A stretch of 64,000 nt of DNA, taken from positions 27,094,001 through 27,158,000 of the forward strand of contig OX597842.1 of the NCBI GenBank assembly GCA_951406725.2, in the 5' to 3' direction. The notes below the pieces were generated by a model. The model worked only from the letters and a program-made list of their open reading frames with translations. It had not been told where the DNA came from and did not search any database. A program made the position numbers and the translations under genes. This document shows, piece by piece, positions 1 to 64,000 of the stretch. Origin of the DNA: Octopus vulgaris. Its lineage: Eukaryota. How positions within the stretch are numbered: position 1 is the stretch's first letter; every line of letters starts with the position of its first letter.

Positions 1-9
1 AGGACATAT

Positions 10-439
10 ACTCTTTACTCTCTCTCTTTACTCTTTTACTTGTTTCAGTCATTTGACTGCGGCCATGCTGGAGCACCGCCTTTAATCGAGCAACTCGACC
101 CCCGGGGACTTATTCTTTTGTAAGCCCAGTACTTATTCTATTGGCGTCTTTTGCCGAAACGCTAAGTAACGGGGACATAAACACACCAGCATCGGTTGTC
201 AAGCGATGCTAGGGGGACAAACACAGACACACAAACATACACACACACACACATATATATATATACATATATATACGACAGGCTTCTTTCAGTTTCCGTC
301 TACCAAATCCACTCACATGGCTTTGGTCGGCATGAGGCTACAGTAGAAGACGCTTGCCCAAGGTGCCACGCAGTGGGACTGAACCCGGAACCATGTGGTT
401 GGCAAGCAAGCTACTTACCACTCAGCCATTCCTGCGCCT
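10..439 (-). mobile_element. tRNA-derived SINE, family A (octopus-type), full length
   Basis: Reverse complement of GGCGCAGGAGTGGCTGTGTGGTAAG...GGTTCAGTCCC head with A/B boxes, internal TA/TG microsatellite and AAAAGAGT tail. Many copies in the window. Confidence 0.85.
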
Positions 440-634
440 GGTGAGAATTTGGCAGGAAAGAATCCCAAGACGGATTCTTCAACCCAAGCCAACCGGCAGG
501 ATAGCTAGGGGAAGACCAAGAGTGGTTGGATAGTGTCAGTTGGTCGTGCTTGGGGACCCAGCCAGAAAGTGTAATTAAAGTTGCTTTTGATAGGACCCTA
601 TGGGGGAGGGTCCCGATGACTCTACCCCTACAAC

Positions 635-864
635 CAGGGCTGTGGAGTTGAAACAAACAGCTTTGACTCCGACTCATCTACTCTACTATTGGCACCTCCG
701 ACTTCTCTTTATCTAATTAAAGTGATTGTACTCTGAGTAGGCCTATATGGTTTAACTGGTTTATATTAAAGAATAAAGATATTGTGAGTCAGAGTCAGTA
801 AAATTTTACTGACCCTGACTCCAGTTATCCCATAATTGTTTCTGATTCCAACTCCACATCCCTG
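635..864. mobile_element. hAT-type MITE
   Basis: TIRs CAGGGCTGTGGAGT / ACTCCACATCCCTG; 8-bp TSD CCTACAAC / CATACAAC (7 of 8 match). Confidence 0.75.
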
Positions 865-2139
865 CATACAACTAGGAAACTTAGGGGTATACCAAGAATG
901 AAACGGTCGGATAATAGCCACAGTCTCGGTTGGTCATGCTAGGGAACCTAGCCACAAAGTGTAATGTTGCTTCTGATAGGACCCTATAGAGGAGATGTCT
1001 GTCTGTTCCTTCTCGAGCCATGCCTGGCTCATAAGGGCCGGTTTCCTGGTTTCCTTGGCATATAGGTTCCCCACCTGGACGGGACGCCAGTCTTTCGCAG
1101 GTGAGCTGCAAGATGCAGGAGGAGATGCCTGAGGGCTCTACCCCAGTAACCCTCCCAGGAGTCCTAGGGTAAACCAAGAATGAGATGGTTGTCTCAGTTG
1201 GCCAAACTTTGGAATCGAGCAGGAAAGTGTAATAGCAATTGCTTCTAAAACTGTTTAATACATTAAATAATTTAGTTCTAGATAGATAAAAAAAAACTGA
1301 GGTGATGACAGCTGGAAGATCTTAGCTTGTAGGTCTGCCTGGATCAGCACTGACCTGGGGCTAAACAATTATAGCCCCTAATACCACTATATCCATTAAA
1401 TAAGGTTTATCCTTTTGAAGATGTATTTATTGCCTGGTGGTTTGAGTGTCGGTCTCCCAATCATAAAATCATGGGTTCAATTCCTGGAATAGGCAATGTA
1501 TTGTGTCCTTGAGCAAGGGCCATTCCAGCTTAGTGCTGATGTGGCCCTTTCCCTCCAACTGTCACATCCTTGATCTTCTACTCACTCAAGAAGGGCAGAG
1601 GCCTTCTTTTAGCTTTCAATAGCAGGGTTTTTTTTTTTTGTTTTGTTTCTTGCCCTTCCTAATGATAATCTGAAGTTCACCACATGAACAAGGCTGGGTT
1701 GCCTCAGCTGGTTACTTCATAAAACCAGCCTTGTGAATCTGTGAATTTACCATGCTGCGTTTAACCCAAACCGCAGTCTCAAACAACCCAGAACCTCTTA
1801 GCCATTCAAGTTTTCCTAAACGTCTAAGGGGAGGTAACCATGTCGTATAAATTGAACTCTCTTATTCATCATCATTTTAACTTCAACTATTCCTTGCTTG
1901 CATGAGTCAGATGGAGTTGAATAAGGTAGATTTTTCTACAGCTGGATGCCCTTCCTGTTGCCAACCTTTGCTTGTTTCCAGTCTAGGTAATATTTTCCCA
2001 TGGCCAGACTGCTTTTTTGTAAACTCTGCTTGTATGGATCAAGAAATGAAATGATAGCGACATCTGGGTGCTACTTTAGTGTGCAGTCTACCGCAGTATC
2101 CTACTTTAGCGTGCAATTTACCACAGTATCCTGTCTATG

Positions 2140-2725
2140 TTGTGAAATAACTCTGAGTACCTTTTCAAACTCGACCCGTCTCACACCCGTGGACATATTT
2201 ACAAAGTCAGAAAACAGCACAGCTCCCATGACTTCAGGAAACATTTTTTTACGCTGAGAGTTGCTGAAGCATGGAACAAACTGCCGGCATCAGTTGTTAG
2301 TTGTCGGAGCACTGCATCCTTCAAAACTTCTATGCTTCCTTAGATTCACCAACACTACACCTGATCTTTCTCCCCTCCATACACACACAAGCATGTATCT
2401 GACTCATACATTTTTCGCTTTCCAGACATTTGTACATTACTGCATATACTTTATACGCACTGTCTGACAAGTTGTGGTACACCTGAGCACTGTATACAAT
2501 AATTTCATTATTATTATTATTTTTAAAACTTCCATGCTTCCTGAGATTCGCCAACACTACACCTGATTTTCTCCTCTCCATACACACACAAGCATGTATT
2601 TGACTCATACATTATTCACTTTCCAGACATTTGTATATAACTGCATACACCTTATACACACTTTCTGACAAGTTGTGGTGTACCTGAGCACTGTATACAA
2701 TAATTTCATTATTATTATTATTTTT
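2140..2725 (+). mobile_element. CR1-clade LINE 3' end with duplicated 3'UTR and (ATT)n tails
   Basis: Encodes TRGHIYKVRKQHSSHDFRKHFFTLRVAEAWNKLP, typical of the CR1 ORF2 C-terminus. 3'UTR repeated at about 2320-2520 and 2525-2725. Confidence 0.85.
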
Positions 2726-2878
2726 AAATTACTTAAAGTGTGAGGTCTACCTTTCCTTACCTTTTTACACTTTGGCGTGTGATCTACCTCCACTATAAGA
2801 ACTTTATATTACAGGATGATAAAAACAAATTGAAAAATGTTGAATAATGATTTATTAATGACTTACACTTAAATCTTA

Positions 2879-3420
2879 ATTAATGATACACACTTTGTAC
2901 ATCATTTAGGAAAGCCACAAAAAAATCTGCTGCATCTTTTCTCAAAATTTTCCAGTAAAAGTGATCAAAGTGTGACTGGAAAAGCTCATTGCCAACGCCC
3001 CTCATTTTCTTAAAATAGTTGTTTTGGAATCCAACCATGACTTCTCAGCCTGAGTATGCACTCCTGTCACTGGATCCACATAATGTTCTTGATAATTCAC
3101 TGTAAAATAGCAATAACCCATTTATATGTCCAAATGTATTTTTCTCAATATTTAATTTTGTTTGCAAAAGCCAGTTCTTTTGGTCAAACTATCGTATGTC
3201 CAGCTGCTTCAGATGCCAAGCTATCAAAAATCGTCAAAGTGTAGTACAACAATTTTGCTATGGAATGGTGAAACTGTTTTTGTCATTTTCTGAAAAAAAA
3301 AAAAAAAAAAAAGCAATGTTTTGGACTTAAGACACTTTTGCATAATAGCAACGATGTGATTTTGACCTTGTTTGGTTTTATCAATGGTGAACACTTGACT
3401 GCTAGAAGCAGCAGCAATAT
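2879..3420 (-). mobile_element. Degenerate Merlin (IS1016/ISXO2-like) transposase remnant
   Basis: Minus-strand translation TVNYQEHYVDPVTGVHTQAEKSWLDSK...*GGVGNELFQSHFDHFYWK resembles the ISXO2 motif TVNHS..FVDP.TGAHTQ.IE..W. Upstream GQNHIVAI resembles GGxxHIVEIDE. Contains stops. Confidence 0.7.
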
Positions 3421-3924
3421 ATAGACAGGCCGTGCCAGAACAATTACTGGTATTGTGGTTAGCCTGTGAGCTTGGTAAAAAATATTATTAGTGACAGAGG
3501 AAGTATTAATACAGCCAAGTAATATGTATTCCCACTTAAATATGGATGTTCTGTTAGAACGAACTAACCAGCTGTCACATATTACATGTCTGTGTTCCAG
3601 GTGTAATAGCCAGTTATTGATATGGCCTACTGGCACAGATTTTTCATGCATGTGCAGGAAGGGTGGGGTTACCTCAACCCAAAGGATTTTGCGCATGTGA
3701 CATTAGGTTCAGTGGGAAAAAAAAATGTCAGATATTTTTTGAATGCCCCTCATATGTCATCCAGGGGTGTTGCCATATATGCTATGCTTGGCAATGCAGG
3801 TCGGTGTGCCCTTTTAGAGAGCTTTTACCTCATGCAGGGATAGGTCAAGCCTATGGCCACAACAGACAATTAGTAGTTTGGACAGCTCCCTGGTCTTGCC
3901 AGCTCCTGTCGAATTGTCTAGCCC

Positions 3925-4402
3925 CGAGGTCATTGCCAGTACTGCCTGACTGGCCCCCGTGCTAGTGGCACGTAAAAGGGCACCATTCGAGCGTGATCGT
4001 TACCAACGTCGCTTCACTGTGCCGGTGGCATCTGTAAAAAGATTCGAGCAAGGTCATTGCCAGTACGGCCTGACTGACCCCTGTGCCGTGGTACATAAAA
4101 GGGCACCATTTGAGCGTGGTCGTTACCAACGTCGCTTCACTGGCACCTGTGCCGGTGGCATGTGTAAAAAGATTCGAGCGAGGTCATTGCCAGTACCGCC
4201 TGACTGGCCCCTCTGCCGGTGGCATGTAAGAAGCACCCACTACACTCTCGAAGTGGTTGGCATTAGGAAGGGCATCCAGCTGTAGAAACTCTGTCAGATC
4301 AAGATTGGAGCCTTGTGCAGCCATCTGGTTCGCCGGCCCTCAGTCAAAATCGTCCAACCCATGCTAGCATGGAAAGCAGATGTTAAACGATGATGATGAT
4401 GA
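3925..4402 (+). mobile_element. RTE-LINE 3'UTR-derived repeat (family C) with internal tandem units and (GAT)n tail
   Basis: GGTTGGCATTAGGAAGGGCATCCAGCTGTAGAAAC core, repeated GTGCCGGTGGCACGTAAAA units, ends TTAAACGATGATGAT. Confidence 0.8.
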
Positions 4403-4592
4403 TGCCAGCATGGAAAATGGGTGTTCAGCGATGATTAATCTTTACTGTAGGTACCCGCATGATATGTGGGTACACACATGTCTGTCTGTTTGTCTTGTAA
4501 TACAGTTATTACAAATCTCCTTCAATGCAACTGTATACAATAATTTCATTATTATTATTATTTTTAAAACTTCCATGCTTCCTGAGATTCGC

Positions 4593-4637
4593 CAACTATG
4601 GTCTTTGCGGCACCTGACGTCTCTCTACCTCAACGAC
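4593..4637 (+). CDS. CNOT6: CNOT6 LRR exon, surviving 5' fragment (QLWSLRHLTSLYLND)
   Basis: Matches the first CNOT6 LRR (LWSLTHLTALHLxDN type) and is in frame with 4713-4824. Flanked on both sides by CR1 3'UTR sequence. Confidence 0.75.
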
Positions 4638-4712
4638 AAGCATGTATTTGACTCATACATTATTCACTTTCCAGACATTTGTATATAACTGCATACACCT
4701 TATACACACTTT

Positions 4713-4824
4713 CTGCCATCGGAGCTTGGGGATCTCTCACTGATGCGTCAACTTCTCCTCAACAACAACTTTCTCCGTAATCTGCCGTTTGAACTCGGTA
4801 AATTGTTCCAGCTACAAACACTTG
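4713..4824 (+). CDS. CNOT6: CCR4/CNOT6 deadenylase, intact 3' part of an LRR exon (LPSELGDLSLMRQLLLNNNFLRNLPFELGKLFQLQTL-G)
   Basis: Translation matches the CNOT6/CCR4 LRR, including the characteristic LPFELGKLFQLQTLG. Ends in donor G|GTGAGT at 4824/4825, phase 1. Confidence 0.9.
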
Positions 4825-5026
4825 GTGAGTACCTTTCTGCTTGTTTTGCTTTGCATTGCCACGGCCCTGTTGGCCACAGTGGCACAGCCCGTGATGTTTG
4901 TTACATATTTAATATTTAACATATAGCACATACAGTGAGTGTGTATATATATGTGTATGCATATACCTACATATGTGCATGCACACACGCATCTCCCTCT
5001 CTCTCTCTCATATATATAACATATAA

Positions 5027-5416
5027 TCTATATATATATAAAGCTGAAGTTGTCTGTGTGTGACAGGTTTGGTAGCCTTCAACTAACACTTTCTCCTCTG
5101 AGACCCTGCGGTGCAAGTTGATCATGTTTTTTGAGAGTATGATAGAAGAAGGCTTGCTCTTCCTTCCGTAGAAGAAAAAATTCAAATCGGACCATGTTAA
5201 CACCAAAAATTATTTACATAATAAAGGTGCTTCTATGAAAATCCCTATTTTTTACGATTTTTTTACTGTTGTGTCGCCATTTTTCGGTGTATTTCGACCA
5301 GAAAAATGTTCACTGAAAGAGAATAACAAGCTACATAATGCAAAATTTTTACTTTTCAAAAATTCCAATTCTAAAGGGTTGAAACAAACCCGAGCAACGC
5401 CGGGAGATACTGCTAG
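5027..5416 (+). mobile_element. Non-autonomous Helitron
   Basis: A|TC start, subterminal hairpin CCCGAGCAACGCCGGG, CTAG|T end, no TSD. Confidence 0.75.
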
Positions 5417-5899
5417 TATATATATAAACCTGTTCAGTTTAGAATTTATTGAAGATAGTCATGCCTTGAATGAAATCAAACTAAAGAATGTACTACCCAT
5501 CCTTAACATCTGCTGAATGAATAGTAAAATAAATCCAACATCACCATACACACACACACACACCTTAATCCCCATATAACTACCATTCCTTCCTCTATTC
5601 CCATCACATTCCATTTCTCCCCACCAAATACACACCGAAATACCCATATATCTCACTTGACCTTCAAACTAGTGAAAACAGAAAGACATCCCTCTGTGGT
5701 TTATCCATTAATGTTATATTGCCTGAAGAAATGAATCAATGATGTTGATTAATCGGTAGCCCAAGGATTCAATGGGCTACGGCTGTAATCATCCTGGGAA
5801 CATGGACTGTGATCTTAAGAGACGTGTGATTTGTGGAAATGCATGTAGCGATGCTTTAAATGTTTATGAATTCCATCCTATTATTATTGTTATATGTGT

Positions 5900-6220
5900 G
5901 AGGGCGTGTGGCTTAGTGGTTAGGGCTTTCGGCTCATGATCGTAAGGTTGTGAGTTCGATTCCCGGCGACGCGTTGTGTCCTTGAGCAAGACACTTTATT
6001 TCATGTTGCTCCAGTCCACTCAGCTGGCAAAAATGAGTTGTACTTGTATTTCAAAGGGTCAGCCTTGTCACTCTCTGTGTCACGCTGATTATCCCCGAGA
6101 ACTATGTTAAGGGTACACGTGTCTGTGGAATGCTCAGCCATTTGCACGTTAATTTCACGAGCAAGCTGTTCCGTTGATCGTATCAGCTGGGACCCTCGTC
6201 GTCGTAACCGGCGGAGTCTT
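5900..6220 (+). mobile_element. tRNA-derived CORE-type SINE (family D)
   Basis: A box TGGCTTAGTGG, B box GAGTTCGATTC, followed by the CORE-like GTGTCCTTGAGCAAGACACTT segment. Confidence 0.75.
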
Positions 6221-6610
6221 TTAATTGTTATATGTGAGAGACAGAACATAATATTCCTTACATTGGATCTGGATCTCACAATGAATTGTGAAACTGCATA
6301 CCAGCATGCACATGTATATAATTTCATATATACGAATGTATACGTTGATTTATTCATGTGCATGTATGTATGTTAGGACATGCCCGTATATGCTTTGATA
6401 TATGCAGGAGTGTCTGAATGTGGTGTATATTTGGATATATATATATTGAGTATAACCAGCCGAAATTGCAAAGACAATCTGGAACTCGACTGAGAAAAGG
6501 AAACTCCGAATGACTCGTCCTTGTTTTCTTTGTATCATCTGTCTGGATGTTTTGTTGTCCCTTTCTTGTATCACCTAACTGTCTGGATGTTTTGCGTTCT
6601 TGTCCCATTT

Positions 6611-6641
<31 letters not shown>

Positions 6642-6710
6642 GTAGGTCCTGGGTTGAGTTGGGGTTAACCACAGTAAATAAGGTATTCAATACATAGCAG
6701 AGTAAATTAA

Positions 6711-6945
6711 TTTATTTTATAGAAGGAGCTTCTACAGGACTAGAACTGTTTCATTCAAAAGAAATCATCAGGAAGCTAGGTGACAAGAGTAGTTTTGGCA
6801 TTTATACATTTAGGCAGGTTTAAAGGCAAACTTTAAACCTGCCTAAATGTATAAATGCCAAAACTACTCTTGTCACCTAGCTTCCTGATGATTTCTTTTG
6901 AATGAAACAGTTCTAGTCCTGTAGAAGCTCCTTCTATAAAATAAA
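6711..6945. repeat. Perfect 115-bp inverted repeat with 5-nt loop; Penelope-like pseudo-LTR
   Basis: 6711-6825 is the reverse complement of 6831-6945. Embedded among (TA)n and contains a hammerhead motif. Confidence 0.85.
6879..6929 (+). ncRNA. Type I hammerhead ribozyme motif
   Basis: Stem I AGCTTC/GAAGCT, core CTGATGA, stem II TTC/GAA (T-T mismatch at base), GAAA, stem III ACAG/CTGT, cleavage triplet GTA. Confidence 0.6.
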
Positions 6946-7094
6946 ATATATATATATAAAGTTTATGAAATTATCTCCCCTTTTCCTATCAGTTGCAAAC
7001 AATTACTGCTTTGACAGCAACTTCAGTACATCAACTCTCAACTTGTGTAAGAGTATATATTCATATATTATGCCTCTTACACACACACACACAC

Positions 7095-7477
7095 ACACAG
7101 AGGATCTTCAGATGTTGGGCCTCATAGATGGGATGACAGGGGACCAATACTTCGAGCAGTTTGCTGTACTTGAGAAGAGACATCAAGCTAAGTAAATAGA
7201 TGGCTGTCTTTGCATACAGGCGTGTCTCCTGCATCCCTCTTCAGCTGAGTGTCCCTAATCTTGTGGGCTCACAGGTGCCAGTGCCACGTAAAAGTACCCC
7301 TGCTGGTGTTAGGTAATTGCACCCAGTGCACCCTGTAAAGTGGTTGGTGTTAAGAAGTGCATCCAGCTGTAGAAACCATGCCACAACAGACTGTTTGACC
7401 CCGGGCAGCTCTCCAGCTGGCCATCACCTGTCAAACCATCCATCCCATGCTGACATGAAAAACGCTAAACGATGATG
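7095..7477 (+). mobile_element. RTE LINE 3' end (ORF tail plus family C 3'UTR)
   Basis: DLQMLGLIDGMTGD..FAVLEKRHQAK* followed by the family C core and (GAT)n tail. Confidence 0.65.
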
Positions 7478-7503
7478 ATATATATATACACATATATATA
7501 CAT

Positions 7504-7910
7504 AGGCGTAGGAGTGGCTGTGTTGTAAGTAGCTTGCTAACCAACCACATGGTTCTGGGTTCAGTCCCACTGCGTGGCATATTGGGAAAGTGTCTTCTGC
7601 TATAGCCCCGGGCCGACCAATGCCTTGTGAGTGGATTTGGTAGATGGAAACTGAAAGAAGCCCGTCGTTTATATGTATATATATATATTCGTGTGTGTGT
7701 TTGTGTGTCTGTGTTTGTCCCCCTAGCATCGCTTGACAACCAATGCTGGTGTGTTTACGTCCCCGTGAATTTGCGGTTCGGCAAAAAGAGACCGGTAGAA
7801 TAAGTACTGGGCTTACAAAGAATAAGTCCCGGGGTCGATTTGCTCGACTAAAGGCGGTGCTCCAGCATGGCCGCAGTCAAATGACTGAAACAAGTAAAAG
7901 AGTAAAAGAG
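7504..7910 (+). mobile_element. SINE family A, full length
   Basis: Same head, body and tail as 10-439. Confidence 0.85.
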
Positions 7911-8339
7911 TATACACACATATATACACACCTATCATCTTTGTTTTAAGGTTGAGTCTTTGCATGCTTGCATGGGGTCTGACAGAATCTGATGATATCA
8001 GAAACAGCAGAGAGGTATTCCAGCTGGATCTGGCTGAAGAGGAACAAAAAACGACCTCCATATCATTTGAAGACAATATTTTTGTATTTCAATGCTAAGG
8101 GAAGTAACCCTAAGTGAGTCATCGTCAATAGCGTTGCTGATGCACTGTTACCATGACAACCTACATCACTTCTTCTTTAACCATTTGGCATTCAGGTTAT
8201 TCTGTGGAGACTAATGCTTATTTATTCACATTGCTTTGAATTAATTATGCATTATCTTCATCATCATCGTCATCATTTAATGTCCACTTTCCATACTGGA
8301 TGGTTTCACGGGTTAGCTAGGCAGCAGACTGTACCATCC

Positions 8340-9850
8340 TTTGCTGTCTGTTTTGGCATGGTTTTTATGGCTGGGGGCCCTTCCTAACGCCAATCACTCC
8401 ACAGAGTTGACTGAGTGGTTTTTACGTGGCACCAGCCCAGGCAGGGTCAGTTTTGGCATGGTGTTTTTACACAGCTGGATGCCCTTCCAAATGTCAACCA
8501 CCCAGCAGAGTGGACTGAGTACTTTTTAAGTGGCACAAACATGGGCAAGGTCAGTTTTGGCAAGGTTTTTTACAGCTGGGTGCCCTTCCAAATGCCAACC
8601 ACTTTACAGTGTGGACTGAGTGGTTTTTACATGGTATCAGCACAGGCAGGCTCAGCTTTGGCATGGCGTTTTTACACAGCAGGATGCTCTTCCAAATGCC
8701 AACCACCCAGCAGAGTGGACTGAGTGCTTTTTAAGTGGCACAAACATGGGCAAGGTCAGTTTTGGCAAGGTTCTTTACTGCTGGATGCCCTTCCAAATGC
8801 CAACCACTTTACAGTATGGACTGAGTGCTTTTTAAGTGGCACAAACATGGGCAAGGTCAGTTTTGGCAAGGTTTTTTACAGCTGGGTGCCCTTCCAAATG
8901 CCAACCACTTTACAGTGTGGACTGAGTGGTTTTTACATGGTATCAGCACAGGCAGGCTCAGCTTTGGCATGGCGTTTTTACACAGCAGGATGCTCTTCCA
9001 AATGCCAACCACCCAGCAGAGTGGACTGAGTGCTTTTTAAGTGGCACAAACATGGGCAAGGTCAGTTTTGGCAAGGTTCTTTACTGCTGGATGCCCTTCC
9101 AAATGCCAACCACTTTACAGTATGGACTGAGTGCTTTTTAAGTGGCACAAACATGGGCAAGGTCAGTTTTGACAAGGTTCTTTACCGCTGGGTGCCCTTC
9201 CAAATGCCAACCACTTTACAGTGTGGACTGAGTGGTTTTTACATGGTATCAGCACAGGCAGGCTCAGCTTTGGCATGGCGTTTTTACACAGCAGGATGCT
9301 CTTCCAAATGCCAACCACCCAGCAGAGTGGACTGAGTGCTTTTTAAGTGGCACAAACATGGGCAAGGTCAGTTTTGGCAAGGTTCTTTACTGCTGGATGC
9401 CCTTCCAAACGCCAATCACTCCGCAGAGTTGACTGAGTGGTTTTTACGTGGCACCAGCCCAGGCAGGGTCAGTTTTGGCATGGTGTTTTTACACAGCTGG
9501 ATGCCCTTCCAAATGTCAACCACCCAGCAGAGTGGACTGAGTGCTTTTTAAGGGGCACAAACATGGGCAAGGTCAGTTTTGGCATGGTGTTTTTACACAG
9601 CTGGGTGCCCTTCCAAATGCCAACCACTTTACAGTGTGGACTGAGTGCTTTTTAAGGGGCACAAACATGGGCAAGGTCAGTTTTGGCAAGGTTTTTTACA
9701 GCTGGGTGCCCTTCCAAATGCCAACTGAGTGGTTTTTACATGGTATCAGCCCAGGTAGGGTCAGCTTTGGCGTGGTGTTTTTACACAACTGGATGCCCTT
9801 CCAAATGCCGACCACTTTACAGTGTGGATTTGATGCTTTTTGTGTGGCAC
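8340..9850. repeat. Tandem array of about 102-bp units with a 306-bp higher-order period, derived from family C
   Basis: Unit ...GGTCAGTTTTGGCA...GCTGGATGCCCTTCCAAATGCCAACCAC...GGACTGAGTG. Identical ORFs recur at 8620/8926/9232 and 8724/9030/9336. Confidence 0.9.
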
Positions 9851-11073
9851 CAGCACTGGCAGGGTCACCAGGTAGCTTGCAAGACAAAGATCCTTTGAGA
9901 GGGGATGGGGTACTGGAGGAGGAGGAGATCTTGTGCCTGATGATGAAAGGTTAGAGGGTGACAGAGAGACAGAAACAGGTGTCTTGTAATGGATATGCAT
10001 GATTACCTGGTTAGAGAGAGAGGTGGAGGAGTGATCTCCTGTAGGGGAGATACATGGCAAACCAGTCAGAGGGATAGAGCAAGAGGAAGAGAGAGGGGGA
10101 GTGCAAGGGAGAGGTGGTGGCAAAGTGTCAGGGTATGCTCACAGGTAGCAAGGATCAGAATATATATGGGATGGTAGGGAAGAACTAGGAGGGGATAAGT
10201 GGTGGCAAAGTGGAAGGGTATACCCTCAAGATATAGGGTCAGAATGTAAATAGTAGGGTATTGCCAAGGTGCATGAGCAGGGGGCAGAGATTTCACATGA
10301 ATGCAAATGGGGGGTGGTGGGGTGAGGGGAGATTGCAGCAGCTGGTGAAACCTGGGTATATAAAACTTGTAAATTCCAATGATAGGATTGTTTATTTTTA
10401 TAATGACATTGTGGGGTAGGTGTGAGAGACCAGATCTGGCTGGTTTGAACATAAAACAGGTAGAATCATTTTATGGCCTGTTTAAATGCTAATAGGTTAA
10501 TTACTGCAGATTAGGACTGGCCTGACACCATGTAGCTCGGGATGGTCATGGTTAGATTGGTTTTGTCCAAATTTCTGCTGGATTGCAGCTGCCCAATGCA
10601 ATATACAACAAGACAGGATGGTCACGTGTTTGTCGCCTTTGATCATGAGCCTGGTGCGTGACAGCTGGTTCTTTGATACACCACAAGCAAAACGAGGTGG
10701 TCACAGTTGGATTGTCTTTTTCATAAGTCTGTGTTTATTGTTACACACTCTTTTGTTATCAACTGGATGATTCACAAGATATTTTGTAGTCAAGGTCAAC
10801 AAATGTTGATGACAATAGAATAAAAAAAAATGTGTTACTGTGTCATTGTAGGGTAATTGTATGAGGCCTAGTCTGGCTGGTTTGAGCATTTGAACCAGGT
10901 ATGGCTGGTTTAATTGTTAAAGGGTTTTAAGTGTAAGCTTCAAAGCTGAATCCATGGAGAGGGGTTCTAACTGGATGAAATCTCCAAGTGCTTCAAATGC
11001 ACAAGTCTCTGATATCCGAGAGGCTAAAAAGCATCAGCAGGAAGACGCAAAGGATGTGGCCTGGCACCCTTAA

Positions 11074-11294
11074 CCCTTTAATATTCGCATTATTCTGCCA
11101 AAATTAATCCCTTTTTATCCGCATTGTTTTGAACTAATCATGCATTATCTTGTAGCTATGAGATTTTGATGGGGTAGCTGTTAATTGTTAAAACGATATT
11201 GTAGGGTTGGTGTGAGAGACCAGATCTGGCCAGTTTGGACATGAAACAGGTAGAATACTTTTGGCCGGATATGGCCGGTTTAAATGCTAAAGGG
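11074..11294. mobile_element. piggyBac-type MITE
   Basis: TTAA|CCCTTTA...TAAAGGG|TTAA. Related degenerate copies near 10360-10500, 38647-38832 and 58030-58460. Confidence 0.75.
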
Positions 11295-11414
11295 TTAAAG
11301 TGTAAGAAGGGTCAAAATACTTGCCAGAGGGGGTAGGGTGGGTTCTTCTATGAAGGCCTTCAGCTGTTCAGCTTTGTTGAGAGTTACAGCTCGTGTGTGT
11401 GTGTGTCTGTCGTG

Positions 11415-11775
11415 CGTGTGTGAAGGTGGGCCAATGGAGAGAGGTTTCAACTAGATGTGGCCCGGCCCCCCTTTGAGTGTAGGAAGTTAAGGGCCACAAC
11501 ATTTACCAGAGGAGGTGGTGGGTTCTTCTCTGAAGGCCTGTTGTGCAGCCCTCTTGAGAGTTACATATTGTACATGTATGTGTGTGTGAAAGTGGGCCAT
11601 TGGAGAGAGGTTTCAACTAGATGTGGCTCGGCCTCCCTTAGAGTATAGGAAGTTAAGGGCTACAACACTTACCAGAGGAGGTGGTGGGTTCTTCTCTGAA
11701 GATCTGTTGTGCAGCTCTCTGGAGAGTTACATCTTGTACATATCTATATATATATTTGTGTGTGTGTGTGTGAAA
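11415..11775. repeat. Tandem duplication, about 166-bp unit
   Basis: GGAGAGAGGTTTCAACTAGATGTGG...GAGAGTTACAT repeated (ORFs at 11457 and 11623). Confidence 0.75.
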
Positions 11776-12039
11776 TCTCCAAGTAGTTTAAATGCACAAG
11801 TTTCCAATATCTTACTAGTTAAAATGCACGAGCAGAAAGGCAGTTAAGGTGTCATGACCTGGTTGTGGCCTGGTCCCCTTAGGGTGTAGGAAGTTAAGGA
11901 CCAAAACACCTGCTGTTTAGCTCTTTTGAGAGTTTCTTATCACAGAGGTCATTGAACTCTGTCATGTAAATTTACATTCACTAAATTCAAATGGGAGTGA
12001 CCTAGATGTGCATACATAAAGAGCTATATGATCTACCAG

Positions 12040-12272
12040 AGCCAAACATTTCATACAAAAGCATAGACGTCACACACAGAGTTTGTGGGAAGTGTGTGTG
12101 TGTATGAAGGAGTAGAGGGCGTTAGCTCAAAAGGCAGGCTAAGAATGCAATGGATAGACAATATCAGGAGCTGGTTGGACAACAATGGCAAGGCAGCTAG
12201 AGGACTTGCACTGAATTGGGGATACTTTCATTGCAGTGTCATCAAGGCACTGCAGGTGTAGGACACATGATG
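12040..12272 (+). mobile_element. Degenerate RTE LINE 3' fragment
   Basis: EGVEGVSSKGRLRMQWIDNIRSW resembles the RTE C-terminal GxRxRGRPxxxWxDxI motif. Confidence 0.55.
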
Positions 12273-12284
12273 GATACATGTATA

Positions 12285-13090
12285 AGGTGGTGAGCTGGCA
12301 GAAACGTTAGCATGCCGGGCGAAATGCTTAGCGGTGTTTTGTCTGTCGTTATGCTCTGAGTTCAAATTCCGCCGAGGTCAACTTTGCCTTTCATCCTTTC
12401 GGGGTTGATTAAATAAGTACCAGTTACGCACTGGGGGTCGATATAATCGACTTAATCCGTCTGTTTGTCCTCTTTGTGTTTAGCCCCTTGCGGGTAAACC
12501 CATGCTAGCATGGAAAAGGGACGTTAAACGATGATGATGATGTATTTTGTCTGCCGTTACATTCTGAGTTCAAATTCCGCCGAGGTCAACTTTGCCTTTC
12601 ATCCTTTCAGGGTTGATAAATTAAGTACCAGTTTCACACTGGGGTCGATCTAATTGACTTAATTCCTTTGTCTGTCCTTGTTTGTCCCCTCTATGTTTAG
12701 CCCCTTGTGGGTAGTAAAGAAATAGGTATTTCATCTGTTATGTTCTGAGTTCAAATTCTGCCAAGGTTGACTTTGCCTTTCATCCTTTCGGGGTCGATAA
12801 ATTAAGTACCAGTTTCACACTGGGTTGATGTAATCGACTTAATCCATTTGTCTGTCCTTGTTTGTCCCCTCTGTGTTTAGCCCCTTGTGGGTAGTAAAGA
12901 AATAGGTATTTCGTCTGCCTTTATGTTCTGAGTTCAAATTCCGCCGGGGTCGACTTTGCCTTTCATCCTTTCGGCATCGATTAAATAAGTACCAGTTACA
13001 CCCTGAGGGGTCAATGTAATCAACTTAATTCATTTGTCTGTCCTTGTTTGTCCCCTCTATGTTTAGCCCCTCGTGGGTAGTAAAGAAATA
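12285..13090 (+). mobile_element. SINE family B (Meta-domain-like core), one head plus tandem about 190-bp bodies
   Basis: Head GGTGAGCTGGCAGAAACGTTAG; core GAGGTCGACTTTGCCTTTCATCCTTTCGGGGTCGATAAATTAAGTACC present four times. Confidence 0.8.
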
Positions 13091-13864
13091 TACATGATGG
13101 AAACAATGACTAGTCAAGTACTGGTTTTCCACACATCACTTGACAACCAACGTTAGTTTGTTTACATCCACGTAACTTAACAGTTCGGCAAAAAGTGGCT
13201 GATAGAATAAGTACTGGGCTTACAAAGAATAAGTCCTGGCGTCGAATTGTTTGACTAAAGGCACTGCTCCAGCATGGCCACAGCCAAATGACTGAAACAG
13301 GTAAAAGAACATTATTAAGATAATGAGCTAGCAGAATCGTTAGCACACCAGACAAAATACTATCCATTTGTTTGTCTTTGAAGAATACAAGAAAAAGCAT
13401 ATTCTATACATATATAGATACATGCATACACACCAATACTCGCCCACGTATACTATATTGTACATTGTAGTTTCGAAACGGGGAACAAAACAGCATTCGT
13501 TTTGAACGTCGCTTGCATTTTTGTCGGTTCTTGTTTTAGGGTCTGCTTTTTTTAATATTATCAGACATTTTCGCTCCTTCTTCATCTATCTGGCCTATTG
13601 ACTTGAGTATCTTAATTCTCGGAGTAGCTCACACATTGGGTACCATTTGATAGCCATCTCGGATTATGTCGGACCTTCATTCTTGATTATATATATATTT
13701 ATTTGTATATATACATACACACACACACACACATGCAGAGGCCAACTTTGCCGTACATCCTTTTGGGGGGTCAATAAAATAAGTACCAGTTGAATACTGG
13801 GGGGTCAATGTAATCAACTAGTCCCCTCCCCCAAAATATCAGGCCTTGTGCCTATAATAGAAAG

Positions 13865-13907
<43 letters not shown>

Positions 13908-14026
13908 GATGTCACACAGTATACAATATTGTGAGGTTGTTGATTGAAGATATTGTGTCTACCTGGGGTTTGAACTCTTTGTCAAGTCACAATAAGGACC
14001 TCAGACAGACTGTACTTTATGCAATA

Positions 14027-14399
14027 CTAGCAGTATCGCCCGGCGTTGCTCAGGTTTGTAAGGGAAATAACTATAAAGCATTTTTAGAGAGTTATAGCCA
14101 AAAAATGGAAAAAAATATGGTAAATTTTTTTTGAGAGTTAAAAAAGGATGGAGTTGCGTCCCCTAGACAGTCTGTGGTTCGTGTTTCTGATTCTCGACCC
14201 CATGTCGAATTTATCGATTTTTTTCAGAACTGGGGGAACTTTTCATAATTTTGGCTGCGTTAGTTTTGAATTATGACATTGGGCTATGTGTGTGTCAAGT
14301 TTCATCAGAATCGGTTGAAAGCCGTGGTCAGGGTGAGGGTACAAGCAAACAGACACACAGAAACACGCACAGACAAACTGCCGTTTATATAGAGAGAGA
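14027..14399 (-). mobile_element. Non-autonomous Helitron nested in the R4-like LINE
   Basis: Minus strand A|TC...CCTGAGCAACGCCGGG-CGATACTG-CTAG|T; same 3' end as 5027-5416. Confidence 0.75.
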
Positions 14400-14779
14400 T
14401 GCATGCAGTTCCAAGTAATGCCAGCTTTTGCAATACACCTAGACTCTAAGGTATTTCTAAACTTTCCAGATATTTCTTCAGGTTACGTGGCATTGAACCC
14501 AATTCTCTGATGGCAACAGGGATAACCTTTATGCTCAACTCTCGTACCTGCCACATCTTGGCAATCTCAATTCTTAGGTCTCCATATTTATCAACCTCTT
14601 CTCTTTCCATCATGATAATATGTTGATCTTCTGGCACTGCCATGCCAATTATTAGGCATTCTTGTTTGTCCCTCCTAAAGGTTACTATATCCAGGGCTTA
14701 GCCGCATGGTTACTTCGCTCACTCTGAACTCTCATCGAAGATTTCCTACCTTCAAACCGCTGGCGCTGTCTTACACACT

Positions 14780-15207
14780 TTTATTTGGCCGATGCCAGCA
14801 CCGCCTCGACTGGCTTCTGTGCCGGTGGCACATAAAAAGCACCGTCCGATCGTGGGTGATGCCAGCACCGCCTCGACTGGCTTCTGTGCCGGTGGCACAT
14901 AAAAAGCACCGTCCGATCGTGGGTGATGCCAGCACCGCCTCGACCGGCTTCTGTGCCGGTGGCACATAAAAAGCACCGTCCGATTTGGCCGATGCCAGAC
15001 CCCTCTGGCACCTGTGCAGGTGGCACGTAAAAAGCACCCACTACACTCGCAGAGTGGTTGGCGTTAGGAAGGGCATCCAGCTGTAGAAACATTGCCAGAT
15101 CAGACTGGAGCTTGGAGCAGCCCCTGGCTCCCCAGACCCTGGTCGAACCGTCTAACTGGTGCTAGCGCGGAAAACGGACGTTAAACGATGATGATGATGA
15201 TGATGAT
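14780..15207 (+). mobile_element. Family C (RTE 3'UTR) copy with about 62-bp tandem units
   Basis: Repeated GATGCCAGCACCGCCTCGACTGGCTTCTGTGCCGGTGGCACATAAAAAGCACC units, core, (GAT)n tail. Confidence 0.8.
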
Positions 15208-16692
15208 ACTCTAATACCTTGTTTGTCTGAAAGTCCAAGTCCCAGAGGATTTTTACCTTCCCCTTTTCATCCATTATCTTTTTTGGTGTCTGTTAGTACC
15301 AAGCACCTATAACCTCATATCCATTCTTATGGCATAGTAACCAGTGGAGTTTTTGAGCTACCTTGACATATGTACGCTTGTACTCTTTCTGCGTAAGACT
15401 TTCACAAGCACTAACAATGTGAGTCACACTTTCAACCCTCTTCCCACACATTCTTTTTCACTGAGTTGCACTTGTGTGACATATATTCTTTTTCACTGAG
15501 TTGCACTTGTGTGGCATATATTCTTTTTCACTGAGTTGCACTTGTGTGACATATATTTTTTTTCACTGAGTTAGTATTCAATGCCTGGTCCTGTGCAGCG
15601 ATGATTAGGCTTTCAGTATTCTTTTTTAGGTCACCCTTGTTAAGCTGTTAGGGGTCTTTTAATTGTTGGTTTCATGGAACTAATGAATCCACCGTGAAAC
15701 CATTATTATTATTATTGTGGTCAGCTGGCAGAATCATTAAAACACTGGGCAAAATTCTAAGCAGCATTTCCTCCCTCTTTATGTTTGAATTCAAATTCTA
15801 CCAATGTTGATTTTGCCTTTCATCCTTTTGGGGGTTGATGAAATAAGTACCAGTAAAACACTGGGGTCCATGTATTCAACTTGTCCCATCCTCAAAATTT
15901 CAGTCCTTGTGTCTTTAGTAGAAAAGATTATTATTAATATCAAGGTGGGTGGCCAGCAGAATTGTTAGCTCTCTGGGCAGAATGCTTAGCAGTATTTCAT
16001 CTGTCTGTATGTTCTGAGTTCAAATTCTGTTGAGGTCGGCTTTGCCTTTCATCCTTTTGGGGGTCAATAAAATAAGTACTGGAGTTGATGTAATTAACTA
16101 TCCCCCTCCCCCAAATTTCAGGTCTTGTGCCTTTAGTAGAAAGGATTATTATTAGAGGGAAGGGCTGTCTGGTAGCAAGTTTATTGAAAGGTGGGTGAAT
16201 GTCGCAAGAATGGCCAGTATGAACGGACCAATTCTGAGGATACACCTGTGAAAAATTAAAAGGAAATATAAAAGGAGAAAGGGGCTCTCTACCCCCCTTT
16301 TGACCAGGTTCCCGTGGCTTTTATGGGTTTTTCCACGAGTAACCCTTTCGAAGCGCCTCCCCCTATTGGGAGTTTTAATTGTTACTTACATTTCGTTGTT
16401 ATCCTGCTTTTGTACATGGACCCTTTTTTCAAAACGGACAAAACCCTTTGTAACCTTTCATCCTGTGTTTTGTCCCTTTATGTTTTAATTGATTTTTGTT
16501 AGCCCGTGTGGCCAATAAACAAATTTGTTATTATTATTATTAATTTTATTATTGTTTCAAATTCTGCCGAGGTCAGCTTCGCCTTTCATCCTTTCGGGGT
16601 TGATAAATCAAGTACCAGTTAAGTACTGGGGTCGATGGAATCGACTATGCCCCCTCCCTCCAATTTCAGGCCTTGTGCCTATAACAGAAAGG

Positions 16693-16725
<33 letters not shown>

Positions 16726-16831
16726 TCAAACGGACAAAACCCTTTTGTAACTTTCGTCCTGTGTTTTGCCCCTTTATGTTTTAATTGATATTTGTCAGCC
16801 CTTGTGGCCAATAAACGAATTTATTATTATT

Positions 16832-17133
16832 ATTGAGTGAGCGAGCAGAGCATGCCATCAAAGTGACACTGGGGTAAAATATACGAAGCCCAGTATACCC
16901 ATCATGACTACCCGTCTGATAAGGGTACACCAGGCACATGCATCACAACCATATGTGCGCGACATGGTGATCTCATATCAAGATAAACAGCGCATGACCT
17001 TGCAGGTGGGGCCCAGTTAGAATTTTCTTCAGGTCAGGTAACCCATCCCGCTCAAAAGGTCCCTGAATAAGGGTTGTTTAAGGACGTTGAATGAAACACC
17101 TATGTTTCCAGAGGTGAATTATTCAAACCCCAA
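16832..17133. mobile_element. Unclassified interspersed repeat (family F) associated with (ATT)n
   Basis: Near-identical copy at 56258-56490. Confidence 0.7.
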
Positions 17134-17567
17134 AATTATTATTATTATTATTATCATCATTATTATTATTATTAATTGAATATGCAAAACTGTTGATGGT
17201 CATTATTGACGTACGTTTAAACGTGTTTGAATGAAATTAGAACATTGTGCATGAAGCAATATTTGTCTTTTTTGTTTCCCAATCAGCATTATTGATCTTT
17301 TATTCTCAAATAATAGACTGCATGCAGTAGATTGTATAGAATTTAGTATTGAACTTCAATAATATAAATTGTAGAAAAGAAAGAAAACCAGTCTACTATT
17401 CTTTATTTTATTATCACCATCATCATTATTATTATTATTGTATTCAAGTCCTGCCAAGGTCAAGTTTGTCATTAATCCTTTTGCGGGTCGATAAATGAAA
17501 GTACCGGTCAAGGACTAGGGTTGATATGATCGTCTAACCCCTCTCTTCCCCTTAAGCTGCTATCCTT

Positions 17568-18190
17568 CATCATCATCATCATCATCATTTAGTGTCCGCT
17601 TTCCATGCTAGCATGGGTTGGACGGTTTGACTGAGGTCTGGGAAGCCAGAAGGCTGCACCAGGCCCAGTCTGATCTGTCAGTGTTTCTACGGCTGGATGC
17701 CCTTCCTAATGCCAACCACTCCATGAGTGTAGTGGGTGCTTTTTACGTGCCAGATGGGGCTGGCAAAACAGCCATGATCGGATGGTGCTTTTTGCGTGCC
17801 ACCAGCACAAAGGCCAGGCGAGGCTGGCAACGGCCATGATTGGATGGTGCTTTTTACATGCCATCAGCACGGAAGCCAGTCGGGGCGGCGCTGGCAACGG
17901 CCATGTTCGGATGGTTCTCTTACATGCCACCGGCACTGGTATCCCACTACAATCTCCATTGATGTTGATTGATTTCGATTCTGATTCTCGCTTGCCTCAA
18001 CAGGTCTTAACAAGTAGAGCTTTGTGTCCCAAGAAGGAAAGGTATGCATAAGTGGACTGGCTACATCCCAGGTAGAGGCCACGAGTTATGGTCTCACTTG
18101 TCCTGCCGGATCTTCTCACGCACAGCATACTTCCATAGGTCTCGGTCTCTTGTCATTTCCTCGGTGAGACCTAAAGTTCGAAGGTCGTGC
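17568..18190 (-). mobile_element. RTE LINE 3' end: ORF tail continuous with family C 3'UTR
   Basis: HDLRTLGLTEEMTRDRDLWKYAVREKIRQDK* followed by UTR, tandem units, core and (GAT)n tail. Confidence 0.8.
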
Positions 18191-19164
18191 CCCTTGTGTC
18201 CATATTTTAAACCATGAGGGCAGTAAGGTGGTAGAAATCCTACTGAGGTTGACTTTGCCTTTTGTCCTTTTCCGTGTTGATAAAATAGGTACCAGTTTTG
18301 CACAGGGGTTGATGTAATTGAGTAGCCCCTCCCCACGAAATTTCAGCACTTTTGCCTCTAGTAGAAAGGATTATTATTATCGTTATTATTAAGGTGGCGA
18401 ACTGGCAGAATCGTTAGCACGCTGAGTGAAATGTTTAGTGGTATTTTGTCTGCTGCTACGTTCTGAGTTCAAATTCCGCCGAGGTCGACTTTGCCTTTCA
18501 TCCTTTCTGGGTCAATAAAGTAAATACCAGTTGAACACTGGGGTCAGTGTAATTGACTTAACCCCTCTCCTGAAATTGCTGGTATTGTGTCAAAATCTGA
18601 AACCGTTGTTATTATTACCACTGCCTTAGTAAAGGTGGAGGTATTGTTTTCAGTCATGTTTGTTTGGACAAGATATCTCAAGAACCACTGGATGGATTTG
18701 GATGAAACTTTCAGTGATGTTTGGCCTTGTGACTGGCATGAACTGATTAGATTTTGGGATCAATCCGGTACTGGACAAGGATTCTGGATTATTTTTCTGT
18801 TTTTTTTGAGAGTGGTCAGGTTCATTTCTATTATACTTGTTTGTGAGAGCAGTCGAGTTTATTTCAGATATTCTCATTTTAAAAATCATCTCCAGCTAAT
18901 CGTTGAGAGGACATTAGTGTTGCCTTGGCGGGGGTTTGCACTCTTTGAGTGCTCTTGTTGTTGTTGTTGTTGTTGTTAAAACTACAAGGTAGTAGAATCT
19001 TTGAGGAAGTTGGTTCAAACTTATTTTGTATGGCTCTTGATGTTCTCAGTGTGAAAGAGTGACAATGATTTTCTCACAAGTTTCCATCTACCAAATCCAC
19101 TCACAAGGCTTTGGTCAGCCTGAGGCTGTAGTAGAAAACACTTGCCCAAGGTATATATAATGGA

Positions 19165-19520
19165 ATTATTGTATACAGTGCTCAGTTGCATCACAACTTG
19201 TCAAAAAGTACGTATAAAGTATATGCAGTAATGTACAAATGTCTGGGGAGTGAACAGTGTATGAGTCAGATAGATGCTTGCTTGTGTGTATGGAGGGGAG
19301 AAAATCAGGTGTAGTGTTGGCGAATCTCAGGAAGCATGGAAGTCTTGAAGGATGCAGTGCTCCGACAACCAACAACTGATGCCGGCAGTTTGTTCCATGC
19401 TTCAGCAACTCTCAGCATGAAAAAATGTTTCCGAAAGTCATGGGGGCTGTGCTGTTTTCTGACTTTGTAAACATGTCCACGGGTGTGAGACGGGTCGAGT
19501 TTGAAAAGGTACTCAGAGTT
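19165..19520 (-). mobile_element. CR1-clade LINE 3' end, same family as 2140-2725, inserted in a SINE A fragment
   Basis: Reverse complement of about 2150-2505. Confidence 0.85.
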
Positions 19521-19732
19521 GCCATGCTATAGGACTGAACCTAGAACCATATGGTTGAGAAGCAAATTTCTTACCACACGTGTATACCTTTGCCTTTTAG
19601 TGTATTTTTGTGATGTATAACTAGGAAAATTTATGGATTGTTTGATAAGGGTGAGGGGAAAATAAATTAGATGATGAATATGGTGGTTGCTTAAATATTT
19701 ATTTATGCCATCTCTTCTGCTTCCTCCGACAG

Positions 19733-19831
19733 GTCTGCAGGGAAATCCATTGTCTCCAGATATTTTAAATCGTTACAATGAACCAAACGGGACTCAAAAG
19801 CTACTCAGCTACATGTTGGATCACTTAGCAC
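19733..19831 (+). CDS. CNOT6: CNOT6 exon, LRR cap (G-LQGNPLSPDILNRYNEPNGTQKLLSYMLDHLA)
   Basis: Pyrimidine tract plus CAG acceptor at 19730-19732 and donor C|GTAAGT at 19831/19832. The phase-1 start completes the Gly codon from 4824. Matches the CNOT6 LKGNPLxxDILxLYxEPDGTxxLLxYxLD segment. Confidence 0.92.
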
Positions 19832-20152
19832 GTAAGTACAATAACCCTTGTTATACCAACCCACTCAAAGCAGCCCATGGTATCCGTGATATAATGTGCC
19901 ACGCATTGGGACTGAACCCGGAACCATGTGGTTGAGAATCAAGCTTTCTATTTCTTCAGACTTTATTTATTTTTTATTTTTTTATAATTTTGTTCTTTTG
20001 GTTTCACCATTCATTTTAACTCAGATCTGCATTGAGTTAACCTTGGGATTCCCAAACGACAATGCTACATTCACGTAATTAAGGTATACTCAGCCTGATG
20101 AATAGCTTAGCTGGGTACCCCTCATTGAATAATTGTTACTTCAGAGGATCAA

Positions 20153-20440
20153 ATCATCATCATCATCATCATCGTTTAATGTCCGTTTTCCGCGCTAGCA
20201 CGGGTTGGACGGTTCGACCGGGGTCTGGGAAGTCAGAAGGCTGTACCAGGCTCCAGTCTGATCTGGCAGAGTTTCTACAGCTGGATGCCCTTCCTAACGC
20301 CAACCACTCCGTGAGTGTAGTGGGTGCTTTTTACATGCCACCGGCACAGGTGCCAGGGGAGTCTGGCAGTGGCCATGACCGGTTGGTGCTTTTAATGTGC
20401 CACCGGCACGGAAGCCAGCCAAGGCGGCGCTGGCATCGGC
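20153..20440 (-). mobile_element. Family C copy
   Basis: (CAT)n CGTTTAATGTCCG...CTGGATGCCCTTCCTAACGCCAACC. Confidence 0.8.
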
Positions 20441-20509
20441 CTCAGCAAAGAAATATACGTAGCCTGGCCTTTACCTGTTCAACTCCCTCAATTTGCATTT
20501 TTATTCACT

Positions 20510-21055
20510 GAGGTGCTGATCTCGAACTGCAGAGGGAACATGTGGAAGGAGTAGACCCAGGAAGACCTGGGACAAAGTGGTGAGAAAGGATCTACAGATG
20601 TTGGGACTCATGGAGGGGATGATAGGGGGCTGAGAATCCTGGTGGTTGGTTTGCTGTGCTTGAAAAGACACATCAAGCTAAGGTAAAAGTGGGGTCGCCC
20701 TTGCAAAGAGGCTCAACCCCCGCAACCCTCTCCAGCTGAGCATCCCTAGTCTTGCAGGCTCATAGGTGTTGGTGCCACAAAAAAAAAAAAAAGCACTCTG
20801 TCCACATTGTAAAGTGGTTGGTATTCAGAAGGGCATCTAGCTGTAAAAACCTTGCCAAAACTGACCTCACCTGTGCTTGTGCCACGTAAAAAGCACTAAG
20901 TCCACTCAGCTGAGTGATTGGTATTAGGAAGGGCATCCAGCTGTAAAAATCCTGCCAAGACAGTCACAAAAGTCTGGTGCAGGCTTCTACCTGGCCAGCT
21001 CATGTGAAACCACCCCATCCATGCTAGCATTGAAGGTGGATATTAAATGATGATG
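20510..21055 (+). mobile_element. RTE LINE 3' end (older subfamily)
   Basis: RPRKTWDKVVRKDLQMLGLMEGM followed by family C-like UTR and (GAT)n tail. Confidence 0.7.
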
Positions 21056-21063
21056 ACATAGGG

Positions 21064-21264
21064 CAGTGCTTTTCAACCTTTTTGCTGGAGTGGATCCCCA
21101 AGGAAACATTCCACTGGCTCGAGGAACCCCTGTGCAATAATTTAATTGTCATATGCACACATATCTGCACAGGAGAATTAAAAATTACTGCCGATTTTAG
21201 CAGTTTTGTAACTTCTTGTGGAACCCCTGGACTGTACTGGTGGAACCCTGGTCGAAAACCACTG
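21064..21264. mobile_element. hAT-type MITE
   Basis: TIRs CAGTGCTTTTCAACC / GGTCGAAAACCACTG; perfect 8-bp TSD ACATAGGG at 21056-21063 and 21265-21272. Confidence 0.85.
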
Positions 21265-21691
21265 ACATAGGGTAACGTTTCTATCAGCACGCCACCTTAC
21301 ATACCTGTTTCTCCTCTTCACACCACTGATGTTATCCAAGGGAAAGGCAAAGGCTGATACAGAGCTATAGTAGAAAATACTTGCCCAGGAACTGAACCTA
21401 AAACCACTTTGTTGCTATTTTTTTTTACTGGTTTCAGCCATTTGACTGGGGTCATGCTTGAAATTACATATACCCTCCTTCGACTGCATGGCTGTGATAT
21501 TTTTTTATTTATAAATTCCACGCTCTGTTTTTAAAATTGGGTGTGGGTGTCTCTGTTATTGTCAAGTGCAGCGTATATGGCACGATGTGTAGGTGGCGCT
21601 GCTGGTATTTTTCAGTATCTGGTGGTGTGATAAACGAAATTTTAATGCTTACCTCATTGCAAGACACAGTAACCTGACACTAGAGCTGGCC

Positions 21692-21735
21692 TATATATGT
21701 ATATGAGTGTGTGTGTGTATGTGTCTGTATGTATG

Positions 21736-21766
<31 letters not shown>

Positions 21767-22208
21767 ATGCATTTGTATGTATATATATATATGTGTGTGT
21801 GTGTGTATATATATGCGTCTGTATGTATGTATATATATGTGTGTGTGTGTGTATATATATGTCTGTATGTATGTATATATATGTGTGTGTGTGTATATAT
21901 GCATCTGTATGTATATATATATATTTGTGTGTGTGTGTGTGTGTGTATATATATGTGTCTATGTATGTATATATATATATGCATGTATGTAAGTGTGTGT
22001 GTGTATATATGCGTCTGTATGTATGTATATATATATGTGTGTGTGTGTATATATATGTCTGTATGTATGTATATATGTGTGTGTGTATATATATGCATCT
22101 GTATGTATATATATATATTTGTGTGTGTGTGTGTGTATATATATGTGTCTATGTATGTATATATATATATGCATGTATGTAAGTATGTGTGTGTATATAT
22201 ATATATAT
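21692..22208. repeat. Compound (TA)/(TG)/(TATG) microsatellite
   Basis: Direct reading. Confidence 0.95.
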
Positions 22209-22879
22209 TGGTTTTCTCTTCTCAGTTTTTGTTTGGTGGGGAATGTGTGGCCTTGTAAGGTGTATGTGAAGCGACTGTGACGACCTTTGCAATTAATACA
22301 AACACAGGTGTAAAATAATGATGCAGAGTAGGAGCTGCCATTGAGGTTTCTGAAGAAGGCAAACATGTTTATTTATTTGCTCTGTCTGTGTTTTTATTTC
22401 TTTTTTGCTTCTTTTACAAAATACAAAAAGGAGTATGTTGTTGTTGTTGTTATTATTATTATTACTACCTGTGAGAGTCATTAGTCCACCACGGGAAATG
22501 CTTGGCTGTATTTCACCTGTTGTTGCATTCTGTGTTTGAATTCGGCCAAGGTTGACTTTACCTTTCATCCTTTTGGGGTTGATAAATCAAGTACCAGTTG
22601 CGTACCAAATCCACTCACAAGGCTTTGGTCAGCCCGAGGCTATAGTAGAAGACACCTGTTCAAGGTGCCATGCAGTGGAACTGAACCCAGAACCATGTGG
22701 TTGGGAAGCAAGCTTCTTACCACACAGCCACGTTTGGTGACATTTCGTCTGTCTTTATGAGTTCAAGTTCTGCTGAGGTTGTCTTTCATCCTTTTGGGGT
22801 TGATAAAATAAGTACCAGTAGAGTACTGGAGTCCGTGTAAACAACTCCCTTCCCCCCGACAATTTCAGGCCTTGTATCA

Positions 22880-24057
22880 TACCACCTGTGTCATCTCTTG
22901 TGAAAGGTAGAAGAGTCCAGTTTGTTGGACATTTTTGTAGAGCTGAAAACAAGGTAATTTTACTCTTCTCCTCTGGAAGCCATCTACTCGCAATACCAGA
23001 GGGTGCACACTCTCCTACCCTGATGTAATCTCCAGGGATACAGGCATCCAGCAACAGGACCTCCGTAATGCTATGATGGACCGTGAAGTCTGGCGTAACA
23101 TAGTAAATTCCATTGTCTTGACCACTGTCGAACAATGATGCTGATGATGTGTGTGAATGTGTGTGTGTGTTTTGTGAATGTGTATGTGCACGTTTGTGTG
23201 TTTGTGTTTGTTTCCATCCTTTTGGGGTTGATAAAATAAGTACCAGTAGAGTACTGGAGTCCGTGTAAACAAAATCTCTCGTGGAAGCGTCATCCAACCA
23301 AAGTACAAATATATAGGAAACTACCACCTGTGTCATCTCTTGTAAAAGGTAGAAGAGTCCAGTTTGCTGGACATTGTTGCAGAGCTGAAAACGAGGCAAT
23401 TTCTACTCTTCTCCTCTGGAAGCCATCTGCTCGCGATACCAGAGGGCGCACGTTCTCCTACCCTGATGTAATCTCCAGGGATACAGGCATCCAGCAACAG
23501 GACCTCCGTAATGCTATGATGGACTGTGAAGTTTGGCGTAACATAGTAAATTCCATTGTCTTGACCACTGTCGAACAATGATGATGTGTGTGTGAATGTG
23601 TGTGTGTGTTTTGTGAATGTGTATGTGCACGTATGTGTGTTTGTGTATGTGTGTGTATGTGCGTGTGTGAATCAAAGGTTATCAAAGAAGCTTGAGAGGC
23701 AGTTGAACGGAACCTACACTCGCCTCCTTATGAGAGCTCAAAATCTCTCGTGGAAGCGTCATCCAACCAAAGTACAAATATATAGGAAACTACCACCTGT
23801 GTCATCTCTTGCAAAAGGTAGAAGAGTCCAGTTTGCTGGACATTGTTGCAGAGCTGAAAACGAGGCAATTTCTACTCTTCTCCTCTGGAAGCCATCTGCT
23901 CGCGATACCAGAGGGCGCACGTTCTCCTACCCTGATGTAATCTCCAGGGATACAGGCATCCAGCAACAGGACCTCCGTAATGCTATGACGGACTGTGAAG
24001 TCTGGTGTAGCATAGTAAATTCCATTGTCTTGACCACGGTCGAACAATGATGGTGAT
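22880..24057 (+). mobile_element. Three tandem copies of an RTE-clade LINE 3' end with (TGA)n tails
   Basis: GTYTRLLMRAQNLSWKRHPTK..RRVQFAGHCCR..W..IVNSIVLTTVEQ* at about 22880-23147, 23272-23585 and 23675-24057. Confidence 0.85.
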
Positions 24058-24424
24058 GCAGGCCTTGTACCTAGCAGTCTGGGCAAAATACTCAGCAACA
24101 TTGTTTTCCATTTTTACATTCTGAGTTCAAATCCTGCCGAGGTTGACTTTGCCTTTCATCTTTACGTGGTCGATAAAATAAAGTACCGGTTGGTCAGTGG
24201 GGTCAATGCAGTCAACCTCCAACTGGCCTTGTGCCATAATTCGAAACCATTGTTGTTGTTGTTTGTTTTTATTGTTGTTTAGGAATTTATAAAAAGGTAT
24301 TTGATTACCTGAAATACCTTATAAAAAGGTGTTTGATTACCTCATAGAAAGGTGTGTGTGTAAATATATGTAATTGTAAATAAATCAAAATAGATATGTG
24401 TGTTGGTGCATATATAATTTTTGT

Positions 24425-24940
24425 TTTTGTTTGACCCCAGGTCAGTCCTGATCCAGACTGTCCAATGATCAAAGATGTTCCAGCTGTGACCATCCCATCT
24501 TTTATTCAGACCAAGTGTATCTAGGACTACATTATCTAATGTATAGTATAGTAGTTAGTATGAGTGGCTAACTTGTTGTTTAGCGCCAGGTCAGTCCTGA
24601 TCCAGACAGACCTATGATCAAAGATGTTCCGCCTGTGACCATCCCATCTTTTATTCAGATCTAGTGTATCTAGGACTACATTATCTAATGTATAGTAGTT
24701 AGTATTAGTGGCTATAGTTATTGTTGTTTAGCCCAAGGTCAGTCCTGATCCAGACAGACCTATGATCAAAGATGTTCCGCCTGTGACCATCCCATCTTTT
24801 ATTCAGACCAAGTGTATCTAGGACTACATTATCTAATGTACAGTGATTGATATTAAGAGCTATAGTTGTTGCTATTTAGCCCCAGGTCAGTTCTGCTCCA
24901 GGAGACCTTTAATCAAAGACTTTCCTGCAGTGGCCATCTA
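24425..24940. repeat. About 148-bp satellite, array 1
   Basis: Units GTTGTTTAGCCC.AGGTCAGTCCTGATCCAGACAGACCTATGATCAAAG...GGACTACATTATCTAATG. Confidence 0.85.
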
Positions 24941-25079
24941 AGGCGGGTGCGGTGTTTTTGAGACTGGCTGTTATTTTTAGCTGCTCAAAAACCTTCCTGT
25001 GCAGGGTCTCCTTCTGTTTACAGACGAACTTTGGAGTATGTTTTGCGTGTGTTGTATTGTTTGTTGTGTGTGCATGTAT

Positions 25080-25119
<40 letters not shown>

Positions 25120-25574
25120 CTGTTGATGAATCAGTGCATGCTGTGTTCAGATGCCTTTATGTTGCTCTATGTATGTGTGTGTGTGTGTGTGTGTGTATAC
25201 ATTTGTTAGTGTAGTAGCGGGGGTGGGTAAGATAACGGTAATAATAATAATAATAATAGTAGTAGTAGTAGTGATAGTAGTAGTAGTAGTGTGGTGGTTA
25301 CTGCACTTGTTTTGGTTATGGTAGTAATTGTAGTAGTAGTAGTAGTAGTGGTGGTGGTGGTGGTGATGTTGGTGGCTATAATGCTGTAACTTGCATTAGT
25401 AGTAGCTGTGGTAGTAGTAGTAGTAGTAGCAACAGCATTAGTATGAGGTGAGGTGTTCATATTGGCAACTAAACAGCATAACATTAGTTGTTTTACTAGT
25501 TTACTAACCTATCTGTTGTCTTGGTCCCCCACCTCCACCTCTACACCTGTGAATGTGTGAGTGTATATATGTGT

Positions 25575-25623
<49 letters not shown>

Positions 25624-25731
25624 ATATACATAGCTATTGTTACATATATATATGTATACATATATGTATGTTAGTGTATATACACACCTATTTATATATA
25701 TATATATATATATTATCCTAATTTTAAATTG

Positions 25732-25775
<44 letters not shown>

Positions 25776-25952
25776 TACACATATATATACACACTAAACA
25801 CACATCCTTCTTGTTAGATGTACAGATATTTACATATGTATATATATGGTGTATGTTTGCATATGTGTGTATATGCTCATGCATATATATATATATATAT
25901 GTATGTATATGTGCGTGTGTGTGTTTGTGCATGCATATATGTTATGTGGGTG

Positions 25953-25986
<34 letters not shown>

Positions 25987-26758
25987 AATATATATATGTC
26001 TGTATTTATTTGTGTCTATATATGTGTGTGTGTGTGTGTGTGTATATGTATATATGTACAGCTGCAAACACCTGTGTACATGTATGTATGTATGTATAAA
26101 TACATACGTATATGCATATATCTATTTGTTGATGAATCTATCTGTATTTATGCGTTTGTGTGTGTGTATACATGTGTGTGTGCGTGTCTTTGTGTACATG
26201 GAGTATTCTTATGTTTATACCTGAGAAGCAGTTTTGATGTAAACAAACAAATACTATTATTTGACGTGTGAAATTTTTTAACAGATTTTTAACCAGATGA
26301 AAGAACAGAATACAAAAGCATTTTAGTCTTCCTGAAAAATTCATCCTTGAACACACCTTGTACAGCTTTTTCTCTAATACTCAAAACTGAATCTTTGCTC
26401 ATGCATATCTTGGAATACATTCGATATGTGTTATAGCCATCATCATCATCGTTGTTGTTTAATGCCTGTTTTTCTTGCTGGCATGGGTTGGACGGACGGT
26501 ATGACAGGAGCTGGAGAGCCAGGGAGCTGCACCAGGTGCCAGTTATCTGTTTTGACAATGTTTCTATGGCTGGATGTCCGCCTTCCTAATGCCAAATACT
26601 CTACAGAGTGCACTGGGTGCTTTTTATATTTGGCACCGGCACAGGTGCTTTTTATGTGCCACCATCACAGATTCCTTTTTACATGGCACTGTCACAGGTG
26701 CTTTATACGTGGCACAATCAAAGGCGCTTTTTATATGGCATTAATATAGGTGTTTTTT

Positions 26759-26974
26759 TATTACCCACAAGGGGCTAAACATAGAGGGGACAAACAAGGA
26801 CAGACAAATGAATTAAGTCGATTACATCGACCCCCAGTGCGGAACTGGTACTTGATTTATCGACCCCGAAAGGATGAAAGGCAAAGTCAACCTCGGCGGA
26901 ATTTGAACTTAGAACGTAATGGCAGACGAAATACGGCTACGCATTTCGCCCGGTGTGCTAACGTTTCTGCCAGC
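26759..26974 (-). mobile_element. SINE family B with 25-bp TSD, inside a family C copy
   Basis: TATGGCATTAATATAGGTGTTTTTT at 26734-26758 and 26975-26999. Confidence 0.8.
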
Positions 26975-27103
26975 TATGGCATTAATATAGGTGTTTTTTA
27001 CGTGGCACCATCACAAGCGCTTTTTATGTGGCACTATCATGGCTTCCTTTTTACATGGCACCATCTCGGATGCTTCTTATGCAGTGCTCTTCTTTTAAAT
27101 ATA

Positions 27104-27141
<38 letters not shown>

Positions 27142-27144
<3 letters not shown>

Positions 27145-27453
27145 CACCGTGATCACCGTGACAGACCAGGCTATCAGATGTTGTTACACATTGCTGGGCA
27201 CAATGTGCTTCGCATTGTTTTAGCCTACAAATCACGCCACCCCACTGGCTAAGCGAGCAGGCCAACGGAAGAAAGAGAGAGAGAAAGTCGTGGCGAAAGA
27301 GTACAGCAGGGATCGCCACCACCCCCTGCCGGAACCTCGTGGAGCTTTAGATGTTTTCGCTCAATAAAAACTCACAACACCTGGTCTGGGAATCGAAACC
27401 GTGATCCTACAATCACGAGTCCGATGCCCTAACCACTGGGCCATTGCGCCTCC
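27142..27453 (-). mobile_element. tRNA-derived SINE family E
   Basis: Minus-strand head GGCGCAATGGCCCAGTGGTTAGGG...GGTTTCGATTCCC and ACGGTGAT tail. Head copy at 50655-50812; fragment near 63835. Confidence 0.75.
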
Positions 27454-27889
27454 ACACACACACACACATATATATATGACGGGCTTCTTTCAATTTCTGT
27501 CTACCAAACCCACTCACAAGGCTTTGATTGGCCTAAAAGTTATAGTAGAAGACATTTGCCCCAAGGTGCCCTGCAATGGTGCTGAACCTGGAACCATGCA
27601 GTTGGAAAGCAAGCTTCTTACCACACTGAGGCGATTCTGGGGCCCCCTCAAATGTTATCCCTTTTTCAATGGCCATTCTTCTGTTATAGGCTTTTGGTGA
27701 AGGGGGGCATTCTACACTGCTGCCCTTGTTTGAGTTTTTTCACAATGATATAGATTTTTCTGGGTATCTTGGACAGCTGGGCATCAAGTTTTTGTCTTGG
27801 GAAAAACATCAACCCCTGCTCCATGTACACTACCTTTGTTTCAATAGATTTTTAAAAATAATGAATGATTTAGTTTAAACAATAGGCAC

Positions 27890-28305
27890 CCATGCCAACC
27901 CCTTTGCTTGCGAAGACATGTTGGGGCAAGTGAAATCGAAATTGAACCAATCCTATGACTGGCACCCGGCAGATGCCAGGACCCCTGGACTGGTGGTACG
28001 TAAAAAGCACTATCCGACTCGTGGCCGATGCCAGCGCCGCCTCGACTGGCTTCTGTGCCGGTGGCACATAAAATACACCAATCCGACCGTGGCCGTTGCC
28101 AGCCTCGCCTGGCACCTGTGCGGGTGGCACGTAAAAAGCACCCACTACACTCACGGAGTGGTTGGCGTTAGGAAGGGCATCCAGCTGTAGAAACATTGCC
28201 AGATAAGACCGGAGCCTGGTGCAGCCTTCTGGCTTCCCAGATCCCCGGTCGAACCGTCCAACCCATGCTAGCATGGAGAACGGACGTTAAACGATGATGA
28301 TGATG
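27890..28305 (+). mobile_element. Family C copy
   Basis: Tandem units, core and (GAT)n tail. Confidence 0.8.
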
Positions 28306-28794
28306 AACTCTGTCAGTTTTAAGCTGGTGAATGAAACCTAAATTAATGAGGAATTTTGATGAAAGGTTTCAATCTAGATTGCTTTAAAATGGTAAATTCA
28401 TGTCCTGGGACCACAGGTGGTCTTGGACAGGTCTGTGTCAGGAGGGTTAATGCAGTATATTCTATAATGGTGTATTGTTCTTAATGCCAACCCTAACTTG
28501 TTGTAGGAGTCAGCTATTTTATTCTGTCTTTGCATGTCGAAACGCTGAGGAGAATTTTGTTTATGGAAGACATAAATATCGGTGTTGAAGTGGTGTGTAT
28601 GGTCATAGACACACACACACGCGTGCATGTCACATACACGCACACAGGCAGGCAGAGTCATACTCATGTAGGCAGACTCACACATACACAGAGTTTTTCT
28701 TATATGTATGCAAGGAAACACACACACACACACACACGAACACATGCACACACTTCCTCTCATACACACATGGACACACACAGTGCTGATGATA

Positions 28795-29660
28795 TGTAAG
28801 AGGCACACGTGCCAGTGACGTGTGAAAGGTGCCGGTGACATGTGAGAGGCACCTGTGTCGGTGACGTGTGAGAGGCACCTGTGTCGGTGACGTGTGAGAG
28901 GCACCTGTGTCAGTGACGTGTGAGAGGCACCTGTGTCGGTGGCACCTGTGTCGGTGACACATGAGATGCACCTGTGTCGGTGACGTGTGAGAGGCACCTG
29001 TGTCGGTGACGTGTGAGAGGCACCTGTGTCGGTGACGTGTGAGAGGCACCTGTGTCGGTGACGTGTGAGAGGCACCTGTGTCTGTGACACATGAGAGGCA
29101 CCTGTGTCGGTGACGTGTGAGAGGCACCTGTGTCGGTGACACATGAGAGGCACCTGTGTCGGTGACGTGTGAGAGGCACCTGTGTCTGTGACACACAAGA
29201 GGCACCTGTGTCGGTGACGTGTGAGAGGCACCTGTGTTGGTGACATGTTAGAGGCATCCGTGCTGGTGACACATAAAAGGCACCTGTACTTATGACAGGT
29301 AAAGAGCACCTGTACCGGTGACACTTAAAGGGCACCTGTGCCCGTGATTCAAAAAAGGAACCTGTGCCGGTAACTCAAAAAAGGCACCCATGCTGAGGAT
29401 ACATAAAGGACGCCTGTGTTGGTGACATGTTAAAGGTACCCGTGTCAGTGACACATAAGCGGCACCTGTGCAGGTGATACATAGAGGGTGCTAGTGTTAT
29501 GTAAAAGGCACTTGTGCTCGTGACACGTAAGAGGCACTCGTGCCAGTGACAAGTAATGGACACCTGTGCTGGGGATCCGTAAAGGGCACCCGTATCAGTG
29601 CTACATAAAAGGCACCTGTGCCAGTGACACGTAGAAGGCAGCCGTGCTGGTGACCCGTAC
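28795..29660. repeat. 26-bp minisatellite (GAGGCACCTGTGTCGGTGACGTGTGA) within a family C element
   Basis: 26-bp period (28872, 28898, ...). Homogeneous to about 29240, divergent beyond, and runs into the family C core at about 29670. Confidence 0.9.
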
Positions 29661-29816
29661 AAGGCACTCCACTACACTCTTGGAGAGGTTAGTGTTGGGA
29701 AGAGCATTCAGTCAAAGGAACCCAGCCAAATCAGATTGGAACCTGGTGCAGCTCTATGGCTTACTAGTCCTAATCAAACCGTCTAAACCATGCCAGTATG
29801 GAAAAGGGATGCTAAA

Positions 29817-30038
29817 TGATGATGAAGAGGATGATGATGATGAAGGGGATGATGATGATGATGAAGAGGATGATGATGATGATGAAGAGGATGATGATGA
29901 GGATGATGATGAAGAGGATGAGGATGATGATGATGATGAAGAGGATGATGATGAAGAGGATGATGATGATGATGAAGAGGATGAGGATGATGATGAAGAG
30001 GATGATGATGATGATGATGAAGGGGATGATGATGATGA
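29817..30038. repeat. Expanded (GAT/GAA/GAG)n tail
   Basis: Directly follows the family C end GCTAAATGATGAT. Confidence 0.9.
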
Positions 30039-30509
30039 AATAGAATTTTTTTTTAATGGAAATTGCCCAACAAAAATAGTTTTACTTTTGATGTACCTTG
30101 ATATACCAAGATTGCTGTTTTGGTCCTTCCTTGGTAAAAAATACCTGACCTTTTAACCTTAGGTAGGAACCAATTGTGACATTTATTGTCAGTGTTGTTG
30201 TTGTTGTTGTTGTTGTTGGCATGGGCTCACCTTGGAATGATGAGTCATGCGAAAACAAAGGCTGTCCTTTAGTGCACCCCAGAAAGACAATGCCAAAATG
30301 AAATGCCCAATACTGGTGACCTTTGGGATGGGTAGAGCCAGTGACCTTTCCTCACCTGGGTGTGTGAAACTTCCTCCCCTTCCATCCTTTGATTCCTCAT
30401 GTCCAAAATGCTAAAAAAAAACTGTTTTATTGAGAAACAAAGCCCTCCACAATGGGCTTGACCTCCTTGCTGAGTCCTACCTGTAGCTATTGTGTTTTTT
30501 GATGTCCTT

Positions 30510-31157
30510 TGTGGTAGTCATGGCCAGGGTGGTGTTAGTATCTCTGCTGCTGGTGGTGGTGGTGGTGGTGATGATGATGATGATGATGATAAGGGTGGAG
30601 GTGATGATTGTGGTGGTGATGGTGATCATGATAATAATGGTGGTGGTGGTGGTGGTAGTGTTGATGGTAGAGATGGTGCTTGTGTTGATGATGATGATGG
30701 TGGTGATGATGTTGATGATAAGGGTGGGGGTGATCATTGTGGTGGTGATGGTGATGCTGGTCATGATAATAATGGTGGTGGTGGTGGTAGTGGTGGTGCT
30801 TGTGTTGTTAATGGTGGTGATGATTGTGATGATGATGGTGGTAGTGGTTGTGATGGTGATGATGATGATGGTGGTGATGGTGGTTGTGTTGGGGATGATG
30901 ATGATGGTGGTGACGGTGGTTGTGATGGTGATGATGATGATAGTGGTGGTAGTGGTTGTGATGATGATGATGATGATGATGATAGTGGTGATGGTGGTTG
31001 TGATGATGATGATAGTGGTGATGGTGGTTGTGATGGTGATGATGATGGTGGTGGTGGTTGTGTTGATAGTGGTAGAGATGGTGCTTGTGTTGATGATTGT
31101 GATGGTGGTGGTGGCAGTGATGATGACAGTGATGATTGGGGTGGTGGTGGTGGGTGG
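30510..31157. repeat. Degenerate (GGT/GAT)n trinucleotide repeat
   Basis: Direct reading. Confidence 0.9.
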
Positions 31158-31389
31158 CTGTATGTCAGAAGGCTAACTATAAACATCGTTGCTGTTCCTT
31201 GTCATTGGTTGTCAGTTTGTACCCTCCTGGGTCAGTGATATTCTATTGTATTGGAATGAACCCACTCCTCCACATCTCTCTCCCCCTCCCCATGTCCTCT
31301 TCATTCCAACCCTTGTTTAATTTTCATTGTTTCTGTCCCCATCCTGACTTAAACCAACTAACCCCTAAATCATTCTCTTTGCAATGTAG

Positions 31390-32240
31390 ATGTTGTTGTT
31401 GTTTAGCCCCAGGTCAGTCCTGACCCAGACAGACCTATGATCAAAAATGTTCCAGCTGTGACCATCCCATCTTTTGTTCAGGCATAGTGTATCTAGGACT
31501 ACATTATCTAATGTATAGTAGTTAGTATTAGTGGCTATAGTTATTGTTGTTTAGCCCAAGGTCAGTCCTGATCAAGACAGACCTATGATCAAAGATGTTC
31601 CAGCTGTGACCATCCCATCTTTTATTCAGATCTAGTGTATCTAGGACTACATTATCTAATGTATAGTAGTTAGTATTAGTGGCTATAGTTATTGTTGTTT
31701 AGCCCAAGGTCAGTCCTGATCAAGACAGACCTATGATCAAAGATGTTCCAGCTGTGACCATCCCATCTTTTATTCAGGCATAGTGTATCTAGGACTACAT
31801 CATCTAATGTATAGTAGAGTAGTTAGTATCAGTGGCTATACTTGCTGTTTAGCCCCAGGTCAGGATGACAGACCTATGATCAAAGCTCTTCCATTTGTGA
31901 CCATCCCATCTTTTATTCAGGCATAGTGTATCTAGGATTACATTATCTAATGTATTATATAGAAATTAGTATTAGTGTTTGTAGTTGTTGTTTAGCCCCA
32001 GATCAGACCTGATCCAGACCGATCTATGATCAAAGATGTTCCAGCTATGATAATCCTGTCTTTCTATTCAGGCATAGTGTATCTAGGACTACATTATCTA
32101 ATGTATAGTAGAGTAGTGAGTATTAATGGCTATAGTTGTTATTACTGCTGCTGTTGTTTAGCCCTAGGTGAATCCTGATCCAGACAGACCTATGATCAGA
32201 TATTCCAGATGTGGCCATCCCATCCTTTATTTAGACATGC
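31390..32240. repeat. About 148-bp satellite, array 2 (5-6 units)
   Basis: Period 148 (31561 vs 31709); same unit as array 1. Confidence 0.9.
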
Positions 32241-32353
32241 TGTAACAAGAAATAAAGTATGCATATATACATTTAGCCACATATATACATTTAGGGTATA
32301 TATGGCATATAGAACACACGCACACATGCATGCACACATACATACATACATAC

Positions 32354-32400
<47 letters not shown>

Positions 32401-32444
32401 ATAATAATTAAAAAGTAAAGATTAAGGAAATTACAAGAATAATG

Positions 32445-32480
<36 letters not shown>

Positions 32481-32862
32481 TTCTTTTACATACATTACAT
32501 TATTCTTGTAATTTACTTAATCTTTATTTTTTAATTGTTATTTTAATTTTAACTCTTCTATTATATGTAATTTTCTAGATGGTGTAATTAATTATTCATT
32601 TTGAATTGATAAAAGGTGGTTCTTTTCTAATATTTTATATATATATTATATTGTGTGGAATTTGATTTAGTATTTCTAAATTGAATTCTTTTTCCTTGTA
32701 AGTTTGGATTTTATTCCCTCAAATAATAATTATATATATACGGATATGTACTCGCATAGCAAGTGATTTGATCTGAGATCGTGTGCTGAAACGAAAACAA
32801 CTGCAGCATGGAAGGTGTTTGTAAGCCATTTAATTATATATATATGTATATATATATATATA

Positions 32863-32901
<39 letters not shown>

Positions 32902-33907
32902 CTTTTATCCTTCGAAACGTAGAGTGAGATGAAACCATAGCAACTGAAGAAGGGTTTTTTACTTTGTGTTAATTGTCCTGTACTCTATTTTTCTGTTGTT
33001 TTTAAAAAAATGTCCAGTTCCTTTGGTTTGTGTCTATGTTTCCGTTTCTCATTGTGTTCGACATTCTTTTGGTGTCCTGTACTCATATATGCATGTATAT
33101 GTACATGTAGAGGTAGGTACGTACATATATGTATATATATATATGCATATGTTTTATTTTATTTATTAATATATATATATATATATATATATTACCTAAC
33201 AACAATGATGGGGACGTAAACACACCAGCATCGGTTGTCAAGCATATATATGTATATATATATATTACCTAACAATAATAATAACACACACAAACATACA
33301 TATATATGATGGGCTTCTTTCAGTTTCCATCTACCAAATCCACTCACAAGGCTTTGGTCGGCCCAAAGCTATAGCAGAGGACACTTACCCAAGGTGCTAC
33401 GCAGTGGGACTGAACCTGGAACCATGTGGTTCGTAAGCAAGCTACTTACCACACAGCTACTCCTAGGCCTGAATATCTTTAATTATTTTTATAATTTGCA
33501 TATTTTATTTTATTATAAATGCAAAACAACCCCATGGTGGAATCGATGTAAGCTTAAATAATAAACTGCGATAGATGAACCGTGATATCATGAGGGATTG
33601 CTGTATATCCTTACCTTTTACCTTTTACCGTCATTAGACTGAGGCCATGCTGGGGCACCGCCTTGTTTCTTTTCCTTGTGTGTTTTCTTTGCTTGTTTCC
33701 TTTTCTCATGCAATGCACTCCTCACCCGCCCACCCTGCTATCTCGCACCTTCCACCCCCAACTTATCCTCCAAACAAACAACATCCCCTCCCCCCCCCCC
33801 CGCCAGTACACAATGATTATCAGTAAACGTTATCATGGATTTATTGATCTCTCCTTCATCATCTCAAAAATGTTATTGTCATTGTTTTGGTGAATTCTGG
33901 CGTCCTC

Positions 33908-34040
33908 CACCACACCACACCCCACCACACCACACCACACCACACCCCACCACACCACACCACACCACACCACACCACACCACACCACACCACACCCCAC
34001 CCCACCACAACACACCCCACCACACCACAAACACCACAAA
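33908..34040. repeat. (CACAC)n pentanucleotide repeat
   Basis: Direct reading. Confidence 0.9.
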
Positions 34041-34210
34041 ACAATAAAAAAACACAACTGCCGCCACCACCACGCCCATGCTGTTAAGTATTTTGCCCAA
34101 TGTGAGAACAATTTTGCCAGCTTGCCACCTCAGTAGTAGTAGTAATAATGGTGATAATAATAATCCTTTCTTCTATGGGCACAAGGCCTGCAATTTGTGG
34201 GAATGAGAAT

Positions 34211-34374
34211 AGGCGCAGGAGTGGCTGTGTGGTAAGTAGCTTGCTAACCAACCACATGGTTCCGGGTTCAGTCCCACTGCGTGACACCTTCGGCAACTGT
34301 CTTCTATGATAGCCTCGGGCCGACCAATGCCTTGTGAGTGGATTTGGTAGACGGAAACTGAAAGAAGCTCGTTG

Positions 34375-34418
<44 letters not shown>

Positions 34419-35145
34419 CGTAGGAGTGGCTGTGTGGTAAGTAGCTTGCTAACCAACCACATGGTTCCGGGTTCATTCCCACTGCGTGGCGCCTTGGACA
34501 AGTGTCTTCTACTATAGCCTCGGGCTGACCAAAGCCTTGTGAGTGGATTTGGTAGACGGAAATTGAAAGAAGCCCGTCGTATATATATGTATATATATAT
34601 ATATATATGTGTCTGTGTGTGTTTGTGTTTGTCCCCCTAGCATTGCTTCACAACCGATGCTGGTGTGTTTACATCCCCATTACTTAGTGATTCGGCAAAA
34701 GAGACCGATAGCATAAGTACTGGGCTTACAAAGAATAAGTCCTGGGGTCGATTTGCTCGATGAAAGGCGGTGCTCCAGCATGGCCGCAGTCAAATGACTG
34801 AAACAAGTAAAAGAGTAACCCCAGAAACATAAAATGGTTATGTAATATTGTATAATTTGTTTACATAATAAATATAAGATAAGCTTAATAAATATAAGAT
34901 AAAACTTGTCAACTTTTATTATATTCATTATACATATATTGTTTCCAGTATAAATTAATATTACTATTAATATAGGCGCAGGAGTGGCTGTGTGGTAAGT
35001 AGCTTGCTTACCAACCACATTGTTCCGGGTTCATTCCCACTGCGTGGCGCCTTGGACAAGTGTCTTCTACTACAGCCTTGGGCTGACCAAAGCCTTGTGA
35101 GTGGATTTGGTAGACGGAAACTGAAAGAAGCCCGTCATATATATG

Positions 35146-35176
<31 letters not shown>

Positions 35177-35390
35177 GTGTTTATATGTTTGTGTGTCTGT
35201 GTTTGTCCCCCAACATACCTTGACAACTGATGGTGGTGTGTTTATGTCCCCGTAACTTAGCGGTTCGGCATAAGAGACCAATAGAATAAGTACTAGGCTT
35301 ACACAGAATAAACCCTGGGGATGATATGTTCGATTAAAGGCGGTGCTCCAGCATGGCCGCAGTCAAATGACTGAAACAAGTAAAAGAGAG
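34211..35390 (+). mobile_element. Cluster of three SINE A copies (34211 partial; 34416 and 34974 full length)
   Basis: Repeated family A head, body and tail. Confidence 0.85.
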
Positions 35391-35519
35391 TATTACTAAG
35401 AAATAATACCAGTCCCTGGCTTATTGGGGGGCGGGGACTGCTGGTACACCACATCAGATAGTTTAAGAAGCACTGATGTAGATGACACCTGTGTCAGCAG
35501 CACATTGAAATTACCATTA

Positions 35520-36430
35520 CACTCTTGGAGTGGTTGTGGCAAGGAAGGGCATCCAGCCATAGAAACCATGCCTGGTGCAGACCTCTGGTTTACGAGTCCT
35601 AGTGAGGCTGTCTAACCCATGCCAGCATGGAGAGCGGATGTTAAGTGAGGATGATGATCATGATGATGATATACTTGACAGAATAATCTAAATGCTAAAG
35701 GGTTTTATTGGGGGCTTTGCCCTTTTCTTTCCTTGTCTGGCCAGTTAGATGGCAATCCCACTAGTGCTGGTGGCATGAAAATAAAAAGCTTCCTGGCATT
35801 TAGGAAGTACCCTCTGGCATTTAGGAAGGGCATCCAGCCATAGAAACCATGCCTGGTGCAGACCTCTGGTTTACGAGTCCTAGTGAGGCTGTCTAACCCA
35901 TGCCAGCATGTTTAGTGAGGGTGATGATGATGATGATATACTGGACAGAATAATCTAAATGTTAAAGGGTTTTATTTGGGCTTTGTCCTTTTCTTTCCTT
36001 GTCTGGCCAGTTAGATGGCAATCCCACTAGTGCTGGTGGCATGAAAATAAAAAGCTTCCTGGCATTTAGGAAGTACCCTCTGGCATTTAGGAAGGGCATC
36101 CAGCCATAGAAACCATGCCTGGTGCAGACCTCTGGTTTATGAGTCCCAGTGAGGCTGACTAACCCATGCCAGCATGTTTAGTGAGGGTGATGATGATGAT
36201 ATACTGGACAGAATAATCTAAATGTTAAAGGGTTTTATTTGGGCTTTGTCCTTTTCTTTCCTTGTCTGGCCAGTTAGATGGCAATCCCACTAGTGCTGGT
36301 GGCATGAAAATAAAAAGCTTTCCATACACTCTGGCATTTAGGAAGGGCATCCAGCTATAGAAACCACGCCAGGGCAGATACTGGAGCTTGTTGGAGCCTG
36401 TCAAACTGTGCGACCCATCCCAGCATGGAA
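35520..36430. repeat. About 280-bp composite unit (family C end plus piggyBac MITE end) repeated 3-4 times
   Basis: GGAAGGGCATCCAGCCATAGAAACC...GACAGAATAATCTAAATG.TAAAGGGTT...GGCATGAAAATAAAAAGC recurs. Confidence 0.8.
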
Positions 36431-36599
36431 AAACACGCATTCACTGCTAGTGGTGGTGGTGGTGGTGGTGGTAGTGTTGTTGTTGTTGTTGTTTAAAAGA
36501 TTCTTTAACACAATGCAGTCCGCATGCCTGTCAGATCTTGTCGAATCGTTTGAACCATGTTAACATGTAAGATAGATAACACATTAAAAGATGATGACA

Positions 36600-37272
36600 T
36601 GCACACACACACACACATATATATACACACACACACACATATATATACACACACACACACATATATATACACACACACACACACACATATATACACACAC
36701 ACACACACACATATATATACACACACACACATATATACACACACACACACATATATATACACACACACACACATATATACACACACACACACACACACAT
36801 ATATATACACACACACACACACATATATATACGCATATATAGATAGATCCATATATGTAAACATTATTCATAGTAATCATATCTATAGATTAAAACAATA
36901 AATATAGATTTATATATAACAGCTGCAAGTGTCCTTGCTGGGTTTAAATGTGTTTTGCAGGAGCCCAAGCTAATCACACACACACGCATGCACAAACATA
37001 TGCACGCGCGCATGCACTCCTGCTCAGATGTGCTTACAGTCACATACATGTGCGGGCATGCACACACACCTGCTCACGGATGTGCTTACTCTCACACACA
37101 CATTGTATCTCACACATGCGACACAACTGTGCATGCATGCACCCCTGCTCGTGGATGTGCTTGCACACATGCACACACACACACACTCCCACATGTGACA
37201 CTCACACACACTCCTGCTCACGTGCTTACACAATCACACACACACACACATGCACTCAGATACAACCTCATG

Positions 37273-37305
<33 letters not shown>

Positions 37306-37359
37306 TCACACATGCAACACAAGTGTGCATGCATGCACCTCTGCTCATGGATGTGCTTG

Positions 37360-37391
<32 letters not shown>

Positions 37392-37640
37392 CACATGAGA
37401 GACACACACATACACACAATCCCACATGAGACACACACACATACACACAATCCCACATGACACACACACACACACACAAAATCCCACATGAGGGCACACA
37501 ATCCCACATGAGACACACAATCCCACGAGACACGCAATCCCACATGAGACCCACAATCCCACGAGACACACGCACACACACACACTCCTGCTCACACGTG
37601 CTTACACAATCACACACACACACACACACACATGCTCACT
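36600..37640. repeat. (CA)n/(TA)n microsatellite followed by a CA-rich minisatellite (CACAATCCCACATGAGA units)
   Basis: Direct reading. Confidence 0.85.
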
Positions 37641-38224
37641 CACATACGTTCATACACAAACACTCACGCATTGATACTTGCTCATACCCGCATACAACTA
37701 GACACAGCCTCTTATTTAAGCACCCAGGCACGTGCAATACACACACCCCATACTCACTCATATCTGTCCCCCACCCCATACAATCGGACACAATCGCTCA
37801 TTTCAACATCTAGACACACCCTCATAAACACACACACAAACACACACGGGCACCCAGGCACAGCCCACAAAGGCCTCTCTGTCTCTCTCTCTTTCTCTCT
37901 GGCACAGTAACACACATTTTAAATTCTGTTGTTATCAACAACTGTTGTCTTGGTTACAAAATAATTTCTGAATCAACCAGTCGACAACAAAAGAATGTGT
38001 CACAGTAAACACAGACCTACGAGGAAAGACAATCGATCTGTGACCACCACATTTTGCTTGTGGTCTATCAAAGGACTAGCTTTCATCCACCAGGCTTATG
38101 ATCAAAGCTGACAAACAGGTGACCATCCTGTCTTGTATATTGGATTGGGCTGCTGCAATCCAGCAGAAATGTGGACAAAACCAATCTAACCATGACTGTC
38201 CTGTCCTACATGGTATCAGGCCAG

Positions 38225-38645
38225 TCCTAATCAGTATCAGTGGCTATACTTGCTGTTTAGCCCCAGGTTAGTCCTGATCCAGACAGGCTTCTGATCAAAG
38301 CTCTTCCATTTGTGGCCATCCAATCTTTTATTCAGACCAAGTGTATCTAGAACTACATTATCTAATGTATAGTATAGCAGTCACTACCAGTGACTATACT
38401 TGCTGTTTAGCCCCAGGTCAGGATGACAGACCTATGATCAAAGCTCTTCCATTTGTGACCATCCAATCTTTTATTCAGACCAAGTGTATCTAGAACTACA
38501 TTATTTAATGTATAGTATAGCAGTCACTACCAGTGACTATACTTGCTGTTTAGCCCCAGGTCAGGATGACAGACCTATGATCAAAGCTCTTCCATTTGTT
38601 ACCATCCAATCTTTTATTCAGACGGAGTGTATCTAGGATTACATT
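38225..38645. repeat. Satellite array 3 (about 143-bp variant)
   Basis: Same unit family as arrays 1 and 2. Confidence 0.8.
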
Positions 38646-40088
38646 ATTAACCCCTTCACATTTAAACTGGCCATATCCTGTCAAATAATTTTACCTGTTT
38701 TATGTTGAAACCAACCTGATCTGGCCTGTCAAACCTACCCTCCAATGTCCTTCTAAAAATAAGCTTAATTAAAAACAATATGAATTAATGAGCGTTACAT
38801 TTGAGAGAATAATCTAAATACTGAAAGGTTAACGAGCAGGGACATCAAATTTCTGCAGCTACCCGAGTAGCTTTCTAGGGGGTACCTGTTTCCCCAGACG
38901 ATTTACTATACTATCTACGACATGTCAAGCTAAGCAAAACCCCTGTCTTAAACTTATACAGGCTTGTCCTTTCAGGTGCTGCATACACGGTCCCTGACGG
39001 TGACACGTAAAAATCACCCACTTCACTCTCGGAGTGGTTGGCATTAGGAAGGGCACCCAGCTGTTGGAATCCGTAAAGCTTCATGTTAAAACCATCCAAC
39101 TTGTGCAACCACAAAGAGCAGATGTTAAGCGATGATGGTGATGATGAGTACCTGGCACAATACAGTATAAATAAACGGCCTCCCGTGCTGGGGGCACATG
39201 AAAAACTCCATTTGAGTGTGGTCGATACCAGTGCCGCCTGAGTGGCCTCCATGCCCGTGGCACATAAAACACACCATTTGAGTGTGATTGATGCCAGTAC
39301 TGCCTGACTGGCCCCTGTGCCGGTGGCACATAAAAAACACCCACTACACTTTCAGAGTGGTTGGCGTTAGGAAGGGCATCAAGCTGTGGAAACTATACCG
39401 GATCAGATTTGAGCCTGGTGGAGCCTCCTGGGTTGCCAGTCCTCAGTCAAACTGTCCAACCCATGCCAGCATGGAAAGCAGATCTTAAATGATGATGATG
39501 ATGATGGTAATATCTGTATAAAAGTATAGCTACTTGTATTTAATTTCATTTAATTCTTTTACTTCTTTCAGTCATTAGACTGTGGCCATGCTGGGGCAGC
39601 ACCTCAAAGAATTTTTAGTGGAATGATTTGACCCAAGTACTAATTTCTGTTTTTGAAATCTGGTACCTATCCTAACAGGCTCCTTTGCCAACCAGTTACC
39701 AAGAAGAGGTGGGACACACGCACAGAGTGGAACTTTGGTTTACAAATGCCTCTCATCACAAACAAATGAAATTATCCTTGAGTCTGGAGCCTTTAGACCA
39801 CTCTTCTAAAGTTAAATATCATCATTATGTAATGCCCATTTTCCATGCTGTAAAGGGTTGGACAGTTTGACAGGAGTTAGCAAGCCTTGAGAGCTGCAGC
39901 AGGCCCCATTTGTCTGTTTTCATCTGGTTTGAAAAACAAAATAAGAATTTTGAAAGACGTTTCTATAAAACTAGTTTTTAAACATCGAATGGCTATGGAA
40001 GGTCCACCAAAATAAAATAGTAATCAAAGGGGTCCATAGCTAAAATATATTTGGGAACCCCCTGGGTTAGGGTATAGTAGAAAGATAA

Positions 40089-40500
40089 AGGCGGCGAGCT
40101 GGCAGAAACGTTAGCACGCCAGGCAAAATGCTTCACAGCATTTCATCTGCTGTTACGTTCTGAGTTCAAATTCCGCCGAGGTCGACTTTGCCTTTCATCC
40201 TTTCGGGGTCGGTAAATTAAGTACCAGTGAATGACTGGATATAATCGACTTAATCCATTTGTCTGTCCTTGTTTGTCCCTTCTGTGTTTAGCCCCTTGTG
40301 GGTAGTAAAGAAATAGGTATTTCGTCTGCTGCTACGTTCTGAGTTCAAATTCCGCCGAGGTTGACTTTGCCTTTCATCCTTTCGGGGTCGATAAATTAAG
40401 TACCAGTTATGCACTGGGTTCGATATAATCGACTTAATCCGTTTGTCTGTCCTTGTTTGTCCCCTTTATGTTTAGCCCCTTGTGAGTAGTAAAGAAATAA
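40089..40500 (+). mobile_element. SINE family B with duplicated body
   Basis: Head GGCGGCGAGCTGGCAGAAACG plus two cores. Confidence 0.8.
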
Positions 40501-41255
40501 GAAAGATAGAGATGGGTGTCTTATTATAGAGGAGATACTTGGCTACCCCAGTAGGAAAAGAGAGTAGGGGAGAGAGAGAGAGATACAGTGAGTGAGATGG
40601 AGAGAGAAATAGATGGTGTTGGATATACATTGACCACACATGGTTTGGCTAAGTCTGTAATCCAGAAAGGCAATGGAATGGAGGCTTTTGGAAAGTCCAT
40701 GTTTTATTTGGGTATATATATGTGTATGTGTGTGTCTCTATGTATTTATGTTTGTCTCCCCACCCCCGCACGTGCAATTGTTTGTCAGCCAGTGTTGGTT
40801 TATTTACATCCTCTAAGTCAGCATTTCGTTACCAGATTGTAAAAAGTCAACAAGTGCTGAGGTTTTCTGTCTTTTTGTTTTACTAAAACTATTTAAAGTG
40901 ATGCCCCAGCATGGCCACAGTCAATGAAACAAGGATAGAAGATTAAAACAGAATACATTTTCATTCTCCTGTTGATTTCCATAGTAATTCTTGTGGTTTT
41001 ATCGCCAGTTGCTTGAAAATTTTGATAACAATATCCAGAACTTTAGTTTTAATTAGGCGTAAATCCATGACTAATTTAAAATAAAGATTTGCTAATTTTG
41101 TTAACATCTGTGATTATAATAAATAGCTTTCACTCTATGTGCAAATATACATGCTGGTATATACATTTAGAAGTGTAACTAGTCAGTGTGTATATATAAT
41201 ATATATGTTGTATTTATATATATATATGTATGTATTTATGTTTCTCTCTGTGTAT

Positions 41256-41314
41256 ATTCCACTGATGAGGCAAAGCATTTCTAAATGCAAAGCCAGAAAT
41301 CCGGGATCTGGAAT
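41256..41314 (+). ncRNA. Type I hammerhead ribozyme motif with minimal stem III
   Basis: ATTCCA-CTGATGA-GGC(aaa GCATT tcta AATGC aaa)GCC-A-GAAA-TCCGGGA-TC-TGGAAT; 6-bp stem I, cleavage triplet ATC. Confidence 0.6.
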
Positions 41315-41750
41315 TATCCAGTAATTTTTTACTAGTTTTATTTTGTCTTTTTTGGCTTCTCTCCCTGTGCTATATGAACACTTAAGGTGGTTTTAGAGTC
41401 AGATTTTTTGGCTGCTATTTTCAGCATGGTGGTATCTCGTAGTTACCCTAAGTTATAATTTTAATAATAATTATTACCTTTGAAAGTTTTTCCCATGCTG
41501 GCCACTTGATAAGATCGTTATTTAACATAAATTATCGATCATATCCTTATTTATATAAATTTATATTTATATATATATATGTGTGTGTGTATGTATGTAT
41601 ATACACACATACATATGTATGTATATATACACACAAATTATGGGCCTTTAGTTCACAGGTGATCTAAACAATTAGGTACGCTAGGTGAGTACTGTAAAGG
41701 ATTACTGGGACTCCAAAGTTATAGCCAGGACGGTAGTTATGTAGCCATAC

Positions 41751-41791
<41 letters not shown>

Positions 41792-42594
41792 ATTGTGTGG
41801 ATATAAGTGCTTGCATTTAACTATTTTATTTTGTGTGTGTGTGTGAGTATATATGTAAGTGCATGCATTTAACTATTCTGTTGTATGTGTGTGTGTATAC
41901 ACACACACACACATATGTAATGTTTTGTTTGGAATATAAAGTACTTTTATAAAATTCATAAATATTTGTGTGTGTATATATGTATGCGTGTATATATACG
42001 AATATATATGTACACACACGTGTGAAAGTACATTTGTAAAACTCCTAAGTGTATATGTTATATATATGTGTGTATGTATATATATATATATATATATATA
42101 CATACATACATACATATATCAGAAACCTATTTTTCATTTGTTTTGGCCAAGAAACAATTGATTGGTATGTTTCAAAAATGCAGCCAGTATAATGTAGCTA
42201 CATACATACATACATACATATATACATCTGTCTGTCTATACATATATATGTATGTGTGTACGTATATTTTTTTCTATTTATTAATCTTTCTCTCATCATT
42301 ATAACTGATGTTGTTAGCTTCTGCAGTGGAATCAATGTTTGGCAACACACATAGAACCATCATTACCAAAGCCCTGTGTGATGGGAGGCTAGCTTTGGCA
42401 CATCGGCCTCCCTCCCTTCCAGGCACGCCCTCCCCTCCGTAGAGGTGTGGGATAAAAACAACAGTGGAAGATAGACCAGTCAGAACTGTGTCTTCTTTAT
42501 CTTTCACTTGATTCAGCCATTGGACTGTGGCCATGCTGGTGCACCACCTTAAAGAATTTTAGTCTATGGGTACTTTACTTGTACTTGCGATGGC

Positions 42595-42780
42595 GTTCAC
42601 CCAGGGTGGGTTGAGCCGGCTTCTTCTCTGGCCCTGACGGCATCACGAACCATGGCAACCCACGCCCGACGGTCCTGTGCGAAGTCACTGGAGATAGCGA
42701 GCCATTCGCGGTTCCATCTGGAATTCATAGAAGTTTCGTGGGAATTCAATATTCCCACGAAACTTCTTCTATGCCTATGG
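42595..42780 (-). mobile_element. RTE LINE 3' fragment
   Basis: WNREWLAISSDFAQDRRAWVAMVRDAV resembles the RTE C-terminal AQDRxxW motif. Confidence 0.65.
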
Positions 42781-42871
42781 GTCTCATTTGCTGGGGATGT
42801 AAACAAACCAATGCGGTTGTCAGGTATTGGATGGTTGGGAGAAACATAGACACCAAAACACACAAGCATAT

Positions 42872-43279
42872 ATACTCTTTTACTTGTTTCAGTCAGTTGA
42901 CTGCGGCCATGCTGGAACACCGCCTTTAGTTGAGCAACTCGATCCTGGGACTTATTCTTTGTAAGCCCAGTACTTATTCTATCGGTCTCTTTTGCCGAAC
43001 TGCTAAGTGACGGGGACGTAAACACACCAGCATCGGTTGTCAAGCAATGCTAGGGGGACAGACACACAAACATACGCACACACACACACACACACACATA
43101 TATGTATATACATATATACGACAGGCTTCTTTCAGTTTCCGTCTACCAAATCCACTCACAAGGCATTGGTCGGCCCAAGGCTACAGTAGAAGACACTTGC
43201 CCAAGGTGCCATGCAGTGGGGCTGAACCCGGAACCATGTGGTTGGTTAGCAAGCTACTTACCACACAGCCACTCCTGCG

Positions 43280-43282
<3 letters not shown>
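42872..43282 (-). mobile_element. SINE family A, full length
   Basis: Same family A sequence. Confidence 0.85.
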
Positions 43283-43324
<42 letters not shown>

Positions 43325-43617
43325 GTGTGTATGTATGTATGTATATAGATTTAAGGAAGTGAAAAACAAAACCAAGGCAGGATAAGCTTATCAGATCTTG
43401 TAAATTATTTCAATGGTGAATTTAAACGATCTGATAAGCTTGTCTTGCCTTGGTTTTGTTTTCCACTTCCTTTAATTTATCCCTGCTGACTCAGAAGTAG
43501 GTTACAGATCCCCAGCTTCAGCCCCCTGCTGTGAACTTGGATCCTAGTAGCTTATCATTTGCAGCACTAATACAGCGTACCTATTAGTTTAGATTACCAG
43601 TAGCCTAAACCCTCCGT

Positions 43618-43658
<41 letters not shown>

Positions 43659-43860
43659 GGTAGTTTTCTTTTGTGTTTAAATGTACACTATTTTAAAATA
43701 TGAATATGTTGTCTATTGACCATTTATACATGCTAGGCCACTGGTGGTGATATTTATAACGAATATTCGCTACCCTATATATGTATCTTGTGACCTCGTG
43801 TGTACTGTTGGTGATTTTTTTTCCTCTGTCTTCCCTTCTCTGGATCTTTCCTTCGCCTAT

Positions 43861-43895
43861 GCTTCTGATGAAGAGCTCCGCTCGAAACGTTAAAC
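43861..43895 (+). ncRNA. Minimal Penelope-type hammerhead motif (weak stem I)
   Basis: CTGATGA-A-GAGC(TCC)GCTC-GAAACGTTA, with palindromic AACGTT stem III. Lies in a (TA)n-flanked repeat remnant at 43655-43985. Confidence 0.45.
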
Positions 43896-44073
43896 CCTCT
43901 TTCTTTCCTGAGCGTCCAATAATACTATATTTGTTCCACGTCCTCGCGTTGTTGTGTTTTTTTGTGTTTTCTTGTTTGGATTAACTATATATATATAGTA
44001 CCTATCTAGCAGTATATTGGATATATGTTATCCCATGGTGGGTTGAATTTTTCAACCCCTATCTCATTTTATA

Positions 44074-44132
<59 letters not shown>

Positions 44133-44779
44133 ATAATATATATGTGAAGGCAGAAATATATACGTCACTAAAGTGAACAAAGGGCATTAATCTGCCAGCA
44201 TTGCTAGAAATAAGAGTCAAAACAACTCAATAGTTACAGAAGCACTGTCTTAATGACTGACAAAGGAGACTAGCTTCTTACGGTCCTAGATTTATGTATA
44301 CACACACATATACATATATACTTTTATACAAACATACATGTGTGTGTGTGGGTAAAACTATTTAATGTCCGTCTTTCCATGGTGGTATGGGTTGGACAGC
44401 CAAAACACCCTCACCCTAACCCTAAATTTTAGCCTTTCGTTTTTTTTTTCTTAATTGTTAAATTAATTTAAGGATAACAATTAAGAAAAAAAAAATTTAG
44501 GGTGAGGGTTAGGGTTAGTGACAGAATGTTGTCTCAGTTTTAGACGCAGCAAATGATTTTAGCTCAATTAGAGGCAATTGATTGGTTAAAATTCGAAAAA
44601 TTAAACTACTTTAAACAAACAAATTACAATTTTCTCAAGAAAGCCAAGAGAAAAAAATGTTTTATTTAGACACATTCTACCATTATACGAAGTTTTAAAG
44701 TGTTTAGTTAACTAGAAATTGTGTTGACATGTGCCGTTCAAAAGGAAAAGATCCCATTTGTATTGTATCGATGCCAATA

Positions 44780-45738
44780 ATAATGTATTCAGCCGGTCTT
44801 CTTTTCAGAGTCACATCTGTCTCGGCTCACACCGTTTCGCCAAGTCAGCTTGCGCCAATCGGCGACCGGCCGTAATGTCAGGTGACCTGCATGATGTCAC
44901 CGGTCTTTAATAGTTTTGTGTATGTATGTATATATGTGGCGGATGTATATATGTGTGTGCGTATATGCTTGAAAGCGTGACAGAAAAGTATTGAATACGT
45001 AAAATGCAGTGTATATATATCTTAAAATCAATGACATCACAGTTCTTAGTCTGAAATTTTGTTTACAAATTAACCACTTTTAACCCCCAACCATAATTAC
45101 ACTCGAATATAAACTGTCGTCTGCTCGGTCACTCACACTCGTGCGGTCACTCACACTCGCACACACTTTCTTTCTCTCGCTATCTATTTCTCCTCCTTCC
45201 TCCCTCTCTCTCTCCTCTCTATTCTTACTCTCTCTAAACGTACCTTCTCTTATAGTCTTTCCCTCCTACATATACTTTAAGTCCCTCACTCTTTATTTTT
45301 ACTCTGTTACTTTTCCTCTCTCCACCCTCCTTACGTCTCCCTCTTTCTATCGACTTTCTTTCTGTTCTCTTCATCATCAACAACTCTCCTCCCCTTCTCT
45401 CCCATACGCATTTCAAACCCATGCTTTGTGATCCCTTCTTTCTCTCCCTCCCTATTACCCTCACCCCTTCCTCCTACCTCCACGCATCCTCTCACTTCAT
45501 TCAACTTTTACAAACTTGCTTTCCTCCTCCTCCCCTTCTTCTTCTTCTTCTTCTCACGCACCTGTCTCATTCGCATTTCCTCCCACCACCTCTTTGCTGC
45601 TTTATCCTATTCCTCTCTCCACCCTCGCTCCTACTGCCTCGCCTTTCCTTCCTCCGTCCCTCCCTATTTCTTGTCCCCCTCCCGACGTTTATATTTGCGT
45701 GTTTATATATATACACACACATATATATATACACACAT

Positions 45739-45785
<47 letters not shown>

Positions 45786-45853
45786 TATATACGCAAACAT
45801 GCCGAGAAACAATAGGACGACAGTGCGTGTGTATTTAGATACATAAATATTAC

Positions 45854-45888
<35 letters not shown>

Positions 45889-46600
45889 GTATGTATAAAA
45901 CTAAAGCCAGTGTATTCCTGCTGAATCCGTTCTACCGTGGTTGGTACCCGTGCGTATCTTTCAACACAGCTACTGCTGTTCCTGTATACACACAAGTCTA
46001 CAACATCACACAAACATACATACATACATATATACACACGCTCACGAGCGCACGCTGTCTTTCTTCGTCTCTATTCGAACCCGTGCGTACAATATAATCA
46101 TTTGGCTACGTTCCCCCGACTGTCGATCGCAAGAAGCAGAAAAAAAAAAAAGAGACGCGAAAACGAAACGATCCCCCCCCACCAAAAGCATCCATCCATC
46201 CATCCATCCATCTTCAAGATACCCGTAATTATTTTAAAACAGGACAAGCAAAGCGCACAAAAAAGTTCCGTTTTCATTCATTCATTCATTCATTCATTCA
46301 TTCATTGTTGTTCCTCTTTCTTCTTGTCTGCAAAACAGCGGTCGCGTGTTCAATTCGGACGAGCTCCACAATCAAAGGAAGAACTGAAAAAAAAAAAATA
46401 TATATGAAAGCCGAGTTGCTGCGTTGTGACTATCATCCTTCGTCTTGGATAATTTCTTTACCTGGATTGTTGTTGTTTTGAGGAGAAAAAAAAATTGCAA
46501 ACAAAACGAAAAGGATCTTGTTTAACCTTTCACCTTTGACCTCCATTCTTTTTCTTTAATTCTTATCTGTGGACAGGGTATTATTAGGTCAGTTGAAGAG
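44780..46600 (+). promoter_or_regulatory. Putative internal promoter / non-coding first exon region
   Basis: CpG dinucleotides retained and SINEs absent. CCAAT 44855-44859, GTCAGGTGAC 44877-44886, TGATGTCA 44892-44899, duplicated CGGTCACTCACACTCG near 45126-45160, candidate donor AG|GTCAGT at 46587/46588. Confidence 0.4.
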
Positions 46601-46619
46601 GCTAGTGGTCTGAGCAAAT

Positions 46620-46666
46620 ATCTGTCTGTCTATCTATCTATCTATCTATCTACCTACCTACCCATC

Positions 46667-46711
<45 letters not shown>

Positions 46712-46718
46712 ATATATA

Positions 46719-46753
<35 letters not shown>

Positions 46754-46815
46754 TATTCTACCTCTATCTATATACCTATCTATCTACCTATCTACCTATC
46801 TATCTACCTATCTAC

Positions 46816-46879
<64 letters not shown>

Positions 46880-46880
46880 T
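46620..46880. repeat. (TATC)n microsatellite
   Basis: Direct reading. Confidence 0.95.
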
Positions 46881-47627
46881 TGTATATCTACACACATACA
46901 CACACGCGCGCACACTTGGCTGCCGTTCCTTCCTCGCCCCTCATCACCGACTCGCTTTTTCACGCCACCACCTCCACTTCTGTAACACACACACACTCGA
47001 ATACAAGTTAATGCAAAACATCATTTAGTTACAAATTACATTTATTTCTATCACCTGCACCACCACAATAAGGCAACCACCACCGCCACTACCACCACCA
47101 CACAGTTGCTAATACACACACACACACACACAATCAACCGCAAACACTTCTATTATAACTACCCCATACACACACACACACATATATATATATACGCACA
47201 CATACACACTACTACTACTACTACTCTTATTACCACTCTACACCAACTACTGCAGCTACCACCACTGGGAGCAGTACTCTTACTACTACTAACACTGCTG
47301 CCACCCTCTTGTAGAAGCACCCGGCATTTCGATCAACACAACACAAACACTCACACACACATAACATGATACGCTAATGTTTATTGCATTACGTACACAG
47401 CCCCCACACACACACACATTCTCTCAACAGTACACACAGTTTACGTGCTCGTGCTGACATACATCCACCGACGACCACCACCACCCGGTTATTGACAGCA
47501 GTGAACGATCGTTCATTCCCTTCTTACTAGTTTGTTTGTGTGTGTGAGTATATATATATATATATATATATATAGTCATTCGATCATCTGTATTCTTCTC
47601 TGAATCCCCCCCCCCCGTTTTTGTGTT

Positions 47628-47661
<34 letters not shown>

Positions 47662-50530
47662 CACACACTAACATATATATATATATACACATACATACAC
47701 ACGCACCAAAAGCACGTGGTGTTTGGAAACCCTTTAATATCATATCTGCTGCCCTCTGCCCCTCTCTTACACACACACACGCACACGCTTTATTCAATGA
47801 CCCCTTCGTAAACCCTTCTTCCCCTTACTTTTTCTTTCCTCCTTGTTACACATCCCTGTATATGAGTGCAGAACCTTCACTCATTGTTTCCGTTGGCCCT
47901 AAAGCACTCACACCATTCACATCCCTAGTCAGTCAATTCAGCCTGGACAAGCACCCCTATAACCAAAAAAAGTACCCCAGACATGCTTATCTATCGGGTG
48001 CCAACTTAACTTACGTTGACTCTTATTTAAAACGCTAGTGTTTGTGATTTTCAGGACGTTTTGGTTGCTATTTCTAGTACGTCAAATCACCCTATTGAGT
48101 CTCTCTCTCGTTTTCGATTCGCTGCTACTTGTCTTATTAAAAGGCACTCTACCCGGGGTACCTTACAGTAGGTACCCGTTGATTACTATGAGATCTTCTC
48201 GCTGACATTTCCTGGATTTGTACAAAGCTTAGGTATTGTTTGGGGTGTTTAATTTTTCTTTTTTTGTACGTGTTTGTGTACCTATGTTTAAAGAAACCAT
48301 CGGCTCTTTACGTTTCAAGTTCAGATTCCGGCGAGGTCCACTTATTTTTCGATCCTTCCGGGGGTCTCTATAATTAACCATAATTAACCTCTCTCATCGC
48401 CACCTTTTTTGGTCTCGGGTTGGCGGAGGTAAAGATTACGCACACCACCCGTTTTCGACGTAACGGTAAAAGCTAACCTTAAACCCCAGGTGTGCATATT
48501 CTTTACCTTCGCACTCGGGTTTACGTTAAAAGTTATTATTTCCTTTTAGATCGTTTTTTTTTTTTTTTGAGGTTTTCCCACATATAATATAAAGTACCAG
48601 TTGTATACTAGGGGTCTTTGTTCTTTACTCTAGCATCTGTAGTAGAGTCAGTCTCTAAGGATACTTTTTTTGTAAAATTCCTAATGCACTTGTATTAAGT
48701 TCTGAGTTGAAAGAAAACGCGATTGCTATACCGTTCGTCCGTCCGTCCATCCATCCGTGCCAAACCATAAGCATCAAGCTGGAGATTGATAACATCTAGC
48801 ATCTAGTACTAAAGTTTATACGAAAGTGGGGCAAAGCAGTTTTATATTTTTTTAATCACCTACACACCACACACAAACACATCCTTTCTCTCTGTCTCCG
48901 TAATTCTCTCCTTGCAATTTATCAATCAGCTATTGACTGATAAATCGATAAATTCGCTGTTTGTTTATCCTTCTGCTGAGAGGTTGATAAAAGTTTAATA
49001 TATTTTCTTATTAAACTTCAGCTACGCTAAATAAGGATCGGATTGTTCCTGCCCGTCCTTTAAACAAAAGTACTCTGTCCGAGCCTTTTTTTTTCCTTCT
49101 CTCCCCATATCCTCATAACTCGTTTCAATTTATTGATCATGTATCAATCAGTGATTGACTGATAAATCGATAAATGCCAAGTTTGTTTATTTTTCTGCTG
49201 AGAGTTTGATAAAAGTTTCAAAACAATTTAAAAAAAAACTTCGACTGGGCTAAACTAAGATTAAGATCGTCACTGCCAATCCTTTAGGAAAACAACTTTG
49301 AGCTTCTTTTTTTCCCCTCTCCGGCCTTGTTTAAATACTTTTAATTCGGCTTGGCTAGGATTTGATCGTCGGTACCCGTCCCGTCACAGACCATACTTAA
49401 TTAAATACAGCCTTGTGGCGCCAGTTGGGGAATTAAATCACCCGCCACCACCGTCGTAATAGCCGTTTCGCTGAAATTGTAAATTCATGCAGTTTATTAG
49501 CATAAAGTATGAACGCCACAACCCCTCTGCTTCTCGCTCCTCTCATCCGACCCGCCCGACCCCTTTGGGTTTTGCACACTTGAGCCCTCCTCCACTCCTT
49601 TCTCATCGCCCTCATTATTCATCATCTCAACCTTAATTTGTTTAATTAGCACCAGCATTAATTACCGTCGCTCTCTCTCTCTCTCCCAAACACGTGCGTG
49701 CGCGCACCTTTCACATTTCAATGTTGTTGATTGCTTTTTGTTTATATCTGCAATCATACTAACACCTGTCTCAGTGACTTCCACCACCACCTGTGCAATC
49801 ACCTTCACAGTCACTAACTAAGCTATACGGTATCACCACCGTAACTGGCTCCACTACAATCAACCCGACCACTTCTACTACTACTAATACGACTACTACT
49901 ACTATGACAAACACTAACGTTTTTATTTGCCACCACCATTACCCTAACGAACCAACCACCACAACTACCACCACCACCACCACTACATCAACAACAACAG
50001 CAATAAGGTTAGCTATTAAGTACCACCGGATACCTCTACTGCTGCCACTACAACCAACCACCTCTACTATCGCCTCAACAAGCACTTAAACTTCTACCAC
50101 CACCATCAACTACTACTACTACTACTACTACTACTAATACCAATACCACTACTACTACTACTACTACTACCACCACAACGTCACCGCTGCAGTTAAAATA
50201 ACTTTTTTTAAAACTCTCACCACCTCTGCAATTACCTCTGCTACTATTTCCATTATGAAAACACAATAGGACCACTGTTACCCCCTCCCCCGCAGCAACA
50301 TAAACACTACCACCGAAACTACTGCCCATACTATGTTTTTTTTTTCCTTTTTGTTTTTTTTTTTTTTGTTTTCCTTTCTTAGTTTGATTTTCTGGTCACT
50401 GACATTTTAAAGAGAGACAGATCTTTGCTGTTATTATTATTATTGTTGTTGTTGTTGTGGTTGTTGTTGAGGTGGAGTAAATATTACTCCCTGTCTACTC
50501 CAGTCCCTCTCGGCTACCCCCGTTTCACAC

Positions 50531-50597
<67 letters not shown>

Positions 50598-50809
50598 GTA
50601 CTTGTTTCAGTCATTTGACTGCGGCCATGCTGGAGCACCGCCTTTTAGAGTGGTGAAAGAGTACAGCAGGGATCACCACCTCCTGCCGGAGCCTCGTGGA
50701 GCTTTTAGGTGTTTTTTCGCTCAATAAACACACACAACGCCCGGTCTGGGAATCGAAACCGCGATCCTGCGACCGCGAGTCCGCTGCCCTAACCACTAGG
50801 CCATTGCGC

Positions 50810-50864
<55 letters not shown>

Positions 50865-51833
50865 GTGTGTGTATATATATAATAAAACACACACACACAC
50901 TATACATACATAGACACATACACACACACAAATGACATGCATTTACGCTTATGTTTATATACACACATAAAAACACACACACACGCACGCACGCACGCAC
51001 TCACCCATAGACTCAAACCCACACGCACTCACATCACTGTCATCCTAACAACAGAGAACCAGTCACACCCCACCCCCTCGATATCACCTTCAATGGTTTG
51101 TCTGACTGGTTTTTCTTTTCCTTTTTGTTTTTGTGTTTTTTTCCTCCTCACCCTCCTCCTCCACCTCCTCCTCCTCCCGCTCACATTTCTCTATGGTTTT
51201 CTCACAGCCCCTCTAAACACCACCACCACCACCATATTTATTTATTTGTCTTTCTGTTTCCCCTCTGTTGCTTTTCCTTCCTAGCTTGTTCTTGTTCTCT
51301 CTCTCTCTCTCTCTCGTCTTACCTAGTCTTTTCACAACTGGAACATAAACCACACCACACCACACTGCACCAGTTTACACTTCAGCTACACTCTACACCT
51401 CTGACCACCACAGTTATTAAACACTCCACGAGCGAAAACACCACAGCAGCGCTCTCTCTCTCTCTGTCCACAACACCTCACCACCAAGTTACGATAGAGA
51501 ACCACACACAACACTGTGATACAAAACGCCACAGCCCTCTACTCTACTCTACACCGCATCACAAATTTCTGAAGAAACTATTCGCTTCACCCAGCCTGCC
51601 AATGGGGTAAATTGCAATCAAAAATTTGACTTTTGTAATATTTTCTCACAGTTCAGATTACTCTGGGGTCGGCATTTTAACCCTTGATTTACCAGTGTGC
51701 CTACAGGGATCCGTTCGAATAAGTATCAGTTATGTTCTAGGATTTCTGTGTATCTTCAAGCCACCCAATTCTTTTTGAAAGTATCTGTGGCCCTAAAATC
51801 ATACCAGGTGCGAAGGTTGGAAAACAGACAGCC

Positions 51834-53366
51834 ATGGGAAAAAACGGGGCCAGTTTCCCGAGGAAGAACCTGGATTCTTTCTGCTCCTCATCGTCCTCTG
51901 TCGAGATTATAAGCGAAGAGAAGTTCTGTAAGAGGACGAAGAATTCTGCATCCTCGTCTCAGCCATTGCTGTCGGCATGTTCAAATTGTTACAAGGAGCG
52001 AACAAAGTCGACAGGGAGCCGGCGGCACAGGCGTCATAAACAGGTGAAGTCTAACTCGCCGATAATTATTTGCCTCAAAGACTCGTTAGATGCTGCCCGC
52101 AGGTTGAAGCAGAAGGATGAGAGGGTGTATGATAAAGATTGCCAAGCTTCTACAACGACAAGAAATATTATTACTACTACTACAAGGGACAATGTTGGTG
52201 CTGGTCCAATTTATTCCAGGTTCCAAGAAGACAAAGGTAAAAAACTCCAGGCCCTCTTGTCTGAGATAGAAAAGCCCAACCAAAACGAAGCTTGTGGGAA
52301 TATTGTAAAGAATCTAGATTTGGACACCGGGCAGTTGTGCTCGGCCTGCCAGAATTTGAACTCGTCCAGTCACGTACTTAACAATGCACCGCACCGCACC
52401 AGGCGTAACGAGCGGTCAAGTCGGTCGTTGCACCACTTTCAGCATAGCAAAGGAACGAACAATGTTGACGTGATTCGGAATGACTTATTTAGGGGTGATG
52501 GTCACGACGCCAACCCTGACTCGGAAGCTGCTGAGTACGAAGACACGTCTTCTATCTCTTCGAGCTCGGACAGCAGCAATGCATACGAATGCGACAGCAT
52601 GCCTCGTTCTAGAGGTAACTGCATGTCCATCCACGACGCACCTTGTTGCAGAAGGATACCCCAGAAAATAGCTTATGGGGACTCCCTTGAGAAATTGGCG
52701 CAATTCACCACTGGTGCACCTCTGTATTGTTATGGGTCGGGCCTGCAGTACAGGTGTTCTATGCAGGTGTCGAACCCCTGGTACCAGGAAGGGTACCACC
52801 ACAGCAACAACAGCAATCTGGAGGAGTACCAGTATCATGTCAGTAACAGAAGCTTTGAGGAGTACCCCTACGCTGACCATAATGCCAGAACCCCTCCTGC
52901 TATCGTCTCAGTCAGCGCAGAAGATGCAGGTCTGTCGTCGGACTTCTCGACAACCGACCATGATTCCAACAGGGAGTCGGAGTCACCGCTGACCAGTGTG
53001 GACGAAGGGGACGCCGACAGCAACAGTGAGATCGATAATAATCCGGACTCTGAAAACCACCAGTGCGTCGACTGTGTCTACGTTGATCTTACCGACACTG
53101 ATGTCACTTTCTCGGTTTACTACCATGAAAATCTATTCCAGCTCTACAACAGCTACAAGGAAAAAAAGAAACAGAGGAGGGCCGCTTCTTGGGCCATCCC
53201 CTCCTGGGGCACGCCGCTGGGCTTCACAAATGCCTCCTCGTCCTACTACCCTTACACCACCTCATGGCCGTGGCCCTATTGGTCCTCCATGTTCTTCCCG
53301 AACAGTTCGCTGCCCAAAACGGTGATGATACCCCCAAAAGAGCTAAAGAAATGTAAGTCAAATTAA
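51834..53366 (+). CDS. 510-aa orphan ORF, Ser/Asp/Asn-rich and probably disordered; likely a large coding exon spliced at 53352
   Basis: The only long non-repetitive ORF. GCCATGG Kozak context, upstream in-frame stop at 51738, GC-richer coding-like composition, consensus donor T|GTAAGT at 53352/53353. Confidence 0.75.
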   Translation: MGKNGASFPRKNLDSFCSSSSSVEIISEEKFCKRTKNSASSSQPLLSACSNCYKERTKSTGSRRHRRHKQVKSNSPIIICLKDSLDAARRLKQKDERVYDKDCQASTTTRNIITTTTRDNVGAGPIYSRFQEDKGKKLQALLSEIEKPNQNEACGNIVKNLDLDTGQLCSACQNLNSSSHVLNNAPHRTRRNERSSRSLHHFQHSKGTNNVDVIRNDLFRGDGHDANPDSEAAEYEDTSSISSSSDSSNAYECDSMPRSRGNCMSIHDAPCCRRIPQKIAYGDSLEKLAQFTTGAPLYCYGSGLQYRCSMQVSNPWYQEGYHHSNNSNLEEYQYHVSNRSFEEYPYADHNARTPPAIVSVSAEDAGLSSDFSTTDHDSNRESESPLTSVDEGDADSNSEIDNNPDSENHQCVDCVYVDLTDTDVTFSVYYHENLFQLYNSYKEKKKQRRAASWAIPSWGTPLGFTNASSSYYPYTTSWPWPYWSSMFFPNSSLPKTVMIPPKELKKCKSN

Positions 53367-53760
53367 AACTTTGTTAATCGTTATCATCATTAAAATGCCT
53401 AGTGGTGTTTCATCCACCTTTATGTTCTGGGTTCAAATTTCTCTGAGGTCAACTTTTCCTTTCAACCTTTTGGGGTCGATAAAATAAGTACCAGTTGTCA
53501 ATGTAATCGCTTTAATCCCTTCCCCTAGAATTTCTGGCCTTGTGCCAAAATTAGAAACCAATATATAAGAAAGTACCAGTTACATGCTGGGGGTCAATGT
53601 AATCAACTTAAGCCCTTCTCCTAGAATTTCTGGCCTTGTGCCAAAATTAGAAACCAATATATAAGAAAGTACCAGTTACATGCTGGGGTCAATGTAATCA
53701 ACTTAAGCCCTTCTCCTAGAATTACTGGCCTTGTGCCAAAATTAGAAACCAATATATATA

Positions 53761-54360
53761 GGCGTAGGAGTGGCTGTGTGGTAAGTAGCTTGCTAACCAA
53801 CCACATGGTTCAGGGTTCAGTCCCAGGCGCAGGAGTGGCTATGTGGTAAGTAGCTTGTCTACCAACCACATGGTTCCGGGTTCAATCCCAGGCGCAGGAG
53901 TGGCTGTGTGGTAAGTAGCTTGCTAACCAACCACATGGTTCCGGGTTCAATCCCAGGCGCAGGAGTGGCTGTGTGGTAAATAGCTTGTCTACCAACCACA
54001 TGGTTCCGGGTTCAGTCCCACTGCGTGGCATCTTGGGCAAGTGTCTTCTGCTATAGCCCCGGGCCGACCAATGCCTTGTGAGTGGATTTGGTAGACGGAA
54101 ACTGAAAGAAGCCTGTCGTATATATGTATATATATATATATGTATGTTTGTGTGTCTGTGTTTGTCTCCCTAGCATTGCTTGACAACCGATGCTGGTGTG
54201 TTTACATCCCAGTCACTTAGCGGTTCGGCAAAAGAGACTGATATAATAAGTACTGGGCTTACAAAGAATAAGTCCCGGGGTCGACTTGCTCGACTAAAGG
54301 CGGTGCTCCAGCATGGCCGCAGTCAAATGACTGAAACAAGTAAAAGAGAAAAAGAAAAGA
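53761..54360 (+). mobile_element. SINE family A with four tandem 65-bp tRNA-like heads
   Basis: Heads start at 53761, 53826, 53891 and 53956; only the last continues into the body. Confidence 0.85.
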
Positions 54361-54996
54361 TATAAGAAAGTACCAGTTACGTGCTGGGGTGAATGTAATC
54401 GACTTAATCCCTTCCCCCAAATTTGAAGCCTTGTACTTCCAGTAGAAAGAATGATTATTATTATTATTATTATTATTAGGTAGTGAGCTGGCAGAGTTGT
54501 TAGCACACCGGGCGAAATCTGTCTTTATGCTCTGAGTTCAAATTCCACCGTGGTCGACTTTGCATTTCACTCTTTCAGGGTAGATAAATTAAGTACCAGT
54601 GAAACACTGGGGTCGATGTAATCGACTAGTTTCATTGCTCCCCCTCCCCTCAAAAATTTCAGGCCTTGTGTCTTTAGTAGAAAAGATTATTATAATTATT
54701 TTAAAGCGGCGAGCTTGCAGACTCGTTAGCACACCAGGTGAAATGCTTAGTGGTATTTTGTCTGCCTTCATGTTCCGAGTTCAAATTCTGCTGAGGATCC
54801 TCTAAGTTCACATTCCTCCAGGGTCGCTTTTGCCTTCTGTCCTTTCAGCGTTAATAAATTATCAGTCAAGTACTGGGTTGATATAATTGACTTACCCTCT
54901 CCCCCCCAAATTCCTGGCCTTGTGCCTATAGTAGGTAGGATTATTATTACTATTATTATTGTATCACTGAGGTCAACTTTGCCGTTCATCCTTTTT

Positions 54997-55380
54997 CATC
55001 ATCATCATCGTTTAACGTCCGTTCTCCATACTGGCATGGGTTGGACGGTTCGACCGGGGGTCTGGGAAGCCAGGAGGCTGCACCAGCCTCCAGTCTAATC
55101 TGGCAGAGTTTCTACAGCTGGATGCCCTTCCTAACGCCAACCACTCCGTGAGTGTAGTGGGTGCTTTTTACATGCCACCGGCACAGGTGCCAGGCGAGGC
55201 TGGCAACGGCCACAATTCGGATGGTGCTTTTTACATGCCACCGGCACGGAAGCCAGTCGAGGCGGCGTTGGCAACGGCCACGATCAGATTGGTGCTTTTT
55301 ACGTGCCACTGGCATGGAGGCCAGGCGAGGCTGGCAACGGCCACGATCGAGTTGGTGCTTTTTACGTGCCACCGGCACCT
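54997..55380 (-). mobile_element. Family C copy inserted into a SINE B core
   Basis: (CAT)n tail, core and tandem units; SINE B core is split around it. Confidence 0.75.
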
Positions 55381-55478
55381 TTTTGGTTGATAAAATAAGT
55401 ACCAGTTGAACACTGGGGTCGATGTAATCTACTTAGTCACTTCCCCAAAATTACCCCCCCTTGTTGAAAAATCTGAAT

Positions 55479-55513
<35 letters not shown>

Positions 55514-55896
55514 TCCTCCTTGGCTAAGCCCTCATAAATTCCTAAGTTTTGCTTGAAAAGGAAGGCGAGAGGAAAAGAAGGAAGTGTTACCTCCCAGCAA
55601 GTTTGTTGAAAGATTAGTGAATGTGGGTGGCAAGAATGGTTTGAACGAATGCGTTTGCTCTAAGTATGTACCTGTGAATTGAAAGGAAGCAATATGGAGA
55701 GGGCACTTGCCCTGTTTGTCAGGATATCCATGGTTTTGTGGGGTTTTTACTGGCAGCCCTAGGAATTCTCTCCCTTCGCTGGAATTTATTTTATTGTTTT
55801 TTTACCCTTTACGCACTTCCTCACGTAACCCCACATTGTATTGTCCAGTATTGTCCCTGATGTTTTTTAGTGAACCCTTTGTGATGAATAAAGAAA

Positions 55897-56015
<119 letters not shown>

Positions 56016-58598
56016 AGGTGGCGAGATGGCAAAATCATTGGAATGCCACACAAAATGCTTAGTGGCATTTTGTCCATCATGGTTCTGAGTTCAAATTCTG
56101 TTGGGGGCTGACTTTACTTTTCATCATTTCGAGGTCAATAAATACCAGCTGAGTATTGGGCTCGATGTATTGGACTACCCCCTCCCCCCACATTTCAGGC
56201 CTTGTGCCTAGAGTAGAAAGGATCATCATCATCATCATCATTATTATTATTATTATTATTGAGTGGGAGAGCAGTTCATGCCATCAAAGTGACACTGGGG
56301 TAAAATATACGAAGCCCAGTATACCCATCATGACTACCCGTCTGATAAGGGTACACCAGGCACATGCATCACAACCATATGTGCGCGACATGGTGATCTC
56401 ATATCAAGATAAACAGTGCATGACCTTGCAGGTAGGGCCCAGTTAGAATTTTCTTCTGGTCGAGTAGCCCATCCCACTCAAAAGGTCCCATTATTATTAT
56501 TATTATTATTATGGCGAGCGAGCAGAATCATTAGGAAAGGCATCCAGCTATAGGAATCATGCCACCACTGGCAATTAGGGTCAGGACAGCCCCTTGTCAA
56601 ACCATCCAACCCATACAAACATAGAGAGCGCTTGTTTAAACAATGATGATATCCTAGCTCCTTGCATTTTAAGTTCAAACCCAGTTGAATTGCATTCTTT
56701 TCTCTTTTTTTCTCTTTTGATCTTTTTCTCTTTTTGTGTGAAATATGTTCACACCCTTGTGAGTAATAATTTTCCATTAAAAACAAATTGATATCATTAT
56801 GAGAACCTCGTCTGTGCACATTCCTGCTTTTGGGCCTTTGTGCAATTAGCCATAAAACTTACATCATCGATCTCGAAATTGCTGGTCTTGGAACAAATAC
56901 TAGCTTTTCCTTGTTTCAGTCACTGGACCGTGACCATGCTGGGGCATCATCTTGAGTGGTTTTAGTCAAATTAATTAACCCCGGTACTTCTTTGTTTTTT
57001 TCTCTCTCTGTAAATCTGATACTCGTCTTTTTCATTCTCTTTTGCTGAACTGCTAAGTTATGGGAGTCATAAACAAACCAACATTGGTTGACAAGTGCTG
57101 GAAATGATACACACACGACACATACACGCACACACCACACGCACACACACACCACATGCACACACACACCACACACACAGGCTGCAGCACAGTTTCCTTT
57201 TATCAAATTCACTCCCAAGGCATTGATCAACCCTGCAGGCAGAAACAGCCATGCTGGAGCACCATCTTGAAGAGTCTTAATCAAACAAATCGACCCCAGG
57301 ATGTATTTCTTAATCGTAGTACTTATTTTATTGGTCCCTTTTGTTAAAGCGCTAAGTTACGGAGATGTAAACACACCAACACCGGTTGTTAAGTGGTGAT
57401 GGGAGGAAACACAGACTCACACACTGATATATAATATATATATATATATATACAATGGGCTTCTTTCAGTTTCCATTTACCAAATCCACTCACAAGGCTT
57501 TGGTAGGCCCAAGGCTACAGTAGAAGGCACTTGCCCAAGATGCCTCACTGTGGGACTGAACCTGGAACCATTTGGTTGGGAAGCAAGCTTCTTACCATGT
57601 CAGTACCCATATATATAAACACTTGCAACAGGATGGATTTTACTAAAAGCATTCAAGGGTCCAGATGAAGGTTTAAATTTCACACTGTAAAGCAAATACT
57701 GTCCCCTATCAATGGGTTTTCAGCACGGTGTCTCCCTCTCAGTGTTGGGTCAGCTTGACCAGTAAGATATGTGTTTCACTTCAGAGTTCAGTCTTAGCTG
57801 ACATCTACACAACCCCCTTGGTCAATTGTAAATAAGGACCTGCAAACTGGAGCTGGGTTAGACCCGTAGTGTAGTGGAAGGGGACAAGCAGTACTTGTAA
57901 TTTAGCCCTTTAGCTTTTAGACTGATCAGATTAGATCTTTTAAATTAGGGGTTCTCGACCATTTTCTATCTATGGACCCCTTTGATTACTATTTTATTCT
58001 GGTGGACTCCTCAAAGCCGTTAAATATTTAACCCTTTGGAATTTAGACTGGCCATATCTGACTCAAATATTGTACCAGTATTATGTTCAACATGGCCATA
58101 TCTGACCTCTCACACCTACCCTACAATGTCATTCTAAAAATCAAGTTACCTCATCAAAATCTCAAAGCTACAAGATGATACACGATTAATTCAAAGCAAT
58201 GTGAATAAATAAGTCTTACTTTCGACAGAATAATCTGAATGGTAAATGGTTTAAACTGACCATATTTGGCCAAAATATTGTATTTGTTTTACGTTCAAAA
58301 TGACCAAATCTTGCCTCTCACACAAACCCTATCATATTCTGGAAATGAAAAATTGTCTCATCAAAATCCCAAAGCTATGAGATAATGCATGATTAATTCA
58401 AAACAAGGTGAATAAATAAGCATTACTTTTGATAGAATAATGTGACTACTAACGAGTTAAAAACTAGTTTTATTGAAAGTTATTTCCTAATTCCTAATTT
58501 TTTTTCACACATTAACTTGTGTAGGTTGAACTATGTAAAAACATCTGAGAAAGAAACCTTAGCTGTTTCTTGCAAAACATGCCAATACATACATTTAA

Positions 58599-60082
58599 CC
58601 CTTTCGTTATTGTATTTCTTTTGAGATGCTCTGTGTTTCTTTCAATTAATTTTAAATATAACAAAGAATTTAGTAAAATATCTTAGTTATCATTAAGCTA
58701 GTGTTAGGAACATAAATTGTGACTAAGGTTTGGTGGAAGATTTTAATTCAGAACTTATGAAAACAAGACATTTGTACTCAGAACCAGAGGTGGTTTCAGC
58801 CAGGTTGGTATCAAAAGGGTTAAGAATTGTTTCTCTATTATATATTTTAACCCTTTTGTTACCATATTTCTGTTGAGATGCTCTGTGTTTCTTTCAATTA
58901 ATTTTAAATATAACAAAGAATTTAGTCAAATAACTTAGTTATCATTAAGCTAGTGTTAGGAACATAAATTGTGACTAAGGTTTGGTGGAAGATTCTAATT
59001 CAAAACTTAAGAAAAAGAGAACATTTGTACTACAGAGCCAGAGCCGGTTTCAGCCAGGTTGGTATCAAAAGGGTTAAGAATTGTTTCTCTATCATATATT
59101 TTAACCCTTTTGTCACCATATTTCTGTTGAGATGTTCTGTTTCTTTCAGCTAATTTTAAATATAACAAAGAATTTAGTAAAATAACTTTGTTATCATTAA
59201 GCTAGTAATAGGAACGTAAATTGTGACTAAGGTTTGGTGGAAGATTTTAATTCAAAACTTATGAAAACAAGACATTTGTACTACAGAGCCAAGGCCGGTT
59301 TTAGCCAGGTTGGTAATGAATGGGTTAAAGCAAAGTCTTTTCAGGAGCCCTTAAAATACTATTGTAGGATCCCAAATTTACTATTTTGCTTGCATGAACC
59401 CCCTTTGGTTACTTTTTTTAAAAAATCTTAGTGGACCCCCATAGCTATTTTATGTTTAAAAACTAGTTTAAAGAAACTTCTTTCAAAATTCCTATTTTGT
59501 ATTTCACACATTAACCTGTGTAGGTTGCACTATATAAAATGTTAGAATATTTTCAGAGGCTCTTAACCCTTTCAATACCAACCTGGCTGAAACCACCTCT
59601 GGCTCTGTAGTACAAATGTCTTGTTTTCATAAGTTTTGAATTAAAATCTTCCACCAAACCTTAGTCACAATTTATGTTCCTTACACTAGCTTAATGATAA
59701 CTAAGTTATTTGACTAAATTCTTTGTTATATTTAAAATTAATTGAAAGAAACACAGAGCATCTCAACAGAAATATGGTAACGAAAGGGTTAAAATATATA
59801 ATAGAGAAACAATTCTTAACCCTTTTGATACCAACTCGGCTGAAACCATCTTTGGCTCTGTAGTACAAATGTATTATTTTCATAAGTTTTGAATTAAAAT
59901 CTTCCACCAAACCTTAGTCACAATTTATGTTCCTAACACTAGCTTAACGATAACTAAATTATTTGACTAAATTCTTTGTTATATTTAAAATTAATTGAAA
60001 GAAACACAGAGCATCTCAACAGAAATACAATAACAAAAGGGCTAAAATATATAATAGAGAAACAATTCTTAACCCTTTTGAT
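58599..60082. mobile_element. Array of piggyBac-type MITEs: three forward, two reverse plus a stub
   Basis: Units of about 221 bp bounded by TTAA-CCC...GGG-TTAA at 58599-58819, 58851-59073, 59105-59324 and, inverted, 59567-59788, 59820-60041. Confidence 0.85.
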
Positions 60083-61009
60083 GAAAGGCAAAGTCGACCT
60101 TGGCGGAATTTGAACTCAGAACGTAACGGCAGACGAAATACCGCTAAGCATTTCGCCTGGCGTGCTAACGATTCTGCCAGCTCGCCGCCTTCATCCTATC
60201 TTACAACCACCCTAGCTCCACTATCACTACCAAAAACTGTCAGTGGATTCAGTTCCCACTCTGACTATTCTGGGTCTATTATAACTACCAAACGACTGTC
60301 ACAAGTCCAGTACTGTCCTACAACCATTCTGGGCCTATTGTCACTATCAAACGGCTGTCAATGGGTACAGTTTCTAATTTATGACTGACCATCCTCAGCT
60401 TAGTCACACGAGGTGTTGTGAACATAGTTGAATTGGGGTTGAGGACGTTGTCACTTGTCTTTATGTCCATGTGTACATCAAAGATGGGGGCGGCTGTTCC
60501 ATGTAGATACATATGTATCTGTTTGTGTGAAAGAGGTCATTGTGTGTGCGTGTGTGAGAAGTGGAATGCTATAAATTCAAGAGTTCCCACAATGTATTTT
60601 TGGCGCAAATCCATTATGCGATTTTCAAGAAAAAAAAAAAGATGGAAAATCACAAAACGAATAGTGATTATTATTTTATGGTCAAAACCTCTTTTGACTT
60701 AATTTTAGCAAGGTATTAGGTGAAAGAGAAAACTGGGAGAAACAAAGAAAGAAATGAATTCTTATAAAACAAAAGGAAGGTAAAACAGCTGTTCTTCTGT
60801 ACTTTTTGGTCATACTGGAGCACCAACTTCGTAGTGTTTTACCGGGTCACTAAATTTTTTGTGGGGACATAAACAAAACGATACACACACACACCATTAG
60901 TTACAGTGTTGCTCCCTCACATTGTTGAAGCCATCAATTTGTGTTGCCCTGGTGTCTAGACAGGGCAGGTGAATACTCCCCAAGAACCAAACGCCAGTCA
61001 GTCACAGGG

Positions 61010-61393
61010 TTATACCTTTATTCTCTAGAAAAACGCCTCCGCCGTGGTGATCTCATTCTCGCTCACAACATCATAAGTGGAAAGTGTAACCTCTCGAAAG
61101 AGCTGTTCTTCACTCCTGCTCCAGAGCGTTGGCTGTGGGGTCACTCCGAAAAGCTCTATCTGTGACGATTTCATCTCAATCGAAGGAGAGGGGCTTTCTC
61201 TGTCCGGGTTGCGGATCCGTGGAATAAGCTGCCGGACGAGATAGTGAAGATGCCGACAACCGCTCGGTTCAAGGTCTCTCTTGACCACAAATGGCCTGAA
61301 CTCTTTGCATGAACACCCTCCCTGTACATAACTCCATGTCCCCCTACATGGCCTTGCTTTTTGCTTTTTGAGCCAAAAAATTAACTTAACTTA
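61010..61393 (+). mobile_element. CR1-clade LINE 3' end (second family)
   Basis: LYSLEKRLRRGDLI...GH..KL...AFSVRVADPWNKLP, short UTR and (TTAAC)n-like tail. Confidence 0.8.
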
Positions 61394-61531
61394 TACACAT
61401 TTACAGCTGAGTGGACTAAATGTAATGAAATGAAGTGTTTTGCTCAAGAACACAACTCATCATCCCACTTGGGAATTGAAACCATGATCTAACAATCATG
61501 AGTGAATCACTCGAACCACTTAGCCACACAA

Positions 61532-61689
61532 CTGTGTGGTAAGTAGCTTGCTAACCAACCACATGGTTCCGGGTTCAGTCCCACTGTGTGGCATCTTGGG
61601 CAAGTGTCTTCTGCTATAGCCCCGGGCCGACCAATGCCTTGTGAGTGGATTTGGTAGACGGAAACTGAAAGAAGCCCGTCGTGTATATG

Positions 61690-61722
<33 letters not shown>

Positions 61723-61923
61723 CTGTGTTTGTCCCCCTAGCATTGCTTGACAACCGATGCTGGTGTGTTTACGTCCCCGTCACTTAGCTGTTCGGCAAAA
61801 GAGACCGATAGAATAAGTACTGGGCTTACAAAAGAATAAGTCCCGGGGTCGATTTGCTTGACTAAAGGCGGTGCTCCAGCATGGCCGCAGTCAAAATGAC
61901 TGAAACCAGTAAAAGAGTAAAGA
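61532..61923 (+). mobile_element. SINE family A, slightly 5'-truncated
   Basis: Same family A sequence. Confidence 0.85.
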
Positions 61924-62882
61924 GCAAGTAATATCATCATCATCATCATCATCATATATATATATATATGTATATATATATATGTATAAATAAATACACA
62001 TGAACATACATGGTTGCATGTGTGTAGGTGTGAGGGTTTGTCTGTATTTACGGCTTCGTTTTCGCAAATAAATTTATCACATTTCATTTATATTTAAAAA
62101 TTTCATCATCTTTTTATTTTTGTTCTTTTTCCTTGATTACCGAACATGCACAACAAACGCACACTCACACCTTCCACACGCTGTTTATTCCATTGTTGTA
62201 AGCTCTGTGGCTACGTGCTGGCATATCATTGGCCAGTCGAGCAACTCCTGTAACGACCTCCTCCACCACCAACTCTCTCTCTCTCTCTCGTTTCCTCTGA
62301 CACACATCACTGCTAACGAGAACATGGAAGTTCACCCAGCTTGCAGATTTTATACCTGCTTATTACCTGTGTGCATTGTGGTGTGTATATTGTGTGTGTG
62401 TGTATGAGTGTATATATGTATGTCTGTATATATATGTATATGTATGAGTGTATATGTATTTATGTATGTGTTTATGTATGTATGTTTGTGTATATAAATA
62501 TGTGTGTGTATATATTTGTCTCTCTCTCTCTCTCTACACACATATATATATATATGTGTGTGTGTGTGTGTATATACGCCAGTGTGTGAATGTATATGTA
62601 TGCATGCATATATAATATGTGTGTTCAGAGGAATATATATATATATTTTTCTTGCTTCAACGATCATGTGCAATCTTCCTGGTACGCATGAGTGGACAAA
62701 TGTTAACTTTATAGACAGATTGAGTGTATATATTGACTGGAGCGACTAGGTGTAAATGTCCCATATTCAGTCATTGGGTGTTGGTCGTGGGTGGATAGTT
62801 GCTGTCTGTAGATGTTGAATGACAAGTCTCTCTCTACATTTTCACTGCATACAGAGACACGACACAGCATGTTGATACTCAC

Positions 62883-62932
<50 letters not shown>

Positions 62933-63347
62933 TGTATGTATGTATGTGTATATATATATGTATGTATGTATATATATGTATGTATGTATGTATATATATG
63001 TATGTATGTATATATATGTATGTATGTATATATATGTATGTATGTATGTATATATATGTATGTATGTATGTATATATATGTATGTATGTATATATATGTA
63101 TGTATGTATATATATATATATGTATGTATGTATGTATATATATGTATGTATGTATATATATGTATGTATGTATATATATATATGTATGTATATATATATA
63201 TGTATGTATATATATATATATGTATGTATGTATATATGTATGTATGTATATATGTATGTATGTATATATATATGTATGTATGTATGTATATATATATATA
63301 TATGTATGTATGTATATATATATATATATGTATGTATATATATATAT
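62883..63347. repeat. (TATG)n/(TA)n microsatellite
   Basis: Direct reading. Confidence 0.95.
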
Positions 63348-63558
63348 ACTCTTTACTCTTTTACTTGTTTCAGTCATTTGATTGTGGCCATGCTGGAGCA
63401 CCACTTTTAGTGAAGCAAATCGACCCCGGAACTTACTCTTTGTAAGCCCAGTACTTATTCTATCGGTCTCTTTTTGCCGAACCGCTAAGTGACGGGGATG
63501 TAAACACACCAGCATCGGTTGTCAAGCAATGCTAGGGGGACAAACACAGACACACACA

Positions 63559-63596
<38 letters not shown>

Positions 63597-63762
63597 TACG
63601 ACAGGTTTCTTTCAGTTTCCATCTACCAAATCCGCTCACAAGGCATTGGTTGGCCCGGGACTATAGCAGAAGACACTTGCCCAAGATGCCACGCAGTGGG
63701 ACTGAACCCGGAACCATGTGGTTGGTTAGCAAGCTACTTACCACACAGCCACTCCTGCGCCT
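63348..63762 (-). mobile_element. SINE family A, full length
   Basis: Same family A sequence. Confidence 0.85.
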
Positions 63763-64000
63763 ATGTATAAAATACTACAATTAGCTGTCGTTTTTGAAGG
63801 CATAGGGTCAGCTAATTGATTTGTATATCACATGACTGACCAGGCTATCAGATGTTGTTATACATCGTTGGTCATAGTGTACTTCTTGCATTGTTTTAGC
63901 CTCGAAATTAGGCCACCCTCCTGGCTATGCGTGTGACATAGTGGGTTAGGCCATTGCACTCACGATTGCTAGATCGTGGGTTCGATTCCCTGAGTGGGCA

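Follow-up and report, generated by a model that had tools for sequence, protein, structure and literature searches.

CCR4 is usually viewed as an obligate subunit of the CCR4-NOT complex, docked through its LRR, and deadenylases of the EEP type that lack an LRR as the products of separate genes. The window analysed here, a stretch of 64,000 nucleotides of octopus DNA (G000:C29:27094001-27158000, G000 being the genome searched and C29 the contig), raises the question of what a giant open reading frame is doing between the LRR exons and the nuclease exons of a CCR4/CNOT6 gene. An earlier note on this DNA, made from the sequence alone, had proposed an alternative exon that supplies an LRR-less isoform with a new N-terminus. 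The giant exon is coding and conserved, it lies within the LRR-to-nuclease intron of the sole CCR4/CNOT6 gene, and the isoform built from it very probably exists. Three features frame the argument (positions are those of the window):

19733..19831, plus strand: last LRR exon, with the phase-1 donor GCAC/GTAAGT, joining the shared exon as ...LDHLA-L-NVTQPP
51834..53352, plus strand: coding part of the giant alternative exon, 506 codons and 1 base
53353..64000 and past the window end, plus strand: 19.5-kb intron after the giant exon, leading to seven shared exons

The genome was queried with the O. bimaculoides protein in a stricter first look and, without that strictness, with the Argonauta LRR form, and both queries returned one CCR4 exon set, all on the plus strand of the contig, whose first coding exon begins about 316 bases ahead of the window start. 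The last LRR exon ends in phase 1 on the same strand as the giant exon, as the earlier note had read it, and its junction residues LAL-NVTQPP are identical in Argonauta (P0040). No nuclease exon was detected by tblastn between the last LRR exon and the giant ORF, again as the note had it, and the next CNOT6 exon, which it expected downstream of the window, was found in frame at G000:C29:27166848-27166916, 8.8 kb beyond the window end, and its first two bases finish the codon that a phase-1 donor leaves open. The seven shared linker and EEP-nuclease exons extend from C29:27166848 to about 27188093, outside the window, with GT-AG introns and intact catalytic motifs; they are downstream, in single copy and on the same strand, rather than upstream of the ORF or elsewhere, the placements that the note had set against its own proposal. 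When the giant exon is spliced onto the exon at 27166848, the junction reads KKF-NVTQPP and an open LRR-less model of 982 aa with GT-AG introns throughout is obtained; the same junction stands in the O. bimaculoides RefSeq model XP_014774950, which matches the in-frame, LRR-less product that had been predicted, and splicing from 53352 would be expected in the octopus of this window as well. Splicing of the last LRR exon to 51652, by contrast, runs into a stop after 9 codons (in-frame stop at 51738), which rules out a cassette exon following the LRR and makes the LRR and giant-exon N-termini mutually exclusive.

Two peculiarities of the shared exons may be recorded here. The last one (about G000:C29:27187830-27188093) closes with about 90 aa of low complexity, rich in Gly, Asn and Ser, and at about G000:C29:27184580-27184720 a 56-base tandem repeat duplicates the end and the GTGAGT donor of the fifth.

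The open reading frame runs on the plus strand from the ATG at 51834 to the TAA at 53364-53366 (510 aa), is single copy in the genome searched, and has both the GCCATGG start context and the phase-1 donor AAAT/GTAAGT after base 53352 (506 codons and 1 base) described earlier. Under a crude base-composition model, an open frame of 510 codons is expected by chance about 1e-7 times per window. Contigs from four public runs (X1-X4) of related animals, from two studies and with the RNA nature of the runs a guess, allowed all listed differences between these relatives and the ORF to be classified: 26 of 27 substitutions within it are synonymous and one is not, compared with a synonymous share of 34% expected for transitions (P ~1e-11). 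This purifying selection, which the earlier note had wished to see examined, confirms that the ORF is coding. The O. bimaculoides protein XP_014774950 agrees with the giant exon model at 467 of 505 N-terminal positions and at 314 of 315 in the nuclease part. Contig cover stops before the donor, at 53292 in X1 and at 53334 in X2, and no contig across the 53352 junction was seen among the four runs, a gap in cover that speaks neither for nor against the junction. A repeat occupies 53420-53500, just past the ORF stop.

Upstream of the ATG, the sequence is conserved as well:

51503..51833, plus strand: strongly conserved non-coding leader holding the acceptor-like site at 51651, likely 5' UTR or promoter-proximal sequence from an alternative first exon

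In X1, the 331 nt before the ATG carry one listed change against 25 expected at the synonymous rate, and the constraint has P ~4e-9 when two changes are allowed, in this one run. The acceptor that the earlier note had placed at 51651 is present as a sequence (TTTGAC...TTTTCTCACAG, ending at 51651), but its use is not borne out, since contigs cross it unbroken in three of the four runs (X1 51503-52241, X2 51611-51990, X4 51537-51693); none of the listed pieces of X3 spans the position. The 11-mer TTTTCTCACAG recurs at 51197-51207 as a further acceptor-like site, another lies at 51284, and two contigs reach 56 and 102 bases upstream of 51503. Because of the unbroken passage in these three runs, the acceptor looks unused and the giant exon is probably an alternative first exon, with an internal promoter that would lie upstream of about 51400; such contigs are also compatible with a pre-mRNA or DNA source and by their nature cannot show transcription starts, and the exon may instead be entered through an acceptor lying further upstream. 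Within the conserved leader, a two-codon uORF (ATG TTC TAG, 51732-51740) stands in frame 102 bases ahead of the main ATG. Further upstream, a CpG-containing, UTR-like stretch at 46100-46594 with a donor-like TAG/GTCAGT at about 46588 is a candidate non-coding first exon of the long isoform.

The N-terminus had been described as an orphan, a label that no longer applies given its homologues in mollusc, brachiopod and annelid species. Of the 843 proteins obtained with the nuclease region as query, the best 120 were listed, and 20 of these are LRR-less forms of 825-960 aa with the octopus-type N-terminus; they come from a chiton, bivalves, gastropods, Octopus, Lingula, Paralvinella and one JGI record. 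Cluster look-ups add Lamellibrachia, Bulinus and a partial Owenia gene. Judged from its sequence, the N-terminus represents a module conserved among lophotrochozoans, and molluscs, the brachiopod and annelids all carry it fused to the CCR4 nuclease. In the octopus exon it has the following parts (residue numbers in brackets):

51978..52076, plus strand: motif block 1, CxxC (C49, C52), basic patch (63-73) and PIII-L (76-81)
52239..52274, plus strand: motif block 2, predicted helix K-x3-A-x-L-x2-IEK (136-147)
52470..52487, plus strand: motif block 3, VI(C/R)NDL (213-218)
52686..52724, plus strand: motif block 4, LEKLAxFTTGxPL (285-297)
53076..53126, plus strand: motif block 5, VYVDLTDTDVTFSVYYH (415-431), the most conserved stretch
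53325..53358, plus strand: terminal motif MIPPKEL and phase-1 donor AAAT/GTAAGT, whose read-through gives C-K as in unspliced homologues

Across the homologues, about seven short conserved blocks are spaced by variable Ser/Asp/Glu-rich linkers: LEV(I/V)SxExF; CxxC with the basic patch and PIVI; a K-NFxA helix; VICNDL; ELxxLAxFTTGxP with a second CxxC; VYxDLT(D)TDV; and MIPPxEL. The basic patch of block 1 was found in all 54 homologues in which both flanking motifs were matched, and the CxxC after block 4 is present in most homologues and degenerate in Octopus. Pfam holds no family for the ORF, and none matched more than one of 51 homologues; two ESM Atlas searches gave no usable match for the N-terminus, the sole match in a PDB profile search (E 0.35) was disregarded, and no LRR family was detected in the ORF or in the long forms. 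AlphaFold predicted no globular fold, either with 14 sequences (pLDDT 38.8, pTM 0.16) or with 51 sequences and the homologue P0175 placed first (pLDDT 59.3, pTM 0.25), and the deeper run gave locally confident stretches at several conserved blocks. These observations are consistent with a disordered arm bearing binding motifs. Recruitment of PABP through a PAM2 motif was considered and rejected, as the strict pattern occurs in 0 of 68 sequences. Loose look-alikes occur in 7 and 8 of the 68, mostly in related sequences and never in Octopus; LSKNAQPF in scallop-like forms and PEFxP in snail-like forms are lineage-limited strings that do not match the strict pattern (carriers P0014, P0016, P0045, P0047; P0087, P0174, P0176, P0181, P0182, P0188, P0194, P0196).

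The nuclease to which this arm is joined is of the CCR4 type. PF03372 was matched on P0001, and the catalytic residues of the human enzyme (N195, E240, H361, D412, N414, T480, D491 and S529-H531, in the accessible text of PMC8216464) were mapped by alignment to the 982-aa model, which carries YNVL at 537, LQEV at 581, TAHIHW at 700, CGDLNS at 752, IDYI at 828 and SDH at 867, as well as TNYT. The cephalopod relative P0041 matches human CNOT6/6L at E ~1e-191 and Nocturnin, Angel and PDE12 at E 1e-23 to 1e-30, which places the long form outside these three subfamilies. The long form is a CCR4-type EEP nuclease of the orthologous gene that has no N-terminal LRR. According to the accessible portions of published work, CCR4 cannot bind CAF1 or join the complex without its LRR (PMC3870282, PMC7692201, PMC10590902), the CAF1 interface consists of LRR1 and the N-terminal extension, and a short flexible linker holds the nuclease, which makes no fixed contacts and is also active by itself (PMC8216464); the isolated domain is active in human and fission-yeast assays (PMC8216464, PMC6024076).

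We propose that the giant exon would serve as an alternative first exon, transcribed from an internal promoter and spliced onto the shared nuclease exons, and that the predicted product would be an LRR-less deadenylase of 982 aa, its nuclease left whole by an exon that joins at the linker. Such a protein would not be docked through CAF1 and would stay outside the CAF1-docked CCR4-NOT module, while its short motifs (the CxxC with the basic patch, the helices and VYxDLT) may stand in for the LRR by binding RNA or partner proteins. Because the exon joins at the linker and the nuclease is whole, the long form is most likely active, non-CAF1-docking and targeted by its motifs. CAF1 independence would follow from the published structure, catalysis without the LRR may be expected by analogy, and poly(A)-specific deadenylase activity is predicted from the shared domain. 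Given the isoform, a free enzyme of this kind is the likely mechanism, and the explanation as a whole, from alternative first exon to a deadenylase outside CCR4-NOT with its own targeting motifs, seems to us a probable one. Counting against this explanation, work in yeast by Clark in 2004 is said, by its title, to assign the LRR a separate critical role in CCR4 activity.

The conserved motifs could instead re-dock the isoform onto CCR4-NOT, through CAF1, NOT1 or an adaptor, and make it an alternative subunit. Short helical motifs in disordered regions commonly bind NOT-complex surfaces, which is in keeping with this reading. In the accessible text of the papers concerned, Pab1 binds to the isolated Ccr4 EEP domain and stimulates it, but this domain falls more than 10-fold short of the complex (PMC6024076), and fly Nocturnin, itself LRR-less, is reported to co-precipitate with CCR4-NOT (PMC4033318), so that lacking an LRR need not mean standing outside the complex. 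The N-terminus nevertheless has no LRR or LRR-like fold, and the described CAF1 interface is the very part that the long form lacks; re-docking is unlikely. Less probable still is an isoform that is mainly non-catalytic or nuclear, acting as a scaffold, as a decoy for PABP-bound tails or in nuclear RNA surveillance. The basic patch, kept in every scorable homologue, and KPRKRRR in arthropod forms are possible nuclear signals, and the LRR assists substrate binding (accessible portion of PMC8216464), but the active site is intact and common to the canonical form, and a simple NLS pattern found in 39 of 68 sequences barely exceeds shuffled ones (mean 23.7, maximum 36).

Whether the ORF is spliced at all also had to be weighed, since it might be a nested gene in its own right, one exon long and read as far as the stop at 53364. 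When 1.84 billion proteins were searched with a profile built from 14 sequences of the N-terminus alone, 60 matches were obtained, several of which are query members or close kin, and only three of them carry the nuclease; the 57 without it, together with the lack of a 53352 junction among the contigs of the four runs, would fit a nested gene. However, the nuclease-less records look like read-through products. Scoring at the terminal motif was possible in 38 of the 57 (the other 19, fragments or divergent, were left unscored), and 36 continue C-K and two C-E, as read-through of T/GTAAG or T/GTGAG would give; 0-76 unconserved residues then follow, so conservation ends at the donor. F or Y occupies the junction position in 21 of 22 spliced forms, and spliced forms occur in three phyla. 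Since all 38 scorable read-throughs end in C-K or C-E, the donor and its phase are conserved across three phyla, which also answers the earlier question about donor conservation and leaves a nested gene very improbable. Among 10 distant profile matches that were looked up, all the named ones are lophotrochozoan.

It is even less probable that the long form stems from a distinct, paralogous gene equipped with nuclease exons of its own, a reading largely refuted for the genome searched by its single exon set downstream. The only other nuclease-like match there (C13:66196794-66197084) is 32-34% identical and likely belongs to an Angel/PDE12/Nocturnin-type gene. Moreover, the long and LRR forms of one species have an identical C-terminus from the junction onwards in Gigantopelta (401 aa), Panonychus (394), Centruroides (390) and Rhipicephalus (395), the two Gigantopelta models being consecutive accessions X1/X2, and in a nuclease tree of 41 rows the long and LRR forms of a taxon fall together instead of being grouped by isoform (supports: O. 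bimaculoides-Argonauta 100/98, Mytilus 100/100, Ruditapes-Mercenaria 100/98, Paralvinella-Capitella 100/94). Full-length long forms also stand on contigs of just 3.8-5.2 kb (P0025, P0029, P0054, P0176), which would be spliced transcripts. This gene-model support comes from automated annotation. In favour of a paralogue, two long models with a long-branch nuclease lie on one contig in Bulinus (P0181, P0221), and P0176, a long form of 1018 aa, has a likewise long-branched nuclease; some snails possibly possess a dedicated fast-evolving duplicate of the long isoform.

One exon of the canonical isoform is damaged in this assembly:

4590..4826, plus strand: CNOT6 LRR exon of the canonical isoform, with its acceptor end and about 28 central codons garbled

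It has no clear acceptor, about 28 codons are replaced by about 25 unalignable ones with an in-frame TAA at about 4687, and no second copy was found in the genome searched. That this exon is truly broken in the animal, leaving the long form as its only intact CCR4, is extremely improbable in spite of these defects, because the flanking LRR exons and the remainder are near-identical to those of Argonauta and Sepia, unlikely for a dead isoform, and because the garbling looks like a local assembly or consensus error, which is probably what it is given that neighbouring exons are intact.

Compared with CCR4, CNOT6, CNOT6L and twin, the long form of the present analysis comes from the same gene, with the same nuclease exons and all catalytic motifs, but the CAF1-binding LRR is replaced by a mostly disordered, motif-bearing N-terminus of 506 aa. 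Nocturnin, Angel and PDE12 likewise have an EEP domain without an LRR and, in the accessible portions of PMC3870282 and PMC4033318, are thought to act outside CCR4-NOT; they are, however, separate genes with distant nuclease domains, whereas the LRR-less octopus protein belongs to CCR4 as one of its isoforms. The accessible text of PMC3870282 and PMC8216464 also mentions CCR4 homologues of plants that have no LRR; in plants the LRR is missing altogether, while one octopus gene appears to make both forms. Counterparts of the octopus isoform in other species stand in RefSeq/GenBank as 'uncharacterized protein LOC...' (XP_014774950, XP_041364150, XP_013381924), automated models for which no domain name or functional description was found. 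A literature search, with most subscription papers and supplements outside its scope, returned no description of an LRR-less CCR4 isoform, and the word 'isoform' is absent from the full text of PMC3870282, PMC10590902, PMC4033318 and PMC8216464 and occurs once, in an unrelated sense, in PMC7692201. The long form is a real, conserved variant of a well-known enzyme that is apparently undescribed and known so far as automated database models. A conserved LRR-less CCR4 isoform would give a second route of poly(A) shortening that bypasses CAF1 and NOT1, and with it comes an unnamed motif module common to three phyla.

Arthropods have LRR-less CCR4 models of their own. In chelicerates and Leptodora, the LRR-less N-terminus that meets the same junction is conserved as well but of a different kind, and in three Drosophila species (P0140, P0142, P0145) short Gln/His-rich LRR-less N-termini stand at the same linker. 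These models resemble the octopus form in having an alternative N-terminus at the same linker position, but homology to the lophotrochozoan module was rejected for the chelicerate and Leptodora set, with an hhalign probability of 0.24%, and arthropod N-termini are absent from the 60 profile matches. This pattern may reflect convergence on a single intron, or else a divergence too deep to be detected. The arthropod LRR-less models P0075, P0069, P0090, P0149 and P0151 share motifs of their own, namely GxCLI, GxPL and LPRxxKPRKRRR.

A broader reading may be put forward tentatively, which we hold to be possible but somewhat doubtful: in protostome CCR4 genes, the LRR-to-nuclease intron would hold a second promoter, whose product would be a deadenylase that is independent of CCR4-NOT and brings its own module for targeting. 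The lophotrochozoan module would have been kept since the split of molluscs, brachiopods and annelids, and arthropods, including Drosophila, would use other N-termini at the same junction. If the second-promoter reading were true, part of the effects of twin/CCR4 mutants now ascribed to CCR4-NOT would belong to an unrecognised free enzyme and, with LRR-less models in Drosophila species, twin alleles could be re-read according to the isoform affected. In ticks and in Gigantopelta (P0133-P0135, P0138, P0152, P0051), small extra segments are found between the LRR and the nuclease, and this intron therefore seems to be a hotspot of isoform variation.
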